A stretch of DNA of 64,000 bases from Phycisphaerae bacterium. GTDB taxonomy: Bacteria; Planctomycetota; Phycisphaerae; UBA1845. Shown one piece after another: positions 1 to 64,000 of this stretch. Made by a program: the position numbers and the translations under genes. The notes under the pieces are model-generated. The model ran no database searches. It was not told the origin of the DNA and saw only the letters and a program-made list of their open reading frames with translations. The stretch covers positions 14,950-78,949 of the forward strand of contig JAGFJJ010000069.1 in assembly GCA_024102815.1 (NCBI GenBank), read 5' to 3'. How positions within the stretch are numbered: the stretch's first letter is position 1; each line of letters starts with the position of its first letter.

Positions 1-1273
1 AGCGGTAGCGCTGGTCAACGATTCCCTTTCCTCGCGCGATACCGCCCTGGCGCTACGGCTCTGCCGGGCCGAATCCACGCTCAACCAGCTTTACGAGCGC
101 GATTTCGAGCAGATTCGCAGCGCGCTGCGCGGCGGAGGCGATACCGACAATCTGCTCACCGCGCTCTACATCTTCCACTACCTGGAGCGCATGGGAGATT
201 CCCTGCTGAATATCGGCGAGGCGGTCCTTTTCGCGGCCACCGGTGAAAAGCTGAAGCTGCACGATTACGTCCGCCTGCGCGAGGCCCTTCAGTCATTCCA
301 GCCGGATACGTCGATGGGCAACTACTCCATCGAATTCAGTTGGGAAACGCGCTCCGGCTGTCGGATCGCGAAAGTCGAAGAGAAGGGCGAGGACGGAAAC
401 GATCTGGAGGCGATCTTCAAGAAAGGGCACCTGGACAAGCTCAAGAAGGAAGAGGGCAATATCCGTCGATGGGAGAAGATCCTGCCAGGCGTCCCACCGC
501 AGATCCTCCAGTTTCGTGAGGGCGAAGAGGACGCCGCGCTTCTCCTGGAGTTTCTGGACGGGTTCACGTTCCGTGATCTTGTTCTCAATGCCGAAAAGCG
601 GATGGTCCGGCAGGCCCAGTCGGAGCTGGAGCGGGTCCTCGATCTTGCCTGGGAGCGGACGCGCCGGAATGAGGCCTGCAACGCGGAGTTCGTCAAGCAG
701 GCAACTACAAGGCTGGACGACGTCTACCGTCTGCATCCCGAGTTTGCCGCCGGCGGGTACCGCGTCGGGACGTTGGCGGTGTCGTCTCTGGAGGATCTCC
801 TGAAGCGGAGTACGGAGGTCGAGCGCACGCTGGGCGCCCCATTCAGTGTTCTGATCCATGGCGACTTGAATACGGACAATATCATTTTCAACCACCGCGA
901 GGGGACCATTCACTTCATCGACCTGCACCGCTCGCGGGAATCGGACTACGTACAGGATGTCTCCGTGTTCCTGGTCTCCAATTTCCGCATGCCGGTTTTT
1001 CATGGCGGTGTGCGCGACACACTCAACGGTGTGGCGTCGTCCTTCTTTGAATTTGCTCGAGGCTTCGCCGAACGCCAAAAGGACGGCACGTTTCCCGCAC
1101 GACTGGCTTTGGGGCTGGCGCGATCCTTCCTGACATCCACGCGATTCGAAGTGGATGGCGACTTTGCGAAGATGATGTACCTCAGGGCGGTCTATCTGCT
1201 GGAACGCGTGGTGGATCACGCCCCGCGCTCCTGGGAAGAGTTCGAATTGAGCACGGACGTGCTGCTTTATTGA
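1..1273 (+). CDS. PhoU-like N-terminal domain fused to an aminoglycoside-phosphotransferase (APH/choline-kinase)-like kinase domain; 5' partial (frame open to window edge). First gene of GAK-type cassette
   Basis: The frame of the 191 ORF has no stop back to position 2, so the gene starts upstream of the window. N-terminal segment LERMGDSLLNIGEAVLF resembles the PhoU signature (E..GD....NIaE). C-terminal half carries the Brenner kinase motif HGDLNTDNIIF followed by IDL (APH-like HGDxxxxN...ID). The stop overlaps the next gene's start (TTGA/ATG at 1270-1276). Confidence 0.6.
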   Translation, partial: AVALVNDSLSSRDTALALRLCRAESTLNQLYERDFEQIRSALRGGGDTDNLLTALYIFHYLERMGDSLLNIGEAVLFAATGEKLKLHDYVRLREALQSFQPDTSMGNYSIEFSWETRSGCRIAKVEEKGEDGNDLEAIFKKGHLDKLKKEEGNIRRWEKILPGVPPQILQFREGEEDAALLLEFLDGFTFRDLVLNAEKRMVRQAQSELERVLDLAWERTRRNEACNAEFVKQATTRLDDVYRLHPEFAAGGYRVGTLAVSSLEDLLKRSTEVERTLGAPFSVLIHGDLNTDNIIFNHREGTIHFIDLHRSRESDYVQDVSVFLVSNFRMPVFHGGVRDTLNGVASSFFEFARGFAERQKDGTFPARLALGLARSFLTSTRFEVDGDFAKMMYLRAVYLLERVVDHAPRSWEEFELSTDVLLY

Positions 1274-2208
1274 GGATGGATGCGCGGAGCAGCGCCGGGA
1301 AAGGTGTGAACAGGGTGGAAGCGGAACCCCCGTCGATTGCGGTCATCGGCCTGCCGGGAGGCTGGTCGACGAAGATGCTCGTCGAAGCCTTCAAGCGCTG
1401 CGGCTGCGAGACCGCCTTGTGGGACGCCCGAGGACTCACGCTCGACCTAGACCAGGGGAGGGTCTGGGGCGGCGCCGAACGTATTCTGGTCGATGCCGTC
1501 GTTCTCAAGAAGATCGGCCGGACCTATGCTCCGCGCATGCTGGATCGGCTTAGCGTCCTGAACTGGCTTGCGCAGCGCGGTACACCCATTTTTTCCCGAC
1601 CAGCCAATCTCAAGCGGGTGCTGGACCGCCTGAGCTGCACGGTCGAGCTGTCCTTGGCGGATATACCCATGCCGCCCACCGTTGTGACAGAGGACATCGA
1701 TGCAGCGGTCCGGGCCGTTGAGACATTCGGGCGGGCCGTGCTCAAGCCCGTGTATACCTCCAAGGCCCGCGGCATGCGCGTGGTCGATTCCGGTCTGGCC
1801 GCTCGCTCCGCGATCGAGGAGTTCCGCGATGAAGGCCACGCCCTTGTGTACGTGCAGAAGCTGCTCAAGCTTCCCGGTCGCGATCTCGGCTTGGTATTCT
1901 GCGGAGGGCGGTATCTGGGCAGCTACGCCCGCGTCGGGAAGGCGGATTCATGGAATACGACGACCGCCTCCGGCGGGAAGTACGCGCGGGCCGAGCCCGG
2001 CGACGACATCGTCGCCCTGGCCCACAAGGCGCAGGCTGTATTCGGCCTGGATTTCACCTGCGTGGATATTGCTGAAAGCGAGATTGGACCGGTCGTGTTC
2101 GAGGTCTCGGCCTTTGGCGGATTCCGCGGCCTGTGGGAAGCGGAAGGAGTGAATGCGGCCGATGCCTACGCCCGGCACGTCCTTTCGCGAATCAGCCGTG
2201 AGCAATAA
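1270..2208 (+). CDS. ATP-grasp enzyme, RimK/CofF-like (GAK-system ATP-grasp candidate)
   Basis: 312 aa; size and features typical of RimK-family ATP-grasp ligases: N-terminal pre-ATP-grasp region, central VLKPVYTSKARGMRVV and C-terminal FTCVDIAESEIGPVVFEVSAFGGF. Start is TTG 1270 or ATG 1276, overlapping the upstream stop (translational coupling). Confidence 0.65.
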   Translation: MRMDARSSAGKGVNRVEAEPPSIAVIGLPGGWSTKMLVEAFKRCGCETALWDARGLTLDLDQGRVWGGAERILVDAVVLKKIGRTYAPRMLDRLSVLNWLAQRGTPIFSRPANLKRVLDRLSCTVELSLADIPMPPTVVTEDIDAAVRAVETFGRAVLKPVYTSKARGMRVVDSGLAARSAIEEFRDEGHALVYVQKLLKLPGRDLGLVFCGGRYLGSYARVGKADSWNTTTASGGKYARAEPGDDIVALAHKAQAVFGLDFTCVDIAESEIGPVVFEVSAFGGFRGLWEAEGVNAADAYARHVLSRISREQ

Positions 2209-3322
2209 CTTGACCACCATCGCCGCGCTGGAGAAGTCGTTGCTGGCCGGTCAGGTCTGCGGCACGTCCCTGCGCCTGAAGTTCGAAGATTTTTCGATTG
2301 CTGTCCGCACCAACTCCGGGCAGTTGCGCAATGAGCTTGTGCATTACTATCGCCCCTTTGTGCAGCAAGGGGAACCGTTCACCGAGCAACGACCCGATGA
2401 TAGTGTTTCGGTGGTGGACGGCGACGCGCCCGTCGTGGGCATCCCGCTTCAGGACGTTCCCCTCGATCCAGGCAAGACGCGACGCAAGGAAGCGGTGGCC
2501 GACCTCGCCGACGGGCGCGTGGTCCTCAAGGTGCGGACGGGCATGTTGTTCTTGATGGGTCCATCGTCGGCAGTGGCCGTCGGACCGGCCCTTCGCAACA
2601 CGAATCAGATCATCAATTTCATCGACAGCCGTTACCTGCGCTGGCGTCTGGATCGAGGCGGCGTGCTGCTTCACGCCGCCGGCGTGCGCGGGCCTGGCGG
2701 TGGGGTGGTCATCGCCGGGCTTTCCAACCGCGGAAAATCAACGCTTGCGCTGCGACTCGTCGGGGCGGGGTTGGATTTCATCAGCAATGATCGCGTCGTT
2801 GCGCAAAAGAGCAGCGACGGCTTGATCATGTACGGATTGCCCAAGCAGCCCCGGGTAAACCCCGGCACCATCGTCACCAACCCGATCCTGCGCAGTCTGA
2901 TCCCGGAATCGCGCCGCAATGCGCTTTCAGAGCTTTCTCCCGATGAACTCTGGCGGCTTGAGGACAAGTACGATGTGGACATCGAGGCTTGCTTCGGCGA
3001 AGGTAAACGCGTGCTGTCCAGCCCGCTTCGGTGTGTCGTCGTCTTGAGTTGGAAACGGGGTGAAGGTCCGCCGCGATTGAATCGGGTGAATCTGGCGTCC
3101 CGGTCCGACCTGCTTGCCGCACTGATGAAATCCGTCGGCGTCATGGTCGGCGGGTCGATCAATCCCGATGTCCGTCGGCCTCGTCCCCAGGCGTATCTTG
3201 CTGCGCTGGACGGCTGCCCGGCATACGAATTGGGGGGCGGGGCAGACTTCGACTGGGCGTGCGAAAACGTGATGTCATTGATGAACACTCCGAAAACCAT
3301 CCCGGGTGGGGGACAGCCATGA
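2198..3322 (+). CDS. HprK-related P-loop serine kinase family protein (HprK-related kinase B-like)
   Basis: Walker-A-like GVVIAGLSNRGKSTLALRLV resembles the HPr kinase C-terminal domain P-loop (G.SG.GKSE). Start is ambiguous: ATG 2153 (56-bp overlap), GTG 2198 or TTG 2210; GTG 2198 chosen. Stop TGA overlaps the ATG of the next gene (ATGA at 3319-3322). Confidence 0.6.
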   Translation: MSNNLTTIAALEKSLLAGQVCGTSLRLKFEDFSIAVRTNSGQLRNELVHYYRPFVQQGEPFTEQRPDDSVSVVDGDAPVVGIPLQDVPLDPGKTRRKEAVADLADGRVVLKVRTGMLFLMGPSSAVAVGPALRNTNQIINFIDSRYLRWRLDRGGVLLHAAGVRGPGGGVVIAGLSNRGKSTLALRLVGAGLDFISNDRVVAQKSSDGLIMYGLPKQPRVNPGTIVTNPILRSLIPESRRNALSELSPDELWRLEDKYDVDIEACFGEGKRVLSSPLRCVVVLSWKRGEGPPRLNRVNLASRSDLLAALMKSVGVMVGGSINPDVRRPRPQAYLAALDGCPAYELGGGADFDWACENVMSLMNTPKTIPGGGQP

Positions 3323-4536
3323 GTCCCAGCGACGTTCCGGCCCCCGTCCGCGTTCCCATACACCGGACGCACCGCGTTCCCGACCGCCTCCGCCTCATGC
3401 GCTTCCGCAAGGCGCCGGAATACGGTCCGCGCGTGCTCTTCTTCAGCGGAGGCACGGCGCTCAATCCCCTCAGCCGGGCCCTCGTCGAATACACGCACAA
3501 TTCCATCCACCTGACGACACCCTTTGATTCCGGCGGAAGCTCGGGGAAGTTGCGGGGCGCTTTTGACGTCCCCGGTGTGGGGGACTTGCGCAGCCGACTC
3601 ATGGCCCTGGCGGACCGCAGCGTGCGCGGACAATCCGACATTTTCAATCTCTTCGCCCATCGGCTTTCCCAGAAGGCCTCGGCCGAGGAATTGCGTCGCC
3701 GGCTTGAGGCGATGATCGACGGCAATGATCCCCTGGTTTCCGCCATCATGGACCCCATGCGCAAGCTGATCCGCAATCACTTGCGGCACTTTTACGAGGG
3801 GATGCCGGCCGACTTTGACCTTCGCGGGGCGAGCATCGGGAATCTCGTTCTCGTCGGCGGATACCTCAACAACCGCCACGAGATTGATCCCGTCGTGTTT
3901 CTTTTCTCTCGGCTTGTCGAAGTAAAGGGAACCGTCGTTCCCACCGTCACGGGTGACCTGCACCTTGCGGCACGGCTTGGGGACGGCAATCTTGTGGTTG
4001 GCCAGCACCGCATGGCCGGTAAGGAATATCCCCCGATCGGCAGTCCGATACGCGAGCTGTTCCTGGTCAAGGATCTTGAAGCCAAGACACCCTGTCGCGT
4101 ATCCATCGACGAGCGTGTCCGCCGACTCATCGGACAAGCCGATCTCATCTGCTTTCCGATGGGCAGTTTCTTCTCCAGCGTCGTGGCCAACCTGCTTCCA
4201 GCCGGTGTCGGCGCCGCTGTGGCAGCCAACCCTTGCCCGAAAGTCTATATCCCGAACACGGGAACCGATCCGGAGCAGTTCGGGCATTCCGTCGCAGATT
4301 GCGCGGCCATTCTTGTACGAACGCTGGCGGCTGATTGCGGCGCCAAAGCGAAGGTGGACACGCTTCTGACGCACGTGCTCGTGGACAGCCGGACCAGTGC
4401 CTACGCCGCGGCGGTGGATATGGAGGCGATCCAGTCGCTGGGGCTCTATGTCATTGACGCGCCGCTTGTGACAGACGAATCGGAGCCTAATCTTGATGAA
4501 GATCGGCTCCTTTCCGTGCTGCTGTCCATGAGCTGA
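3319..4536 (+). CDS. CofD/YvcK-family protein (2-phospho-L-lactate transferase-like; GAK-system CofD-like candidate)
   Basis: VLFFSGGTALNPLSRAL matches the N-terminal GGGTG/GGA nucleotide/phosphate loop of the CofD/YvcK (UPF0052) family. Size about 405 aa. ATG 3319 is preceded by GGGTGGGGGA and overlaps the upstream stop. Confidence 0.65.
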   Translation: MSPSDVPAPVRVPIHRTHRVPDRLRLMRFRKAPEYGPRVLFFSGGTALNPLSRALVEYTHNSIHLTTPFDSGGSSGKLRGAFDVPGVGDLRSRLMALADRSVRGQSDIFNLFAHRLSQKASAEELRRRLEAMIDGNDPLVSAIMDPMRKLIRNHLRHFYEGMPADFDLRGASIGNLVLVGGYLNNRHEIDPVVFLFSRLVEVKGTVVPTVTGDLHLAARLGDGNLVVGQHRMAGKEYPPIGSPIRELFLVKDLEAKTPCRVSIDERVRRLIGQADLICFPMGSFFSSVVANLLPAGVGAAVAANPCPKVYIPNTGTDPEQFGHSVADCAAILVRTLAADCGAKAKVDTLLTHVLVDSRTSAYAAAVDMEAIQSLGLYVIDAPLVTDESEPNLDEDRLLSVLLSMS

Positions 4537-4575
4537 TGTCGTCGTTTACGAAGTGATTCCATCGGAGATTAACAG

Positions 4576-5241
4576 GTGTCAACAAACCAGAGAGCACGAA
4601 TCGTCGAGATCATTCGGGGTGCCCGAGTCAGCGCGATTATCCGCACCAACAGCCGGGATTCCGCCGCACGAGCCATCGACGCCGCTGTCGAAGGGGGTTT
4701 CCGCATGGTCGAATTCACGCTGACGACGCCGTCCGCGTTGGAGCTGGTTGCGGAGTTTGCCCGCCGGGACGGGCTCCTCGTGGGGGCGGGCACGGTGCTC
4801 AGTCCCGAGGCCGCCCGCCAGGCGGTTCAGGCCGGTGCGCGTTTCCTGGTTTCGCCCGTTTGCGATCCGCCCGTTCTTGCCGAAGCCGCTCGATTGGATG
4901 TGCCGACCATTCCGGGGGCGTATACGCCGACGGAAATGCTCGCCGCATGGCGCCTCGGCGCCGATTTCGTGAAGCTCTTCCCCGCCCCGCCGGGCGGTGC
5001 GGACTACGTTCGGGCGATTCGCGGCCCGCTCCCCGATCTGCCGATATTCCCAACAGCCGGCGTCACGCCGGAGAACTTCACCGAGTTCCTCGACGCGGGT
5101 TGCGTGGGCGCAGGGTTTGTCGCGACGCTCTTCCGACCGGATGACATTGCCCACCGGCGTTTCGATGCCATTCGCGATCGGGCGGCAGCGATCTTCACCC
5201 GTCTTCGGGCGTGGACCGAATCTCACCGCGCCGCCGGCTGA
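4576..5241 (+). CDS. eda: 2-dehydro-3-deoxyphosphogluconate (KDPG) / 4-hydroxy-2-oxoglutarate aldolase
   Basis: 221 aa. Motifs MVEFTLTTP, GAGTVL, KLFPA and PTAGV align with E. coli Eda (VLEVTLRT / GAGTVL / KFFPA / PTGGI). GTG start at 4576 with GGAGATT RBS 5 nt upstream; 39 bp after the CofD-like stop, same strand. Confidence 0.8.
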   Translation: MSTNQRARIVEIIRGARVSAIIRTNSRDSAARAIDAAVEGGFRMVEFTLTTPSALELVAEFARRDGLLVGAGTVLSPEAARQAVQAGARFLVSPVCDPPVLAEAARLDVPTIPGAYTPTEMLAAWRLGADFVKLFPAPPGGADYVRAIRGPLPDLPIFPTAGVTPENFTEFLDAGCVGAGFVATLFRPDDIAHRRFDAIRDRAAAIFTRLRAWTESHRAAG

Positions 5242-6581
5242 TCCTGCCACCCTTTGGGCGGAAGTTCTCTCAGGCTGCTGGGGACTCAAGCTTGACGATC
5301 GCGCAATTGGCCCAACATCCTTCAGCGGTTTTCGGTCCGCGAGTCGCTGCCGCCCAGCCGCTGGACGAATCGCAGGTCGCGCGGCGGCTGGAATCATCCA
5401 CCGAACTTGCGACTTGGGTCTCGTGCTGTGAAGCCGCTCCCGAGGCCCTGTTGGTCATCAACGATTCTCACCGCAGCACGTGCACGCGCGAGGTGCTCAC
5501 CGCGCTGGCAACGTTGCTGGGGCGGCAGTCAGCGAGTCCGTCCTTTCGCGTACTGGTCGCCACCGGCACGCATCGCATTTCCAACGCCGAACAGAGGCAC
5601 TTCGAGTCCCGAACAATTCTCGATTGCGGCTTGCGGATTTCAGCCGTCGTCTGGCACGATGCCCGCAGCGAGTGCCTCGCGCCATTCGCCGGCGTCCGCG
5701 TTCATCCCTGGCTTGTGGAACTTGATTGCTGGCTGGCCGTCGGCAGCGTCGAGCCTCATTATTTCGCCGGTCTGACCGGCGCCCACAAGACGGCGACGAT
5801 CGGTTGCATGTCCAAGGCGGACATCGAATCGAATCATCGCGGCGCGCTCCATCCGGGGTCGGACGTGCTCTGTTTGCATGGCAATCCCGTGCATGAGGGC
5901 ATTGCGCAGGTTCTCCGAGAATTCTCGGCGTGCGGGAAACACCTTCTGGCGATCAATGAAATCGTGGCCGAGCGGCATATCCTCGAACTCGCCGTGGGCG
6001 ATCCGCTTTCAACCCTGGAGTTGTTGCTTCCCCAGGTCCGCTCGGTCTACGTTCACGCCGTTCCTGGACCGGCCGACCTGCTTCTGCTCCATGTTCCCAT
6101 GCCGCTTGGCCGCAGCCTCTACCAGGCGGACAAAGCCCTCAAGAACAACCATCGCGCCGTTCGCGATGGCGGGGCGATTCTTCTCGAAGCCGACTGTCCC
6201 GACGGTGTCGGGGACGATGCCTTCCTGGGACTGCTGGATCGCGCTCCTGACTACGCCTCGGCCTGTCGCCTTGTCGAACAGGAGGGCTATCGCCTCGGAG
6301 ATCACAAAGCTGTCAAACTGCGTCACCTGACCGATCCACTGATGCGGGGTGTCAGGGTTGCGGTCGTTTCGGCAAACCTTTCCGATGAGTTGGCACGCCG
6401 CGCCGGTCTGCGAGCGTTTGCGGATCGCGCCGAGGCCCTCCAATGGCTCGCGGGTGCGTGCAGCGGCTCGATGCAGAACACGATCGTCGTGAACGACGCG
6501 GGATTTGTGGTCGTGATGCCCGCGGAAAACGGCGCGCCGAACCCTGGTCCGGCAGCGGACTTCAATCTGCACGACCAATGA
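5211..6581 (+). CDS. LarA (lactate racemase, DUF2088) family protein
   Basis: VATGTHR and SVEPHYFAGLTGAHK resemble the LarA N-terminal-domain Ni-pincer cofactor-binding motifs; length about 430 aa if the start is near 5290 (TTG). True start uncertain; the track ORF overlaps the eda end. Confidence 0.5.
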   Translation: MDRISPRRRLILPPFGRKFSQAAGDSSLTIAQLAQHPSAVFGPRVAAAQPLDESQVARRLESSTELATWVSCCEAAPEALLVINDSHRSTCTREVLTALATLLGRQSASPSFRVLVATGTHRISNAEQRHFESRTILDCGLRISAVVWHDARSECLAPFAGVRVHPWLVELDCWLAVGSVEPHYFAGLTGAHKTATIGCMSKADIESNHRGALHPGSDVLCLHGNPVHEGIAQVLREFSACGKHLLAINEIVAERHILELAVGDPLSTLELLLPQVRSVYVHAVPGPADLLLLHVPMPLGRSLYQADKALKNNHRAVRDGGAILLEADCPDGVGDDAFLGLLDRAPDYASACRLVEQEGYRLGDHKAVKLRHLTDPLMRGVRVAVVSANLSDELARRAGLRAFADRAEALQWLAGACSGSMQNTIVVNDAGFVVVMPAENGAPNPGPAADFNLHDQ

Positions 6582-6589
6582 TGTCTGCG

Positions 6590-9376
6590 TCATGGCAGGC
6601 CGGTTGTCGCGGAGTCGATGATTTCCCGAAGGCGCGCGAGAAGCCGCTGGGCCTCGTCGGTGTTACCGCTGCGCACCGCCTCCAGCACCGGCACAGCCGC
6701 CTCCGATACCTCGGAGAATCCCACGATTCCGCTCGTGCCCACCATCTGGTGGAGTATCTCCCGAGCTTCCGCGAATGCGCCGCGTTCGATGGCTTCTTGC
6801 AGCGTCTCCGCCCGGCGGGGAAGTTCTCTCGCGTATCGATGGCGTACCTCGTCCATTTGGGCAGTGTTGTCGGGCGGAGGTTGCGATTCCCGGGTTTCCA
6901 CATCGGCGCTTTGCAGATAGGCCGCTGAACGCTCGATCAGCGTATCAAGCGGTATGGGCTTACTCCAGAAATCATCAAAGCACGGATCAACGACGTGAAG
7001 GTTGTTGGCTCCGGACACGGACGCCGTCAAGGCGATGATCGGTGCCAGACATCCCCGACGCCTCAGCTCGCGACCGGCCGCGTTCCCATCCATGCCCGGC
7101 ATGCGAATGTCCAGCAGAATGAGGTCGAAGGGCTGCGCCACGGCCTCGCAAACCGCTTCGTGCCCGTCGCCGACGAGCACGACCTCCGCGCCCGCACCAC
7201 GCAGGGCCAGTCCCAGCAACTCCCGCGCGTCCGGGAAATCGTCTGCGATCAGCACGCGACCTTTCAACCGACGGGACGTTGCGCTCGCCCCCGAACGCAA
7301 TCGGTGGAGCTCCGCATAGGCATCTTCAGGAGTCAAACGGGATTCGTCCGCGCAGTTTCCGATCGCGACGCGCAGGGTGAACGTGCTTCCCTGTTCTTCA
7401 ACGCTCGTGACATGAATGTCGCCGCCCAGTTGTTCAGCGATCCAACGGGTCAACGAAAGCCCGAGCCCCGCGCCGACCTTCCCCGCAATGGGCTGGCGAT
7501 CCAGTTGCGCAAAAGCTTCGAAGATGCCCTCCAGGCGCGAAGACGGGATCCCGACGCCGGTATCCGCGACGGCGAAGACAACGTGCCTCTTGTCCTCTCC
7601 TGTTCGGACTTGAAGGAGAATATGGCCCGCATGCGTAAACTTGAAGGCGTTGTTCAGGAGATTGACGATGGCCTGTTTGAGTCGCGTGGCATCCGTATGG
7701 ATCACCGCCGGAATCGCATCAACAACCTCTACACGAAACTCCACGTCGGGTGAGCGACCCAGCGACTCCACGATGGCACAACAATCCGCGATGACGGAAA
7801 CGAGCGATACGTCCGCGCAATCGACCTGCAGTTTTCCGGCTTCGATCCGCGCCGCGTCCAGGAGGTCGTTGATCAGCGAAAGAAGGTACTCCCCGTTTCG
7901 GACAATGGTCTCCAGCCGCCGTGGCAGGTTCTTGGAGGATTCGCGATTCACCAGCTCCGCGGCGCCGAGCATGGCCGTGATCGGTGTTCGAATCTCGTGG
8001 CTGATGTTGGCCAGAAAGCGACTCTTGGCCTGCGATGCCGCCTCCGCCGCCGCTTTCGCCCGGCGTAATTCCACTTCGGCGCGCTTTTTCTCCGTAATGT
8101 CCGTGGAGACGCCGCAGACCGCATAAACCCGGCCGTCCAGGTCATGGAGAGGAAACTTCACGGAAAGGTAAATGTGCTCGCCGTCGTCCTGCGGCACCCG
8201 TTCTTCAAACTCAATGGGAACGCCGGTGTCGCGCACGCGGCGGTCGTTGGCCTGGAAGGCTTCAGCGTAGTTCGGCGTAAACAGCTCGACATCGGTGTGT
8301 CCCACAATCTGATCGCGCGTAAAGTGGAACATCTGTTCAAAGACCCGGTTCGTCAGGATATACCGCCCGTCTGCGGCCTTCGCGTAGATAACCGCCGGGG
8401 AATTGTCCACGATCGTCTGGATTCGTTTCTCGCTCTCGTCCAGCGCCGTGACCGCCTGCACCCGTTCCTCGACCGCCCGCCTGACCTGTTCGTATGAGTC
8501 AGACAGGGCTCGCGTCCGCTCCTCCACCCGCCGCTCAAGCGATTCCCGCGCCTCCCTCAGCTCCTGCTCCGCGCGGTGCCAGTCCGTAATGTCGGTGATG
8601 AATCCTTCAAGCGCCTGCAAGTTCCCCGCCGCGTCGAAGACCCCTCGTCCCTGTTCCCAGACGACTTTCTCGACGCCCTCGGCCGTCCTGATCCGGTAGG
8701 TCATGCGAAAGGGCTGTCGCCGATCGACGCCTTGCTGGACGGCGTTCCAGACAAGCTGCCGGTCCTCCTCATGAATAACGTCCGCGTAGGCAACGAGCCG
8801 ATTCTCAACGATTGCCTCCGCGGCGTATCCGGTCAGTTCCGCACAGCCTTCGCTGACGAACTCCATCGTCCAGTCGGCGTCATTGCGGCAGCGGTACGCC
8901 ATACCGGGCAGGTTGCTCAGCAATGTGGACAGTGCCCGCTCGCTTTCCCGCAGGCGATCGGACGTCAGTTTCCGCTCCGTCATATCCGAGCCGATGCCGA
9001 GGAAGGCCGCTTCGCCGCGATAGCGGACGGGTGACGTAACGTAGTCCAGCCAGAGTGTACGCCCATCCTTGCGGAGGATCCGAATTTCGTAGCGGGAAAT
9101 GCTGGGACGGTCGATGGACTGGCCCGGACCCCAGGCCTGTGCAATGGTCCGAGCGTCCGGATGGAGAAGCGCCCGGAGCTCCAGGCCGACCATCTCTTCC
9201 ATCGGGTAACCGGTTAGTTCGCAGGTCTGTTCGCTGGCATAGACGATGCGCCCCTCCCGATGCACCCAGAGCGCTGCCGGGATTGCTGCAATGACGTGCG
9301 CCAGTACGTCGCTGCAGTCACTCAGCAGCGATTCGTCTGAAATTGTCTCGCCGCGGGTCGCTTTCATCCGAGACAT
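6590..9376 (-). CDS. Multi-sensor hybrid histidine kinase (PAS-PAS-PAS-HisKA-HATPase_c-REC-Hpt)
   Basis: 928 aa. H-box SHEIRTPITAMLGAAELV; HATPase G-boxes DTGVGIPSSRLEGIFEAF and GAGLGLSLTRWIAEQLGG; receiver LILLDIRMPGMDG; C-terminal Hpt-like HQMVGTSG; three N-terminal PAS-like segments. Confidence 0.85.
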   Translation of the reverse strand: MSRMKATRGETISDESLLSDCSDVLAHVIAAIPAALWVHREGRIVYASEQTCELTGYPMEEMVGLELRALLHPDARTIAQAWGPGQSIDRPSISRYEIRILRKDGRTLWLDYVTSPVRYRGEAAFLGIGSDMTERKLTSDRLRESERALSTLLSNLPGMAYRCRNDADWTMEFVSEGCAELTGYAAEAIVENRLVAYADVIHEEDRQLVWNAVQQGVDRRQPFRMTYRIRTAEGVEKVVWEQGRGVFDAAGNLQALEGFITDITDWHRAEQELREARESLERRVEERTRALSDSYEQVRRAVEERVQAVTALDESEKRIQTIVDNSPAVIYAKAADGRYILTNRVFEQMFHFTRDQIVGHTDVELFTPNYAEAFQANDRRVRDTGVPIEFEERVPQDDGEHIYLSVKFPLHDLDGRVYAVCGVSTDITEKKRAEVELRRAKAAAEAASQAKSRFLANISHEIRTPITAMLGAAELVNRESSKNLPRRLETIVRNGEYLLSLINDLLDAARIEAGKLQVDCADVSLVSVIADCCAIVESLGRSPDVEFRVEVVDAIPAVIHTDATRLKQAIVNLLNNAFKFTHAGHILLQVRTGEDKRHVVFAVADTGVGIPSSRLEGIFEAFAQLDRQPIAGKVGAGLGLSLTRWIAEQLGGDIHVTSVEEQGSTFTLRVAIGNCADESRLTPEDAYAELHRLRSGASATSRRLKGRVLIADDFPDARELLGLALRGAGAEVVLVGDGHEAVCEAVAQPFDLILLDIRMPGMDGNAAGRELRRRGCLAPIIALTASVSGANNLHVVDPCFDDFWSKPIPLDTLIERSAAYLQSADVETRESQPPPDNTAQMDEVRHRYARELPRRAETLQEAIERGAFAEAREILHQMVGTSGIVGFSEVSEAAVPVLEAVRSGNTDEAQRLLARLREIIDSATTGLP

Positions 9377-9657
9377 GCCGTCGCTGTGGTGCGGAATCCG
9401 ATACCAGTCTTGCCCCGACCAATCGAAGCGTCAATCCTCTTTCGACCATTTTGCGGACCACGAGCAGCCCGGGGGGCCGGATTCCGCGGGAGTGCCACGC
9501 GGAAGGTTCCCTCGCACAAAAGGCGCCGTCCGCGGATGCTCCCGCTTCGCTCCGCGGGACCGCCATCCGCCCCGTCTTTTCATTGACGGTTACCGGACGA
9601 CTTCTTACCATCTTCACGCGGGTATTCAGGTGTATTCAGGAAGGAAAGGTGAGCGTA

Positions 9658-10152
9658 ATGATGATCTCCGAGGCGATGAACGCCCGACTTAACCGTCAAG
9701 TCAGCATGGAATTTGCAGCTTCGCACAAGTATCTGGCCATGGCCTGCGCGTTCGATGCCATGGGATTCAAGATTCTCTCCAAGCGCTTCCGCCTTCAGGC
9801 TGACGAGGAACGCGACCACGCCATGAAGATTCTCGATTACGTGCTGGAAGTCAACGGCCGGGCCGATCTCGAGCAGGTTCCCAAGCCGTCGGGGAAGTAC
9901 GAGTCCGTTGAGCAGATTGTGAAGACGGCTCTCGAAAGTGAGCTTGAAGTCACGCGCAGCATCAACGAGATCGTCGCTCAGGCTGAGTCGGAGAAGGATT
10001 TCGCCACGCGTAGCTTTCTCCACTGGTTCGTCGACGAGCAGGTCGAGGAAGTGGCCAGCATGACGGAATTGCTCGATCTCGTGAAGCTTGCCGGTCCGAA
10101 CATCCTGCTCGTCGAGACGCGCGTGTTCCATCAGATGCAGGCCGGCAAGTAG
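9658..10152 (+). CDS. ftn: Ferritin (non-heme, Ftn-like)
   Basis: MMISEAMNARLNRQVSMEFAASHKYLAMA...EERDHAMKILDYV...FLHWFVDEQVEE is a ferritin-like four-helix diiron fold. ATG 9658 is preceded by GGAAAGGTGAGCG. The longer track ORF from 9343 is a non-coding 5' extension. Confidence 0.8.
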   Translation: MMISEAMNARLNRQVSMEFAASHKYLAMACAFDAMGFKILSKRFRLQADEERDHAMKILDYVLEVNGRADLEQVPKPSGKYESVEQIVKTALESELEVTRSINEIVAQAESEKDFATRSFLHWFVDEQVEEVASMTELLDLVKLAGPNILLVETRVFHQMQAGK

Positions 10153-10194
10153 CGGCCGTCGCGCGATAGTCAGCAATGGCAGAGAGCAATCATC

Positions 10195-11244
10195 ATGAAC
10201 CAGCCGATTGACCTGCGCAGCGACACCGTCACCCGTCCGTCCGCGGCCATGCGCCGTGCCATGGCGGAAGCCGAAGTGGGGGACGACGTCTTCGGCGACG
10301 ATCCCACCGTCAATCGGCTTCAGGACATGGCCGCATCGCTGCTCGGCAAAGAGGCGGCCCTGTACGTCCCTTCTGGTTCGATGGCGAACCAGTCGGCGAT
10401 CCGTGCTCAAACGCAGCCCGGTGACGAGATCGTCGCCCACCAGGACAGTCATATCTACCATTACGAGGCTGGGGCGCCATCGGGTCTTTCCGGCTGCTCG
10501 CTGCGACTGCTGAACGGCGATCGAGGTCTATTCACGGCCGATGACGTGCGCGCCGCGGTGCGTCCGCCGGATTCCCACTATCCGCGGTCCGCCCTCATCG
10601 TTGTTGAGAACACGCACAACCGGGGGGGCGGAAGCATCTGGTCGATCGAGGAAATCGCTCGAATTCGCGCGGTCGCCGACGAAAACGATCTTCGCATGCA
10701 TCTCGACGGAGCGCGCCTGATGAATGCGTGCGTCGTCCGCGGGGTGAAGCCGACCGAGTACACCCGCTATTTCGACACGGTTTCTACCTGTTTTTCCAAG
10801 GGGCTCGGCGCCCCGGTCGGCTCCGTTATAGCTGGTTCCAGTGAGGTCGTTCGCCGTATTCACCGCTTCCGGAAAATGTTCGGGGGCGGCATGCGCCAGG
10901 CGGGAATTATCGCCGCGGGCGCGCTCTATGCCTTGCAGAATAACATCGAGCGCCTCGCCGAAGACCACGCCAACGCCCGCCGCTTGGCCGAAGCACTGGC
11001 CGAAATGCGACATTTGAAATGCGACCTGGACGCGGTCGAAACCAACATCGTCTACTTCAATGTCGATCCCGATTACGGTACGGCCAAGTCGGTTTGCGAG
11101 TCTTTCAAGGCTGCCGGAGTATGGCTGCTGCCCGTTGCGCCGCAGCGCGTGCGTGCGGTGACCCATCTCGACGTGTCTTCGGCCGACATCGAATCAGCCA
11201 TCAAGTTGATCCACGCCTGCCTGCGCGAGCCGTTGCCGGCCTGA
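10195..11244 (+). CDS. ltaE: Low-specificity L-threonine aldolase
   Basis: N-terminal [13 protein letters not shown] region SGSMANQ, and [11 protein letters not shown] (Schiff-base Lys region) are classic threonine aldolase motifs. 349 aa. Confidence 0.85.
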
Positions 11245-11261
11245 TTCCGGGTGTGTCGTGC

Positions 11262-11287
11262 GCCCTCCGTTCTTTTTTCGCGAGGGC
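11262..11287. terminator. Candidate bidirectional hairpin between convergent ltaE and the 11298..12263 gene
   Basis: GCCCTC (11262-11267) pairs with GAGGGC (11282-11287) around a T-rich loop (cgttcttttttcgc); lies between convergent genes. Weak (T-run is in the loop, not after the stem). Confidence 0.25.
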
Positions 11288-11297
11288 TTGATTCTCA

Positions 11298-12263
11298 TCA
11301 GTCGTCTCGGAGCTCGGCCAACGCCTCCATCTCCACAAGCAGGTCCGGCCGGCACATTTCGGCAGCAATCCACTCGATGGATACCGTGGAGCCTGCATGC
11401 TCGCCGCACCAATCCTGGACGACTTGAAAATCGGCTTGGGGGGCCACGTATACCCGCAAGTGCGTAATCTCCGGGGGAATGAAGTCGACATCGTCGCCCG
11501 CGCGTTCGGCAATGATACTCGTGGGAGGAAGCGCGCCGATGGCGAGGCGCGCTCGGGCCGCCTCGATCACGGCGCCCAGATTGCGCACCGACTCCGCAGC
11601 CTGCGCGACGGCATTCCCCGCGTGCCGGGTCTCCTCTCCGATGACACTGGCCGTGCCGCCAATCAGCAATGGATGCGGCCCGCCACCCGATTCCTCAACC
11701 AGCGTTCCCCGCGCAAAACAGGGCGGCCGATCGCCGAATCGCGATGAATAGTGCCAGGAGTCTTTCTGGCGAACGTTGCCAAAATGGACTCCCGGCCGGT
11801 CGCGAGCGAGGAGAGCCAAGACCAGTTCATCGCCAAAGTGCCCGACACCGGTCGAAGTCGGCACCTGCGATGCGAACGACTCCGCGGTTCCGAAGTGACT
11901 CAAGAACGCCTGATGCCGTCCCGAATTGAACGCCGCGTACCGTGTCGCGAATTCGCCCACAGGATCGAAAATGCCCGGAAGAAACGCCCAGAACCGTACG
12001 GGGTGCTTTGCGGGAAAACGCGAAACGCGTTCCAGCAGCGTTTCGTAGGCACGCCGTGTCGCATCGCGGAACGCATTTCCCGGCAGCGATCGGGCGCCAC
12101 GGATGATCGCCTTCTGCAGCGTCGCCCGGGCGGCCGTGCCAATGGACACCTCGATGTCGGAGCCGGTGCCGAACTGCGGCCGCAGCTCGCTCAGACCCAG
12201 TTCGAATACCCAAGGCGGAAGCGGCGGGGCGACAGCTCCGGTGTTTGAATTCGGCACGGACAT
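11298..12263 (-). CDS. Conserved hypothetical protein (possibly RidA/YjgF-like C-terminal fold, chorismatase-type architecture; unverified)
   Basis: 321-aa ORF with coding-like composition; C-terminal LLIGGTASVIGEETRHAGNAVAQAAESVRNLGAVIEAA is reminiscent of RidA-like folds, but I cannot confirm the family from sequence alone. Confidence 0.4.
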   Translation of the reverse strand: MSVPNSNTGAVAPPLPPWVFELGLSELRPQFGTGSDIEVSIGTAARATLQKAIIRGARSLPGNAFRDATRRAYETLLERVSRFPAKHPVRFWAFLPGIFDPVGEFATRYAAFNSGRHQAFLSHFGTAESFASQVPTSTGVGHFGDELVLALLARDRPGVHFGNVRQKDSWHYSSRFGDRPPCFARGTLVEESGGGPHPLLIGGTASVIGEETRHAGNAVAQAAESVRNLGAVIEAARARLAIGALPPTSIIAERAGDDVDFIPPEITHLRVYVAPQADFQVVQDWCGEHAGSTVSIEWIAAEMCRPDLLVEMEALAELRDD

Positions 12264-12378
12264 GCACCACTTGCTTACTGGCGCGACATCGGACGACTCG
12301 ATCCACGTTTATCGATCGAATCTTCCCCTGCTGCATGATTGTAGCAGGCGCCGGCATGGTTTCCGGAAACCGCTGCTT

Positions 12379-13703
12379 TTATGAGACGTGATGTCCCGCC
12401 CGGGAGTCAAGACCGAGCATCGACTTGCGGAATCGCATCGCAAGGTTCTCAGCCAGAGCCATCGGATTGTAGCTGGAATCCGCGATGATCCCGTGAAGCC
12501 TGCGCCGCTGCATTCCCATGTTCCCCGCGTCATAGATCGGAAAACACAACGCATCACGCATGTGCCGCTCCAAGGGGTAATCGCGCAGATAACTGTTGAC
12601 ACCCATGAGCCGCATGGCATCGTTCAGGGCCGAGACGGCCAATTCCCCGTTGAAAATCTTGGACAGCGCCGCGGCTTCCTGGCCTTCACCGTCATGGCAA
12701 TCAAGGTAATGGGCCGCTCTCCAGGAAAGATACCGAGCGGCTTCGATCTTCATCTTGATGTTGGCCAACATGTAGCCCACATTCTGATGATGGATGATCG
12801 GGTGGGTTCCGCCGCCGGTGTAGTTTCGCGACCACTCGAGCACGTATTGGAACGCCGCCCGCATGACTCCGACGGCGGCAATTCCCGCCACCGGACCGCT
12901 CCACGTGAATGCCTTGGTGAGGCAGAGGTCGCCGTTCCCCTTGCTGCCCGGGAGGAGGTTACAGGCCGGAATCCGGCAATGGTCGAAAAGCAGTTCGGGC
13001 TGAACTGTTGTGCGGTGGCCCAGCGTGTCAAGGATGCCGGTGGTCTCGAATCCCTTCGTGCCACGCGGGACAATGAACGCGGAGAGTCCGCGCGTCCCCC
13101 CAGACTCGGGATCCGTCCGCGCGATCACCACGCAGACATCGGCTCCGCGCCGATCCCAGCCGCACCCGTTGGTGTTCCACATCTTCCGACCGTTCAGGAC
13201 GTACTCGTCGTTGGCCTTGTCGTAAGTCGCGGTAACGTTGATGCCGGCCGGCAGGGGCCCATCGCCGTCGAAATTGGCCGTCCCGGAGGGTTCACTCACG
13301 ATCCACCCGCCGATGAACGTCTTCTCCGGATCACTTGTTGCAGCCCGCAGCCACTGATCCCGCTGCTCGTCGCTGCCGTACCAGAGGATGGGAAGCAGGG
13401 TCAGCCCGTTGACCAGCAGCGTGCATCCGAATCCAGGATCGACCGCGCAGATTTCCTCGGCCACGATCTGGTAGTCGACGTTCGAGGCCCCGATGCCCCC
13501 GTACGCGCGCGGCACGAACGCCATCGCCAGCCCCAGTTCGTACGCCCGCTTGTACACGGGCTTCGTCGCCAGGAACCCCTCCCAGGGGTTCGCCAATCGG
13601 TCGGCCTGTTCCACGACCGGCCGCAGCTCCTTCTCTGCGAACAGTCGCGCAACGCGCTGCATCTCGCGCTGTTCGTCCGAAAGCGTGAAATCGATGCCCA
13701 TGT
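12379..13703 (-). CDS. Acyl-CoA dehydrogenase family protein
   Basis: Start at MGIDFTLSDEQ (ATG 13701-13703) preceded by GGAGGTGGAG. FAD/substrate motifs GGWIVSEPSGTANFDG, catalytic-region YDAGNMGMQRRRL. The track N-terminal extension to 13860 was rejected. Confidence 0.8.
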
Positions 13704-13912
13704 CTCCACCTCCTGCCGTGGGTCTGCCAAGAGTCAATTCGGTTTTTGTCCTTAATAATAATCGCTCGGCAGGGGGCGTACCAGAAGGCGCCGTAATTCG
13801 AACCGAGTTGCCAGGAGTGGGCGTTGCGAGCCGTGTCCATGCGCGCAAAAAAACGGGCAACCCCGATGGAGGGATTGCCCGCAGTCATTCGAAAGTCGAA
13901 TCCTGTCGCGGA

Positions 13913-14602
13913 CTACTTCTTGCGATTCCGCGAACGAACTACCAGAGCCAGCGCTCCGACGCCCAGCAGACCGAGCGTCGCCGGCTCGGGAACGATGGCT
14001 CCCGAAGCCAACGTCGTGGCACCACTGAAGCTCTGCGCCACGCCCTGGCCATCCGTGAACCAGTTGCCGAAGCCCAGTACGACGCTCGCCCCCATATAGG
14101 GAGGCGCCGACGGGAAAGTCATCGAGAATCCCGCACCCGAGTTTCCGTCGAACGTGCCGTCGGTCGACGAGTTCGTCGGTATCACATTGGTCAGCAGGCC
14201 GTTGAAGGTCGCTGATCCGCCCGTGTTCGTCCACGTGCCCATGATCGTGGCGGTGAACGTATCACCGTCAATATCCGTCAGCGTCAGTGAGCCGCTGCCG
14301 TTGGCACTCATGCTCGTAACGGCGGAAAGGTTCATGCTCAGACCAAACGCCGCCGCCCCCGGGAAACCGGAAGCAGGCACCGTTCCGGCGAACAAGGCGT
14401 TGCCCGACGGTGCGATGATGCGCGAAACGTTTCCGTTGGCATCCGCGTCATCCACGGCCGTGAAGAGCAGCGATCCGGAATTGAAGCCGCCATCCAGATT
14501 GCCGTAGTTGAAAGACAAGAAATCAACCGCGGCCGCGCTCGAGCTCATCACGCCCAGGAAACACAGGGCCAATACACAATTGCTGATCTTCCGGTACAGC
14601 AT
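13913..14602 (-). CDS. PEP-CTERM sorting-domain protein (secreted, exosortase substrate)
   Basis: C-terminus VPEPATLGLLGVGALALVVRSRNRKK = PEP motif + TM helix + basic tail. N-terminal signal peptide MLYRKISNCVLALCFLGVMSSSAAA; Gly/Ser/Thr-rich body. Confidence 0.7.
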   Translation of the reverse strand: MLYRKISNCVLALCFLGVMSSSAAAVDFLSFNYGNLDGGFNSGSLLFTAVDDADANGNVSRIIAPSGNALFAGTVPASGFPGAAAFGLSMNLSAVTSMSANGSGSLTLTDIDGDTFTATIMGTWTNTGGSATFNGLLTNVIPTNSSTDGTFDGNSGAGFSMTFPSAPPYMGASVVLGFGNWFTDGQGVAQSFSGATTLASGAIVPEPATLGLLGVGALALVVRSRNRKK

Positions 14603-14751
14603 GCTATTCCTACCTCCGGGAACCCCCATTAGTACGGGGCGGACACCCCAAAACTACAGTCCGCCCGCGTTGTAGATAGACTACCCCTTCCCGCGCATTA
14701 TAGCCCGCCCGGGATGTCCCCGCCAGCGCCGGCGCCCGTTTTTCGGATATT

Positions 14752-15975
14752 TCATTGATGACTCGGAGAAATCTTTTCGGTTCTCAATGTACTGTTCGAC
14801 CCGATTTCGGACATTGGAGCGCCGCCTCCCTGGGACCGGGAATAGGCCTTTTCCAGCTGCTCCACCATTCTTCGCCAGTCGAACTCGTGGAGGCAAAGCG
14901 AACGGCCGCGCCGTCCGAACTCGCGGCGCCGCTGCGGGTTATCGGCAAGTCGAACGACCGCATCGGCCAGCGCTGAGACATCGCCCAGCGGAACGACCCA
15001 CCCGGTCTCGCCCTCGCGGATGACCTCGGGCGCACCGTCGATATCGAACGCAACGGCGGGTACTTCAAGCAACAGAGCCTGGACCACCGCCCGGGGAAGT
15101 CCTTCCCAACGGGAGGCATGAACGAGCAGATCAAAACCGGCTATCAGCCCTGGGATCTCCTCAGGGCGGACCAGCCCCAGGATGCGGACCCGATCCCGTA
15201 GGCCGAGATCCGCAAGCCGGCGCTCATAGACGGGCCGGTTCCGCCCATCCCCGACCCAGACGAATCGGGCCGCCGGATGTCGGGCGACAATGCTCGGCAT
15301 CGCCTCGATCAACTCCTCATAGCCCTTGTTGTCGAACAGGCGGGCAACGGTGCCGATGACAGTGGCTTCTTCGACGAGCCCCCAGGAAGCCCGAACGTGG
15401 CGCCGGGTTTCTTCGCTCGGCATGTATCGTTCGGTTTCGATTCCGGATCGCACGGTAATGAACTTCTCGGCCGGGCCGAGTCCGGCGGCCACCGCCTGTT
15501 GCCTCATGGCATCCGCCACGCAGATAAACACGTCGGTTTTCCGCGCCGCACGTTTCTCCAGCATGCGGTAGAAACGCTGAACCAGGGGCGATTGCGTCCG
15601 ATTGAAGCTCATTCCATGAATCGTGTGCAGGACAAGCGGAACGCCCGCGCCGTGAGCCGCGTCGCGACCGAGTATGCCGGCCTTGCTGCTGTGTGTGTGC
15701 ACGACATCCGGGTTGATGCCCTTTAGAAGTCGCCGGATGTCGCTTCGTGCTCGCCAATCGCGGAGCGGTCGAACGGCGCGGCGAAGACTGCCTAGAATCA
15801 CCGTTCGGAACCCCACCGCTTGGGCTTGCTCCCAAAGCGATCCTTCCGGTCCGGTCTCCGGCCCCGATAACAGAATGACCTCGTGGCCGCGCTCGTGGAG
15901 TCCACGACAGGTCAGCAGGGTGTTCTCCTGGGCGCCGCCGACGATCATTCGCGTGATGATGTGACAGATCTTCAT
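14752..15975 (-). CDS. Glycosyltransferase family 4 (GT-B, RfaB-like)
   Basis: MKICHIITRMIVGGAQE N-terminus and the E..E motif region LLVHASRWEGLPRAVVQALLLEVPAVAFDIDGAPEVI are typical GT4. Confidence 0.8.
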   Translation of the reverse strand: MKICHIITRMIVGGAQENTLLTCRGLHERGHEVILLSGPETGPEGSLWEQAQAVGFRTVILGSLRRAVRPLRDWRARSDIRRLLKGINPDVVHTHSSKAGILGRDAAHGAGVPLVLHTIHGMSFNRTQSPLVQRFYRMLEKRAARKTDVFICVADAMRQQAVAAGLGPAEKFITVRSGIETERYMPSEETRRHVRASWGLVEEATVIGTVARLFDNKGYEELIEAMPSIVARHPAARFVWVGDGRNRPVYERRLADLGLRDRVRILGLVRPEEIPGLIAGFDLLVHASRWEGLPRAVVQALLLEVPAVAFDIDGAPEVIREGETGWVVPLGDVSALADAVVRLADNPQRRREFGRRGRSLCLHEFDWRRMVEQLEKAYSRSQGGGAPMSEIGSNSTLRTEKISPSHQ

Positions 15976-16853
15976 TCGTCGACCGGATTGTTCTCGGGGG
16001 GATTTGCCGCGCCCGCGGCGCCCGGCGTTCCGGATTGGAGTTCAACCGAGGCCGGCTCCGACGCGCCACCCAATCCCGCCGGACGCAGTACTTCAGCCGG
16101 ATACCGGACCCACATCAAACCCAGTCCCTGTGGCGGGGCCGTTGCTCCCGCCTTCGTCCGATCCCGGCTGGAGAGAATCTGCGATACGTCGTCGGCGTCC
16201 CACCGGCCACGCGCTACCTCGAGCAGCGTTCCGACCATGGTCCGGACCTGCTTATAGAGGAATCCGTCGCCTTCGACACTAACCCGGATTTCGTCACGAT
16301 GCTGCTCGATCTCGCAGCGAAAAACCGTGCGCACCATCGTCTGGCGAACAGTGCTGAGCGGGGTCATGGCACTGAAATCGTGGGTGCCCACGAACTGACG
16401 GGCCGCGCCGGCCATGCGTCCCACGTCCACGGGGTGCCAGATCACGGTCACGAACCGTTGGTTGTCCCGGCCGGAGGGCTTTCGATCCGCGGGCAGAATC
16501 CGGTAACGGTAGAGTTTGGAAATCGCGGCGAATCCAGGGTGAAATGCCGGGGAGACCTCGAGTGCGTCCAGGACGGTAACGTCAGGGGGTAGTCGGCTCT
16601 GCATCGCCCGGCGGAGGCGCTCGCAATCGATCGTGCTGGTCGTCAGAAAACTATCGACGTGCCCGAGGGCGTGAACGCCAGCGTCCGTGCGTCCGCTACC
16701 GATCAGGGTCACCGGGTGACGGACGACCGACTGTGCGGCAGATTGCAGTTCCGCCTGCACGGTGCGCTGCCCGTCCTGATGCTGCCAGCCGTGGAAATCA
16801 GTTCCGTCGTAGGCTACCCAGAGGCAGATATTGCGCGCCCCGGAATTTCTCAT
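15972..16853 (-). CDS. truA: tRNA pseudouridine(38-40) synthase
   Basis: MRNSGARNICLWVAYDGTDFHGWQHQ...LIGSGRTDAGVHALGHV contains the catalytic Asp in RTDAGVHA. Start chosen at the Met 14 aa before YDG. Confidence 0.8.
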   Translation of the reverse strand: MRNSGARNICLWVAYDGTDFHGWQHQDGQRTVQAELQSAAQSVVRHPVTLIGSGRTDAGVHALGHVDSFLTTSTIDCERLRRAMQSRLPPDVTVLDALEVSPAFHPGFAAISKLYRYRILPADRKPSGRDNQRFVTVIWHPVDVGRMAGAARQFVGTHDFSAMTPLSTVRQTMVRTVFRCEIEQHRDEIRVSVEGDGFLYKQVRTMVGTLLEVARGRWDADDVSQILSSRDRTKAGATAPPQGLGLMWVRYPAEVLRPAGLGGASEPASVELQSGTPGAAGAANPPENNPVDE

Positions 16854-16948
16854 CCGGCCGATGGTACGCCGCGCTTCGCCTGCTTCGCAAGGCGGCATGT
16901 TCCAGTACTGAAATCAGCCCCGGGTTCGGTCGTGGCCGATTCGCAATA

Positions 16949-17728
16949 TCAGGCGACCAGCTCCTCGCAGAGGGATCCGCCGAACCGGTGGCGGAGCCTG
17001 GTGAGGATCTCCTTGTGGATCTGGCTGACGCGGGACTCCGAGAGGTTCAGCACCGCGCCGATCTCGGCCATGGTCATGTCTTCGAAGTAGTAGAGGATCA
17101 GCACGAGCCGTTCTTCCCGCGCCAGACCGCGAGTGAGATGGTCGGCGAGGATCTCCCGGGTGACGGGCGACGCCGGGTCTTCGCTGCGTGGATCGCGCGT
17201 GTCCCAGGAGTGGCCGGTTCCCTCGTGACGATGGTCGTCACTGGGTTCCATGGCGCTGAAATGAACTTCCTTGCCCAGTTGGGACAGGCGGCAGAGATAA
17301 TCGAATCGATCGACGGTCATCCGCATGCGGGCGGCGAGGTCCGCCTGCGACGGGGCGTGATCCAGGTCCGTTCCAAGCGCTTCCTTGACCATGAGGCGTC
17401 GCTTTTCGAACGTGCGGACGGTCCGGCTTTGCGGGTCCAGGCTGCGAAGCCAGTCCATCACGGCTCCGGATATACGCTGCTGGCAGAATGTCTCGAACTT
17501 GGCCTTACGCTCCGGATCGTAGGCTTCGACCGCCTCGATCAATCCGTCGAAAGCGGCACTGCAAATTTCGTCGTAGGACACTTGTGCGGGAAGCTTGCGG
17601 GCCAGCCGGGCGGCATGCGTATGAACCAGGTGGCTGTAATAGACGACGAGTTGATTGCGGAGTTCGACATCCCGATCCTTGAGGTACTTCTTCCAGAGCA
17701 TTTCCACCGACATCTCTGCCTTGAGCAT
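16949..17728 (-). CDS. RNA polymerase sigma factor, FliA/WhiG (sigma-28) family
   Basis: Region 2 (LVVYYSHLVHTHAARLARK, YDEICSAAFDGLIEAVEAYDP, FETFCQQRISGAVMDWLR) and region 4.2 (LILYYFEDMTMAEIGAVLNLSESRVSQIHKEILTRLR) match FliA/SigD. Confidence 0.7.
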   Translation of the reverse strand: MLKAEMSVEMLWKKYLKDRDVELRNQLVVYYSHLVHTHAARLARKLPAQVSYDEICSAAFDGLIEAVEAYDPERKAKFETFCQQRISGAVMDWLRSLDPQSRTVRTFEKRRLMVKEALGTDLDHAPSQADLAARMRMTVDRFDYLCRLSQLGKEVHFSAMEPSDDHRHEGTGHSWDTRDPRSEDPASPVTREILADHLTRGLAREERLVLILYYFEDMTMAEIGAVLNLSESRVSQIHKEILTRLRHRFGGSLCEELVA

Positions 17729-18067
17729 TCGCTCGTCCTCCGAATTGAACAGGATCAGCCAGTTTCGACGATTGGGGTGACCGCTTCCCCATCCGCTGGA
17801 CAACGTGCTCGACGACACGCCGCCCGAAAAGCATCTGAATTCAGGCAGCAGGACACGTATCGTCCTTAGTTATCCATTTTCTCCAGTCTACCCATTATGT
17901 CAATATGATTTTTCCCATATTTCCGCTCCCGGCATCTCGACTGGATCGAAATTGGGCGCAGAAGCGCAGTTTCGGCCGCGCACGAAGGCTGAGCGAGCCC
18001 CAGTCGGTGGGCCGGCGGTGGCGGCTTTTGGTTATCAGTCCCTGGGGAGGGCAAGGAGGCTTTGGAC

Positions 18068-18790
18068 TCAGGCGGTCGCGGCAGAAACCTGCGGGGCTTG
18101 TTGGCCGGATCGACGTTCGTCGCTCAAAACCGAGCCGTCGCGGAACCAGATGGTTCGGTCGCAACGGGCGGCCACATCCGGCTCGTGTGTCACCATGATG
18201 ACGGTTCGTCCCTCGGCATGGAGGCGGTCGAAGACGGAGAGGATCATCTCTCCCGTCTGGGAATCGAGGTTCCCGGTCGGCTCATCGGCGAGAATGATCA
18301 GCGGATCGTTGATGAGCGACCGAGCGATGGCCGCACGCTGCTGCTGTCCTCCGGACAGCTCCATCGGGCGATGGTGGCCTCGCTCCCCGAGTCCGACCAT
18401 CTCGATAAGCTCTTCTGCCTTCTGGCGACGTACAGCCGGCGGTGAACCCTGGTAAAACAGCGGAACTTCCAGATTCTCCAGGACCGTCAACTGCGGAATG
18501 AGATTGAAGTTCTGGAATACGAAGCCGATATGCCGGCCACGAATGTCTGAGAGCTCGTCATCGTCAAGCTGCGAGACGTCGGTGTCGCCAAGAAAGTACT
18601 GGCCGGAAGTGGGGCGGTCGAGACATCCGAGCAGATTCAGCAGCGTGCTCTTGCCGGAGCCGCTCTGTCCACAGATGGCCACCGACTCGCCCTCCACGAA
18701 ATCGATGTCGATGCCGCGCAGGGCATGGACGCTGACCTTGCCGCCGGGTGTGCCGTAGACCTTCGTGAGCTTTCTGACGGAAGCAATCAT
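18068..18790 (-). CDS. ABC transporter ATP-binding protein (MacB/LolD/FtsE-like)
   Basis: Walker A GQSGSGKST, signature LSGGQQQRAAIARSL, Walker B ILADEPTGNLD, H-loop VTHE. Confidence 0.85.
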   Translation of the reverse strand: MIASVRKLTKVYGTPGGKVSVHALRGIDIDFVEGESVAICGQSGSGKSTLLNLLGCLDRPTSGQYFLGDTDVSQLDDDELSDIRGRHIGFVFQNFNLIPQLTVLENLEVPLFYQGSPPAVRRQKAEELIEMVGLGERGHHRPMELSGGQQQRAAIARSLINDPLIILADEPTGNLDSQTGEMILSVFDRLHAEGRTVIMVTHEPDVAARCDRTIWFRDGSVLSDERRSGQQAPQVSAATA

Positions 18791-18796
18791 GCGGTC

Positions 18797-20644
18797 TCAA
18801 TGCGTGGCGTTGGGCTGGGGCGCGGTGGCCTCGCCTTCCGTCCCTTTCGGTTTCACCGTAATGGTCGCCTTGTCGTCGTCGCCCTTCGGAGCGGTGGCAT
18901 CGGCGTTCTTCTCGGAATCCGATTCGGGCTTCTGGGTGGCCTTTTCCGCAGGTGCGACGCCGGCAGGACGGGTGGGTCGCCCCTGGGCACCTCCTCGAGG
19001 AGCCTGCGCCGGGGCGCCGGACGGTCGTCCGCGGCGCGACCCACCGGCACCCGCCGGTGGTCCGCCGGGTCGGCCGTTCTCGGGTCCGGTTTCAGGGATC
19101 ATCCGCTTGAGGTTGTCGCCGAATGCGAGCAGTACCTGGTCCCCCGGTTGCAGTCCGGCTGAGACTTCCGCAAACTCGGTCCCCGTTGCACCGAGCGTGA
19201 TGCTCGTCGGCTCGATGTCGGCTCCGTCCTGTTTGAACACGTAGCGCTGCCGTCCTCGGTTGTAAATGGCCTGAACGGGGACGGCCAGCTTGTCCGTCAC
19301 CGTCTCGACAAGAATCGTCGCCAGGGCCGTGTTGCCGGGCTTCAGCGGCACCTCGGACGGATCGAGGGAAATCTCCGTTTCGTACTCCTTGAGGTCGGGG
19401 TTCAGCCAGCGGGATTGGGTTGCGGCGACGACACCAATCTTGGTGACGGTTCCCGTGAACTCGCGGTTGGGAACACCTTCCACCGTGACGCGCGCCGGCT
19501 GTCCAAGGGCGAGCCGGTCCGTCTTGGATTCGTGCACACGAACAACAACAAGCATGCGCGAGGTGTCCGGCACCTGCATGAGCACCTGCCGCTCGTAGAC
19601 CTCGGCGCCCTCGCGAATCTGATCGTTATTTCCCCAGCGGAAACCGCTGTCGCCCGATCCATAGACGACGAACCCGGCCGTGGGAGCGACGATCGTGGTC
19701 TTGGACAACTGCGTGCGAAGCTTGGCGAGCTGCGATTGGATGAGCTCGAGTTCGCGTTTCTTGCCCTCCATATCGCGCTGCTTCTTGGTCTCCTCGGCCT
19801 TGGCGTTCTTATCCACGCGGTCGTGTTCCTTGCGCGCCTCTTCCAGGTCAGACTGCAACTTCGTGAGCTGGGCGACGTGGGTGTAGTCCGTGAGAACAGT
19901 CTTGGCGAGCTGCGCTTTCTGAAGATCCCATCCGGCCTTCTTGTAGGCGAACTCGGCCTGCTGGTAGTCCGTTTTCGTGGTGAAATCCCGATCGTACAAC
20001 TGCTGCGAGGCCTGATAGTCCTCGTCGGCGTTCTTCAGCGTGATCTCGGCCTGTTCGATGGCGATGTCGGCGTCGCGTCGCTGCTGCACCCACTCACCTT
20101 TGAGATACTTGTCGAGCTCGAGCTCCTTGAGCTGAATATCCAGAAGCGCCTTGCGGATGTCGCTGGCGTTCTTGTCGCGCTGAATGTCGAGCTCGGTCTT
20201 GGCCGCTTCGTAAGCCGTGACGGCGTTGGCTTCCTTTAATTCCTCCTCCTGGATGCGCTGTTCGATGGCGTCGCTGGCAAGCCGCACGAGCACGTCACCC
20301 GGTTCGACATAGGCGCCTTCCTCGATGAGGCTGATGATCGTCGTGCGTCCCTCGACCTCGCAGATGATGTCGGTGGACTTGGCCGCCTTGAGCTCGCCCT
20401 TCTCTTTGAGGACGACGTCAAATGTCCGTGGAATGACGGTGAACTTGTCAGCGGAGGCGATGGTGGCCTGCTGTTCGCGCAGGGACCATGCCGCCCACCC
20501 GGCGCCGCCCAGAATTCCGGCGAGGAGGATCGAAAGGGCGACAATGAGGACAGGGCGGGCGGTTCGACGCTTCGCCTTTCTGCTTTCAGCGGCGATAACG
20601 GATCGGCTGCCGGCGGGCGCTGCGGTCGATGGTGAGCTGGTCAT
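18797..20644 (-). CDS. Efflux transporter periplasmic adaptor (HlyD/MacA membrane-fusion family) with long low-complexity C-terminal tail
   Basis: N-terminal TM anchor, long coiled-coil segment (LKELELDKYLK... EEARKEH...), beta-barrel and lipoyl-like regions, then a Pro/Gly/Ala-rich C-terminal tail. Confidence 0.8.
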   Translation of the reverse strand: MTSSPSTAAPAGSRSVIAAESRKAKRRTARPVLIVALSILLAGILGGAGWAAWSLREQQATIASADKFTVIPRTFDVVLKEKGELKAAKSTDIICEVEGRTTIISLIEEGAYVEPGDVLVRLASDAIEQRIQEEELKEANAVTAYEAAKTELDIQRDKNASDIRKALLDIQLKELELDKYLKGEWVQQRRDADIAIEQAEITLKNADEDYQASQQLYDRDFTTKTDYQQAEFAYKKAGWDLQKAQLAKTVLTDYTHVAQLTKLQSDLEEARKEHDRVDKNAKAEETKKQRDMEGKKRELELIQSQLAKLRTQLSKTTIVAPTAGFVVYGSGDSGFRWGNNDQIREGAEVYERQVLMQVPDTSRMLVVVRVHESKTDRLALGQPARVTVEGVPNREFTGTVTKIGVVAATQSRWLNPDLKEYETEISLDPSEVPLKPGNTALATILVETVTDKLAVPVQAIYNRGRQRYVFKQDGADIEPTSITLGATGTEFAEVSAGLQPGDQVLLAFGDNLKRMIPETGPENGRPGGPPAGAGGSRRGRPSGAPAQAPRGGAQGRPTRPAGVAPAEKATQKPESDSEKNADATAPKGDDDKATITVKPKGTEGEATAPQPNATH

Positions 20645-20868
20645 GGTCGGTTTGTCCGGCTAGGAGTCGTGATTCATCGAAACCACTCGGCGCAGTTTCG
20701 CGGCGCTACTACAGTCCCAACATAATACCACCGTCGGCCCGCTACAAATGCGGCCGCCGTACGAACTTGTACGTGCGGCGCGACGGGGCGTCGCCGCGAA
20801 AGCGAGGTCTGGCACGAATAAGTCGCTTCGCGACGGAAAATGTTAGTGCGTCGTCGCGCGGAAATCCC

Positions 20869-22842
20869 CTACGGACCGGCCGGTTCGGCCGGCAACACGA
20901 ACATCTCCGGAGAGAACGTGCCGTCATCGGCGATCCGTAACGTACCCGTATCAAGACGGAAAAGCAGAATGGCGTTCCGGTAGGCGGCGACGGCCGAGGC
21001 CAGGCTGTTTCGAGCGGTGAGCAGATCATTTTCGGCGTCGACGACGTCCTGGTTGGTGGTCTTTCCCAGCTCGAATTGAGCACGGGCGGCGTCGAGTCGG
21101 TATTGGTTCTCCTCGACGTTAAGCGCCTGAATATTGCGGACCTCAGCCTGTTGACCGATTTGCCGGACGGCGCTGCGCACGTCGGCACGGACCCTGTCAC
21201 GAGCTTCGTCGAAGCGCCGCTCACTCCGTCGCAGGTTGATGAGTGCGGCGCGGTACGAATTCCGCTCGGTCTTGCGATCGTCAAGTCGCAGTTCGACACC
21301 GGCTTCCCAGCGGGTCTGGTCGGTGTTGAATCCCACGACGTTGTAACGGTCGGGTGGTGTGCCAAGATCGGCCGAACCCCTCACGTCCAGATCGGGAAGA
21401 ATCTGGTTTCGGGCCACGACGACGGCGCGACGAACGTCATTGACGCTGTCAGCTTCATTGAGCAAATCCAAGCGCAGGCGTATCGCCACTTCCTCCGCCG
21501 TGTCGAGCTCCACATCGGGGAGCATCAAGTCGAGGGACTGGCTCTGCTCATCCTCGTCCTGGCTGACCACGTTGAGCAGCTTGGAGACGGGCAGGCCGAG
21601 AAAGATCTTGAACTGGTCCAGGGCCGATTCGTAGCGCTCCTTGGCGCTGACCAGTTGGGCTTCCGCCTGCCGAAGAATGGACTTGGCGCGGGGGGCCTCG
21701 AAGACCGAACGAGATTGCCCCAGTCGGTTGATGAACTCGGCCCGCTGCCAGTCTTTGAGGCGGCTCACGTAGCTCTTGTAGGTGTTGTTGATCGCCGCCT
21801 TGTTCTGTTGAAGGTCGAAATAACGGGCGGCGACATCGACGATGAACGATCGCCGGAAACGCTCGTAGTTGCGTACCGCGTAGATGAGGTTTCGTTCCGC
21901 CTGGTAGCGGGACTCATACGCCACGCGACCCGATCCCCGCAGCAGGGGGATCGCGGCTTCGAGAATCACCGAGCCCGTTTCCGCGGTGGTGACCCGTTCG
22001 TGAAGATCGCGAACCAGGTTGCTGATGACCCGGGCCGTGACCGTCCCGCCGTAAGGAAGGCGCTGAGAGAATCCCACGTCGCTCGTCGCGTTCAGCGTCT
22101 GGGCAAACAGCGCGGCCTCCCCCTCGTTGGCGTAATCCGCCGAGAAATTGGCCACGAACTGCGGTGTCCAGAGATGTCGTTCGAGGGTCAGGTCCAGGGC
22201 CGCAAGGTAGAGATCCTCGCGGGCGTCCTGAAGAGTGCGGGCGCTCTCGATCCCGGCGGCGATCGCATCCCTCAAGGTAAACACCTCGACATGCTCGCGG
22301 ACATCCGGGGGGTAAATGTCCGGCGTGAGAACCGGCTGAGCACTCTCCTCGGCCGTGTTGCTTAACTGCGCGGCTTCAGCGGACTCGGCAGCGGGCGTTG
22401 GTATTTGCGACGTGTCGTCCGCGGAGGGAACGGGCGGCGAAGCGTCTTCCGGCGATACGGGCGATGCCGGTGGGGGGGGCGAGGCAATCGGCGACTCTTC
22501 CCCGGGGACCGGGCTTGACGCCGTCGGCTGTGCCGCCGCTTCGGGCTGGGAAGGGGCTCCCGTGCGAAACTCGGAGGGAATCTCCGGCGTCACCGGATGG
22601 GGCTCGAAATCGTACATGGCCCCGGAAGGCCGCACCGGCTCATGCGGATCACCGATGTAGGCGTTGGATGTCTCGCCCAGGGCCGCCTGTTGACCGTCGC
22701 GAATGGCCTTGTACACCGAGCGGTCGGTCCAGTGGGTGACGGCATCGTGGCATCCAACAATGGATACGACGCAGACCAGACAAACAAGTATGACGCAGGC
22801 GGAACTCGGCTGGGGGGTTGCGGAGCGAAGATCGGCGTTCAT
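20869..22842 (-). CDS. TolC-family outer-membrane efflux protein (lipoprotein signal)
   Basis: Lipobox-like N-terminus ...VSIVGC; two tandem coiled-coil/beta repeats typical of outer-membrane factor (OEP); Pro-rich linker after the signal. Forms an OMF-MFP-ABC locus with the two downstream genes. Confidence 0.75.
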   Translation of the reverse strand: MNADLRSATPQPSSACVILVCLVCVVSIVGCHDAVTHWTDRSVYKAIRDGQQAALGETSNAYIGDPHEPVRPSGAMYDFEPHPVTPEIPSEFRTGAPSQPEAAAQPTASSPVPGEESPIASPPPPASPVSPEDASPPVPSADDTSQIPTPAAESAEAAQLSNTAEESAQPVLTPDIYPPDVREHVEVFTLRDAIAAGIESARTLQDAREDLYLAALDLTLERHLWTPQFVANFSADYANEGEAALFAQTLNATSDVGFSQRLPYGGTVTARVISNLVRDLHERVTTAETGSVILEAAIPLLRGSGRVAYESRYQAERNLIYAVRNYERFRRSFIVDVAARYFDLQQNKAAINNTYKSYVSRLKDWQRAEFINRLGQSRSVFEAPRAKSILRQAEAQLVSAKERYESALDQFKIFLGLPVSKLLNVVSQDEDEQSQSLDLMLPDVELDTAEEVAIRLRLDLLNEADSVNDVRRAVVVARNQILPDLDVRGSADLGTPPDRYNVVGFNTDQTRWEAGVELRLDDRKTERNSYRAALINLRRSERRFDEARDRVRADVRSAVRQIGQQAEVRNIQALNVEENQYRLDAARAQFELGKTTNQDVVDAENDLLTARNSLASAVAAYRNAILLFRLDTGTLRIADDGTFSPEMFVLPAEPAGP

Positions 22843-23270
22843 GCAGGCGAATCATGCGTTGCGTGCGGGGCGGGTGTCAAGGGTCCAGGACTGGCGCGGG
22901 CAAGTGGAGTCGGCTGATTCGCATGTATGGCGAGGAACGCGGATGCCGAGCAATTGACGCGGACAAGATTGCACAAATAGGCGCGAGAGGGAATCGGACC
23001 ATCACCGATCATGCGCCGCCAGTGGACGTTCACCGTCCGAGTGATTGCTTCCGGTTGTTGGCTCGCGCCCCGCGCGGAAGTCGGGGGCGTCCAGGGTGAT
23101 TCCCCCCCGAGAATTCTCGCCGTCCGTGCGGCGGGCCCCTTGCCCAACGCCGGCGCTTGGCATAAGGGCGACCCACTGGTTAGGATGCCCGTTTCGCAGC
23201 ATCGACGGTCCCGTCGCGGGTACGGGGTTCGATGCGGCGGTGTGCAAAATTCGTTCGAGCGGAGTCACCG

Positions 23271-25298
23271 ATGGCTGTTTTCCAACCCGATCAGTACCGA
23301 AATGTCGTTCTCGTGGGACACACCGGAGCTGGTAAGACCACGCTCGCCGAAGCGCTCCTGTTCAAGGCCGGAATGACCACGCGCCAGGGCAGCGTGACCG
23401 ATGGGACATCCATTCTCGATTTCACCGAGGAATCCCGGGAGAAGAAGAGCTCGCTGGACTCGTCCGTTGCCTTCCTGAATCACAAGGACTGCCACGTAAA
23501 TCTGATCGATACCCCCGGGATCAGCGTGTTCTGCGGGCCGGCGATTGCGTCGCTGGCGGCGGCCGAGTGCGCGGTGATCGTCATCTCTGCTTCGGCCGGG
23601 ATTCAAGTCAATACGCGAAAGATGTACGAGAAGGCGAAGTCGTACGGCTTGGCGATCTGGTTCGTCATTAACCATATAAACTCCGCAAACGTCGACCTGC
23701 CTGCCCTGGTGGCCGCTATCCAGGAGTCGTTCGGAGCCGAGTGCCTGCCCGTGAACCTCCCGACCGGCGGCGGAAAGCAGGTTGCCGACTGCCTCGCCGG
23801 CGATTCCGGTGACGCGGATTTCTCGAGCGTTGCGGACGCCCATTCAGCCTTGATCGATGCGATCGTCGGCGTGGACGACGAGCTCATGGAGCGATTCCTG
23901 GGCGGCGAACTGGCTGACGAAGAAGCCCGGTCCCATGCTCCGCGGGCCGTCGCCCAGGGAGCACTTTGCCCCATCCTGTTTACCGACGCGGTGGACGGCG
24001 TCGGTGTCGCCGAATTCCTGGACGCCATGGTAGCGCTTTGCCCCAGCCCGGTGACCGGCAAGCACCGCGTCCTCAAGACGGAGGAGGAGGAAATCGAGCT
24101 CAAGGCCGCTCCGGACGGCCCGTTCGTCGGGCAGGTCTTCAAGGTCACGACCGACCCCAAGAGCCACATCAAGTACCTGGGTGTGCGAATCTTCTCGGGC
24201 ACGCTGACCAGCGACATGAGCATCCATACGGCCGACGCCACGAAAGGGGCTCGTCCGGGCCATACCATGCGATTCTTCGGCGGGGAACATAGGGACCTGG
24301 AAAGCGGTATGGCCGGCGACGTCGTCGCCTTGGCAAAGCTCGACTACCGAATCGGCGATGTGCTGACCTCCAAGGAAACGGGCACGGTCGATATGCCGGC
24401 GTTCCCCAAGCCGATGTTCTCCCTGGCCATCGAGTCGAAGAGCCGAGGTGACGAGGACAAGATCGGCGTGGCCCTGCGGCGATTCGAGGAGGAGGATCCC
24501 TGTTTCACCTCCGAGCGGGGAACCGGCGGCGAGCTCGTGGTCAACGGCATGGGCGACCTCCACGTGCGAACCATGCTCAACCGCATGGCCGGCCAGTACA
24601 AGTTGCACGTGGACACCAAACCGCCCCGCATTCCCTACCGCGAGACCATTACGGGAACGGCCAAAGACATTGAATACACGCACAAGAAGCAGACCGGCGG
24701 CGCGGGTCAATACGGCAAGGTCGTCATCAACGTCCTTCCCGCCCAGCGCGGCGAGGGTTACGAGTTCGTCGACAAGATCTTCGGCGGGGCGATCGACCAG
24801 TCCTTCCGTCCCAGCGTGGACAAGGGCATCCGGGCGGTCATGGCCGAGGGCGTCCTCGCCGGCTATCCCATCGTCGATGTCAAGGTGGAGTTGACCGACG
24901 GCAAGACGCACCCCGTCGACAGCAAGGACATTGCCTTCCAGATCGCCGGTCGCGGGGCTTTCAAGGAAGGATTCATGAAGGCCAAGCCCGTTCTGCTCGA
25001 GCCCATCGTGCACATCGAGGTGACGTGCCCGGCGGAAAATCTGGGCGACATTCAGGGCGACCTTGCCTCGCGCCGTGGCCGCCCTCAAGGACAGGAGATG
25101 CTTCCGGGCAACATGGCGGTCATCAAGGCCCAGATTCCTCTGTCGGAAGTGGCCGACTACAACTCGCGCCTGTCCAGCATCACCGGCGGCCAGGGCAGTT
25201 ATTCCATGGATTTCTCGCACTACGAAGTCGTGCCCGGCAACGTCCAGCAGCAGATCGTCGACGCGGCAAAGAAGGAGCACGAGGAGGCAGGACACTAA
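23271..25298 (+). CDS. Elongation factor G paralog (EF-G2-like translational GTPase)
   Basis: G1 GHTGAGKTT, G3 DTPG, and domains II-V conserved to the C-terminus. G4 region reads FVINHINSANVD instead of canonical FVNKMD. ATG 23271 with GGAG 6 nt upstream. Confidence 0.8.
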   Translation: MAVFQPDQYRNVVLVGHTGAGKTTLAEALLFKAGMTTRQGSVTDGTSILDFTEESREKKSSLDSSVAFLNHKDCHVNLIDTPGISVFCGPAIASLAAAECAVIVISASAGIQVNTRKMYEKAKSYGLAIWFVINHINSANVDLPALVAAIQESFGAECLPVNLPTGGGKQVADCLAGDSGDADFSSVADAHSALIDAIVGVDDELMERFLGGELADEEARSHAPRAVAQGALCPILFTDAVDGVGVAEFLDAMVALCPSPVTGKHRVLKTEEEEIELKAAPDGPFVGQVFKVTTDPKSHIKYLGVRIFSGTLTSDMSIHTADATKGARPGHTMRFFGGEHRDLESGMAGDVVALAKLDYRIGDVLTSKETGTVDMPAFPKPMFSLAIESKSRGDEDKIGVALRRFEEEDPCFTSERGTGGELVVNGMGDLHVRTMLNRMAGQYKLHVDTKPPRIPYRETITGTAKDIEYTHKKQTGGAGQYGKVVINVLPAQRGEGYEFVDKIFGGAIDQSFRPSVDKGIRAVMAEGVLAGYPIVDVKVELTDGKTHPVDSKDIAFQIAGRGAFKEGFMKAKPVLLEPIVHIEVTCPAENLGDIQGDLASRRGRPQGQEMLPGNMAVIKAQIPLSEVADYNSRLSSITGGQGSYSMDFSHYEVVPGNVQQQIVDAAKKEHEEAGH

Positions 25299-25741
25299 CG
25301 CATCGGGACAACGTGCGGAGATGGTTCTTGGTCTGAGTGGTCAGCAATACCGGACCGCTCAGTTGAACGCGACCGCATTTCCGCCAGTTGCCGCTCCAAT
25401 TCGGCCACCCGCTGGGCGAGTTTGTCCTCGGACTTCGGCGCCGACCAGATGGGATAACCGATCTCGAAGAGGATGAGGTTCTCGTTATCTCCGTTACCGT
25501 CGTCGATATCCCGGCGCCGGTAGGAAACGCCCGTCGTGATGCCCTTGTCCCAGCGAAACTCGATGCCTTGCTTAGCTTCAAATCGGATGTCGTTGGTTTG
25601 GGCCTGGCTATGGTTGCGGTATTCCGGCCCGAAGGAGCTGCGGCCCCGCACTTCCTTCAAAGCGCACCCGCTTGAGAACATGACGAGGAGACCCAGGACC
25701 AATATTGCGGAGTGGCGCTGGCTCACCTGGATCACGGCCAT
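25295..25741 (-). CDS. Hypothetical lipoprotein
   Basis: Signal peptide with lipobox MAVIQVSQRHSAILVLGLLVMFSSGC; C-terminal coiled-coil LAQRVAELERQLAEMRSR. Confidence 0.4.
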   Translation of the reverse strand: MAVIQVSQRHSAILVLGLLVMFSSGCALKEVRGRSSFGPEYRNHSQAQTNDIRFEAKQGIEFRWDKGITTGVSYRRRDIDDGNGDNENLILFEIGYPIWSAPKSEDKLAQRVAELERQLAEMRSRSTERSGIADHSDQEPSPHVVPMR

Positions 25742-25891
25742 CCCGATCTTCGCATCACTTTTCCGCCTCACGTTCAACTCCACTCGCTTCATAAGTCTCG
25801 CGCCTTTCTACTCGTGGCGTCCCGCATCCGCACAAACGACGCTGATTCGGACTGCCGCGAATACAGTATTCGGCCTATGCGGCCGACGCCC

Positions 25892-26815
25892 TCAGAAAAC
25901 GACCTTGATCATCGTAACAATGCCGAGAATGCATGTCAGGATACCTACACTTCCACGCATGACGGATTCAGGCAGGAACCGAACCGTGACCGTGGCCAGC
26001 GGTACGCTGAGCAGTGCCCCCAGGGTCAGCGGCACAGCCAACGGCCAGTAGATCGGCCCGCCCTTCAGTCCCACGAAATACGCTACCAGGGCCACGAAGC
26101 ACGTCAGCGATTCCGCCAGCGACGTGATGGCCACCGCGTGCTTGGCCGGCAGACCGGAGACGACCTGCCCCCCGGTGACCAGCGGTCCGTAGCCGCCACC
26201 GCTGAGACCCTTGTTGAATGCCGCAATAGCTCCGACCGCGATGATGTGGCCGCGGCGATAGCGAAGCTGGCGTCGAACGGTGGCCAGAATGACCACCCCC
26301 ACGGAGAGAATGATCACGGCGATGATCCCGCTGAGCCACACCTTGGGAATCTTGAGCGCGACAGTGACGGCGGCGATCGCGCCGGCCGCGCTCAAAATGG
26401 ACAGGAGTACGACCGTATGGATCGCGCGGCGATCACGAAGGAAATCAACGTTGCCATCGCGATGGTGAAGCAGCCCGGCCGCCAGCCCGGTGAGGCACTC
26501 GCTGAAGAGAATCGCGGGAACGATCTGGAGCGGCTCGAACCCCGCGAGCAGCAGCAGGGGCGTGAGCGTGGTTCCATAACCCATGCCCAGAGCGGAGTCG
26601 ATGTACTCACAACTCAGCGCGGTCAGGAACACGATGATCAGCGTGAGCGCGGCCAGTTCGCCGCTGACAGCCGGCAGCGGCGTCCACTCCGGAATTGCGG
26701 CCTGAATCACGAACGCCGCAACAACCCCAAGAACCGCCAGCGCCCACATGCGAAGTCGTCGGCTATGGCGGACATAGTACCCGACACCGGATGTTCCGAC
26801 GGACGTTGCTTCCAT
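25892..26815 (-). CDS. TauE/SafE (DUF81) family anion exporter membrane protein
   Basis: Eight predicted TM helices with the internal-repeat structure and Gly-rich GGGYGP loops typical of DUF81 sulfite/anion exporters. Confidence 0.7.
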   Translation of the reverse strand: MEATSVGTSGVGYYVRHSRRLRMWALAVLGVVAAFVIQAAIPEWTPLPAVSGELAALTLIIVFLTALSCEYIDSALGMGYGTTLTPLLLLAGFEPLQIVPAILFSECLTGLAAGLLHHRDGNVDFLRDRRAIHTVVLLSILSAAGAIAAVTVALKIPKVWLSGIIAVIILSVGVVILATVRRQLRYRRGHIIAVGAIAAFNKGLSGGGYGPLVTGGQVVSGLPAKHAVAITSLAESLTCFVALVAYFVGLKGGPIYWPLAVPLTLGALLSVPLATVTVRFLPESVMRGSVGILTCILGIVTMIKVVF

Positions 26816-26892
26816 GACGATCCCCCCTGAATGGTGTGCCGCGAGAGTCGATTCCGTCTCTCGATGCGCCTCGGGCGGGAACTATCGGTGGT

Positions 26893-27147
26893 CTACTCGA
26901 TATAGCCCAACGCCCGGAGTCGCCGGCGCACGGCCTCGATTTCCGATTCCGAAAGGGAAGGCGCCGCGCCCGATTTGTGTTCGAACTTTCCCCCGCTGGC
27001 GACGTCCCGCAAGACATGAACGGCGAACTCCGTCACGCTGCGGAAGCCGGTGTTCTCGATGATGCGAGAGAGGTTCTCATACAACTCGGCGGGAATCTTG
27101 ATCGTCACCCGCCCTTTGTCCTTTGGCCCCTTGGCGGTGCTCATCAT
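26893..27147 (-). CDS. Ribbon-helix-helix (CopG/MetJ/NikR-N-like) DNA-binding protein
   Basis: 84 aa. N-terminal beta-strand plus two helices (RVTIKIPAELYENLSRIIENTGFRSVTEFAVHVLRDV) fits the RHH fold; directly upstream of and co-oriented with the TauE/SafE gene. Confidence 0.6.
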   Translation of the reverse strand: MMSTAKGPKDKGRVTIKIPAELYENLSRIIENTGFRSVTEFAVHVLRDVASGGKFEHKSGAAPSLSESEIEAVRRRLRALGYIE

Positions 27148-27160
27148 GCCGCTCCGTCGA

Positions 27161-27200
27161 AAGGCTCCAATTGGAGTCTAGCAAGGCTCCTTTTGGAGTC
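27161..27200. promoter_or_regulatory. Tandem operator-like repeats (2 x 18 bp, each CTCC-N4-GGAG inverted repeat) immediately 5' of the RHH gene
   Basis: AAGGCTCCAATTGGAGTC (27161-27178) and AAGGCTCCTTTTGGAGTC (27183-27200), 22 bp centre-to-centre, 14-53 bp upstream of the RHH start codon (minus strand). Confidence 0.35.
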
Positions 27201-27501
27201 AAGATGGATTCATTCCGGATTCCTGTCGAATAGGTTTATCGGACTGATGGCCGCCCGACAACATCATTCCGCGCGACCGCGACTTGACCGATCTCAGGTG
27301 GCAGGGTGCTGGCTGACGATGACTCCCTGTACGAGTTTGTGGTTTTTTCGCTAGCTTGCTATTCTGGTCCCCTTCTGGACGACCCAGCATAACAGGACTG
27401 CGAATTCACCTCGCCAGGATGCGGGCCGATCTTCCAGGTTATTTTCCAGGCAGCGCCGAGCTCGAGGCCGGTCGCGCGCTGCGCCAATTGCGGCCGAAAG
27501 G

Positions 27502-28983
27502 TTGGTTGAAATGATGCGCAGGTACTTCACTTTTTCTGCCGGTTCGCTGATGCTCGCGCTTGCGACAGGCTGTCCAAACGTGATGCCCACAGGCAATGCC
27601 GACGACACCGCGAGGAAGCGCGTGACGCAGGCCGAGATTGATGCGGGCGACTACACGCTGCCGGAGCTGATGTTTATCGGCCGCAATCTCTCCATCCGCA
27701 ACTGGCGGGTCGAGGACGGATTCGGCAACGCCCGCACGCGATCGGCCCCCAACATCGACCGGCTCCCCGGCCCGGACTCCACGTCGTGCATTAGTTGCCA
27801 CGGGCTGGGCAACGGCGTGATCCTCGGCTGGGGCAACAACGCCGGCAACGTGCTCGTAGCGCTGGATGATCCGGTGAACCCGACGATCAGCGGCTCGAAC
27901 GAGCGTAATACGCCGACTGAGCACGGCCTGTCCCTTCTCGAACTCCTCGGTCGGGAGATGAGCCAGGAGCTTCAGGCCATCCGCGACGGCGCCCTGGCCG
28001 AAGCCGCGGACAGCGGCAGTGACGTAGCCGCCGCGTTGACCACGAAGGGCATCAACTACGGCACGATCACGGCCCGTGCTGACGGTACCGTGGACACGAG
28101 CGGAATCGTGGGGATCGACGCCGACCTGCGCCTGCGGCCGTTCCACGCCAAGGGGCAGGAGGCCACCATTCGCATCTTCACGCGGAACGCGCTCAATCGA
28201 CACCACGGCATTCAGTCCACTGAATTCCTGCTGTTCAAGGACGCCGCCAACGACCCCGAGGCCTGGGACGAGGACAGCGACGGCGTGGTCAATGAGCTTA
28301 CCGAAGGCGAGCTGACCGCCATGACGCTGTTCCAGATTTGCCTGCCGATCCCGCAGGAAGTGGACCAGGACAATGCGTCGATCGCCCGCGGCCGGGCACT
28401 CATGGACACGATCGGCTGCACGGCTTGCCACGTTCCGTCTCTGACGCTCGATGATCCGACATGGCGCTCCACGAGCTCGGCCGGCGTGATGCTGGAGGTT
28501 GACATTACCGACAACGCCCAACTGGGTGCGGGCCGTCCGCAGCGCGAGGCCGACGGGACGGTCGAGGTCGGGCTGTGGGGGGACCTGAAACGACACGACC
28601 TCGGGCCGGAGTCCCACGAGCCGCTGGATCAGCCCGTCGATCTCAGCATGCCGGACTACGAGCCGGATTCCTTTGCGGCGCACATCGCCGAGACGCTGCC
28701 GCCGATTCCGCGCGAGCTGATGATGACGACCGAGCTCTGGGGCGTCCGCGATACCGGCCCTTGGTGGCATGACGGCAGCTCGCCGACGATCCACGATTCC
28801 ATTCTCCGCCACGGGGGCGAGGGCCAAGCATCGGCCGAGGCCTACGCGGCGCTTTCTCCCGAGGACCAGGCCGATCTGCTCAAGTTCCTCGACTCCCTCC
28901 AGGTGGCACCGGTGGGCGAAGTGATGTTCTCCGCGTCGGGGGATGCGGGCGCGAAGAGCGCGGCGGGGGGGGAGAATCAATAG
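27502..28983 (+). CDS. Di-heme c-type enzyme, DUF1111-like putative peroxidase/thiol oxidoreductase (lipoprotein)
   Basis: Two CxxCH heme-binding motifs (CISCHG, CTACHV); lipobox LALATGC; about 490 aa, matching DUF1111 architecture. Confidence 0.65.
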   Translation: MVEMMRRYFTFSAGSLMLALATGCPNVMPTGNADDTARKRVTQAEIDAGDYTLPELMFIGRNLSIRNWRVEDGFGNARTRSAPNIDRLPGPDSTSCISCHGLGNGVILGWGNNAGNVLVALDDPVNPTISGSNERNTPTEHGLSLLELLGREMSQELQAIRDGALAEAADSGSDVAAALTTKGINYGTITARADGTVDTSGIVGIDADLRLRPFHAKGQEATIRIFTRNALNRHHGIQSTEFLLFKDAANDPEAWDEDSDGVVNELTEGELTAMTLFQICLPIPQEVDQDNASIARGRALMDTIGCTACHVPSLTLDDPTWRSTSSAGVMLEVDITDNAQLGAGRPQREADGTVEVGLWGDLKRHDLGPESHEPLDQPVDLSMPDYEPDSFAAHIAETLPPIPRELMMTTELWGVRDTGPWWHDGSSPTIHDSILRHGGEGQASAEAYAALSPEDQADLLKFLDSLQVAPVGEVMFSASGDAGAKSAAGGENQ

Positions 28984-29156
28984 CAGCTTCGATTTCGCCG
29001 CCAGATTTGTCACCCCGCGCGACGTGGACGCGTGTTGCTTGGCTAGGTTATAGTTGCTCAGCAGGCGCCCGCGGAGACGGTTCCTGCTTCGATGCCGCAT
29101 GATATTCGGAGTGGATGAAGTCGGGCCGCCCGGCTGCACCAGTTAGGTCGGCATGG

Positions 29157-29654
29157 ATGATCCGTTTCGGAATTCAGGTTCATGTTTCCCGCGCTGGATG
29201 GGCCACGGTTCACCTGGACACTGAAGATCGCGGACTCAACATTCGCTGTTCTGACCTTGGGGGTGACCGTATCGGCCAACTCGCGAGGGCCTTCGTGCAA
29301 CTCCTCGGAGATTCACACGGCAAGGCCGAAGTCGATTGCTGCGGCGAGCCAGAGAATGCGCTGATCAAGCTGCAGCGTGACGAAAGCGAGCTTGAAGTCG
29401 CCGTCAAGCGATATCATTGGGAAGGAGACTGTGCTCCCCAGGACGTGGTCCATCGAGCAATCAAATCCGGCAAGATAAGAGACTGGGACGAGTTGCGACA
29501 CGCTCGAAACAAGAAGGTTGCACTCAGGCAATTTGGTCCCTTTGTTGAAGCAATCAGGTCGTTGGTTCAGTCCTTCCAATACTTGGAGGATCGGATAGGT
29601 AGCAAACAGTACGAGGGGAAATGGGGTTTGCTTTTCCCTCGGTCGAGTTATTAG
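29157..29654 (+). CDS. Hypothetical protein in low-GC islet
   Basis: 165-aa ORF; local GC visibly lower than flanks; no recognizable motifs. Confidence 0.35.
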   Translation: MIRFGIQVHVSRAGWATVHLDTEDRGLNIRCSDLGGDRIGQLARAFVQLLGDSHGKAEVDCCGEPENALIKLQRDESELEVAVKRYHWEGDCAPQDVVHRAIKSGKIRDWDELRHARNKKVALRQFGPFVEAIRSLVQSFQYLEDRIGSKQYEGKWGLLFPRSSY

Positions 29655-29709
29655 CGATGAAGCAATTCCTGTCCGATTACCAGTACGGCCCGTAGGCCGG
29701 GAGGCTCGC

Positions 29710-29925
29710 ATGCTGCGATACCGAGTAATCATCGAACAAGACGAGGACGGGCAGTTCGTTGCCGAATGCCCCACTCTGCCGGGTTGCGTCAGTCAGGGAG
29801 CAACGCGCGATGAGGCCCTGGCCAACATAAAGGACGCGATGAACGGCTACCTTGAAAGCCTTCGCAAGCACGGCGAGCCGATCCCGCCGTCGATATGGGA
29901 AGAGACGGTGGAGCTGCCGGATTGA
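29710..29925 (+). CDS. hicB: HicB-family antitoxin (type II TA, UPF0150)
   Basis: YRVIIEQDEDGQFVAECPTLPGCVSQGATRDEALANIKDAMNGYLESL is the canonical HicB N-terminal RNase-H-like fold motif; GGGAGG RBS. Confidence 0.75.
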   Translation: MLRYRVIIEQDEDGQFVAECPTLPGCVSQGATRDEALANIKDAMNGYLESLRKHGEPIPPSIWEETVELPD

Positions 29926-30146
29926 CCCGCCTGCCGACCATCTCCGGTCGGGAAGCGGTCCGGGCGCTCCAGCAGCTCGGCTATGTGATGGACCACCAAA
30001 CCGGTGGGCACGTCATATTGCGCCATCAGGATCCGCCACATCGGCGCCTGACTATTCCGAACCACCGCGAATTGGCCAAGGGAACGTTGCGGGCGATCAT
30101 TCGACAGGCCGGACTGACCGTGGAGGAGTTCGCTGCGCTACTTTGA
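29922..30146 (+). CDS. hicA: HicA-family mRNA interferase toxin
   Basis: LPTISGREAVRALQQLGYVMDHQTGGHVILRH...NHRELAKGTLRAIIRQAGL matches the HicA dsRBD-like fold (GSHH..H...VPxHxx.lk.gTL..IlkQAGL). TTG start overlapping the hicB stop (alternative ATG at 29895). Confidence 0.7.
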   Translation: MTRLPTISGREAVRALQQLGYVMDHQTGGHVILRHQDPPHRRLTIPNHRELAKGTLRAIIRQAGLTVEEFAALL

Positions 30147-30545
30147 GGCAGTGGGGCAAATGCATCTGCGCCTCCGCGCGCGAATTCTTGAGGTGGACGG
30201 AGATCCCGGGTAATTCGTAACGTACACGGCTCTGCCACTTCGCGATGGGCGAGTGGCGTTGCCTGGCGCCCGACGCGAAACCGCATTCGGCGTCCTTCCA
30301 TTCGGTACTCCCAAACACCCCCAACACCCTTAACTCAACCCGCACGCTCTACCCCGTTTGTTTACCTGCAAAACGACCGGCCCGGTGAGCTTCAGCCTTC
30401 CCCCAGTGCTGAGGGGGCGTTCACTCAACCCTCGATTCAAAACAAGACACCCGTTTTCTAGTGGCGGTTGCCGCCGCCGGTGGTAGGCTATACGTGGTCG
30501 GGGCTTGAGGATCGAAGGCGTGTCGTTGCCCACGGGAGGCGTCCC

Positions 30546-31319
30546 ATGTTGGTGATCGCATCAATCGTCACGATTCTCGCCGCGGCCGAAGCGAGCCTCT
30601 CCGCCCTTCCGGCCGTCTACATCGTCTGCCTGATCGTCGGCGGAGGATTGCTCCTCGTGTCCCTCCTGGCAGGGGGAGGTTCGGAGCACGCCGCCAACGC
30701 CGATCTTACTGGTGACGTGGGCGGCGACGTGGCCATTGCTCCCGATGCGGGTATGGACGTGGGGCACGACTTCGGGGGACATGGCGACCTGGATGCCGGT
30801 CACGCCGCCGACCTCGGCAGCGCCGACGGCCAAGCCGCTGTCGCCGACCACGTGTCTTCATCTGCACTATCTCTGGCCAGTTGGTTTTCCGTGCAGTTCG
30901 TGGTCTATGCCCTCGCCGTGTTCGGCCTGATTGGAACGACGCTCACCTACCTGACCAGTGTTCCGCCATTCACCGTGCTTGTCGTCGCCGCGGCGGTCGG
31001 GCTCCTGCTCGGCCAGGGGGTTCACCAGGCCATGCGGGCCCTGAAGCGCTCGGGTATCAGCAGCGAAATCACCAGTCGTGATTTCCTCCACCAACCCGCC
31101 CGGGTAAGCGTACCCATCGATCCCGGCCGGCGGGGTGAAGTAGCCGTGGCGCTGCGCGGCGGAGAGCGATTCGTCGCCGCCGTCGCCCGCCGGCCGGACG
31201 ACCGGTTTCGCACGGGGGATCGCGTCATCGTCGTGGGATTTCAAGCCGGCGTGGCCGTCGTCACCACGCGGGAAGAGTTCGCTTTCGTAACCGGTCAATC
31301 GACGGAGCAGAACACATGA
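30546..31319 (+). CDS. NfeD-family membrane protein (flotillin-associated)
   Basis: N-terminal TM helices and C-terminal OB-fold-like soluble domain; stop overlaps the flotillin start (ATGA at 31316-31319). Confidence 0.65.
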   Translation: MLVIASIVTILAAAEASLSALPAVYIVCLIVGGGLLLVSLLAGGGSEHAANADLTGDVGGDVAIAPDAGMDVGHDFGGHGDLDAGHAADLGSADGQAAVADHVSSSALSLASWFSVQFVVYALAVFGLIGTTLTYLTSVPPFTVLVVAAAVGLLLGQGVHQAMRALKRSGISSEITSRDFLHQPARVSVPIDPGRRGEVAVALRGGERFVAAVARRPDDRFRTGDRVIVVGFQAGVAVVTTREEFAFVTGQSTEQNT

Positions 31320-32686
31320 ACTGGGTCACATTGGCACAATCCGATGCGGCGGGAGCTGCGATCCTCATTGGTTTCGGCCTGTTGGTCGTGGTCGTCGCGT
31401 TCATCTCGCTGGTGGCCAAGTTCACGGTCGTGGGGAACCCCAGCGAGGTGCTGGTTATCAGCGGACGGCGCTCGGCCGACCAACTCGGCTACCGCACGCT
31501 CATCGGCGGGCGAACGATCGTCATCCCCATTATCGAAAAAGTCGATCGCGTCAGCTTGCGGAACATGCAGGTGGCGCTGGAAGTCAAGGCGCAGTCCGGC
31601 GGCGGGAAGATGATCCCCATCACCGTAACCGGCGTTGCCAACGTCAAGGTCTCTTCCGAGCCGGAGATTCGCGGAAACGCGATCGAGCGCTTCCTGGGGC
31701 AACACCAGGAGGTCATGGAGCGTGTCGCCCGCGAAACGCTGGAAGGCGGCCTGCGGGCCGTCATCGGCAAGATCACGCCCGAGGAAATCGTCGAAGACCG
31801 CGACAAGTTCGTGGCCACGGTGATGAACGAGGTCAACGACGACTTCCGCAAGCTGGGCATGGTCATCGACAGCGTGAACATCCAGAACGTCCACGACGAC
31901 GATCAGTACCTGGAGTCCATCGCTCGCAAGGCCTCGGCCGATGTTCGCGCCAGCGCCCGCCAGTTCGAGGCTCAGCGCAAGGCCGATGCCGACGTGAAAG
32001 AGGCCGAGGCTGAGTCCCAGGCACGCAAGGCGCGCGCGGAACGCGACGCCGAAGCTCGCTCGGCCGAAGCCGCGGGACATCAGAAAGCCGAGTCCGCCCG
32101 GCTCGGCGCGGAAAAGGCCATCGCCGAAGCCAACAACGCCCTGCGCATCCGCCAGGCCGAGCTCGCCCGCGAGGCGGCCATCAAGGAAGCCGAAGCTCAG
32201 GAGGCCGCCGCCCAAGCGGAAGAGGCCCGGCTGTTGGCCACGCAGGTGAAACAGGCCAACGCCGACCGCGACACGGCCAAGGCCCAGGCCGAGGGCGCCG
32301 CTTCGACCATCCTCGAAGAGGGCAAGGCTCGCGCTCAGGCCATCGAGCAGATCGGCGCGGCCATTCAGCGTCACCCCGATGCTCTCAAGGTGCTCCTTGT
32401 CGAGATGATGCCGGGCGTCGTGCAGGAATTGACCAAGACCATCGCCAACGTCGACCTCAGCGCCGTCACCGTGATCGACGGCGGCGACGGGCGGGCGATC
32501 AGCGGCGCCGCCCTCGGCCGGGCAAGAATGCTCGCGGAATCACTGGCGACGCTCGAGTCGGTGCTCGGCGTCGACCTGCGGGCCCTGACGCGCAACGTCG
32601 CGGAGAACTTGGTGCAGAAGTCCGACGGCAAGCCTCAACCCGCCGCCACGGTTATGACGACACAAGGTGCCGCCAAGCCGCATTAG
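31316..32686 (+). CDS. Flotillin-family (SPFH/band-7) protein
   Basis: N-terminal TM anchor, SPFH domain, long Ala/Glu/Arg-rich coiled-coil (EAQRKADADVKEAEAE...), C-terminal flotillin tail. Confidence 0.8.
   Translation: MNWVTLAQSDAAGAAILIGFGLLVVVVAFISLVAKFTVVGNPSEVLVISGRRSADQLGYRTLIGGRTIVIPIIEKVDRVSLRNMQVALEVKAQSGGGKMIPITVTGVANVKVSSEPEIRGNAIERFLGQHQEVMERVARETLEGGLRAVIGKITPEEIVEDRDKFVATVMNEVNDDFRKLGMVIDSVNIQNVHDDDQYLESIARKASADVRASARQFEAQRKADADVKEAEAESQARKARAERDAEARSAEAAGHQKAESARLGAEKAIAEANNALRIRQAELAREAAIKEAEAQEAAAQAEEARLLATQVKQANADRDTAKAQAEGAASTILEEGKARAQAIEQIGAAIQRHPDALKVLLVEMMPGVVQELTKTIANVDLSAVTVIDGGDGRAISGAALGRARMLAESLATLESVLGVDLRALTRNVAENLVQKSDGKPQPAATVMTTQGAAKPH
32523..32686 (+). repeat. 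Copy 1 of 164-bp direct repeat (native flotillin 3' end)
   Basis: About 88% identical to 36359..36522 by eye. Confidence 0.7.
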
Positions 32687-32710
32687 TTCGCTGCGCCCGC
32701 GTTCAGCTTC

Positions 32711-32734
32711 GGGCCCACGCGACCCAAGGGGCCC
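32711..32734. terminator. Candidate bidirectional hairpin between convergent flotillin and methyltransferase genes
   Basis: GGGCCC (32711-32716) ... GGGCCC (32729-32734), a self-complementary stem with a 12-nt loop, followed by a T-containing tract. Confidence 0.3.
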
Positions 32735-32735
32735 G

Positions 32736-33518
32736 TCAGTTCTTCCGCATGATATAAAACACATAGCCGAACGTGTCACCGAAGCGGTGGCAGATGTCGA
32801 TCTCGCGCTCGTGGTCCTTGAGCACTTGCGCGAGGTCGGCGTCGCGTGCGGCCTTGGGTCGAAACCGGGCAATGCGTCGTTCGATCGGTGTCAGGTACTC
32901 GTCCCACCAGGCGGCGCGGGGCAGCACAAAATGATCGATCAGGTCGAATCCCGCCGCGACGGCGCGAGTTTCGTTGCCGGCAATACCGGTCATGGGCGGA
33001 TATTCCACATTCCAGAAGGTCCGACACGCCGAGGGAGGATCGTCCACGAGCCACGTGGCCTCGCTCGCAACGACGATGCCGCCGTCCCGGAGCATCGGCC
33101 GCCAGAGTCGCAGGCCTTCCCCAAAGCCGACGTTGTAGATTGCTCCCTCGCACCAGATCAGGTCGATGCTCCCGGGCGGCTGGTCGAGCTCCTCCATCCT
33201 TCCGAGGCGCGTTTCCACCAGGTCGGCAAGACCCGCGTCGAAGGCAGCCCGGCGAAGCTGGCCGAGGAAGGGCTCGTGAATGTCGACGGCGACGATCTTG
33301 CGGCGCAGTTCGCGTGCGAGCACAAGGGTCTGCTTGCCCGGCCCGCACCCGACGTCGAACACACACAAGTCGAATGCGGGTTCCCGGCTTTCGGTTCCGA
33401 GCCGCGATCTGCCTGCCGCTGCCCGCGCACGATTCAGCGCTTCGAGCGTGGCCAAGTCGCTGCCCGGTCCCTCGCGGGGGAGATCGCGGTGCAGTTCAAA
33501 GAAGGCTTGCCAGTTCAC
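32736..33518 (-). CDS. Class I SAM-dependent methyltransferase
   Basis: Motif I VFDVGCGPGKQTL; post-I acidic loop AVDIHE; 260 aa. Confidence 0.75.
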   Translation of the reverse strand: MNWQAFFELHRDLPREGPGSDLATLEALNRARAAAGRSRLGTESREPAFDLCVFDVGCGPGKQTLVLARELRRKIVAVDIHEPFLGQLRRAAFDAGLADLVETRLGRMEELDQPPGSIDLIWCEGAIYNVGFGEGLRLWRPMLRDGGIVVASEATWLVDDPPSACRTFWNVEYPPMTGIAGNETRAVAAGFDLIDHFVLPRAAWWDEYLTPIERRIARFRPKAARDADLAQVLKDHEREIDICHRFGDTFGYVFYIMRKN

Positions 33519-33536
33519 GGAGCGAATCCCGGTTTG

Positions 33537-36221
33537 TCACGGCCGCCCGTAGGCCGATCCCGAAGAAGCCTTGGCATGCTTCCGGATGAGCACGCTGGCA
33601 GCAGTAAGCAGCAGCAGCACCGACGCAACCAAGCCCCAATCGCCCAATGCCGGGACTTCGAACAAACAGGGGACGAACGACGGCGGATCGCCTGCGCCGC
33701 CCCACATGTCGACGAAGCGGCTCCAATCATCGCAGTCGATGTCTCCATCCCCATCAACGTCGCCCGGCGTACATTCCGGTGGGAGCGGGTCTCCCTCCGG
33801 TCCGGTGAAGCAGTCTCCGAAAGCGACAAAGTCCTCCTCGTCGACGACACCGTCTCCATCAAAGTTGAACGGGATGTCCGCGGGAATGTCGACCGTGAAA
33901 ATTCCGCGTCCGTGCGTTACCGCAAGCAGCGTATGCGAGTGATGCATGAACAGCAGGTCATCGACGCTGGCGTTGGCCGGACCTTCGTTCTGGGTGGACC
34001 AGGTTGCCCCGCCGTCGGCCGAGGCAAAGACGCCCACTTCCGTACCCGCATACAGCCAATCCGATCGGTTGGGATGGCGGGCGAGTCCATTGATCGGCGC
34101 GTCGGGCAGTCCCGTCGGACCGTCTCCCGTGATGTCCGCCCACGTGACGCCGTGGTCTTCCGTTTTCCAGAGGTTGTCTTCGGAAAACCCTCCGAAGCTG
34201 ACGTAGACCACGTCGGGATCATCCGGGTCGATCAGGATCCGCTCGACGTACCGATTGGGCAGGGGGTTGGCACTGCCGTTGTTATCGACGGCCGACCATG
34301 TTGGGGTGCCGGCCGTTCCGTTCGCCGTTCGATGGACCTCGCCGTTGTTCTGGCCGATCCAGATGACGTTCGAGGATCCCGGTGCCACGGCGATGGCGCT
34401 GATGTAGTCCGAACCGGGCCCGCGAATGGACTGCCACGCGGGCGTGGATGCCTTGACGTTATTGCTCCTCCAGAGGCTTGCGCCGCCGGCCAGCATCGTG
34501 TTCGCGTTGTTGGGGTCGAGGACAAAGGGGGCGACGAAGTTCGCGCTGGCACCGGCGTCGGCGATGCCACTGTAAATGTACTGTGCCGAGAGCCCGCCGT
34601 CGGTCGAACGGTGGATTCTCAAATTGACATATTCGCCGTAGCAGTAATTCGCGTTCGTTGCGTCGATGGCGCAGAACCCGCCGTCTCCCCCGAATGTCAA
34701 ATGGGCTTGGTCGTTGCCGGCGGCAAGCCGCAATGTTCCGTTGTCCTGGGTTCCGCCCAGGATTCGCCCGCTTGGTCCGTCGCCGGCGGCGGCGTAGAAC
34801 TGCACCGTGCGGTAGGATGCGTCGAGCTTCGCCCAGCCGGACGTGGTCGAGGCGGTGTAGATGTCTTCCGTACGCCAGACGCCTCCATCCGTGCCGACGT
34901 ACACCGCCTTGTTGTTGATGCCGTCGAACCCCGGGTCGCCCGTGATGACGTGATTGTCCACGTGCGGCTGCTGGCTCATGATGTACCCGGCGCTGATCTG
35001 CGTCAGGTGCGCGCCGCCGTCCGTGCTCTTGTAGAAGTTGTATCCGCCGGTCACCAGGAAATCGGGATTCGTAGGATCGACCCACAACGGGTTGGCATAC
35101 CAGCTCACGCCGCTGCTCTGCGACGCAACGGTGCGAAGTTCGTAGCTCTGTCCGCCATCGATCGATCGCCAGATCTTACCACCGTCTGCCGCGGCGGACG
35201 CGTAGACGATATCCGGCTGGCTCGGCGCATAGGCGAGCTCAATGCGAGAGTAGAATCCGTATACGCGGCTGAGTCCGCCGGCGCACGTGTTCCATGAGAG
35301 CCCTCCGTCGGTCGAATAGACCGCGCGGTGAAACTAGTCTCCCACATCCCAGTCGTAGTCGAGGATATGGCCCACCGCGTTGTTCCCGTTGGTGGGGTCG
35401 TAGGCCACGTAGTACGAACCCTGGGCCGGAAGCGGATTCGTCCACGTCCGGCCGCGATCGGTACTTCGTCGAATGCCGCCGTAGAGTGTGGCCGCGAGCA
35501 ACGTGTCGGGGACATCCGGAGAAACCGCGATCCGGTTGACGTTTTCCCAATTGGCCGTGCTGAGCAATGGAAACCAATTGACCCCGCCGTCCGTTGATCG
35601 GTACACGCCGGCACCGCCCAATGCGTCCCCGTTAAAGAACCCCTCACCGGTTCCGGCGTAGAGCAAGTCCGGATCCAGCGGGCTGATGGCCATCGAGCAG
35701 ATGGCCAGATTCGGGAGCCAGTCATTCACCGGAGCCCAGGTCGCTCCGCGGTCAACACTCTGCCAGATGCCCCCGCTGACCGCCCCGGCCCAGAGCGTGT
35801 TTGGATCAAGGGGATGAATAACAAGCGAACGTGTCCGCCCGCCGACGTTGTTGGGGCCGCGCTCCATCCACTTGTCGGGATCGATGCCGGCCAGCGTCTT
35901 GTCGGGTTGCGCCAGCCAGAAATCCGCGTTGGCCTCTCGCTGCGCAAGGGCAATACGCAACGCGTCCTTGGCAATCTCCCCATTCTCGTCCCTCCAGCGC
36001 AGGCGGCGCCAACGCATGGCCTCATCTGGATGAGTGGCGCGTTCAGGCTTGCCGACGGACGGGCCTCGAACCGGGTCGGGGGCCGGCGCCGGTTGAACGG
36101 AAGCGCGGTTCGGAGAGGTGGTGTCCGGAACAAGGAAATCGGGCGCGGGGGCGATGATCGCCGCTGCGATGACAACCAGCCCGATCGCCGCAAACAAAAG
36201 TTGTGTGTGTCTCTGCACCAT
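33537..36221 (-). pseudogene. BNR/Asp-box repeat surface protein (about 894 aa) interrupted by one in-frame TAG at 35334-35336
   Basis: ORFs 35334..36221 and 33537..35108 share a frame (36221-35108 = 1113 = 3 x 371). Translation across the TAG continues ...DYDWDVGD*FHRAVYSTDGGLSW... with BNR motifs (S-x-D-G-G-x-W) on both sides. N-terminal signal anchor; C-terminal dockerin-like GDVDGDGDIDCDD and TM anchor. Confidence 0.6.
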
Positions 36222-36358
36222 CGCCTCCCAGTCACTTCCCGGCGGCTACCCGGGCTGGGTTTTCCATCTTAACCGACCCGAAATCGAACACAAAGCAATG
36301 AAAGGCGCGGCAAGGGCGGCTTCAATTCATACGTTATTGTCGTGGCTCTGAAAGCCGG

Positions 36359-36522
36359 CAAAAATGCTCGCGGAATCACTGGCAACGCTCGAGTCGGTGC
36401 TCGGCGTGGACCTGCGGGCCCTGACACGTAGCATTGCGGAGAACCTCGTGCAGAAGTCCGGCAGCAATCCTCAACCCGCCGCCACGGTCATGACTTCGCA
36501 GGGAATCGCCAAGCCGCACTGA
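36359..36522 (+). repeat. Copy 2 of 164-bp direct repeat
   Basis: Near-duplicate of the flotillin 3' end (32523..32686). Confidence 0.7.
36364..36522 (+). pseudogene. Flotillin C-terminal gene fragment (52 codons)
   Basis: Encodes MLAESLATLESVLGVDLRALTRSIAENLVQKSGSNPQPAATVMTSQGIAKPH*, versus the flotillin C-terminus ...RMLAESLATLESVLGVDLRALTRNVAENLVQKSDGKPQPAATVMTTQGAAKPH*. Confidence 0.55.
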
Positions 36523-36634
36523 TCTGCTGCAGCCGCGCGGACTGGAATCGGCGGCTCAGGAGATGGTCCGCACCGCGGAACCTGGCCCGAGTATGCCCAC
36601 GCTTCGTTGCGAACCGTGGGCATAGCACCCGGCA

Positions 36635-37621
36635 CTAAGCTGGAGCTGACCGGTGGAGTCTGTATACCGCAATGCCGGCTCCGACGATGAGTAGGGCCAT
36701 GGCGGCGAGCCCCCATTCAGAGTTGGCTGGAACGTCCCCACAAGATCGAACAACCGCATCGTCTACCTTGATCGTGGCCACAAATTCGCCTGTCACGAGT
36801 GTCTCGATGTCCGTGCGGTTGTCCGGTGTTTGTCCCTCTGGTATTTCAAGCGGCGCCTTGTGGAGACCGTATTGGAGTGCGTCAGAGAAGTACAAGACAC
36901 CACGGGTTGAGTCGATCGCAAGGGCGTATGGATTCGTGAACCCGGTACCGGGACGAATCAGATCCTCAACATTCGAACCATCAAAGTCAGCCCGCTGGAG
37001 TTTCCCCTGCTGCGTAGTGCCAACACCCTGATCAGTCCAATACAGCTTTCCGCGGTGAATATCCAGAGCCACGTCGCGCTCTGCGACAAGGCCTGTTACC
37101 AGCAACGCGATTCCCATACCGTCGAAGTTGACGCGCCTAACCTCGCCGGCGTGCGTGAAATACAATTGCCCTGCGCAGACATCGAGGTCAATCCACCCGG
37201 GGCCCGAACCCTCAACGAAGTCGAGGACAAGCTCTACTTGAGACCCATCGAGATTAGCCCGTTGTATGTCACCACCGCCGTCAGACCAGTACATCTTCCC
37301 GCCGATGAGGTCAAGTGCGATGTCATGGAGATTGCCAGGCAGGCCGCTTACGAGAGTTTCCGCGGTACTCCCATCAAGGTAAGCTCGCTTAATGTCACCT
37401 CCATCCGTCCAGTAAACGTAGCCACCATCAACATCAACAGCAACTCCGGAGCCCGTATCGATGGATGCGATCACGTCTTCGATATTCGATCCATCGAAAT
37501 CGGCCCGGCGGACGGCGTGACCGTTGCTCCAATAGACTTTGCCAGCGCTTGCCTCATGCCAACCTCCAACAACCACAAATGTGACCGCGATGAAGCGAAG
37601 TATCCCGTTGGTTGGTGTCAT
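36635..37621 (-). CDS. YWTD/LDL-receptor class-B-type beta-propeller repeat protein with C-terminal TM anchor
   Basis: Six repeats containing KVYWSN, YVYWTD, KMYWSD, LYFTH, KLYWTD, LYFSD; N-terminal signal; C-terminal hydrophobic LAAMALLIVGAGIAVYRLHR. Lower GC than surroundings. Confidence 0.6.
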   Translation of the reverse strand: MTPTNGILRFIAVTFVVVGGWHEASAGKVYWSNGHAVRRADFDGSNIEDVIASIDTGSGVAVDVDGGYVYWTDGGDIKRAYLDGSTAETLVSGLPGNLHDIALDLIGGKMYWSDGGGDIQRANLDGSQVELVLDFVEGSGPGWIDLDVCAGQLYFTHAGEVRRVNFDGMGIALLVTGLVAERDVALDIHRGKLYWTDQGVGTTQQGKLQRADFDGSNVEDLIRPGTGFTNPYALAIDSTRGVLYFSDALQYGLHKAPLEIPEGQTPDNRTDIETLVTGEFVATIKVDDAVVRSCGDVPANSEWGLAAMALLIVGAGIAVYRLHRSAPA

Positions 37622-37777
37622 TGCCCGCTCCTTCACCGGGAATTTCAGCGGATTCGACCTGCAACCATGGCCCTTTCCGTCGATACAGCAAGGCGAAGCA
37701 GTCTGCATTCTATGGCGAGTCGATTTCGGCAAAGCTCTCTTACCAGCATCGTCACCAGGCCCACGGTGCCTCGCAAA

Positions 37778-39424
37778 TTACAACCTCTTCGGCCCCGCCT
37801 TGCGGACGTCTTCCGCGCAACCGTCGGAGAAGAGCTTGAAGTTCTCCAGGTAGCGGGCGGCCAGGGCGTCGTACTTCTTCCAGTACTCGTCCTTGTTGCC
37901 CCAGGTATTGGAGGGGTCGAGCACGTCGGCCGGGACTTCCGGGCAGCTCTTGGGAACTTCGAAGCCGAAGAGTTTGTCCTTGCGGAACTCGGCCTCCTTG
38001 AGCTTGCCGTCCAGGGCGGCGTTGAGCAGGGCGCGGGTGTGGTGAATGCTCATGCGCTTGCCCACGCCGAAGGGGCCGCCGGACCAGCCGGTGTTGACCA
38101 GCCAGCAGGCCGCGCCGTGGCGGCTCATCTTCTCCTGGAGCAGGCGAGCGTACTCAAAGGGGTGGTGGACCATGAACGGAGCACCGAAGCAGGCGCTGAA
38201 GGTGATCTGCGGCTCGGTGCCCAGCCCGATCTCCGTGCCCGCGATCTTCGAGGTGTAGCCGCTGATAAAGTGGTACATGGCCTGCTGTGGGTTCAGCCGG
38301 GCAATGGGCGGCAGCACGCCGGAAGCATCGCAGGTCAGGAAGATCACATTCTTCGGGTGCGAGCGGGCCATGCGATCCGGAATGGTGTTCTCGATGAACT
38401 CCAGGGGATACGAACAGCGCGTGTTCTCGGTGAGGCGATCCTCGTCCAGATCGATGCAGCGCGAGGTCGGATCGTAGGCCACGTTCTCCAGGATCGTGCC
38501 GAAGCGGCGCGTTGTGGCGTAGATCTGCGGCTCGTGTTGTGGAGAGAGGCGGATCACCTTCGCATAGCAGCCGCCCTCGAAGTTGAACACACCGTTGTCG
38601 CTCCAGCCGTGCTCGTCGTCGCCGATGAGGGCGCGGTGGGGGTCGGCCGAGAGCGTGGTTTTGCCCGTTCCGGAAAGGCCGAAGAACAGGGCGACGTCGC
38701 CGTCCCGGCCGACGTTGGCCGAGCAGTGCATGGCCATGACGCCCTTGAGCGGCAGCAGAAAGTTCATCACGGTGAAAATGGTCTTCTTGATCTCGCCGCC
38801 GTAGCTGGTGTCGGTGATCAGCGCCATGCGCTGGGCGAAGTTAAGTACGATGCCGGTCTCGCCGCGCGTGCCGTCGATCGTGGGATCGCACTTGAAGCTG
38901 GGGACGGCGATGACCGTGAATTCGGGCACGTGCTTCTTGCAGGCCTCGATGCTGTCGAGGGGGATGAACATGTTGCGGGCGAAGTGGCTCTGCCAGGCCG
39001 TGTCCGTGATGATGCGGATGGGCATGCGGTACTCGGGGTCGGCCCCGACGTAGCAGTCCTGAACGAACAGCTCCTCGCCCTGGAGAAAAGCCTGCAAGCG
39101 TTGCAGGAGGGCGTTGAACTTGTCCGTGCTGAAGGGGCGGTTGTAGTTACCCCACCAGATTTTTTCTTCCGTCGAGGCCTCGTGGACAATGTACTTGTCC
39201 GCCGCGGCGCGTGCCGTGTGCTTGCCGGTGTGCACCACGAAGGCGCCGCCGTGGGTAAGATGTCCCTCGCCACGGAACACCGCCTCCTCCACCAGGGAGG
39301 ACGTGGGCAGGTTCCAGAACACCTGGTCCAGATGAGCGAGCCCGTGGTTCTTCAGGCCGAAGTCACTGGCCAGATCCCTGGCTTGCTTTGCCGCAGGCGT
39401 AGCGAATTCGAGGTATTTCGGCAT
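37778..39424 (-). CDS. pckA: Phosphoenolpyruvate carboxykinase (ATP)
   Basis: 548 aa. Kinase-1a GLSGTGKTT; the N-terminal and C-terminal regions of ATP-PEPCK are conserved throughout. Confidence 0.9.
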   Translation of the reverse strand: MPKYLEFATPAAKQARDLASDFGLKNHGLAHLDQVFWNLPTSSLVEEAVFRGEGHLTHGGAFVVHTGKHTARAAADKYIVHEASTEEKIWWGNYNRPFSTDKFNALLQRLQAFLQGEELFVQDCYVGADPEYRMPIRIITDTAWQSHFARNMFIPLDSIEACKKHVPEFTVIAVPSFKCDPTIDGTRGETGIVLNFAQRMALITDTSYGGEIKKTIFTVMNFLLPLKGVMAMHCSANVGRDGDVALFFGLSGTGKTTLSADPHRALIGDDEHGWSDNGVFNFEGGCYAKVIRLSPQHEPQIYATTRRFGTILENVAYDPTSRCIDLDEDRLTENTRCSYPLEFIENTIPDRMARSHPKNVIFLTCDASGVLPPIARLNPQQAMYHFISGYTSKIAGTEIGLGTEPQITFSACFGAPFMVHHPFEYARLLQEKMSRHGAACWLVNTGWSGGPFGVGKRMSIHHTRALLNAALDGKLKEAEFRKDKLFGFEVPKSCPEVPADVLDPSNTWGNKDEYWKKYDALAARYLENFKLFSDGCAEDVRKAGPKRL

Positions 39425-39540
39425 GGGAGCACTCTGCGATTATTTCAGGTTAACGACTTCGATGGCAATCGCCCAGTAACCCACTGAGCAGTTCTGCTTT
39501 CTCATTCCGCATTCCGCATTCACAATTCAACATTCACTCC

Positions 39541-40758
39541 CTACATCCAGTCGCGTACGAGCTTGCGGTTACCGATGTAGAGCTCGTTCGGCGCGTTGGG
39601 ATCCAGCGCCCACTTCATCCGCTCGATGCCCTCGGTGATGTCCTTGATCGCCCCGCAGGTGGAAAGCCGCAGGTGGCCGTCCAATCCGAATTCGATCCCC
39701 GGCACGGTAAGCACGCGGACCTTGTCCACGAGCATCTGGGCGAGCTTGGATGAGTTCTTGTCGTAGTAGCTGAAATCCGCGAAGCAATAGAAGGTTCCGT
39801 CAGGCGTATGACAGCGCACGCCTTCAAAGGACTTGAGCAGGCTCACCAGGACGTTGCGGTTGTTCTCCAGCGTCAGGCGGAGACTTTCCACGCTGGACTG
39901 TACGCCGTTGAGCGCCGCCGCCGCGGCGTGCTGGAGCAGAACCGAAGGTCCTGACGTCTGGTGGCCCTGGATGTTGGTCATCGTCTCGATGAGTTTCTTG
40001 TTGGCGACCGCCCAGCCGATGCGGAAACCGGTCATGGCGTACTGCTTGGATACCCCGTTGATGACCACGAGCTTGGAACTCTCGCCCAGGTCCTTGGCGT
40101 AGTTGTAGCAGTTGAGCGGCTTGCGCCCGTCGAAGAGCAGGCGCTGGTAGATGTCGTCCATGATGAGGTACAGCCCGCGCTTCTCGCAGAACTGGACGAT
40201 GTCGCTGATGAACGACTCGGAATAGGCCGCGCCCGTCGGGTTGTTCGGGCTATTGATGATGACGGCTTTCGTGTAGCTGCCGACCTTCTGCTCGATGTCG
40301 CGCAGCGTGGGATAGAAGCTGCCGTCTTCGGGAATGACCGGAACGGGGACCGCGCCGCAAAGCTTCACCATTTCCGGATAGCTCACCCAGTAGGGACAGG
40401 GGAAGACGACTTCGTCCTGCGGGTTCAGAATGGCCTGAAGGCAGACCATGATCGCCTGCTTCGCCCCGCCGGAAGCCATGACATGCTCCGGCGCGACCTT
40501 CCGGGCGTAGCATTCTTCCGTGTTGCGGATGATCGCCTTTTTCAGCGCGGGTATACCGTCGGCCGGTGTGTAGCGGATTTCACCTGTGCCGAGCAGGGCC
40601 GCGGCCGCGACGATCGCGTCCATCGGCGGTTTGCTCTTGGGTTCGCCGCCGCCTAGGTGAATGACCGGTTCGCCCTTTTCGCGTAGCAGCGCGGCCGTCT
40701 CGTTGAGCTTGAGCGTTGCCGACTGCCCGATGGAACGTGCGATCTGGCTGAGACTCAT
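39541..40758 (-). CDS. Pyridoxal-phosphate-dependent aminotransferase, class I/II (aspartate aminotransferase-like)
   Basis: 405 aa; SPNNPTG and PLP-Lys region SKQYAMTGFRIGW. Confidence 0.8.
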   Translation of the reverse strand: MSLSQIARSIGQSATLKLNETAALLREKGEPVIHLGGGEPKSKPPMDAIVAAAALLGTGEIRYTPADGIPALKKAIIRNTEECYARKVAPEHVMASGGAKQAIMVCLQAILNPQDEVVFPCPYWVSYPEMVKLCGAVPVPVIPEDGSFYPTLRDIEQKVGSYTKAVIINSPNNPTGAAYSESFISDIVQFCEKRGLYLIMDDIYQRLLFDGRKPLNCYNYAKDLGESSKLVVINGVSKQYAMTGFRIGWAVANKKLIETMTNIQGHQTSGPSVLLQHAAAAALNGVQSSVESLRLTLENNRNVLVSLLKSFEGVRCHTPDGTFYCFADFSYYDKNSSKLAQMLVDKVRVLTVPGIEFGLDGHLRLSTCGAIKDITEGIERMKWALDPNAPNELYIGNRKLVRDWM

Positions 40759-40967
40759 CGTGGTTCTCGTCAGGGGTTGCTTCAGGTTACGTTGCGCCCG
40801 TTAAACAACGCAGGCCCGCGGCCGGCGGAAACTTGCCCGATGCGCCCATGGGCGCTCATCTGCGCGGGCGGCCGAACGCGGGCGAGACCATCAGCGGAAA
40901 GCCTGCAAGGCTCATGCCACGCGGGTGACGGGAGGGCGGAGTTGCCGACAGGGGCTCCCGGGAGCCG

Positions 40968-42146
40968 TCAGGACGCCAGGAACTGCTCGAGGCGGTTGAG
41001 GCCTTCGTCGATGTGGGCCAAGGTTGCCCCGAAAGACAGGCGAATGTGGTCGTCCATGCCGAATGCCAGCCCCGGCACGACGGCCACGCGGGCGCGCTCC
41101 AGCAGCAGGTCGGCGAATTCCACGGAACCCGAAACCCCCAGATTCGCGTATGTCGCGCCAACATTGGGAAAGCAGAAGAATGCACCCGTGGGCTTGGGGC
41201 ACCAGACGCCGCGCATCGACGCCAGGCGCGGATACATGTAGTTGCCCCGCGCCTCGAACTCCCGCCGCATTTCCTCCACGACGGTCTGATCGCCGGCAAG
41301 GGCCTCGGCCAGGGCGTACTGGTTGAACGTGCAGGCCCCGCTGGTGGTCTGCGACTGGAGCTTGTCCATCGCCTTGATGATCTCGGCCGGCCCGGCGGCG
41401 TACCCGAGCCGCCAGCCGGTCATGGCATAGGTCTTGGACGGAGCGTTCACCGTGATCGTCCGGGCGAACGCGGGTTCGCTCACGGCCGCGAAGCTCAACG
41501 CCTGTTGGCCGTGGTAAAGGAGCTGGTCGTAGATCTCGTCGGAGAGCACGAGGAGGTCGCGTTCGGCGAGCACGTTGGCCAGTGCCCGGGTTTCGTCGGG
41601 GTTGTAGGTCACGCCGCTGGGGTTGCACGGGGAGTTCATGATGACCATGCGGGTTCGCGGCGTGAGGACGGCGGCCAGCTCGTCCGGCGTGAGTTTGTAG
41701 TCGTTTTCGCGCCGGCCGGTGACGAAAACCGGAACGCCGCCCGCGAGTCGGACCATCTCCGGATAGCTGACCCAGTAGGGGACGGGGATGACGACCTCGT
41801 CGCCGGGATCGATGACGGCGTGGATGGCCTGGAAGACAGCCATTTTCCCGCCGGGGGTGATGATGACCTGCTCCGGGGTGTAGTTCAGCCCGGCGTCGCG
41901 AGCGAGCTTGGTACAGACGGCCTCCTTGGCGAACTTCAGCCCGGATGCGGGCTTGGAGTAGCCCGTGGCGCCTTCCAGCAGGGCGGCGATAGCGGCCTGC
42001 TTGATGTGGTCCGGGGTGTGGAATTCCGGCTCGCCGGCGCCGAAGGTAATGACATCGATGCCCTCGGCCTTCATCCGCGAGGCCTTGGCCGAGACCGCCA
42101 GCGTGGCGGATTCCTCCAGGTTCAACGTACGTGCGGAAAGCTTCAT
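40968..42146 (-). CDS. Pyridoxal-phosphate-dependent aminotransferase, class I/II (paralog of previous)
   Basis: Start MKLSARTLNLEES (ATG 42144-42146). SPCNPSG and SKTYAMTGWRLGY. The track 5' extension was rejected. Confidence 0.8.
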   Translation of the reverse strand: MKLSARTLNLEESATLAVSAKASRMKAEGIDVITFGAGEPEFHTPDHIKQAAIAALLEGATGYSKPASGLKFAKEAVCTKLARDAGLNYTPEQVIITPGGKMAVFQAIHAVIDPGDEVVIPVPYWVSYPEMVRLAGGVPVFVTGRRENDYKLTPDELAAVLTPRTRMVIMNSPCNPSGVTYNPDETRALANVLAERDLLVLSDEIYDQLLYHGQQALSFAAVSEPAFARTITVNAPSKTYAMTGWRLGYAAGPAEIIKAMDKLQSQTTSGACTFNQYALAEALAGDQTVVEEMRREFEARGNYMYPRLASMRGVWCPKPTGAFFCFPNVGATYANLGVSGSVEFADLLLERARVAVVPGLAFGMDDHIRLSFGATLAHIDEGLNRLEQFLAS

Positions 42147-42483
42147 TGGCTTAGTTCTCCGGTCCCTAAGCGAAGAATCGGCAAAACGTATTGATCGGCC
42201 AAATGCCCGCCCGGCTCGAACGGAGGCTATCTTCGAGGGAGCAGGGGACAGGGGCAAGTCAGGTGCATCGGCCCGGGGTGAGAGGCATTGCTCTTGCGGG
42301 GGACATGAAGCTCCTTTCGCTTGGTTGATTCGAAGTGGACGGGATCGTCGCTCCTTCGGGATCGATCGCGCCCGCAGCCGGCGAACGGGCGGTGGACGTG
42401 CGTCTCCTCCACAAGTAATAACGCGCAAGGGCGCTCAGTCGGGAGTGCGAAAAAAGTGAGCGCCCCGTTATGTGGCGCATTCC

Positions 42484-42503
42484 TAAGTTGAACGTTCAAC
42501 TTA
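42484..42503. promoter_or_regulatory. 20-bp perfect palindrome TAAGTTGAACGTTCAACTTA in AT-rich intergenic region
   Basis: Self-complementary over 20 bp with no spacer; sits between the beta-helix gene 3' end and the aminotransferase 5' region. Confidence 0.3.
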
Positions 42504-42681
42504 AAATGTAAGCAATAGTGACGCTTTATCCGTGTTGCTTTTTCGATTGGGAGGCCAAGCGGAGCCTGGTTGTATCAAGGTGGGGCGCCTGCAGGAAGGG
42601 CGTGGTCGAGCTGACAGATATAGGGTTTGGCGGGAGCCACTTGCGGACACTCGGACGTCAACGCTTTCGCGCGATGAATTA

Positions 42682-45597
42682 TCAAGGAATTGCAAGTTGC
42701 AGAAAACTGAAATCAAGTAAATCGGTGTCGCCGTCGAGATCGACGTCTGAGCACGTGCAAGTCGCACCTTTCGTCATGCCTGGTCCGGCCAGGCAATTGG
42801 CTACGAGGGCGAAGTCGCTCAGGTTAATTGAGGCGCTGCCGTCGCAGTCTCCGCGGGATGGCGTTTCGTAGGCACCCATATCGACGACAGGCGGGGGAGA
42901 ACCACCGGTGTCGGGTGTGATGAGGTCGTCAGTGAAGCGTGGCATCCCGGCGAGGTCCAGCGGGAGAGGTTCAGTTGTGTCGCCATCGCCATCGAGATCA
43001 GCAACATCGGCCGGTACGGCGGAGTTGTCTCCGGCATCGATGCAGGGCGAACCGGGAATCAGGCGCAAGTCGCCGAGGTCGTCGTCGCTTGTTCCCCATA
43101 AACCATCGTGACCCACGCCCGGTGGCTTCAAGAAGAGTGTTTCCGCCGAGATGTTTCCGTCGATTCCGGTCTGGTCGGAGAGCCCAGAGTAATCATACCA
43201 CATATTGCGACCAATGGAGTTATTTCGGAAAAGAGGCGCAGAATCAGGAACCTGTCGGTAGATTCCCGAGTAGTTGAATGCAAACACGGAATTCGCGATT
43301 GTCGGTGACGAATTGTGAAAGGAGATGGCTCCACCCCGCAGCAGGTACGAGTTATTGGCCACGACGGTGCAGTTGGCCATCTCTGCGTCAGCGAGGTCGA
43401 AGTAGAGACCCCCGCCTTCGATCTTGGCACGATTGCTGCTAATCGTGCTGTTCGAAATTCCTGGAGAGGCTGCGGAAACGTACACGCCGCCGCCGTTCGT
43501 TTCCGCAGTGTTGCCGTGAATGATTGTGCTTACAATCTGAGGCGTTGAGGATGTAACGTAGATCCCACCCCCTTTATCAGCCGTATTGTCGCGAATGCTG
43601 CAGTTTTTTAGTCGCACAGCAGGCCCCCCCAAACAAATGCCACCGCCCAATTGACCAGCGGTGTTACCCGAGATAGTGCAAGAAACGAAGCCGATAGGCG
43701 ATTGCGAGACCGAAACACCAGCGCAGTTATCAGCAGAATTGTTGGAGAAGATGCTGTTCACGACGTCTGAGTAGGATCTGTACAGAGAAATTCCGCCAGC
43801 GCTCTCGGCGTGATTGGAAGTGACCGTCATGTTCGCTACGGCCGGAGAGGCCGACCAAATCCGCATGCCGCCTCCCCAAGTCGCATGGCCATGCGTCAGC
43901 GTGAAGCCATCGATCCGGCTTGTGTGATGGCCAATTTCGGCAACGACCACCGAACCAAGGTCGTCGCCATCGAGGGTCGTGATATTGGCCTTCCAGTCAC
44001 GCTCGGTGCGTGCTGTTTCCGAGCCGTTAAAGCCGCCATAGAGATACACATAAGGCGGAAGATTAACGCGCTCATGATAAGTGCCGCCCTGCACCCAGAC
44101 TTCGCCGCAGGTTGCGGCGGCTGCGTCAATGCCGGCTTGTACAGTGCGCTTGGCGGCACTCCACGAGGAGCCGTCGTATGCATCGTCGCCGTCAGGGCTG
44201 ACGCGCACGACCAGGGTCGGGCCGGCCGGCCAGACTTCGCGGTCCCATTCGTCGGCGCCAATATCCACCTTTCCACCTTCCGGAAGAACGCGAGGTTGTC
44301 CGTCGATGTCGTGGTCGCCGATCGCGAACGCGTTGTCGCCGGCGTGTTTGCAGGGCGAATCAAACTGGAGATGCACGTTTCCGCAACCAAGGTCGCCGAA
44401 CTTGGGATCAACTGAGATGTTGTCGTCCATTCCCGTGGGGTCAGGGATCGCGCCGGAGAAGGAGGCCTCGCCAAAGAAGCAGTTGGAACGAAAAACCGGC
44501 GATCCGGGCCTGTCGGGGTCCATGTAGATGCCCGTCAAGTTGTGGGCAACGATCGTATTTGTAACCGTTGGAGAGGACCGGTCCGCGAGGTAGATGCCAG
44601 CACCAACCTGCGCCGTGTTGCTCGCAATCGTGTTGTTTGCAAGTGTCGGGGATGAGCCATCCAAATACATTCCGCCGCCGTTCATGCCAGCGGAGTTCTC
44701 CAGTATGACGCTGTTGGCGAGCTGGGGAGACGCACTGTCTAAGAATATTCCGCCACCATCGTACCGGGCATAGTTGTGCCGGGTCGTAAAGCCCAATAGC
44801 GTGGGATTACAGTCATAAACGTACAACCCGGCCCCATCGTTGGATGCAGTATTCCTCGTAATCATGAAGTTGGACAACGTGGTATCGCAGTCGGAAAGGT
44901 AGAGACCGCCACCGCCGCCAGCGTGGTTGTACGCAAGCGTGATATCCGAAGCGACAAGGTCGGCGGAAAAGACCATGATTCCACCGCCGCGGTCACTCGA
45001 GTTACGCAGGACTTCGACGCTTTCGAGGACAGGCGCGCCGTCAGTGATATAGATGCCACCGCCGAGAACGTACGCAAAGTTGTCCGAGATTGTGCACTTC
45101 GTAATCCTGAGGAAGGCATTGTTGAGATACATCCCGCCGCCGACCAGCGCGCCACCGTTGCGAACAGTGAAGCCCTCGAATGTAGCGTCTTCTGGTGTCA
45201 AATCGTCGAAGGTGACGACGGTGCCCGCTTGATTGCCATCGATGACCGTCGCGGCGACGATGACCGGATCATCGGGCTTAATACTGCGCAGAGTAATGGA
45301 CTTCGCGGGAAAGAGGATATTCTCGACGTACGCACCTGCCGGAGAGCCGGTCGACGGGAGCACGATGATCGTGTCACCATCCACTGCGGCGTCGAGCGCT
45401 TCCTGTATGGTGGCAAAATCCCAGGTTCCGTTCCAGTCGACGATGATGGTTCGACCGGTGATCGAGGAACGGAGTTGCTCGACGATGAACGGATCGATAG
45501 GGTCAAACGTCCGCGTGTCGGCTGCCAGGGCGGGAAGGGCGAAGGTTAGGATACTGAGGGCACATGGGACCACATGGAATAGGGGGCACGGGGGCAT
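42682..45597 (-). CDS. Secreted right-handed parallel beta-helix repeat protein (pectate-lyase-fold/PbH1 repeats) with C-terminal dockerin-like Ca-binding repeats
   Basis: 971 aa; signal peptide MPPCPLFHVVPCALSILTFALPALAAD; many N..GGG(I/M)Y beta-helix rungs; C-terminal DLDGDGDTTEP and DVDLDGDTDLLDF. Confidence 0.7.
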   Translation of the reverse strand: MPPCPLFHVVPCALSILTFALPALAADTRTFDPIDPFIVEQLRSSITGRTIIVDWNGTWDFATIQEALDAAVDGDTIIVLPSTGSPAGAYVENILFPAKSITLRSIKPDDPVIVAATVIDGNQAGTVVTFDDLTPEDATFEGFTVRNGGALVGGGMYLNNAFLRITKCTISDNFAYVLGGGIYITDGAPVLESVEVLRNSSDRGGGIMVFSADLVASDITLAYNHAGGGGGLYLSDCDTTLSNFMITRNTASNDGAGLYVYDCNPTLLGFTTRHNYARYDGGGIFLDSASPQLANSVILENSAGMNGGGMYLDGSSPTLANNTIASNTAQVGAGIYLADRSSPTVTNTIVAHNLTGIYMDPDRPGSPVFRSNCFFGEASFSGAIPDPTGMDDNISVDPKFGDLGCGNVHLQFDSPCKHAGDNAFAIGDHDIDGQPRVLPEGGKVDIGADEWDREVWPAGPTLVVRVSPDGDDAYDGSSWSAAKRTVQAGIDAAAATCGEVWVQGGTYHERVNLPPYVYLYGGFNGSETARTERDWKANITTLDGDDLGSVVVAEIGHHTSRIDGFTLTHGHATWGGGMRIWSASPAVANMTVTSNHAESAGGISLYRSYSDVVNSIFSNNSADNCAGVSVSQSPIGFVSCTISGNTAGQLGGGICLGGPAVRLKNCSIRDNTADKGGGIYVTSSTPQIVSTIIHGNTAETNGGGVYVSAASPGISNSTISSNRAKIEGGGLYFDLADAEMANCTVVANNSYLLRGGAISFHNSSPTIANSVFAFNYSGIYRQVPDSAPLFRNNSIGRNMWYDYSGLSDQTGIDGNISAETLFLKPPGVGHDGLWGTSDDDLGDLRLIPGSPCIDAGDNSAVPADVADLDGDGDTTEPLPLDLAGMPRFTDDLITPDTGGSPPPVVDMGAYETPSRGDCDGSASINLSDFALVANCLAGPGMTKGATCTCSDVDLDGDTDLLDFSFLQLAIP

Positions 45598-45746
45598 GGG
45601 GAATCCTCTGGTCTTGGGTAGCCGGGTGGCGATCCCGGACAGTCGAACAGGGACACTCCCCTATTTTAACAGTCGAAGTGGACTGAACGCAATGCCAGAA
45701 GTCAATAGATTGGGATTGTCTTTTGGGCTTCGTCCATCTCTTGCTT

Positions 45747-47081
45747 CTACCCCTCCGCCGCCAGAGTTTCGTCGAGGATGCGCAGGCCTACGTCGATCTG
45801 GGCGTCGTTGATGCACAGTGGCGGGGCGAAGCGGATGGCCGTCTCGCCGCAGCCGAGCAGGACCAGGCCGCGGTTGAATGCGCCTTGGAGAATCTTGGCG
45901 CGGAGTTTGGGATCGAACTTGCCGGTGCGGGTGTTCACCACATCGACACCGATCATCAGTCCCAGTCCGCGCACGTTGGCAATGGACTTGCGTTTCTCGG
46001 CGATGGCTTTCAGGCCGTTCATCAGTTGCGGGCCGCGCTGGACGGCGTTGGCCATGAACTCCTTCTCGATGAGTTCCAGCGTGGCGACGGCGGCCGCGCA
46101 GCAGACGGGGTTTCCGCCGAAGGTGCTGCCCTGGGCTCCGGGCGGCCAGGCCATGATCTTATCGCTGGTGATGACGGCACCGATGGGCATTCCGCTGGCC
46201 ATGCCCTTGGCCATAAGGACGACGTCGGGGACGACGTCGAAGTGCTGAAAGGCGAACCACTTGCCGGTCCGGCCGGCGCCGGACTGAATCTCGTCGCAGA
46301 CGAGAAGTATGCCGTGCTTGTCGCAGAGCTCGCGGAGGCGGGCGAGGAATCCCGGCGGGGCGACGTGGTAGCCGCCTTCGCCCTGAAGCGCTTCGACGAA
46401 GATTGCGGCGACTTCCTCGGGGTTCATCTTGTATTTGAAGAGGACGTTCTCGATGGCGTCGACATCGCCGTAGGCGACGTGGTCGGTCATGGGGACGAGG
46501 GGGCCGAAGAACTCCTTCTGACGGGCCTTGGAGCAGGTGAGCGACAGGGCGCCCATGGTCCGGCCGTGGAACGCGCCGTGGAAGGCGATGATGTACTTGC
46601 GGCGTGTATTGTGTCGGGTGAGCTTGATGGTTGCCTCGACCGCCTCGGCTCCGCTGTTGGTGAGCAGCACGCGCTTTTTGTGTGAGCCGGGGGTGATGGC
46701 GGCGAGCTTCTCCATGAGCTCGACCATGACGGGGTAGTAGAAGTCGCTGCCGCAGATATGGATGAGGGAGCGGGCCTGGCGCTCGATGGCCTCAACGACT
46801 TTGGGGTGGCAGTGGCCGGTGGAGCAGACGGCGATTCCCGCGGCGAAGTCGAGGAAGCGGTTGCCGTCGGTGTCCTCGATGACCGATCCTGAGGCGCGCT
46901 TGACCACGAGCGGATAGTCCCGTGTGTTGGAAGGGGAGCTCACGGTCTGGTCCCGGCGGACGAATTCACCGGCGGTCGGTCCGGGCAGGGCGGATTCGAT
47001 CGCGGGCGCGGGGCCGATCCAGTGGGCTGACGACTTGTCTTTTTCCGGCATGTGGTCGGGCTTAACGCTCAGCATAGGCAA
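45747..47081 (-). CDS. Class III aminotransferase (acetylornithine/GABA/omega-aminotransferase family)
   Basis: PLP-Lys region VVLMAKGMASGMPIGA; DEIQSGAGRTGKWFA; N-terminal SSPSNTRDYPLVVKRASG; 444 aa. Confidence 0.8.
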   Translation of the reverse strand: MPMLSVKPDHMPEKDKSSAHWIGPAPAIESALPGPTAGEFVRRDQTVSSPSNTRDYPLVVKRASGSVIEDTDGNRFLDFAAGIAVCSTGHCHPKVVEAIERQARSLIHICGSDFYYPVMVELMEKLAAITPGSHKKRVLLTNSGAEAVEATIKLTRHNTRRKYIIAFHGAFHGRTMGALSLTCSKARQKEFFGPLVPMTDHVAYGDVDAIENVLFKYKMNPEEVAAIFVEALQGEGGYHVAPPGFLARLRELCDKHGILLVCDEIQSGAGRTGKWFAFQHFDVVPDVVLMAKGMASGMPIGAVITSDKIMAWPPGAQGSTFGGNPVCCAAAVATLELIEKEFMANAVQRGPQLMNGLKAIAEKRKSIANVRGLGLMIGVDVVNTRTGKFDPKLRAKILQGAFNRGLVLLGCGETAIRFAPPLCINDAQIDVGLRILDETLAAEG

Positions 47082-47221
47082 TCTCCTGTTGGACCGGCGA
47101 ATCCACCCATCTTATCGACAGAATGGCTGGAATGCGATGTTTGTCGAAGTCCGTCCCGGGTATCCATCGAAACGGTGAGGAACGTCCTGCAACCGTCGTG
47201 CCGCGACGAATCGCGGGGTCG

Positions 47222-47998
47222 TCAGACCTTGGCGTTGGGGGTCCGAGCGGCTTGTGTGCCGTCGGGGAGGTCAACGAGTTCGTAATCACCGAAGATGTTC
47301 GGGGCTTCTTTCTGGAGGATGCGCACGACCTCGGCCGCGAGGGTGCGGATTTCCGTCTCGGCGTGCTCGTTGCAGCGCAGCTCGATGAAGTGCCGCCAGG
47401 CGCGGGCGTTGGCGGTGACGAAGATCTTGGTCTCGGTCGCGTTGGGGAGCACGGATCTTGCGGCCTGGCGGGCCATTTTGCGGCGGAGGGTGCGGTCTTC
47501 CACGTCCGAGAACTTCTCGTGTAAGCCGTTAACCAGCTTGACGTAGGCTTCCTGGGCCCGTTCGACGGCGGTAAGCCAGGTCTGGTGGAGCTCGGGGTCT
47601 CCGGCGATGCAGGCGGGCTCGACGAACTCGGCGACGGATTCGTCGACGTAGCGCTGGGACAATTGGGAGTAGGCGAAACCGGCCCGGTGGCGGACAAGTT
47701 CGTGGGTGAGCGATCTCGAAACACCGGTGAAGATGAAGCTCCAGTTGCTGTGCTCGAGCACGCTGCCGTGGCGGACCTCGCGGATGTGGTCGAGGTAGGC
47801 CGAGTTCCCGCCGGGGCGAGGCTTGGCGAAGCTCATGTAGCAGAGTCGGCCGGCGACTTCGGGCAGGAGTTGTCCGGCGCGATCGGTGTCCGTGGACCAG
47901 TCGGAGACCTCGTGAGCATCGAGGAAGCTCTTGAGTTCCGTGTCGTTCAGGGAGGGTCGGCCGACGAGGTAGGCGGTGGGGCGACGATGGATCTTCAT
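47222..47998 (-). CDS. thyX: FAD-dependent thymidylate synthase
   Basis: ThyX motif RHRAGFAYSQLSQRY (RHRx7S) and overall 258-aa length. Confidence 0.85.
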   Translation of the reverse strand: MKIHRRPTAYLVGRPSLNDTELKSFLDAHEVSDWSTDTDRAGQLLPEVAGRLCYMSFAKPRPGGNSAYLDHIREVRHGSVLEHSNWSFIFTGVSRSLTHELVRHRAGFAYSQLSQRYVDESVAEFVEPACIAGDPELHQTWLTAVERAQEAYVKLVNGLHEKFSDVEDRTLRRKMARQAARSVLPNATETKIFVTANARAWRHFIELRCNEHAETEIRTLAAEVVRILQKEAPNIFGDYELVDLPDGTQAARTPNAKV

Positions 47999-48138
47999 GG
48001 CGGCGGCCTCCTGAACGTTTTCCGTGATTGCGTGACTCCGGTCCTGACGAAGTCGGGGAGGCGATTCTAGCGGAGGGGACGATCGGCGTCATGCGAGCTT
48101 CGTTGCAAGGGAGGGCGCGCGTCGATAGCCTTGGGCGG

Positions 48139-49833
48139 ATGCCTGCCGAATCGAACAGCCCGCCGGATTCAACGTCGAAGTACCCGACCTCGCCGAATCG
48201 TCCGCTGCCCGGTACGGCGCCGAAGGTGATGATCATCGGGCTGGACGGGGCGACGTTCGACGTGCTGGGCCCGTTGATCGAGGAGGGGCGCTTGCCTCGT
48301 CTGGCGGAGTTGGTCCGGACGGGAGCATCGGGGATTCTGGAGTCCACGACGCCGCCGATTACGCCGGCCGCGTGGACGACGTTTCTGACCGGGAAGCAGC
48401 CGGGGTTGCACGGCATTCTCGACTTCGAGCGTTACGATCCGCCGACTCACCGTCTGATCTTCAACAGCACGATTTCGCTGGGGCATGTCCGGCACCTTTG
48501 GGCGATTCTCAGCGAGGCAGGATTCCGTGTCGGAAGCGTGAACGTTCCGATGACGTACCCGCCGATGCCGGTGAACGGCTTCGTGGTGAGCGGATTCGAG
48601 ACGCCCGGTCCGGACAGTCCGTTTGCCTACCCGGCCGAGATTCGCGAGGACATTCTCTCCCGTTGGCCTGATCCCACGCTTCGAGCCAAGTGGCGGCGGA
48701 GCACGCTGGGCGGCGACGATCAGTTCAGGACCAACCTGGATTACATCAGCCGGAGCTTCGATCAAGGGGCGGAGATGTCCTTCTACCTGGGGGACCGATT
48801 TGGCTGGGACGTGTTGATGGTGGTGCTCAAGCTGGTGGACAACCTTCAGCACAAGACGTGGAAGTACATCGATCCGCGCTGGGCGGATGGGAAGCCGCAA
48901 CGGCGCGACGCGGTGAAGGCCTGCTTCGGACGGATGGACGAGGCGGTGGGGCGGTTGCTCGACTACGCCGCGGAGCACGATGCGGCCGTGATGATCGTCT
49001 CCGATCATGGTCACGGGAGCCTGGAGGGAAAGGTCCAGCCCAACCTGCTTCTGGAACGATGGGGCTATCTGCGATTGCGCGGCGGAGGGGCGCAGGAAGT
49101 GACGCGCGTGCGTTCGCTGGCGGATCGGCTGCTGCGGCGACGCCGGAAATTCGAAGCGCATGACGATCTGGCGAGGGACCTGGCGGTGGACTTCACGCAG
49201 ACTCAAGCATGCGTGATGCACGCGGGCATGGCCGGTTTCTTGTACATCAATCTGGAGGGTCGACAGCCGACGGGGGTCGTTCCACCTTCGGAGTACGAAT
49301 CGCTGCGTGAAGAGTTGTGTGAACGGTTCCTGGGCCGTGATTGCGAAGCGGTCGATCCGCAAGGGCGCCGCATCAAGCTGTTCCGCGCCGTGCACAAGCC
49401 CGAGGATCTCTACGGTTGCAGCCGGGAGGAGCAGCCGTGGATGCCGGATTTGATGTTGACGCCGCACGAGTCGCTGGCCGTGGTGCGGAAGATTCGAGGT
49501 CGGGCGCCGGTCCGGTGGCTACCGTATCGAAAGCTGGAGGGTACGCATCGGTCGGAAGGTGTTCTTATCGCCGGCGGACCGGGCGTCCGTCATGCGAAGG
49601 GCGTTCGTGCCCATCTTGCGGATTGCGCGCCGACGATTCTCACGATGCTCGGGCAGCGCGTTCCGAGTGATATGCAGGGTCGCGTGCTGACGGAACTGTT
49701 CAGCGAGGCCCCGGTTGTGGAGAAGGAGGCGGCGTCGTCCGCGGCGAGGGTTCCCGTGGCCAAAGCCGTGTTCAATGAGGAGGAGCTTCGCCAGGTGACG
49801 GAGCGCCTGACGGACCTGGGCTACCTTCAGTAG
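48139..49833 (+). CDS. Alkaline-phosphatase-superfamily protein (type I phosphodiesterase/nucleotide pyrophosphatase-like)
   Basis: N-terminal metal-site motif MIIGLDGATFDV...TTPPITPAAWTTFLTG and C-terminal SDHGHG. Confidence 0.7.
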   Translation: MPAESNSPPDSTSKYPTSPNRPLPGTAPKVMIIGLDGATFDVLGPLIEEGRLPRLAELVRTGASGILESTTPPITPAAWTTFLTGKQPGLHGILDFERYDPPTHRLIFNSTISLGHVRHLWAILSEAGFRVGSVNVPMTYPPMPVNGFVVSGFETPGPDSPFAYPAEIREDILSRWPDPTLRAKWRRSTLGGDDQFRTNLDYISRSFDQGAEMSFYLGDRFGWDVLMVVLKLVDNLQHKTWKYIDPRWADGKPQRRDAVKACFGRMDEAVGRLLDYAAEHDAAVMIVSDHGHGSLEGKVQPNLLLERWGYLRLRGGGAQEVTRVRSLADRLLRRRRKFEAHDDLARDLAVDFTQTQACVMHAGMAGFLYINLEGRQPTGVVPPSEYESLREELCERFLGRDCEAVDPQGRRIKLFRAVHKPEDLYGCSREEQPWMPDLMLTPHESLAVVRKIRGRAPVRWLPYRKLEGTHRSEGVLIAGGPGVRHAKGVRAHLADCAPTILTMLGQRVPSDMQGRVLTELFSEAPVVEKEAASSAARVPVAKAVFNEEELRQVTERLTDLGYLQ

Positions 49834-51196
49834 CTTCATCCTTTTTCAGCATCGCACTCTCCGGGCGGGGCACATCCCGCTGAATCCAGTATTGCTCGGC
49901 GAGTCTGTCCCAGAAGCCGAGGCTTTTTACGGCAAGCTTGTCGATTCTCCGGCCTTGGAAATAGACGGTGGGCGTTGCGCCGAGCTGGAGCCTAGCTCCC
50001 AATTCGATGTCTGCACGGATCCGCTGCTTGACTTCCTCCGAGTTGGCGGCGGCCACAAAGGCCTCGGGATCCGCGCCAACGGCCTTGGCAACGTGCTCGG
50101 CAGTCATGGTTCCCGCCGCGAGTTCATCCTGATGTTCGTAGATGTAGTCGTGGGCCTTCCAGAATGCGGGGAGGCCAACCACGACGCGGGCCGCTTCGGC
50201 CCACCTTGAGCCCTCGCAGGCGTGCGGATGCATATTGTTCTGGACGTACGGGTTGCAGGACTTGTCGAGCGGGTAATGGCGGTAAACGACGGCGAGGTGG
50301 CCACCGAAAAGCGGTTGGACCTGCTCATCGAGGAACTTGCCGGCCCTGCGACAGCTCGAACATTGGAAATCGCTGAAGATCATCGCCGGGACCAGATACT
50401 CGACTTGCTCGGCATGGATTCGAATCGCATCGTCGGGGCGGATGGGGAGTTCCTGCTTGGGGGATTGCATCCAAAGAAACACGAGCGCATTGCCGTCGGC
50501 GATCACGCGATTGAGCTCGGCCATGCACCCATCGAAATTGATTTTGTGAACGGTCGCCGACTGGGCTCGGACGGCGCTCTTGAAGATGTAGACCTGGGCA
50601 TAGAATACGGCGATCATCAGGGCTACGGTGACCAGGGCCAACTGGTGGGTTGGATAGGGTGCCATTGCGGGACGACGATCCGGCTTCGCTGACGATGCGC
50701 CGTCCTCTCCCGCTGCGGTCCGGCGGGGCCAGACGGCAAACACCCCGAGGGCGATCAGCAGGTTCATTCCGTGCGTAATGGCGCACCAGGGACACCATTC
50801 GTTCAGCTTCGTGAACATGACCCACATGTAGTAGGCCGAGCCGAGCAGCCCGAGCGATACCAGTCCCACGGGCAACAGGTGGTAATACCATCGTCGATGC
50901 GAGACAGGCCCGACGGCGATGAGCCAACAAGCCAGTACGGAGTAGTAGGCCAGGCCAAGGAACGCGACCGGGATTGAATTGGTGACGGGTTCACCGGGTC
51001 TCTGAGGCGGGAACACGCTGTACGGGCTGCGCAGCACGGCGTCGCAGTTCATGCGGCTGTTGGGCTGATCCGTACAAAGTGCCGCGAACCAGGGCGCTCC
51101 CTCGTGCCCGCTGACGTGTTTGACGAGCAGTTCAAACGAGATCCAGGCGGCAATGAGCGCAAGGAAAGCCGCGATGATGGAAAAGGTCCGGCGCAT
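49772..51196 (-). CDS. Vitamin K epoxide reductase (VKOR) domain fused to thioredoxin/DsbA-like domain
   Basis: TM VKOR core with CPWCAITHG; C-terminal Trx-fold with FSDFQCSSCRRAG (CxxC). Confidence 0.7.
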   Translation of the reverse strand: MRRTFSIIAAFLALIAAWISFELLVKHVSGHEGAPWFAALCTDQPNSRMNCDAVLRSPYSVFPPQRPGEPVTNSIPVAFLGLAYYSVLACWLIAVGPVSHRRWYYHLLPVGLVSLGLLGSAYYMWVMFTKLNEWCPWCAITHGMNLLIALGVFAVWPRRTAAGEDGASSAKPDRRPAMAPYPTHQLALVTVALMIAVFYAQVYIFKSAVRAQSATVHKINFDGCMAELNRVIADGNALVFLWMQSPKQELPIRPDDAIRIHAEQVEYLVPAMIFSDFQCSSCRRAGKFLDEQVQPLFGGHLAVVYRHYPLDKSCNPYVQNNMHPHACEGSRWAEAARVVVGLPAFWKAHDYIYEHQDELAAGTMTAEHVAKAVGADPEAFVAAANSEEVKQRIRADIELGARLQLGATPTVYFQGRRIDKLAVKSLGFWDRLAEQYWIQRDVPRPESAMLKKDEATEGSPGPSGAPSPGEAPPH

Positions 51197-51389
51197 CAGT
51201 TCTTCTCTTCTTGTTCCGTACAAACTCCAATTTGCGGCGGCGTGCGCCTCAGCCGTTGGGACGGCGGGCGGCCGCGCGAGACCGGAGGGCATGATACGAG
51301 GCACGGGCCTCGTCGGCGATAGCCGCCGGATTCATCGATTTTCCGGCGGAACTTCCGGACCGCAGGCGCACAAGCGCGTCACAAGGCCA

Positions 51390-52595
51390 TCATGGGGTCG
51401 CGTCTGGATTCGAAACGGTTTGACGCAAGGCGCCAAGTGAGCGTTCGATGTGTTCGCCGGCGTGCGCCGAGGAAACAGACGCGGGACTGCGGGGGCTGCA
51501 AGGCCAGAACATGCCGGCGGCAAGTGCGGCCCTTCGAAACCGAACCCATGCCGCTTGCGTCTCGCCATCGGAGGAGCCTTCCGGGGAATGAACCTGAAGG
51601 AGGCTGTCGATCCGGCTGACCACAAGCGGGATCTTCGAATCCTCGAGAATCTGACGGAGTCCGGTTTCCAATGACGCACTGACTTGTTCAAGGTTCTTGA
51701 AGAAGTCGGGTTCGGCGACAGCCTGGAGTACGACGCCGGCGGCCGCACAGGACAGGAGGCTGGGCCATTCGTTCTCGGGACATTCGCCGAAGGGCACCGA
51801 TTGTACGATGTCGCGTCGTCCGCCGACGACGCCCATGGGCAACCCTCCGGCAAGCGACGGGCCCAGGACGGTCAGATCGGGACGAAAGCCGAGATGCGAG
51901 GAGGCACCACCAATGCCCGCCCGAACGCCGGTCTTCGTTTCATCGAGGATGACGAGCGTCCCGGTCTTATCGCATTCGGCGCGAAGTTCAGCGAGGAAAG
52001 CCGCGTCGACGAAAGCCAGGCCTTTCGACGTGGTGATCGGATCGACGAAGACGGCGGCGAATTCATCGGTATTCGCGAGCCGGTTGATTACGGCTTCCAA
52101 GCCGGCCGGGGCAAGTTCCACGCCTGTGTCACCAAGTTTCAGCTTCTCGAAATGCGCCGACCCGCCGACCACAACGACGCGGTCACGCTTGGTGAACGCC
52201 TTCACGGCTTGGACGGCGTGCCGGCAGGCGGAACGGGCGGTCGTTGAAAATGCCAGCGTGTCAATCGATGCGAATCGGCTGGCAATCAGTTCCGCGAGCC
52301 GGATATGGGCTTCCGTCATGGAAGGCAAGCGGACGCCTCGGGCGACGGCCTTATCCACGGCGACAACGAGGCGCTCGTCGGCGTGCCCCAGGATCAGATC
52401 ACCGCCGCAGCCGTCGAAGTCGACGTATTCACGACCATCGACATCGGTGACGGTTGCGCCTGCGCCGCGGGCGAGAACCGGTTCCTGAACACCCCCCGTG
52501 GACGACTCCGCGGTGCGGTTGGCGAGGACGTTCGCGCTGCGGATCAGGGCACGCGATTTGGAGTCAGCCTGCTTTTCCTTCGTGGGCGTGGGCAT
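51390..52595 (-). CDS. Glutamate-1-semialdehyde 2,1-aminomutase (HemL)-like class III aminotransferase homolog lacking the PLP lysine
   Basis: DFDGCGGDLILGH, TEAHIRLAELIASRF, GGSAHFEK, ILDETKTGVR, and LTVLGPSLAGGLPMGVVGGRRDIV align with HemL ([24 protein letters not shown]), with Lys replaced by Pro. Start at MPTPTKEK (ATG 52593-52595); the upstream track extension looks non-coding. Confidence 0.6.
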   Translation of the reverse strand: MPTPTKEKQADSKSRALIRSANVLANRTAESSTGGVQEPVLARGAGATVTDVDGREYVDFDGCGGDLILGHADERLVVAVDKAVARGVRLPSMTEAHIRLAELIASRFASIDTLAFSTTARSACRHAVQAVKAFTKRDRVVVVGGSAHFEKLKLGDTGVELAPAGLEAVINRLANTDEFAAVFVDPITTSKGLAFVDAAFLAELRAECDKTGTLVILDETKTGVRAGIGGASSHLGFRPDLTVLGPSLAGGLPMGVVGGRRDIVQSVPFGECPENEWPSLLSCAAAGVVLQAVAEPDFFKNLEQVSASLETGLRQILEDSKIPLVVSRIDSLLQVHSPEGSSDGETQAAWVRFRRAALAAGMFWPCSPRSPASVSSAHAGEHIERSLGALRQTVSNPDATP

Positions 52596-52748
52596 GGTAC
52601 GATCGTAAGTCGCGCGGCCGGCTCTGTCGATCCGATACGCCGAAATGGTGCGAAGTCGCCGTTTCGGAGGCGGCTGAGGCGGTTTTTCGGTTCGGCGGCT
52701 CGCGGGCATCCTTGTCAGGTCCATCGGGCGTCCGTATCCTTCAAGTCG

Positions 52749-53621
52749 ATGGCAAAGCTTCAGCGGATCACGATCAGCCAGTTGCGAGCGCGGAAGCGCG
52801 AGGGTCGGCGCTTCGCGATGCTGACCTGCTACGACCACGCCACGGCCAAGCTCATGGAAGAGGCCGGGGTGGAGTCGCTGCTGGTCGGAGATACGTACGC
52901 CGAGGTGTGCCTCGGCCACCCGACTACGCTTCCGGCAGAGCTGGACCACATGGTTACGATTGCCGAGGCCGTTCGCCGGGGCGCGCCGTCTGCCTATCTT
53001 GTCGGGGACATGCCTTTCCTGAGTTATCAGGTGAGCATTGAAGATGCGGTTCGCAACGCGGGGAAATTCATGGCCCGTGCGGGGTGCGACTGCGTCAAAC
53101 TGGAGGTCGATCGTCGCCACTTGCGGACGGTGGAAGCGTTGTCGGGTGCGTCGATTCCGGTGATGGCCCATCTGGGACTTCGTCCGCAGTCCATCCAATC
53201 GCTTGGCGGATACCGCGTTCAGGGGCGCGAGGCGGAGGACGCGGCGCGTATCGCTGAGGACGCCAAGATGATGGAGTCGGCCGGGGCAGTCGCCCTACTG
53301 CTTGAGGCGGTGCCGGTCGAACTTGCGAAGATCATTTCCGAGGGAACCGTACTACCGGTGGTCGGGATTGCATCCGGTCCGTACTGCGACGCCCAGGTGA
53401 TGGTCTTGCACGATATGCTCGGTTACGGCGAGGGGCACCCCCCGCGTTCGGTGAAGGTTTATGCGCAGCTGCATCAGGTTCTGGTGGACGCATTCCGGTC
53501 GTATGCGGGCGAGGTTCGTGACGGAATTTTCCCGACCGTGGAATCCGGCGTGCATATGGATCCTCAGGAACTGGAGCGCTTTCAGTCGCTTTTGGACAGC
53601 AGCGACGCATTCAGCGATTGA
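52749..53621 (+). CDS. panB: 3-methyl-2-oxobutanoate hydroxymethyltransferase
   Basis: MAKLQRITISQLRARKREGRRFAMLTCYDHATAKLMEEAGVESLLVGD... is canonical PanB (TAYD/ LVGDS region, KLE catalytic region). Confidence 0.85.
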   Translation: MAKLQRITISQLRARKREGRRFAMLTCYDHATAKLMEEAGVESLLVGDTYAEVCLGHPTTLPAELDHMVTIAEAVRRGAPSAYLVGDMPFLSYQVSIEDAVRNAGKFMARAGCDCVKLEVDRRHLRTVEALSGASIPVMAHLGLRPQSIQSLGGYRVQGREAEDAARIAEDAKMMESAGAVALLLEAVPVELAKIISEGTVLPVVGIASGPYCDAQVMVLHDMLGYGEGHPPRSVKVYAQLHQVLVDAFRSYAGEVRDGIFPTVESGVHMDPQELERFQSLLDSSDAFSD

Positions 53622-53668
53622 CAAGAGCGGCTGGGAGAATAGCTTTCGCCTTGTCGGCGAGTGAACTT

Positions 53669-54067
53669 ATGCTTGTGCGAATGCAGTTGGCGCGCATCGT
53701 CATCGTTGACTCGGAAGAGGAAAAGATGTCGATGATCGTGCTCCGCGAGGTGGACGGGGAGCGCGCATTTCCCATCCTGATCGGGGTTCACGAGGCCTAC
53801 GCCATCGACCGGCGCAGTCGTGGTGCCGTGCCCCCGCGTCCCATGACGCATGATCTGATCGAGAACCTTGTTGATGAAATGGACTGTCAACTCGAGCATG
53901 TCGTCATTCACGAGTTGCGGGACTCCACGTTTTATGCCAAGCTGGTCATCCGCCGTGATGGTGAACTGCTGGAGGTCGACTCTCGGCCGTCCGACGCCAT
54001 TGCGGTCGGCGTGGGCACGGACGCTCCGATCTACGTCGACGAGTCGGTTCTTCGCGAAGTATGCTGA
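53669..54067 (+). CDS. Bifunctional nuclease (DUF151/BFN) family protein
   Basis: About 130 aa: MLVRMQLARIVIVDSEEEKMSMIVLREVDGERAFPILIGVHEAYAI...RPSDAIAVGV matches BFN-domain topology. Confidence 0.55.
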   Translation: MLVRMQLARIVIVDSEEEKMSMIVLREVDGERAFPILIGVHEAYAIDRRSRGAVPPRPMTHDLIENLVDEMDCQLEHVVIHELRDSTFYAKLVIRRDGELLEVDSRPSDAIAVGVGTDAPIYVDESVLREVC

Positions 54068-54091
54068 ACTTCAACTGGTGGTACGTGGGGC

Positions 54092-55555
54092 ATGAAGGTC
54101 GAACAGCCAACCCAGCTACGTCGCCAGACCCCGGAAGAGCCCGCGACACTGATCGGCGAAGGATCGCCCAAGCATCCCATCTCTCCGCTTGCCGCGGAAG
54201 CGCTTTCACTGCTCCCTCGAAGGTCTGACTGCGCGGTAGCGCGCTGCCCGGTCACTATCGACATTTTTGGCGGCGCTGCCGATTTCGCAGGCTCACTGGT
54301 TCTGCTGACTCCTCTGGCGGACCATGCCTGCGTGGCCGGGGAGTGTCATGACGGCGGCACGCTGACGGTGCGTTCCGCGGCGCGGAACGGTGGCGAGCGT
54401 TTGAGCATCGATCTGCGGATGGAGTCGTTGTTTCCCGGCGGGGCGGTCGTGGATGCCGTCCGGGGGCGGGCGCTGGTCGGCGAGCACGCCGACGCGGTGC
54501 TCACGGCGATGATCGGCGCGGTGGTCGAAGGCGTTCGCAGCGGGATTGTCGCGCCGGTTCCAGGCGGGCTGATCCTGGGGGCCGCGGAGTCGGATCGAGG
54601 CGGGCCATGCGGAGGCCGGCTGGCCGCAGTTGCCGGCGCCACGATTTTGGCGATGTCGCGCATCCAAGGTGGCGTGGGGTCGCGCGAGGAAATCGCCGCG
54701 GCATGCCATCGGGTCGTTACCGACTGGTTGGCCTTTCCCATCGGGAGTTCGTCGGCGGGCGCTGTGCTGTGCGGAAAGAGCGGGTCGGTCGTGGCGTTGC
54801 GCGGCGAGCCGTGCAAGCCGGTCGATACCATTCCGCTTCCTGACGGACTTTCCGTCGTCGGAGTTCAGGGCGGCGCCTTCGACAGCGACTGGTCGGCGCG
54901 CTGCATGCAAGTGCGGGCGGCCAGCGTCATGGGGCGCGTGCTGATCGATCGCATTGTCACGCACGAAGATGGTGAACCCCTGGGGAGTAACGGGGCACTG
55001 AGCCGGGTCAGCGTTGGCGATTACGTGGCGCGATTCCGTGACCGCCTTCCCACGAAGCTTCGTGGGCGAGATTATCTGGACAAATTTGGCCCGCTTGACG
55101 ATGTTCTCGCGGTGATTGCGGAGAATACGGTGTACAAGGTCCGTTCGCGGACCGAGCACCACATCTATGAGCATGCCCGCGCCGTCGAGTTTGCCGAGGG
55201 TATGCGTTCTCCACGTGACGGCGATCGCGGCCTCTGGACAAAGAAATTGGCGGAACTATGTGCGGCATCGCACTGGAGCTACGGCCAGCGATGCGCCCTG
55301 GGTTCCGTGGAGACGGACCTCTTGGTGCGGCTGCTCCGCGAATCGCGTTTGCGTCAGGTAGTCCATGGGGCCAAGGTCAGCGGGCAAGGCTGCGGCGGAC
55401 TGGTATGCGTTCTGATGAAAGACGATGCGGATTCGAAGGAGGCCGCCAGGTCGGTGCTGGGAGCCTACGAAGAACGTAGCGGCAGACGGGCGCGGTGGAT
55501 TCCCGCGGCGCCGGCCGGAAGCGCTGCCGTCGGGGCGGAGCTGATTCGGAGCTGA
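54092..55555 (+). CDS. GHMP-kinase-superfamily protein (galactokinase-like)
   Basis: Motif II-like PIGSSSAGAVL and C-terminal motif III-like GAKVSGQGCGGLVCVLM. Confidence 0.5.
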   Translation: MKVEQPTQLRRQTPEEPATLIGEGSPKHPISPLAAEALSLLPRRSDCAVARCPVTIDIFGGAADFAGSLVLLTPLADHACVAGECHDGGTLTVRSAARNGGERLSIDLRMESLFPGGAVVDAVRGRALVGEHADAVLTAMIGAVVEGVRSGIVAPVPGGLILGAAESDRGGPCGGRLAAVAGATILAMSRIQGGVGSREEIAAACHRVVTDWLAFPIGSSSAGAVLCGKSGSVVALRGEPCKPVDTIPLPDGLSVVGVQGGAFDSDWSARCMQVRAASVMGRVLIDRIVTHEDGEPLGSNGALSRVSVGDYVARFRDRLPTKLRGRDYLDKFGPLDDVLAVIAENTVYKVRSRTEHHIYEHARAVEFAEGMRSPRDGDRGLWTKKLAELCAASHWSYGQRCALGSVETDLLVRLLRESRLRQVVHGAKVSGQGCGGLVCVLMKDDADSKEAARSVLGAYEERSGRRARWIPAAPAGSAAVGAELIRS

Positions 55556-55570
55556 GCCGTCCTCCGGCCA

Positions 55571-55882
55571 TCATTCATCGAGCTGGGCGAGAAAATCACC
55601 GAGTTCCATTTCGGCGTGCGAGTCTCCGACGTTCCGGGCGGCATGCAAGCCGGATTCGAGTACCGCGCGGGCATCCGCCGTTCGGCCCAATTCGGACAGA
55701 AGCTGGGCTTTCTGGAAGTACGCGGCTACGTAGTTTCGATCCAGCTCGATGACGCGGTCGAACTGGTGAAGGGCCGTGTCGGTTTCCCCATTCTTGAGCA
55801 GTTCCATGGCCAGGGCGAAGTTCAGAAAGACGTCCCCCGGTTCGGCCTGGAGCATTTTCTCGAGTTGATCACGTCTGGGCAT
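55571..55882 (-). CDS. Tetratricopeptide-repeat protein
   Basis: TPR-like helical pairs (ALHQFDRVIELDRNYVAAYFQKAQLLSELGRTADARAVLESGL). Confidence 0.5.
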   Translation of the reverse strand: MPRRDQLEKMLQAEPGDVFLNFALAMELLKNGETDTALHQFDRVIELDRNYVAAYFQKAQLLSELGRTADARAVLESGLHAARNVGDSHAEMELGDFLAQLDE

Positions 55883-56122
55883 CAGAATTTCCGAATCAAG
55901 AGAAGGAACCGCAACGTCGCAATGCCCGTCCAAAGCAACGGCGGTCAGCGGCCGCACTGTAGGAGGGGGCGGGCGGCGTGGTCAATGGGCGAATTTGATC
56001 GCCCAAATAACGCCGCATAGAATTGGGGCACTCGAGTACGTGATCGCCCAATGCACTGCATTCCCGCAGGGCGACGTGGAGTATCTTCCTTGAGCGAACA
56101 ACCGACCTCTCCGAAGGAGACG

Positions 56123-57226
56123 ATGGAGAAGCTGCTGGGCGGCATGGGCCAGCTCGGTGCTTCCGATCTTCACGTCAAAGTCCGCTACGCGCCTTATTAC
56201 CGCATCGCCGGGCACCTGCGCAAGGTGGACATGGCGCCGCTGCCGGATACCCGCTTCGTCGAGGAGATGTTTCTCGAACTGGTACCCGAATCCCGTCGGG
56301 AGGAATTTGCCGCCGGTGACCTGGACTTTTCCACGCGCGGCCCGACAGGGGATCGTTTCCGGATCAATGTCTACCGCTCGATGGGCGAGCTGCATGCAGC
56401 GGTGCGCCGTGTGCAGAGCAACATTCCCTCGTTTGAAGACCTGCACCTGCCCAAGGTCTATTACGACACGATCACGAAGTGCTTCGAGGGGCTGATCCTG
56501 GTCAGCGGCGTGACCGGCTCGGGCAAGAGCAGCACGCTTGCGGCCATGCTCGAGTACATCAATCAGCATCGGGCGATGCACGTGATTACGGTGGAAGACC
56601 CGATCGAGTATGCCTTCACGCCGCGAAAGTCCATCATCGCCCAGCGCGAAATCGGCATTGACGTGCCCAACTACGAGGAAGCGATGCGCTTTGTCGTGCG
56701 GCAGGATCCGGACTGCATTCTGATCGGCGAGCTGCGAGACAAGAACACCATGCGCGCGGCGCTCCAGGCTGCGGAAACGGGACACCTCGTGCTGGGCTCG
56801 TTGCACGTTTCCGATGTGCAGCAGACGTTCGCCCGCATCCTGGAGTTCTTTCCCCGTGAAGAGCACCACTTCATCCGGTCTTCACTGGCCAACAGTCTCA
56901 AGGCGATCTTCTGCCAGCGCCTCCTTCCGGGTATCGACAAGGGAACGCGATTCCCGGCGACCGAGGTGCTGTTGAGCAACCCCATCGTGAAAGACAAGAT
57001 CGTTCGTGAGGAAGACGGAGACCTGCCCGCCATCATCGCCCAGAGCGTGGACGACGGCATGCACAATTTCACGCTGTCGCTATGTGAACTCGTGGAAAAA
57101 GAGCTCGTCCATTACGACACGGCGATGGACTATGCCCCGAGCAGGGAATCGCTGGCTTCCGCAGTGAAGGGTATCAAGGCCGCCCACACCAGCCTGATTG
57201 GAAAGGTGCGTTCGCGGTCGACCTAG
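56123..57226 (+). CDS. pilT: Type IV pilus retraction ATPase (twitching motility)
   Basis: SDLH motif (GASDLHVKV), Walker A GVTGSGKSST, Asp box ITVEDPIEY, His box LVLGSLHVS, and GIDKGTRFPATEVLL. Confidence 0.85.
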   Translation: MEKLLGGMGQLGASDLHVKVRYAPYYRIAGHLRKVDMAPLPDTRFVEEMFLELVPESRREEFAAGDLDFSTRGPTGDRFRINVYRSMGELHAAVRRVQSNIPSFEDLHLPKVYYDTITKCFEGLILVSGVTGSGKSSTLAAMLEYINQHRAMHVITVEDPIEYAFTPRKSIIAQREIGIDVPNYEEAMRFVVRQDPDCILIGELRDKNTMRAALQAAETGHLVLGSLHVSDVQQTFARILEFFPREEHHFIRSSLANSLKAIFCQRLLPGIDKGTRFPATEVLLSNPIVKDKIVREEDGDLPAIIAQSVDDGMHNFTLSLCELVEKELVHYDTAMDYAPSRESLASAVKGIKAAHTSLIGKVRSRST

Positions 57227-58080
57227 GCCGCTCTTATCCTCCGGTAAGCAAAGCCGACCAAAGCCAGCCCAGGTACGAGGAGTAACATCGTTGCGGGCTC
57301 CGGCACGACGGTCCGCGCACCCACCGGGCCGACCGCCGCCGGAGAGTTGCCGGCAGGGGCCGTTCGAGAGGTCAGCGAAGACGCCGCCGCGGCCGCCTCG
57401 GAGAGTTGGTTCGCCGCTCTATCGCTGAGGCTCTGAAAAACGGACGAGAGCGTCTGCCTTCCGGAGAGCGCTTCGAAGGGATTGGCGATTCCTGCCGCCT
57501 CGAAGAAGGGATCGGTCAGCACGCCGAGGACATCGAAGTAGATATTGCCCCGCGCGCGGATCGGACCCAGGTCAAAATCGCTCATGCTTCCCGCGTCCGT
57601 GAGTATGCCTTGCGCGGCCGTGTCCTGCCGAGACGACCAGGTCAGGTCGAGATCGTAGTAGCCGAGCTGGTTGATCGAAAAGTTGGCGTCGATCAGCAGG
57701 GATCCGGTGGTTGCGGAAGCCTGCGCGCCAACGTCGTTCGTGATGAGGTAGTCGATTGGCGAGGCAGGGAGCTGGCCATTGAGTGCGGTGCGGAAGGAGA
57801 CGTCCAGGGTGCGGAGCCCGCGCGTGCCCGTGTTGACTTGAAGCGAGACAGGACCCTCGAGTGTGAATTTTCCGATGCCGTAGCTGATCGTGTTGCCCTG
57901 GAACTGGTTGTTGATCAGGAAATCGTACCCGCCACTCAGGCGATTGTGGCGGCCCGCGAGGCTGTAGTTGAAATAGCGAAGAACGCCGGCGGTTTCTCGA
58001 ACCGCGCCGGCACGCGCGGGCGCGGTCGACCAGACGATTACCGCAAGTGCCGTGAGCCCGATGAATCTGTGAAATTTCAT
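57223..58080 (-). CDS. PEP-CTERM sorting-domain protein
   Basis: Signal peptide MKFHRFIGLTALAVIVWSTAPARA; C-terminal VPEPATMLLLVPGLALVGFAYRRIRAA. Confidence 0.7.
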   Translation of the reverse strand: MKFHRFIGLTALAVIVWSTAPARAGAVRETAGVLRYFNYSLAGRHNRLSGGYDFLINNQFQGNTISYGIGKFTLEGPVSLQVNTGTRGLRTLDVSFRTALNGQLPASPIDYLITNDVGAQASATTGSLLIDANFSINQLGYYDLDLTWSSRQDTAAQGILTDAGSMSDFDLGPIRARGNIYFDVLGVLTDPFFEAAGIANPFEALSGRQTLSSVFQSLSDRAANQLSEAAAAASSLTSRTAPAGNSPAAVGPVGARTVVPEPATMLLLVPGLALVGFAYRRIRAA

Positions 58081-58599
58081 ATCCAGTTGCTCCCGTGCCT
58101 CGGTTACCAGTGTATCGGCTGAGGCGCGTCCATCGCAAGAATGGCGCGGCTAAAGATCTGGGGAGACTCCAAGGTCGCGGTCCGGCGGCAGGATCGCACT
58201 CTGGAAACCAAAACGGGGCCGCGTCACACAATTAGCGATACTGCGTTATCGGACAAGCGGCTCCCGGGGGGAGCGATGAGCAGCGTTGTCGATTCTCCGG
58301 TTCCTGAAGGGATGTCGAAGCTTGTCGCGAGGTGTCGCCCGCATCGAGGCAGCTGAGCGCATGATCGTCACGCTCCTGTCACATTCGCGGGATGTGCCGA
58401 CAGTTCGTGTTAGAGTAAGTCGTCTTCAAGATCGTGCTGATTTGCCGGAGTGTTTAACGAAACACCTGCGTATCACGTGATGTGTGAAGGGTTGACTCTT
58501 CTACCATCGGAGGGTGGTCTATGCATGAACTGCGCAGGCTGCCGAAGGGGCGCCGCAGCGTAGGGCAGTCGCCGTGACTTACGAAGGAGTCGAAGGTTC

Positions 58600-59598
58600 A
58601 TGATCACCGCGCAAGTGGATGTGAAGCAGATCGGCGCTCAGGTGGCGGAGCGCAGCCAGCCGTTTCGGTTGCTCCTCGAACAGATGCATCGCGTGATCGT
58701 CGGTCAGGATCAGCTATTGCACCGCATGTTCGTTGGGTTGCTATCCAATGGTCATCTACTGATCGAGGGTGTGCCGGGCCTGGCGAAAACGACCGCAGTG
58801 GCGTGCCTGGCGCGCGGAATCCGGACGAGCTTCCAGCGATTGCAGTTCACTCCGGACCTTCTTCCGGCGGACCTGATCGGCACGATGATCTATCGCCCGA
58901 ACGTGGGCGACTTCGTGGTGCAGAAGGGGCCGATCTTCGCGAATCTGATCCTCGCGGACGAGATCAACCGCGCTCCGGCGAAAGTGCAGTCGGCGCTGCT
59001 GGAGGCCATGCAGGAACGGCAGGTTACGATTGGGAAAGAGACGTTCACGCTCGACGAGCCTTTCCTGGTCCTGGCGACACAAAACCCCATCGAGCAGGAA
59101 GGAACGTATCCGCTTCCGGAGGCGCAGGTTGACCGCTTCATGATGAAGGTCGTGGTGAATTATCCGAACCGCGACGAAGAGCGGATGATTCTGGACCGCA
59201 TGGCCACGACGGCGCCGGACCTGGACATCGAGCCGGTCATGGCCCCCTCCGACATCGCCGACGCCCGCGCCGTGGTGGACGAGATTTACATTGATGACAA
59301 GATCAAGGACTACGTGGTCGATCTCGTGCATGCGACGCGCGACCCGAAGTCATTCGGGCTTTCCATCAAGGATTGGATCCAGTTCGGGGCGTCGCCGCGG
59401 GCGACGCTGGCGCTGACGCTCGGTGCCAAGGCGACGGCGTTCCTGTCCGGTCGCGGGTACGTGACCCCGCAGGACGTCAAGACCGTGGCCATGGATGTCC
59501 TTCGCCACCGGGTCATTCTGACCTACGAGGCCGAAGCCGAAGAGAAGTCCTCGGACGACGTGGTCCGCACCATCCTGGAAAATGTTCCCGTCCCATGA
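58600..59598 (+). CDS. MoxR-family AAA+ ATPase
   Basis: Walker A GVPGLAKTT, Walker B LILADEINRA, sensor motifs; 332 aa. Confidence 0.85.
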   Translation: MITAQVDVKQIGAQVAERSQPFRLLLEQMHRVIVGQDQLLHRMFVGLLSNGHLLIEGVPGLAKTTAVACLARGIRTSFQRLQFTPDLLPADLIGTMIYRPNVGDFVVQKGPIFANLILADEINRAPAKVQSALLEAMQERQVTIGKETFTLDEPFLVLATQNPIEQEGTYPLPEAQVDRFMMKVVVNYPNRDEERMILDRMATTAPDLDIEPVMAPSDIADARAVVDEIYIDDKIKDYVVDLVHATRDPKSFGLSIKDWIQFGASPRATLALTLGAKATAFLSGRGYVTPQDVKTVAMDVLRHRVILTYEAEAEEKSSDDVVRTILENVPVP

Positions 59599-60470
59599 TT
59601 CCGCGCGAAGTTCTCAAGAAGGTGCGCCAGATTCAGATCCGCACCTCGCGGACGGTGAATGATGTATTGGCGGGGCGGTATCACTCGGCATTTCGAGGCC
59701 GGGGGATGGAGTTCGAGGAGGTCAGCCCATACCAGTACGGTGACGACGTGCGCCTCATCGACTGGAACGTCTCGGCGCGCTACGGCGAACCGTTCATCAA
59801 GAAATTCCGTGAAGAACGGGAGTTGACGGTCATGCTCGTGGTCGACGCGAGTCCCTCGGGACTTTTCGGCAGCGGGCGGCAATTCAAACTCGATGTGGCG
59901 GCGGAGCTGGGAGCCGTGCTGGCGTTCTCGGCCATTCGCAGCAACGACAAGGTGGGCCTGATCCTCTTTACCGACCGCGTTGAGCAGTACGTACCGGCGA
60001 AGAAGGGCACACGCCATGTGCTCCGCATCATCCGCGAGCTGCTCTATCACAAACCCCAGGGCCGTGGGACGGATATTGCCGAAGCGATGGCGTTTCTGAA
60101 CAGGGTGACGGTACGGAAGTCGGTGTGCTTCCTGATCAGCGACTTCCTGGCAGGCGGATATGAGCAGACGTTGCGCGTCGCTGCCCGGCGCCATGATCTC
60201 ATTCCATTGGTCATGAGCGATCCGCGGGAGTGGGAGCTTCCGAACGTCGGGCTGATTGAATTGGAGGATCCGGAGTCCGGGGAAGTCCTGCTGGCCGATA
60301 CGTCGAGCCGGCGCGTTCGCGCTCGATTCGCGGAGCGCATGAGACGGCTCAGTGCTGCACGGGACACGATGTTTCGACGCATGGACACAACGGCCATTCC
60401 TATTCGTACGGATCAGCCTTATGTCGAACCACTCGTTCGGTTCTTCCGCGATCGAGAGCGACGCCGGTAG
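59595..60470 (+). CDS. DUF58-domain protein (MoxR-partner, VWA-like fold)
   Basis: GMEFEEVSPYQYGDDVRLIDWNVSAR is the DUF58 signature; ATG overlaps the MoxR stop (ATGA). Confidence 0.75.
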   Translation: MIPREVLKKVRQIQIRTSRTVNDVLAGRYHSAFRGRGMEFEEVSPYQYGDDVRLIDWNVSARYGEPFIKKFREERELTVMLVVDASPSGLFGSGRQFKLDVAAELGAVLAFSAIRSNDKVGLILFTDRVEQYVPAKKGTRHVLRIIRELLYHKPQGRGTDIAEAMAFLNRVTVRKSVCFLISDFLAGGYEQTLRVAARRHDLIPLVMSDPREWELPNVGLIELEDPESGEVLLADTSSRRVRARFAERMRRLSAARDTMFRRMDTTAIPIRTDQPYVEPLVRFFRDRERRR

Positions 60471-60482
60471 AGGTGGTGTGCA

Positions 60483-61682
60483 ATGATGGTGCGGCCGCAA
60501 CCACGTCAAATCAGCCGGCGCCCCAAGCCGAATTCAGGGCGTCTACCTGCCGATTGGCGGTTACGCATGGTCCTCGCGGCATGTTTCGCGGGTTCGCTGG
60601 CAATCATTGGTGGATGCGGTGGAAAGCAGCCGGCGGCTGAGAACGAATCGAAGCCGCTGGAACTCGCGGCGAAATCAACGGACGGCGCCGTGGAACTCCG
60701 CCTGACGGTTTCACCGGCCGAGCTGACGGCGGGACAGTCGGCAACCGTAACGGTCGAAGCTGTGGCCGACGCGCGGTATGTCGTGACGCTATCTGACTAC
60801 GCCGTTGCGCTGGGGCAGAGCGAGCACGCCTACGATTGGCGGGTTACACGGCAGGAGCGGCAATCCAGTCTGCCGGTCGGAGAGGACCGGCTTGCGTGGC
60901 GACAAACGTACCAGATCGAATTCCTGCTGCCCGGCGAATACGAATTGCCCGCGGCCACGCTGTACTATGCGCCTCCGATCGGCAAGGGCGAGGAAGGTGA
61001 GTTGCAGACGCTGAAGACGGGGGCGGCCGATGTCACCGTGGTTGATGCCGGCGGCACGGCAACCGCCGAGGCTGAACTCCGCAAGATCCTCGTGCTCGAC
61101 CCCGTGGAGCTACCCCCGCGATGGAGCCGGTGGTGGTGGCTTGGGCCGTTGCTGGCGATCGGTGCCGTTGCGATCAGCGGAGCGCTTATTTTCCTGCTCT
61201 CGCGATGGCTTCCGGCGCTGCGGCGGTGGCTGGAGGGCATGCGAACGCGCGTGACCGGCGTGGCCGCGCCCGCCGAGCCGGCTCCACCCGCGCACGTCTG
61301 GGCACGTCAGAGGCTGGCTGAGTTGCTCGCCCGCGATTACCTCACGCGCGAGATGTTCCGCGAATTTCACTACGAGCTCAGCGATATCGTCCGCGGGTAT
61401 ATCGAACGGCGGTTCCACGTCAGCGCTCCGGAAATGACCACGGAGGAGTTCCTTGCCGCGGCCGCAATGGACGGCCGCTTCGGAATGGAGCTTTCCGACG
61501 AGTTGGGACGGTTTCTCGAAGCGTGCGATCTGGTGAAATATGCCGCCTATCGCCCGGGTCGGGCGCAGGCCGAGGCACTGGTCTCTGCAGCGAATGAGTT
61601 TGTTGATCGTACAACGGCAGTCCAGCCAATTGCAGAAGGAAACGGCCGCGCTCCACACCGTGATATCGCGGCGGCGCGATGA
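60483..61682 (+). CDS. Hypothetical membrane protein of Bat-like operon (DUF4381/BatD-like position)
   Basis: Lipoprotein-like N-terminus (IGGCGG), a TM helix (WWWLGPLLAIGAVAISGALIFLL) and a C-terminal soluble domain; lies between DUF58 and the VWA genes. Confidence 0.45.
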   Translation: MMVRPQPRQISRRPKPNSGRLPADWRLRMVLAACFAGSLAIIGGCGGKQPAAENESKPLELAAKSTDGAVELRLTVSPAELTAGQSATVTVEAVADARYVVTLSDYAVALGQSEHAYDWRVTRQERQSSLPVGEDRLAWRQTYQIEFLLPGEYELPAATLYYAPPIGKGEEGELQTLKTGAADVTVVDAGGTATAEAELRKILVLDPVELPPRWSRWWWLGPLLAIGAVAISGALIFLLSRWLPALRRWLEGMRTRVTGVAAPAEPAPPAHVWARQRLAELLARDYLTREMFREFHYELSDIVRGYIERRFHVSAPEMTTEEFLAAAAMDGRFGMELSDELGRFLEACDLVKYAAYRPGRAQAEALVSAANEFVDRTTAVQPIAEGNGRAPHRDIAAAR

Positions 61683-61697
61683 GGCCAAAGACCGGAT

Positions 61698-62813
61698 ATG
61701 TGGTCGAGGGTGATTGAGTTTCTTCAGGATCGCTTCGCACCGGGACCGTTGTTCGCCTGGTTGTGCGTGGGGTTCCTCGTGGCTATCCCGCTGATCTGGC
61801 TGCGCGCCCGGTGGTTGCGTACGCGGGCGACGATGCGATACAGCGGAACGCCCTTCCTGCGCACGATTGGATCGACCTGGATCACCCGTCTGCGAAGCCT
61901 GCCGCTGCTCTTGAGGACTTTGGCAATCGTCGCATTGGTTGTCGCTCTCGCCCGCCCTCAGGCAGGAGGAGAGTATCGTGCCACGCGCGAGGGCATCGCG
62001 ATCCAGATGGTGCTTGATGTGTCGGGCAGCATGGCTACGGAGGACTTCGTCATCGACCAGCGTCGCGTGCGGCGGCTCGACGCGGTCAAACGCGTATTCG
62101 AAGATTTTGTCCTGGGTCGAGGGCCTCTGCCCGGGCGCGAGAATGATCTCATCGGCATGACCACCTTCGCGATGTACGCCGACACGCGATGCCCGCTCAC
62201 GCTCGACCACGGCAGCCTCATCGACTTGCTGCATGCCACGGAGATTCCCGGATGGGTGAACGGGCGACAGGTTCGGGACGACCCCGAGGCGGAGAACACG
62301 GCGCTGGGCGATGCAATTGTCAAGGCGACCGACGATCTCCGCCGTGCAGGAGAGCTGGCCGCCGCCGGCGTACCCGGCGCGGAACCGGCCAAGAGCCGCA
62401 TCATGATTCTCCTGACGGACGGTCAGGACAACCCGGCCAAGCAATTCGCGGAGACATCGCCCGATCCGGTGGAGGCGGCGCGGGTCGCCGCGACGTTGGG
62501 CATTCGGATTTACACCATCGGGGCAGCGGGCAACGCTCCGCAGCGGCGCGGCCTGTTCATGCGTGCCGCCGAGGTTGACGAGGTAACGCTGCAACGAATC
62601 GCCGATGCGACGGGCGGCAAGTATTTCCGTGCCACCGATACGGAGTCGCTGGTGACCATCTACGACGAAATCGATCGGCTGGAACGCGTCCAGACCGGGG
62701 AGCGTGTGTACCAGGACGACGTATTCGCCGCGAACGTCGCCATGTTGACCGGGTTATCGCTGTTGCTGCTTGAATTGCTCCTGAGCCAAACGCGCTTTCG
62801 AAGACTGCCATGA
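61698..62813 (+). CDS. VWA-domain membrane protein (BatA-like)
   Basis: N-terminal TM helices, then a VWA MIDAS motif (DVSGSM) with conserved downstream Thr and Asp. Confidence 0.75.
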   Translation: MWSRVIEFLQDRFAPGPLFAWLCVGFLVAIPLIWLRARWLRTRATMRYSGTPFLRTIGSTWITRLRSLPLLLRTLAIVALVVALARPQAGGEYRATREGIAIQMVLDVSGSMATEDFVIDQRRVRRLDAVKRVFEDFVLGRGPLPGRENDLIGMTTFAMYADTRCPLTLDHGSLIDLLHATEIPGWVNGRQVRDDPEAENTALGDAIVKATDDLRRAGELAAAGVPGAEPAKSRIMILLTDGQDNPAKQFAETSPDPVEAARVAATLGIRIYTIGAAGNAPQRRGLFMRAAEVDEVTLQRIADATGGKYFRATDTESLVTIYDEIDRLERVQTGERVYQDDVFAANVAMLTGLSLLLLELLLSQTRFRRLP

Positions 62814-63976
62814 AACGGACGGGACTCTATCCTTTTTGGACCTGGGTTTTCTGGGCGCTCGGGTTGCCGCTGCTGCTGATGGCGCTGGCCATTGTGGTCG
62901 TTGCGTCGACAGACCTGGGGAATGTGCCGTTCGATCATCCCGGTCTGTGGTGGCTGGGTGGCGCCGTTCCGCTTGGTTCTCTGCTCGTTCTTTTCGGGGT
63001 GTATCGGCGCGCCCGGGCCCTGAGGCGCTTCAGCCAGGCCGAGTTGGCGGAACTGCTTGCGGCACGGGTCAGCCCCGGACGCCAGGCCGTGCGGGCGGGT
63101 CTGTTTCTCACGGCCTTGCTGCTGTTGGTTGCGGCGATACTGGGGCCGCGTTGGGGAGAGTCCGTTGAGAAGCGCCAGGTACACGGGGTCGATATTGTTG
63201 TGGCGCTCGATCTGTCCCGCTCCATGCTCGCAGAAGATCTGAGTCCGAATCGCCTCGAATATGCACGACAGGCGATTCGTCAGCAATTGACGGAGCGTCC
63301 GATCTTTCGAAGGGCGAATCGACTGGCCCTGGTGGTCTTTGCCGGTACGGCGTCGCTGCGGATTCCGCTGACGACCGATCACCTGGCGTTTCGGGAGAAG
63401 CTCGAACAGGTTCGCTACGGGGACGTGCCTCGAGGTGGGACTGATATTACCACGGCGATCACGGCCGCGCAAGACCTGTTCCGTGCTTCGCCGCCGGAGG
63501 CGACGCGCGCCATTCTGCTGTTCACCGATGGAGAGGATCACGAGGGCGATGCGGTTGCCGCCGCCAAGGCCGCGTACGACGACGACGGCATTCGGGTATT
63601 CACCGTGGGTATTGGCGATCCGGCATCCGTCTCGGGGGCGCAAGTGCCGGCGCAGCCGGGAGCATCGTCCAAGCCCCTGTTGTACGACGGCCAGATCGTG
63701 TTCTCGAAACTCGACGTGGACGGTCTGCGCAGAATTGCTTCGGCGGGCGGGGGGGACTACGCACCCGTACAGGGGCTTTACCGACTGGTCAGCGAGATCG
63801 CCAACCTCTGGACCGCGCAACTTTCCACGGAGGAGCGCCGCATCCATCTCCCGCGGTACCAGTATTTCCTGTCAGCAGCCATGTTGCTCCTGGTGATCGA
63901 GGCGTTCATGGCCGACCATCGCCGGGGTCGTGCGCCTTTGCCCCGACGATCCTGGATGCAGGAGGGTACGGCATGA
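62810..63976 (+). CDS. VWA-domain membrane protein (BatB-like)
   Basis: TM helices; VWA MIDAS DLSRSM ... LFTDGEDHEGD; start overlaps the upstream stop. Confidence 0.75.
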   Translation: MKRTGLYPFWTWVFWALGLPLLLMALAIVVVASTDLGNVPFDHPGLWWLGGAVPLGSLLVLFGVYRRARALRRFSQAELAELLAARVSPGRQAVRAGLFLTALLLLVAAILGPRWGESVEKRQVHGVDIVVALDLSRSMLAEDLSPNRLEYARQAIRQQLTERPIFRRANRLALVVFAGTASLRIPLTTDHLAFREKLEQVRYGDVPRGGTDITTAITAAQDLFRASPPEATRAILLFTDGEDHEGDAVAAAKAAYDDDGIRVFTVGIGDPASVSGAQVPAQPGASSKPLLYDGQIVFSKLDVDGLRRIASAGGGDYAPVQGLYRLVSEIANLWTAQLSTEERRIHLPRYQYFLSAAMLLLVIEAFMADHRRGRAPLPRRSWMQEGTA

Positions 63977-64000
63977 CCCTTCGAATGGCTTTGATCAGCT
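63973..64000 (+). CDS. Start of next Bat-operon gene (3' truncated by window)
   Basis: ATG 63973 (MTLRMALIS) overlaps the upstream stop (ATGA); only 9 codons visible. Confidence 0.3.

What the first reader, a model, noticed from the sequence alone, without database searches (positions are those of the whole stretch)
32523..36522. 164-bp direct repeat of the flotillin 3' end brackets a 3.7-kb segment (methyltransferase plus amber-interrupted BNR gene)
Positions 36359..36522 repeat the last 164 bp of the flotillin gene (32523..32686), stop codon included, at about 88% identity. The copy is a stand-alone 52-codon remnant with its own ATG (36364) that encodes the flotillin C-terminal tail. The intervening DNA carries two minus-strand genes (SAM methyltransferase and the BNR protein). 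Directly beyond the second copy lies a lower-GC YWTD propeller gene. This pattern fits an insertion into, or recombination between, duplicated flotillin sequences, or the remnant of a tandem nfeD-flotillin duplication that was overwritten. Either way it marks a structural rearrangement hotspot.
Basis: seen in the sequence. Interest (0 to 1): 0.6.

Follow-up and report, generated by a model that had tools for sequence, protein, structure and literature searches.

The report
Orphaned flotillin gene tail, recombination scar
A second, stand-alone copy of the last 52 codons of a flotillin gene lies 3.8 kb downstream of the intact gene in a Phycisphaerae genome; it is most likely a recent scar left when DNA from a sister lineage recombined into this spot, which is an ordinary kind of bacterial genome rearrangement.

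Summary
Window 32517-32701 and 36353-36537 form a gap-free direct repeat of 181-185 nt at 83-85% identity (reader said 88%). It is the only long repeat in 64 kb (self-BLAST E=9e-52). It covers the last 52 codons of flotillin, the stop, and about 15 nt beyond.

Copy B keeps its frame and stop position. The copies differ mainly at synonymous sites (dN/dS 0.23; conserved 22-codon block: 4 synonymous, 0 replacement changes). Simulation rejects B having drifted as a dead fragment for more than about a quarter of the divergence. So the copies diverged as ends of working genes, and B was orphaned recently.

The two tails share a terminus found in no other database flotillin. Their dS is 0.37, against 1.0-1.4 to the nearest relatives.

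The 3.65-kb interval holds a class I methyltransferase and a BNR gene with TGG->TAG at an invariant Trp. It has host-like codon usage, and no integrase, transposase or tRNA lies in the parts of the window examined.

Best reading: allele displacement by recombination with sister-lineage DNA, either homology-facilitated illegitimate recombination or a single crossover with a circle. No close relative exists in any database, so the ancestral state and exact mechanism stay unresolved. "Hotspot" is not shown. This is an ordinary finding of low interest.

The parts
30468..31319 (+). nfeD-like membrane protein gene (the called start is 30546), overlapping the flotillin start by 4 nt; conserved partner of flotillin
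   Evidence: tblastn finds it upstream of flotillin in all 11 GTDB loci. The gene calls on L001 and L017 carry a faint NfeD_TM hit.
31316..32686 (+). Intact flotillin (SPFH/Band 7) gene, 456 aa, stop TAG
   Evidence: Pfam Band_7 E=5.7e-18. NCBIfam FloT model partial hit. 527 homologues with E<=1e-30; the best non-self hits are 80-83% identical, several named flotillin by JGI.
32517..32701 (+). Repeat copy A: the last 52-55 codons of the intact flotillin gene, the stop codon and about 15 nt of 3' flank
32736..33518 (-). Class I SAM-dependent methyltransferase, 260 aa (cargo gene 1); specific function unknown
   Evidence: Pfam Methyltransf_25/11. No NCBIfam model reaches its cut-off. The nearest homologue is 57% identical and the rest are 45% or lower, in very diverse metagenomes. 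Host-like GC3 of 0.77.
33537..36221 (-). BNR/Asp-box (Sortilin-Vps10-like) secreted or surface protein gene, 894 codons, interrupted by one TAG (cargo gene 2); 18 nt upstream of the methyltransferase on the same strand
   Evidence: Homologues are uninterrupted proteins, mostly about 780-1040 aa among the best hits (commonly 820-850 aa), at most 66% identical.
35334..35336 (-). In-frame TAG replacing an invariant Trp (TGG->TAG)
   Evidence: Trp is present in 30 of 30 aligned homologues. TAG is an ordinary stop in 10 of 32 window genes, and no other gene has an internal stop.
36222..36352 (.). BNR upstream intergenic region; its right end (36352|36353) is the abrupt non-homologous junction with copy B
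   Evidence: In-register identity drops from 18-20 of 20 to background at this point. The region has no significant fold (z=+0.74).
36353..36537 (+). Repeat copy B: orphaned flotillin 3' end. The ORF at 36364-36522 (52 codons, ATG...TGA) is 87% identical in protein to copy A
36522..36624 (.). Strongly structured 3' region after copy B, between the convergent remnant and the YWTD gene (hairpins at 36522-36564 and 36592-36624). It has no U-tract, so it is not a canonical intrinsic terminator
   Evidence: Folding 36520-36640 gives MFE -56.3 kcal/mol, z=-2.47, with 2 of 200 shuffles folding as well. The region after copy A gives z=-0.38.
36635..37732 (-). YWTD (LDL-receptor class B) beta-propeller protein with an IPTL-CTERM sorting signal; it neighbours the scar and is compositionally atypical
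   Evidence: Pfam Ldl_recept_b E=1.8e-13. IPTL-CTERM scores 22.1 bits against a 20.8 cut-off. GC3 is 0.58 and the codon-usage fit is the worst in the window. The best homologues are 41-47% identical.

Best explanation
Copy B is the orphaned 3' end of a flotillin allele from a closely related (sister) lineage or from the resident genome. One recombination event joined two versions of this locus and left it behind. DNA from a relative about 85% identical at the nucleotide level recombined here with one homologous crossover in or upstream of flotillin and one non-homologous join at 36352|36353. That is homology-facilitated illegitimate recombination, or equivalently a single Campbell-type crossover between the chromosome and a circular fragment carrying about 185 nt of flotillin 3' sequence. 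The result is one complete flotillin gene ending in copy A, then the methyltransferase-BNR operon, then the displaced old 3' end (copy B) with its own structured 3' flank, then the YWTD gene. The scar is recent and has no dedicated function. Shown: the repeat and its limits, selection-shaped divergence between the copies, recency of the orphaning, lack of mobility genes, and lack of a second paralogue among the 120 best flotillin hits listed. Inferred: the recombination route, which side is donor and which is recipient, and that the 52-codon ORF is not used. A by-product of this layout is that homologous recombination between A and B would excise a 3,836-bp circle and leave an intact hybrid flotillin gene.
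For: 1. The repeat is real and unique in the window.
2. Of 23 differences in 159 coding nt, 14 are at third positions, giving dN/dS 0.23.
3. In the family-conserved 22-codon block there are 4 synonymous and 0 replacement changes. Simulation gives P=0.001 if B was neutral for half of the divergence, 0.04 for a quarter and 0.20 for an eighth.
4. There are no indels in 181 nt, and the stop stays at the same codon although two of its bases changed (TAG to TGA).
5. A and B share the lineage-specific terminus ...NLVQKS...PQPAATVMT.QG.AKPH, which is absent from the 44 next-best database flotillins whose tails were inspected. The dS between A and B is 0.37, against 1.0-1.4 to the nearest relatives.
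6. Copy B keeps about 15 nt of homologous 3' flank and is followed by a significantly structured region (z=-2.47), as expected for a natural gene end facing a convergent gene. Copy A's flank is unstructured.
7. The left limit of copy B is abrupt and non-homologous.
8. There is no tRNA. No integrase or transposase appears in the cargo or in the Pfam scans and gene calls covering about 6.6-57 kb of the window. No viral contig carries the tail.
9. The cargo genes have host-like codon usage, consistent with a closely related donor.
10. Published precedents for displaced 3' ends made by HFIR or by circular intermediates: PMC5361080 and PMC2935791.
Against: No donor, recipient or empty-site sequence exists in any collection searched, so the route is inferred from the scar alone. 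HFIR is experimentally rare (PMC5361080). Natural transformation or other DNA uptake is not documented here for Phycisphaerae. The selection tests rest on only 52 codons. Host-like composition of the cargo also fits the cargo being native and the other flank being the import. All data come from one metagenomic run.
Confidence: 0.55

Rival explanations
1. Decayed integrase-type genomic island of the e14 / phage 21 kind. Such an element integrates into the 3' end of a protein gene and carries a surrogate 3' end, so the gene stays intact and the original end is displaced to the far att site. Here the integrase and mobility genes would since have been lost.
For: The architecture matches icd/icdC around e14: an intact gene extends into the element and a C-terminal pseudogene sits at the far end (PMC13626634). 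Both copies are in frame, and they share identical runs of 21, 23, 17 and 20 nt that could hold a crossover core.
Against: The 3.65-kb interval holds only a methyltransferase and a BNR gene. No recombinase, excisionase or phage/conjugation gene is present, and no room is left for one. No integrase appears in the parts of the window examined, about 6.6-57 kb. The cargo has host-like codon usage. No viral contig carries a flotillin tail. Differences are spread along the whole repeat, with no obvious single identical core flanked by diverged arms.
Confidence: 0.12
2. Truncated second paralogue. The lineage once had two working flotillin genes a few kb apart, and a recent deletion removed all but the last 185 nt of the second one.
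For: This explains the selection-shaped divergence and the recent orphaning equally well. It also explains the natural-looking 3' flank of copy B.
Against: None of 17 related loci has two flotillin genes within 10 kb. No second close paralogue from this MAG is among the 120 best flotillin hits listed. Because copy B is followed by the YWTD gene and not by a second methyltransferase-BNR pair, a tandem origin needs at least three events.
Confidence: 0.12
3. The 52-codon ORF is a functional small gene: a free flotillin C-terminal peptide that modulates flotillin assembly and is kept by selection. This can coexist with any origin scenario.
For: The ORF is intact with an ATG and a stop, dN/dS is low, and it lies downstream of a divergent intergenic region that must hold the BNR promoter.
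Against: Recency explains all of these features. No Shine-Dalgarno-like sequence is evident on reading the bases upstream of the ATG, and the scan finds no sigma-70-like promoter. No homologous stand-alone ORF was seen next to flotillin in the 11 GTDB loci scanned, and the exact ORF occurs only on this genome's own contigs. The ATG is simply the conserved Met of the RARMLxESL motif.
Confidence: 0.05
4. In-situ segmental duplication. The flotillin 3' fragment was copied within this genome as a dead fragment and has slowly diverged to 85%.
For: This is the simplest reading of a direct repeat.
Against: A dead copy should accumulate replacements, stops and indels. The combined probability of the observed pattern (no aa change in the conserved block, open frame, stop retained) is 0.0005 if B was neutral for half the divergence and 0.026 for a quarter. 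The stop codon also changed twice yet remains a stop.
Confidence: 0.04
5. Metagenome assembly chimera that joins two co-occurring related species at shared k-mers.
For: The data are a MAG and a contig from one run. A and B share exact 21-23-mers.
Against: The junction at the left edge of copy B is non-homologous, so no shared k-mer could create it. Two different assemblies (the NCBI MAG contig of 401 kb and the Logan contig of 25 kb) give the same order through both copies.
Confidence: 0.03

Closest known systems
C-terminal displacement at rhs, CDI and T6SS effector loci (Jackson et al. 2009, PMC2935791; Kirchberger et al. 2017, PMC5361080)
   Same: An incoming complete gene end takes over, and the previous 3' end is pushed downstream and kept as an orphan fragment. 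The proposed routes are the same: homologous recombination with a circular intermediate, or homology-facilitated illegitimate recombination with an upstream anchor. No integrase is involved.
   Different: In those loci the displaced tips encode different toxin domains with immunity genes, and they accumulate in arrays under diversifying selection. Here the two tips are 87% identical in protein, nothing suggests a functional swap, there is a single orphan, and the gene is a housekeeping-type membrane scaffold. The cargo between the tips is an unrelated methyltransferase-BNR operon.
e14 prophage in icd with the icdC C-terminal pseudogene, E. coli K-12 (Hill, Gray and Brody 1989, as cited in PMC13626634)
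   Same: An intact gene runs into the inserted DNA, and a homologous C-terminal fragment of that gene sits at the far end. The differences between the copies are mostly synonymous or conservative. Excision would regenerate an intact hybrid gene.
   Different: e14 is a 15-kb prophage with its own site-specific recombination system and SOS-inducible excision. Here the interval is 3.65 kb with no recombinase or phage genes.
Homology-facilitated illegitimate recombination (de Vries and Wackernagel 2002; Prudhomme et al. 2002; Meier and Wackernagel 2003; all as cited in PMC5361080; also PMC3240628)
   Same: The scar has one homologous side and one abrupt non-homologous junction, and it brings in genes absent from the recipient.
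   Different: HFIR has been demonstrated experimentally in naturally transformable species and in E. coli conjugation, and never in Planctomycetota. The microhomology at the junction cannot be checked here without parental sequences.

Membership tests
Integrase-mediated island carrying a surrogate 3' end of its target gene (e14 / phage 21 type) | Direct repeats made of the target gene's 3' end flank the insert, and the target gene stays intact | tested here: met
Integrase-mediated island carrying a surrogate 3' end of its target gene (e14 / phage 21 type) | A tyrosine or serine recombinase gene inside the element next to one att site | tested here: not met
   The interval holds only the methyltransferase and the BNR gene. 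No recombinase appears in the parts of the window examined, about 6.6-57 kb.
Integrase-mediated island carrying a surrogate 3' end of its target gene (e14 / phage 21 type) | An identical core (crossover) sequence shared by attL and attR | tested here: inconclusive
   There are several identical runs of 12-23 nt and no single obvious core.
Homology-facilitated illegitimate recombination product | One boundary lies in homologous DNA and the other is an abrupt non-homologous junction | tested here: met
   Identity falls to background left of 36353 and right of 32701/36537.
Homology-facilitated illegitimate recombination product | Short microhomology at the illegitimate junction, and identifiable donor and recipient tracts | not testable with these tools
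   No parental or sister genome exists in any collection searched.
Rhs / CDI / T6SS C-terminal displacement array | A displaced 3' tip is retained downstream of the current full-length gene | tested here: met
Rhs / CDI / T6SS C-terminal displacement array | The tips encode divergent toxin domains, each followed by a cognate immunity gene | tested here: not met
   The tips are 87% identical flotillin tails. The neighbours are a methyltransferase, a BNR gene and a YWTD gene.
Transposon or IS insertion with target-site duplication | Short identical target duplication, terminal inverted repeats, and a transposase | tested here: not met
   The repeat is 181-185 nt long and 15-17% diverged. No terminal inverted repeats are found and no transposase.
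In-situ segmental duplication of a gene fragment | The fragment evolves neutrally from birth, accumulating replacements, stops and indels | tested here: not met
   dN/dS is 0.23, with 0 replacements in the conserved block. P=0.001-0.04.
nfeD-flotillin (SPFH) operon | An SPFH/Band 7 domain protein is immediately preceded by an NfeD-like membrane protein gene on the same strand | tested here: met
   Band_7 E=5.7e-18. The gene pair is conserved in all 11 GTDB loci by tblastn. In L013-L018 a gene immediately precedes flotillin on the same strand. A faint NfeD_TM hit is present on L001 and L017.

The most novel reading that the evidence does not exclude
The 52-codon ORF could be a retained, expressed mini-protein: a free flotillin C-terminal tail that tunes flotillin oligomerisation. 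Alternatively, the A/B repeats could act as a recombination switch that reversibly pops the methyltransferase-BNR cassette out as a 3.8-kb circle while always leaving a working flotillin gene. Neither reading is excluded, because the ORF is intact and both copies are in frame. Recency explains every supporting feature equally well.
Probability: 0.06. Interest if true: 0.55.

Novelty: new member of a known kind. Interest (0 to 1): 0.2.

Why it matters
The finding mainly serves as a clean, datable example of allele displacement without any mobile-element machinery, in Planctomycetota (class Phycisphaerae). Recombination and gene flow are poorly documented in that phylum. It shows that DNA from a lineage about 15% diverged can be fixed by one homologous and one non-homologous join, carrying accessory surface-protein genes with it. 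For annotation, the 52-codon ORF and the two BNR halves should be flagged as a gene remnant and a pseudogene. It does not open a new biological question.

Tried and rejected
- Synteny or empty-site comparison. I fetched 11 GTDB Phycisphaerae loci and six loci (from five contigs) of the three closest flotillins with usable contigs. All keep nfeD-flotillin, but each has different downstream genes. With dS above 1 they are too distant to reconstruct the ancestral state.
- Search for sister lineages carrying the lineage-specific tail. A degenerate DNA pattern found 0 hits in the JGI metagenomes, and viral contigs gave 0. Exact-protein look-ups for flotillin, the remnant ORF and PEPCK returned only this genome's own contigs.
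- Search for the cargo as a mobile module. The best BNR homologues (at most 66% identical) sit in unrelated contexts without a methyltransferase or flotillin. The 80 methyltransferase loci (at most 57% identical) have no flotillin, BNR or YWTD neighbours.
- Compositional evidence that the 3.7-kb segment is foreign. None was found; the outlier is the YWTD gene.
- TAG recoding or read-through in the BNR gene. Rejected, because TAG terminates 10 of 32 genes and occurs internally only once, at an invariant Trp.
- A shared IPTL-CTERM signal on the BNR protein. Not supported by Pfam.
- Canonical promoter or terminator near copy B. The scans found no promoter and only background-level terminator-like hits.
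- An assembly artefact is judged unlikely but cannot be excluded without the reads.


Full report
**Observation.** The repeat exists as described. The repeat finder gives 32521-32701 vs 36357-36537: 181 nt, 85% identity, no gaps, spacing 3,836 nt. MAFFT and a self-BLASTN of the window (84.5%, E=9e-52) agree. In-register identity rises from background to 18-20 of 20 at about 32517 and falls back after 32701. The unit is therefore the last 52-55 codons of flotillin, its stop codon, and about 15 nt of 3' flank. It is the only repeat of 40 nt or more in the 64-kb window, with a chance expectation near 1e-48. Copy B carries a 52-codon ORF (36364-36522) that starts at the conserved Met of the RARMLxESL motif and ends at the homologous stop position (TAG in A, TGA in B).

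**Surroundings.** The window comes from a Phycisphaerae MAG (locus tags J5J06_...; contig 401 kb). A separately assembled Logan contig from run SRR13799154 has the identical order. The gene order is:
- HicB and HicA
- nfeD (30468/30546-31319, +)
- flotillin (31316-32686, +; Band_7)
- copy A, which is part of flotillin
- class I SAM methyltransferase (32736-33518, -)
- BNR/Sortilin-Vps10-type gene (33537-36221, -)
- 131 nt of intergenic DNA
- copy B
- about 100 nt of structured spacer
- YWTD propeller gene with an IPTL-CTERM signal (36635-37732, -)
- PEPCK, then aminotransferases

The BNR gene has a single in-frame TAG at 35334-35336. It replaces a Trp present in 30 of 30 aligned homologues, which are uninterrupted proteins of roughly 780-1040 aa among the best hits, commonly 820-850 aa. 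TAG is an ordinary stop in this genome (10 of 32 genes) and occurs internally nowhere else. This is therefore a fresh nonsense mutation (TGG to TAG) or a base-call error, not recoding. The window has no tRNA. No integrase or transposase appears in the Pfam scans and gene calls covering about 6.6-57 kb of it.

**What the two copies tell us.** Among 159 coding nt there are 23 differences, 14 of them at third positions. Nei-Gojobori gives dS 0.37, dN 0.08 and dN/dS 0.23. In the 22 codons that are nearly invariant across Phycisphaerae flotillins (MLAESLATLESVLGVDLRALTR) there are four synonymous and no replacement changes. All seven replacements lie in the tail that is hypervariable in the family. 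I simulated neutral decay of copy B. The probability of no amino-acid change in that block is 0.001 if B had been a dead fragment for half of the A-B divergence, 0.04 for a quarter and 0.20 for an eighth. Adding the open frame and the retained stop gives 0.0005, 0.026 and 0.17. There are no indels in 181 nt, and the stop codon changed at two positions yet is still a stop. The two copies therefore diverged while both were ends of working flotillin genes, and copy B lost its gene body only recently. That rejects a simple in-situ duplication of a fragment followed by drift.

**Where the second allele came from.** A and B share a terminus (...NLVQKS...PQPAATVMT.QG.AKPH) found in none of the other 44 top-scoring database flotillins whose tails were inspected, out of a search of 5.8 billion proteins. 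Their dS is 0.37. The dS between this flotillin and the nearest sequenced relatives (80-83% amino-acid identity) is 1.0-1.4. Copy B thus comes from something far closer than any sequenced genome: a sister lineage or a paralogue in this genome. No second close paralogue from this MAG appears among the 120 best flotillin hits listed. None of 17 related loci has two flotillins within 10 kb. Copy B is also followed by a significantly structured region (MFE -56.3 kcal/mol, z=-2.47; hairpins at 36522-64 and 36592-624). That looks like a natural gene end facing the convergent YWTD gene. The flank of copy A is unstructured (z=-0.38).

**Mechanism.** The simplest single event producing this layout is recombination between two diverged versions of the locus, with one homologous crossover and one non-homologous join at 36352|36353. 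This could be homology-facilitated illegitimate recombination, in which an incoming fragment carrying a complete flotillin plus methyltransferase-BNR replaced all but the last 185 nt of the resident gene. The mirror image, with the right flank as the import, is equally possible. A single Campbell-type crossover between the chromosome and a circular fragment carrying about 185 nt of flotillin 3' sequence would also do it. Both routes have been proposed for the 'C-terminal displacement' seen at rhs and T6SS effector loci (PMC2935791; PMC5361080). The layout also mirrors icd/icdC around prophage e14 (PMC13626634). Here, however, there is no recombinase and no room for one, so an integrase-type island would have to be heavily decayed. 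Codon usage does not mark the 3.7-kb cargo as foreign (GC3 0.77, within the window range of 0.70-0.88). The outlier is the YWTD gene beyond copy B (GC3 0.58). I therefore cannot say which flank is the newcomer.

**What could not be resolved.** No empty site, donor or sister genome exists in GTDB representatives, the JGI metagenomes, viral contigs or the exact-match gene index. The relatives that are available have unrelated genes downstream of flotillin (DJ-1/sulfatase, Asn synthase, DEAD helicase). Homologues of the cargo genes sit in unrelated contexts. 'Hotspot' is therefore unproven: one event is visible.

**Verdict.** This is a genuine, recent recombination scar of a known kind, seen here in a flotillin gene of an uncultured Phycisphaerae bacterium. 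It has no dedicated machinery and no sign of function. The 52-codon ORF should be annotated as a gene remnant, and the split BNR gene as a pseudogene pending confirmation of the TAG. Interest is low. The only more novel readings are a functional flotillin-tail micro-protein or an excision switch. Both remain formally possible but lack any specific support.

Noticed in passing
window 35334-35336 (- strand), within the BNR gene 33537-36221: A single TGG->TAG change at a Trp that is invariant in 30 of 30 homologues splits an otherwise intact 894-codon BNR/Sortilin-Vps10-like gene into 295-aa and 523-aa calls. This is either a very recent pseudogenisation or a base-call error. TAG is a normal stop elsewhere in the window.
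   Followed up: yes
window 36635-37732 (-): The YWTD (LDL-receptor class B) propeller protein with an IPTL-CTERM sorting signal is the compositional outlier of the window (GC3 0.58 against 0.70-0.88, worst codon-usage fit). It has no homologue above 47% identity, so it is a candidate for recent horizontal acquisition right next to the scar.
   Followed up: partly
window 29710-30146 (+), low-GC patch 29200-29800: A HicB/HicA toxin-antitoxin pair lies directly upstream of nfeD, next to a GC dip (0.54-0.56). In relatives L013 and L014 a HicAB pair is inserted inside the nuo operon about 6 kb from their flotillin.
   Followed up: no
L013/L014 9354-14813 and L015 9360-11374: In the closest flotillin-bearing relatives the nfeD-flotillin pair sits beside or within the NADH dehydrogenase (nuo) gene cluster. 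In L013 and L014 it separates nuoH from nuoD/C. The window has no nuo genes nearby, so the two-gene module occupies very different contexts across Phycisphaerae.
   Followed up: no
window 39541-40758 (-) and 40968-42428 (-); 40367-40416 vs 41752-41801: Two adjacent class I/II aminotransferase paralogues share a 50-nt stretch at 86% identity. This is the only other self-similarity in the window.
   Followed up: no
window 42682-45597 (-): A 971-aa protein with Chlamydia-PMP repeats and a C-terminal dockerin domain has lowered GC3 (0.66). It is another variable surface-protein gene in this neighbourhood.
   Followed up: no
flotillin residues ~430-456 (window 32603-32686) and homologues P0002-P0045: The last 25 aa or so of Phycisphaerae flotillins are hypervariable in sequence and length, while the preceding MLxESLATLESVLGIDLR block is almost invariant.
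   Followed up: partly
window 32736-33518 (-): The methyltransferase reaches no curated NCBIfam cut-off. Apart from one 57% hit, its relatives are 30-45% identical and come from very diverse metagenomes (gut, sludge, sediments). It appears to be an accessory gene of patchy distribution and not a Phycisphaerae core gene.
   Followed up: partly

What the first reader, a model, noticed from the sequence alone, without database searches (positions are those of the whole stretch)
33537..36221. Large BNR-repeat surface protein split by a single in-frame amber codon
ORFs 35334..36221 and 33537..35108 are in the same frame. The only interruption is TAG at 35334-35336 (minus strand, within ...GGAGACTAGTTTCAC...). 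BNR motifs continue immediately after the stop (YSTDGGLSW), and both halves have coding-like composition. TAG is used as a normal stop elsewhere in the window (e.g. ferritin ends with TAG), so reassignment is unlikely. This is a very recent nonsense mutation (young pseudogene), a sequencing/assembly error, or low-level readthrough. The intact protein would be about 894 aa with N-terminal signal anchor, BNR propellers, a dockerin-like DGDGDID Ca-binding repeat and a C-terminal TM anchor plus basic tail (VPALGDWGLVASVLLLLTAASVLIRKHAK) that loosely resembles a PEP-CTERM variant.
Basis: seen in the sequence. Interest (0 to 1): 0.55.

Follow-up and report, generated by a model that had tools for sequence, protein, structure and literature searches.

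The report
Surface propeller gene broken by nonsense mutation
A gene for a large secreted beta-propeller protein in an uncultured Phycisphaerae bacterium carries one recent TGG-to-TAG (Trp-to-stop) mutation that an almost identical sister strain lacks, so it is an ordinary young pseudogene, not a recoding event.

Summary
Window 33537..36221 (minus strand) is one 895-codon frame with a single internal stop, TAG at 35334-35336 (codon 296). More than 6,800 homologues are uninterrupted proteins of about 820-850 aa. In 104 of the 107 homologues with a residue in that column, it is Trp (motif GDWFHRA). The decisive evidence is a sister strain (Logan assembly of SRR25685063, locus L013). It carries the same gene at 99.0% nucleotide identity, intact, with TGG at this codon. 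The other 25 differences are 18 synonymous and 7 non-synonymous (dN/dS 0.12 overall, 0.10 downstream of the stop). So the gene was under purifying selection until very recently. A second assembly (Logan, SRR13799154) reproduces the TAG in 13.6 kb of 100% identical sequence. TAG ends ordinary full-length genes in the window, so it is not reassigned. The stop falls after 3 of 7 blades of the first propeller of a GH74-like tandem propeller. The 523-aa downstream "protein" in GenBank has no signal peptide and starts 76 codons later, so it is probably an annotation artefact. Best reading: a strain-specific nonsense mutation, giving a young pseudogene. A sequencing error or low-level readthrough cannot be fully excluded without reads. 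This is ordinary and of low interest.

The parts
33537..36221 (-). Complete reading frame of the disrupted gene: 894 sense-codon positions, including the TAG, plus the terminal TGA. GenBank annotates it as two CDSs, J5J06_16450 (295 aa) and J5J06_16445 (523 aa).
   Evidence: Names and accessions MCO6438685.1 and MCO6438684.1 are. The intact orthologue P0121/L013 1160-3844 is colinear without gaps.
35334..35336 (-). Premature TAG at codon 296. The ancestral codon was TGG (Trp), so this is a single G>A transition on the coding strand.
   Evidence: All 19 homologues in A1 have W, as do 104 of the 107 homologues with a residue in that column in A3. The sister strain L013 has TGG.
35337..36221 (-). 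Codons 1-295, the only part expected to be translated and exported. It holds the N-terminal hydrophobic helix (residues 2-22), a low-confidence linker, two helices (65-103) and the first three Asp-box blades (Asp-boxes at 155, 209 and 253).
33540..35333 (-). Codons 297-894, still fully coding-like but cut off from the start codon and signal sequence. It holds the rest of propeller 1, propeller 2, the Asp-rich Ca-loop-like repeats and the C-terminal hydrophobic tail.
   Evidence: the window keeps 97 of 99 columns that are at least 95% conserved downstream of the stop. dN/dS here against the sister strain is 0.10.
35106..35108 (-). GTG at codon 372, the first in-frame start codon after the TAG (76 codons downstream). 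It is the start of the annotated 523-aa CDS and probably only a gene-caller rescue.
   Evidence: Read directly from the sequence: no ATG, GTG or TTG in frame between codons 297 and 371, and no AGGAGG-like motif upstream. The product would lack a signal peptide.
34842..35879 (-). First beta-propeller, roughly residues 115-460, with Asp-boxes at 155, 209, 253, 303, 353 and 399. The stop lies inside it.
   Evidence: The model has pLDDT mostly 83-97 in this stretch. The fold matches GH74 tandem seven-bladed propellers.
33882..34841 (-). Second beta-propeller, roughly residues 461-780. The boundary is uncertain because the model is poor over residues 470-602.
   Evidence: Asp-boxes lie at 687 and 734, and there is an invariant FGGDGG motif at 510-515.
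33696..33866 (-). Asp-rich Ca-binding-loop-like repeats (FDGDGVVDEEDF ... DVDGDGDIDCDDW). They resemble dockerin or EF-hand loops but score below threshold.
   Evidence: EF-hand models about 15 bits against cut-offs of 25-30, and Dockerin_1 10.7 against 22.9; dockerin_GC 13.9 against 29. Some homologues do carry PF00404.
33540..33656 (-). C-terminal tail VPALGDWGLVASVLLLLTAASVLIRKHAK followed by 12 residues. It is a motif, a hydrophobic helix and a basic cluster, like an IPTL-CTERM or VPAMP-CTERM sorting signal, but sub-threshold.
   Evidence: TIGR04174 scores 13.6-17.3 bits against 20.5, and TIGR04513 scores 12.9-17.9 against 32. A helix is predicted at 863-886. The neighbouring gene 36635..37732 has the same kind of tail.

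Best explanation
This is one gene for an exported, probably cell-surface-anchored, tandem beta-propeller BNR/Asp-box protein of 894 aa. It belongs to a large, uncharacterised family in Phycisphaerae and Planctomycetota with a GH74-like fold. In this strain a single G>A transition changed the codon of a nearly invariant tryptophan (W296, TGG) into the amber stop TAG. TAG is read as stop in this organism. Translation should therefore end after 295 residues, giving a signal or anchor helix plus three of the seven blades of the first propeller. That fragment cannot close into a propeller and is expected to be non-functional and degraded (inferred). The remaining 598 codons are no longer translated in any useful way: the next in-frame start is 76 codons downstream, has no obvious ribosome-binding site, and its product would lack an export signal (inferred). 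The event is very recent, because the downstream part shows no decay. It is a strain-level loss-of-function allele, that is, a young pseudogene. Shown here: the stop, its position at a conserved Trp, the intact TGG allele in a sister strain, purifying selection across the whole gene, and the use of TAG as a stop. Inferred: that the stop is real in the cells and not a read-level artefact, and that the fragments are non-functional.
For: There is a single in-frame TAG at 35334-35336. Homologues are uninterrupted, about 820-850 aa long and 59-66% identical across the junction. W occupies that column in 19/19 and in 104 of 107 homologues that have a residue there. An intact allele, P0121 (893 aa as called, 894 codons from the ATG), sits in Logan SRR25685063 contig 86424. 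Against it there are 26 differences in 2685 nt: TAG/TGG, 18 synonymous and 7 non-synonymous. dN/dS is 0.12 overall, 0.16 upstream and 0.10 downstream of the stop. Polarising the amino-acid differences with 119 homologues shows no excess of derived changes on the window lineage. Only A768V is window-derived, while V233A is L013-derived and T456S and V672A are probably so. The Logan assembly of SRR13799154 is 100% identical to the window over 13,572 nt, TAG included. TAG terminates genes whose Pfam domain matches run to the end of the profile, such as aminotransferase class III (profile 5-402/403, ending at residue 439 of 444), aminotransferase class I/II, ferritin and OEP. The flotillin gene ends with TAG in the window and with TGA at the same codon in L013. 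The stop lies inside the confidently modelled first propeller.
Against: No reads were available, so the base call at 35335 rests on two assemblies that probably used the same reads (SRR13799154). A mixed population carrying both alleles cannot be excluded. The complete absence of decay downstream is also what an error or an actively read-through gene would look like. The genome outside the window was not searched for an amber-suppressor tRNA, and the window itself holds no tRNA.
Confidence: 0.8

Rival explanations
1. The TAG is a sequencing, consensus or polishing error, or a minority variant fixed by the assembler. On this reading the real gene in this population is intact, with TGG.
For: The change is a single base. 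The gene downstream is perfectly preserved: 97 of 99 highly conserved columns are kept and dN/dS is 0.10. The only other known allele is TGG. The TAG allele is on record from one sample only (cluster 2 has one member on two contigs).
Against: Two different assembly pipelines, the NCBI MAG and Logan, give the same base inside 13.6 kb of 100% identical sequence. The site is not in a homopolymer or a repeat. The window has no N and no other broken gene was noticed. From general knowledge, a consensus substitution error at normal short-read coverage is rare.
Confidence: 0.1
2. The stop is real but leaky. Near-cognate or suppressor-tRNA readthrough of UAG would yield some full-length protein, so the gene stays functional at a reduced or regulated level.
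For: The downstream part is intact and conserved. Basal UAG readthrough exists in bacteria (general knowledge).
Against: The sister strain simply has TGG, and 104 of 107 homologues have Trp, so nothing suggests a programmed signal. The base after the stop is T (TAG-T). In E. coli that is the most efficient termination context (from memory, Poole et al. 1995; not tested in this phylum). TAG ends many normal genes, so an efficient suppressor would be costly. No tRNA lies in the window. The intact downstream sequence is equally explained by the youth of the mutation.
Confidence: 0.06
3. The locus holds two genuine, separately functional genes, a 295-aa N-terminal protein and a 523-aa C-terminal protein, as currently annotated in GenBank.
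For: The GenBank record annotates two CDSs, J5J06_16450 and J5J06_16445.
Against: No homologue is split there. The sister strain has one ORF. The break falls inside a propeller domain, after 3 of 7 blades. The 523-aa ORF starts 76 codons after the stop, leaving 75 conserved codons untranslated, and it has no signal peptide.
Confidence: 0.02
4. TAG is recoded in this organism or gene, for example to pyrrolysine or by a reassigned code.
For: None beyond the in-frame TAG itself.
Against: TAG terminates full-length aminotransferases, ferritin, OEP and flotillin genes in the same window. The flotillin stop is TAG here and TGA in the sister strain. The homologous residue is Trp, encoded by TGG in the sister strain. 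This is the only in-frame TAG that interrupts a homology-supported gene in the window; other same-frame neighbours have their own ATG starts.
Confidence: 0.01

Closest known systems
Ordinary nonsense-mutation pseudogenes, that is, strain-specific loss-of-function alleles in bacterial populations
   Same: A single base substitution creates a premature stop in an otherwise intact, conserved ORF. A near-identical strain carries the intact allele, and no other lesions are present.
   Different: Nothing of substance differs. The only gap is that read-level support could not be checked here.
GH74 xyloglucanases and oligoxyloglucan cellobiohydrolases (e.g. PDB 6p2m, 2cn2, 1sqj)
   Same: They share the overall architecture of two seven-bladed beta-propellers with Asp-box (BNR) repeats. 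Foldseek gives E 3e-27 and TM 0.6 normalised to the target over about 780 columns. The family profile hits GH74 chains at E 4e-19. The dual seven-fold propeller is described in PMC10317168.
   Different: Sequence identity is only 15-18%. The sequence matches cover mainly the N-terminal blades. The GH74 motif ARTDIGG aligns with AGAVSGG in this family, so Asp is replaced by Ser. That this Asp is catalytic is from my memory. No xyloglucan-related neighbours were seen. Enzyme activity is therefore not implied.
Sortilin/Vps10 domain (Pfam PF15902) and BNR/Asp-box repeat proteins; COG4447 'photosystem II stability/assembly factor-like' (Ycf48-like) proteins
   Same: Pfam PF15902 scores 64.8 bits (cut-off 33) and BNR PF02012 scores 30.5 bits (cut-off 27). 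JGI names homologues 'photosystem II stability/assembly factor-like'.
   Different: Sortilin has a ten-bladed propeller, and its solved structures match only weakly (E about 1e-3). Ycf48 has a single seven-bladed propeller. These names reflect shared Asp-box blades, not a shared function.
IPTL-CTERM, VPAMP-CTERM and PEP-CTERM-type C-terminal sorting signals
   Same: The tail has a short motif (VPALGDWG, compared with IPTLSEWG), then a hydrophobic helix, then a basic cluster near the C-terminus. The adjacent gene 36635..37732 has the same tail type.
   Different: Scores are below the curated cut-offs (13.6-17.3 against 20.5, and 17.9 against 32). Twelve more residues follow the basic cluster. 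No sorting enzyme was looked for outside the window.

Membership tests
Nonsense-mutation pseudogene (disrupted single gene) | Sequence on both sides of the stop is homologous to one continuous protein in relatives | tested here: met
   Full-length homologues of 820-850 aa cover 85-94% of the joined frame, and alignments A1 and A3 run across the junction.
Nonsense-mutation pseudogene (disrupted single gene) | A close relative carries a sense codon at the position | tested here: met
   L013 (Logan SRR25685063) is 99.0% identical over the gene and has TGG where the window has TAG. Trp occupies the column in 104 of 107 homologues.
Nonsense-mutation pseudogene (disrupted single gene) | The codon is a genuine stop in this organism | tested here: met
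   TAG ends genes whose domain matches run to the end of the profile. The flotillin stop is TAG in the window and TGA in L013.
Nonsense-mutation pseudogene (disrupted single gene) | The stop is supported by the sequencing reads and is not an assembly artefact | not testable with these tools
   Only assemblies are available. Two assemblies agree, but they probably share the same reads.
BNR/Asp-box beta-propeller (Pfam PF02012 / PF15902) | Repeated S-x-D-x-G-x-x-W motifs and profile scores above the gathering thresholds | tested here: met
   Eight Asp-boxes were found. PF15902 scores 64.8 against 33 and PF02012 scores 30.5 against 27.
Glycoside hydrolase family 74 | Tandem seven-bladed beta-propeller fold | tested here: met
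   The 25 best Foldseek matches are all GH74 chains. The first 23 have E 3e-27 to 8e-22 and TM (target) 0.51-0.63; two chains of an ancestral GH74 follow at TM 0.29. The model is only moderate: mean pLDDT 71, and poor over residues 470-602.
Glycoside hydrolase family 74 | Conserved catalytic Asp pair, with the N-terminal Asp in the motif ARTD(I/V)GG | tested here: not met
   phmmer aligns 6p2m 'ARTDIGG' with 'AGAVSGG'. V148, G150 and G151 are invariant in the family alignment A1 and the position of the Asp is Ser. The catalytic role of that Asp is recalled from memory, and the second Asp could not be mapped.
F510_1955 family glycosylhydrolase (NCBIfam NF045728) | Score at or above the curated cut-off of 175 bits | tested here: not met
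   The score is 125.2 bits, spread over 4 partial stretches of a 246-position profile.
IPTL-CTERM / VPAMP-CTERM (PEP-CTERM-like) sorting domain | Profile score at or above the cut-off | tested here: not met
   TIGR04174 scores 13.6 bits on the whole protein and 17.3 on the tail alone, against 20.5. TIGR04513 scores 12.9 and 17.9 against 32.
IPTL-CTERM / VPAMP-CTERM (PEP-CTERM-like) sorting domain | A cognate exosortase-type processing enzyme in the genome | not tested
   Only the 64-kb window was available, and I did not scan its ORFs for exosortase.
Dockerin type I (PF00404) | Profile score at or above the gathering threshold of 22.9 bits | tested here: not met
   The C-terminal 124 aa score 10.7 bits, E 0.65. 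EF-hand models score about 15 bits against cut-offs of 25-30. Some homologues do carry PF00404.
Pyrrolysine or another TAG recoding | TAG occurs in frame at positions where relatives keep it or have Pyl or Lys, and TAG is avoided as a stop | tested here: not met
   Relatives have Trp (TGG), and TAG is a common stop in the window.

The most novel reading that the evidence does not exclude
The truncation could be adaptive and not just a neutral accident. On this reading, losing an exposed surface propeller protein was selected in this population, for example to escape a phage or predator that uses it as a receptor. The locus does sit in a strain-variable segment between the flotillin and PEPCK genes. 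A less likely variant is that the amber codon is partly read through, giving a low, tunable dose of the full-length protein.
Probability: 0.08. Interest if true: 0.3.

Novelty: already known. Interest (0 to 1): 0.1.

Why it matters
It matters little biologically. It is a textbook single-base knockout of a non-essential surface-protein gene in one strain of an uncultured Phycisphaerae bacterium. It has some practical value. The two GenBank CDSs (MCO6438685.1 and MCO6438684.1) should be annotated as one pseudogene. The 523-aa entry also acts as the representative of a 90%-identity cluster and so hides the intact 893-aa protein, a small warning for users of clustered protein databases. The protein family itself has more than 6,800 members and a GH74-like fold, is often a lipoprotein, appears to lack the N-terminal catalytic Asp, and has no known function. 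It may deserve study, but that is separate from this finding.

Tried and rejected
1. TAG reassignment or pyrrolysine: rejected. TAG ends normal genes, and the flotillin stop is TAG in the window and TGA in the sister strain.

2. A suppressor tRNA nearby: there are no tRNA genes in the window.

3. Two separate genes: rejected.

4. Other intact or broken alleles in JGI metagenomes: an exact 44-nt pattern with N at the mutated base, and a degenerate peptide-level pattern, both gave 0 hits.

5. Literature on the samples or locus tags (SRR13799154, SRR25685063, J5J06, MCO6438684): no paper found.

6. Function from gene neighbourhood: three homologues on long contigs share no neighbours. Flotillin loci in 11 related genomes share only NfeD-flotillin.

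7. Paralogues in the window: none.

8. Which of the two flotillin 3'-end copies is ancestral: comparing both with relatives did not discriminate.

9. Literature confirmation of the GH74 catalytic residues: the two papers I opened did not state them. That point rests on memory.

10. A suspicion that HicA is broken in the sister strain: checked, and it is intact in both strains.
Full report
**Observation**

The minus strand of window 33537..36221 translates as one frame of 895 codons. It has exactly two stops: TAG at codon 296 (window 35334-35336, context GGAGAC-TAG-TTTCAC) and the terminal TGA. The mechanical ORF list gives 35334..36221 (295 aa, ATG start) and 33537..35108 (523 aa, GTG start) in the same frame. 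From the base composition (62% G+C) I estimate the chance of 598 stop-free codons after the TAG at about 2e-8.

**What the gene is**

- **Family profiles.** Pfam finds Sortilin-Vps10 (64.8 bits, cut-off 33) and BNR/Asp-box (30.5 bits, cut-off 27). Eight Asp-boxes lie at residues 155, 209, 253, 303, 353, 399, 687 and 734.
- **Homologues.** A search of the 5.8-billion-protein collection found more than 6,800 homologues. The best full-length ones are 820-850 aa, 59-66% identical and cover 85-94% of the joined frame. Those that carry a source name are nearly all called Phycisphaerae or Planctomycetota MAGs.
- **Solved relatives.** A profile of 20 family members hits GH74 xyloglucan hydrolases best among solved structures (1sqj, E 4e-19).
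- **Fold.** An AlphaFold2 model (mean pLDDT 71; high for residues about 130-460, poor for 470-602) matches GH74 first. The 25 best Foldseek matches are all GH74 chains. The first 23 have E 3e-27 to 8e-22 and TM 0.51-0.63 normalised to the target. That is the dual seven-bladed propeller architecture described for GH74 (PMC10317168).
- **Catalytic residues.** Membership of GH74 as an enzyme family is not supported. Identity is 15-18%, and the GH74 motif ARTDIGG aligns with the family's conserved AGAVSGG, so Asp is replaced by Ser. That this Asp is catalytic is from my memory, not from a source read here.
- **Other thresholds.** NCBIfam's F510_1955 glycosylhydrolase model scores 125 bits against a cut-off of 175.
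- **Ends of the protein.** Many homologues have what looks like an N-terminal lipoprotein signal, with a Cys after a hydrophobic stretch (my reading of alignment A1). The window's protein lacks that Cys. It has a hydrophobic N-terminal helix (residues 2-22) and a C-terminal tail, VPALGDWG, then a helix, then RKHAK.
- **The tail.** It resembles IPTL-CTERM or VPAMP-CTERM sorting signals but stays below threshold (13.6-17.3 bits against 20.5, and 17.9 against 32).
- **Asp-rich repeats.** The repeats before the tail score below the thresholds for Dockerin_1 (10.7 against 22.9) and the EF-hand models.
- **Neighbourhood.** Homologues on long contigs have unrelated neighbours.

The function therefore remains 'exported or surface beta-propeller, possibly glycan-binding'. 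That is an inference from fold only.

**What sits at the stop**

In alignment A1 all 19 homologues have Trp at the column of the TAG, in the motif GDWFHRA. In the 120-sequence alignment A3, 104 of the 107 homologues with a residue there have Trp. TGG to TAG is one G>A transition.

**The decisive comparison**

The 523-aa ORF is the representative of a 90%-identity cluster. The other member of that cluster is an 893-aa protein, P0121, from a Logan assembly of SRR25685063. Its contig (L013) carries the same gene without gaps as an open 894-codon frame.

- The two genes differ at 26 of 2685 nucleotides: codon 296 (TAG in the window, TGG in L013), 18 synonymous changes and 7 non-synonymous changes.
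- Nei-Gojobori dN/dS is 0.12 overall, 0.16 upstream of the stop and 0.10 downstream.
- I polarised the amino-acid differences with 119 homologues. Only A768V is derived on the window lineage. V233A is derived on the L013 lineage, and T456S and V672A probably are too.
- The window sequence keeps 97 of 99 columns that are at least 95% conserved downstream of the stop.

The whole gene was therefore under purifying selection for essentially all of the roughly 2.8% synonymous divergence between the strains. The stop is a very recent, lineage-specific event.

**Is TAG a stop here, and is the base call reliable?**

TAG terminates genes whose Pfam matches run to the end of the profile. Examples are aminotransferase class III (profile 5-402 of 403, ending 5 residues before the TAG), aminotransferase class I/II, ferritin and OEP. 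The flotillin gene 31316..32686 ends in TAG here and in TGA at the same codon in L013. Other same-frame neighbouring ORFs in the window have their own ATG starts and are separate genes. No tRNA gene lies in the window.

A second assembly, the Logan contig SRR13799154_11814 (L001), is 100% identical to the window over 13,572 nt and contains the TAG. That rules out an artefact of one assembler. It does not rule out a problem shared by the reads, which I could not inspect.

**Consequences (inferred)**

Termination at codon 296 leaves the N-terminal helix, a linker and three of the seven blades of propeller 1. This fragment cannot form a closed propeller.

The first in-frame start after the stop is the GTG at codon 372 (35106-35108). 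It has no obvious Shine-Dalgarno sequence, and its product would lack an export signal. The annotated 523-aa CDS (MCO6438684.1) is therefore most likely a gene-caller artefact.

The base after the stop is T. In E. coli this is the strongest termination context (from memory), so I expect little readthrough.

**Verdict**

This is a strain-specific TGG>TAG nonsense mutation in a single gene, that is, a young pseudogene (confidence about 0.8). The rivals are:

- a read-level error or minority allele (about 0.1);
- functional readthrough (about 0.06);
- two real genes (about 0.02);
- recoding (about 0.01).

The phenomenon is ordinary and the interest is low.

**Side observations**

The gene pair made of the methyltransferase (32736..33518) and this gene is bracketed by a 181-nt direct repeat at 85% identity, 32521-32701 and 36357-36537. 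The second copy is a remnant of the flotillin 3' end.

The region between the flotillin and PEPCK genes is rearranged relative to L013:

- L013 has an M48 peptidase gene between the flotillin and methyltransferase genes, and a 176-aa ORF upstream of the propeller gene.
- The window lacks both. It has instead the flotillin remnant with about 100 nt of its downstream flank (86% identical to L013 5950-6229), plus an LDL-receptor-class-B (YWTD) propeller gene (36635..37732) that has the same IPTL-CTERM-like tail.
- Mismatches pile up at the junctions.

Related genomes with 70-80% flotillin identity share only NfeD-flotillin. I could not reconstruct the order of events.

Noticed in passing
window 32521-32701 and 36357-36537 (+): A 181-nt direct repeat at 85% identity. 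The first copy is the 3' end (last 52 codons) of the flotillin/Band_7 gene 31316..32686. The second is an orphan remnant that still reads as a 52-aa ORF (36364..36522). Together they bracket exactly the methyltransferase gene and the broken propeller gene (start-to-start spacing 3836 nt). It looks like the trace of an insertion or recombination at the 3' end of the flotillin gene.
   Followed up: partly
window 32700-32733 and 36329-37775, compared with L013 211-1052 and 4649-6049: The two strains are 98-99% identical but differ structurally between the flotillin and PEPCK genes. L013 has an M48 peptidase gene and a 176-aa ORF whose only Pfam hits are weak, sub-threshold coiled-coil-type families. 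The window has instead the flotillin remnant plus about 100 nt of its downstream flank (86% identical to L013 5950-6229) and an extra gene. Mismatches are enriched at the junctions. The last 30 nt or so of L013's flotillin gene resemble the window's remnant more than the window's in-gene copy, so the gene end is mosaic.
   Followed up: partly
window 36635..37732 (-): A 365-aa LDL-receptor class B (YWTD) beta-propeller protein (PF00058, 51 bits) ends in VPANSEWGLAAMALLIVGAGIAVYRLHRSAPA. This near-threshold IPTL-CTERM-like tail (Pfam PF18203 18.5 bits against 20.8; TIGR04174 19.3 against 20.5) is of the same type as the tail of the broken gene. These are the only two such tails in the window, and the gene is absent from the sister strain's locus.
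   Followed up: partly
window 33537..35108 (-), GenBank MCO6438684.1 (J5J06_16445), cluster representative P0001: The 523-aa fragment of the pseudogene is the representative of a 90%-identity protein cluster that also holds the intact 893-aa protein P0121. The homology search therefore showed only the fragment. The intact allele turned up only when the cluster members were listed.
   Followed up: yes
window 36147..36221 (-), residues 1-25, compared with alignment A1 columns 1-60: Most close homologues have what looks like a lipoprotein signal, with a Cys after the hydrophobic stretch (for example LLVGCA, LLAGCS). This protein and its sister-strain allele have AAAIIAPAPD with no Cys, and uniquely among the aligned homologues they carry the C-terminal hydrophobic anchor. 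This may be a switch in the mode of anchoring.
   Followed up: no
residues 148-151 (AVSGG) and 510-515 (FGGDGG) of the protein; window about 35769-35780 and 34677-34694 (-): This large family has a GH74-like fold, but a conserved Ser aligns with the Asp of the GH74 motif ARTDIGG. It also has an invariant FGGDGG motif in the second half of the protein. It may be a non-catalytic or differently catalytic relative of GH74.
   Followed up: partly
window 29710..30146 (+): A HicB-HicA antitoxin/toxin pair lies upstream of NfeD-flotillin. Both genes are intact in the window. HicA is also intact in L013, although no gene was called for it there.
   Followed up: yes
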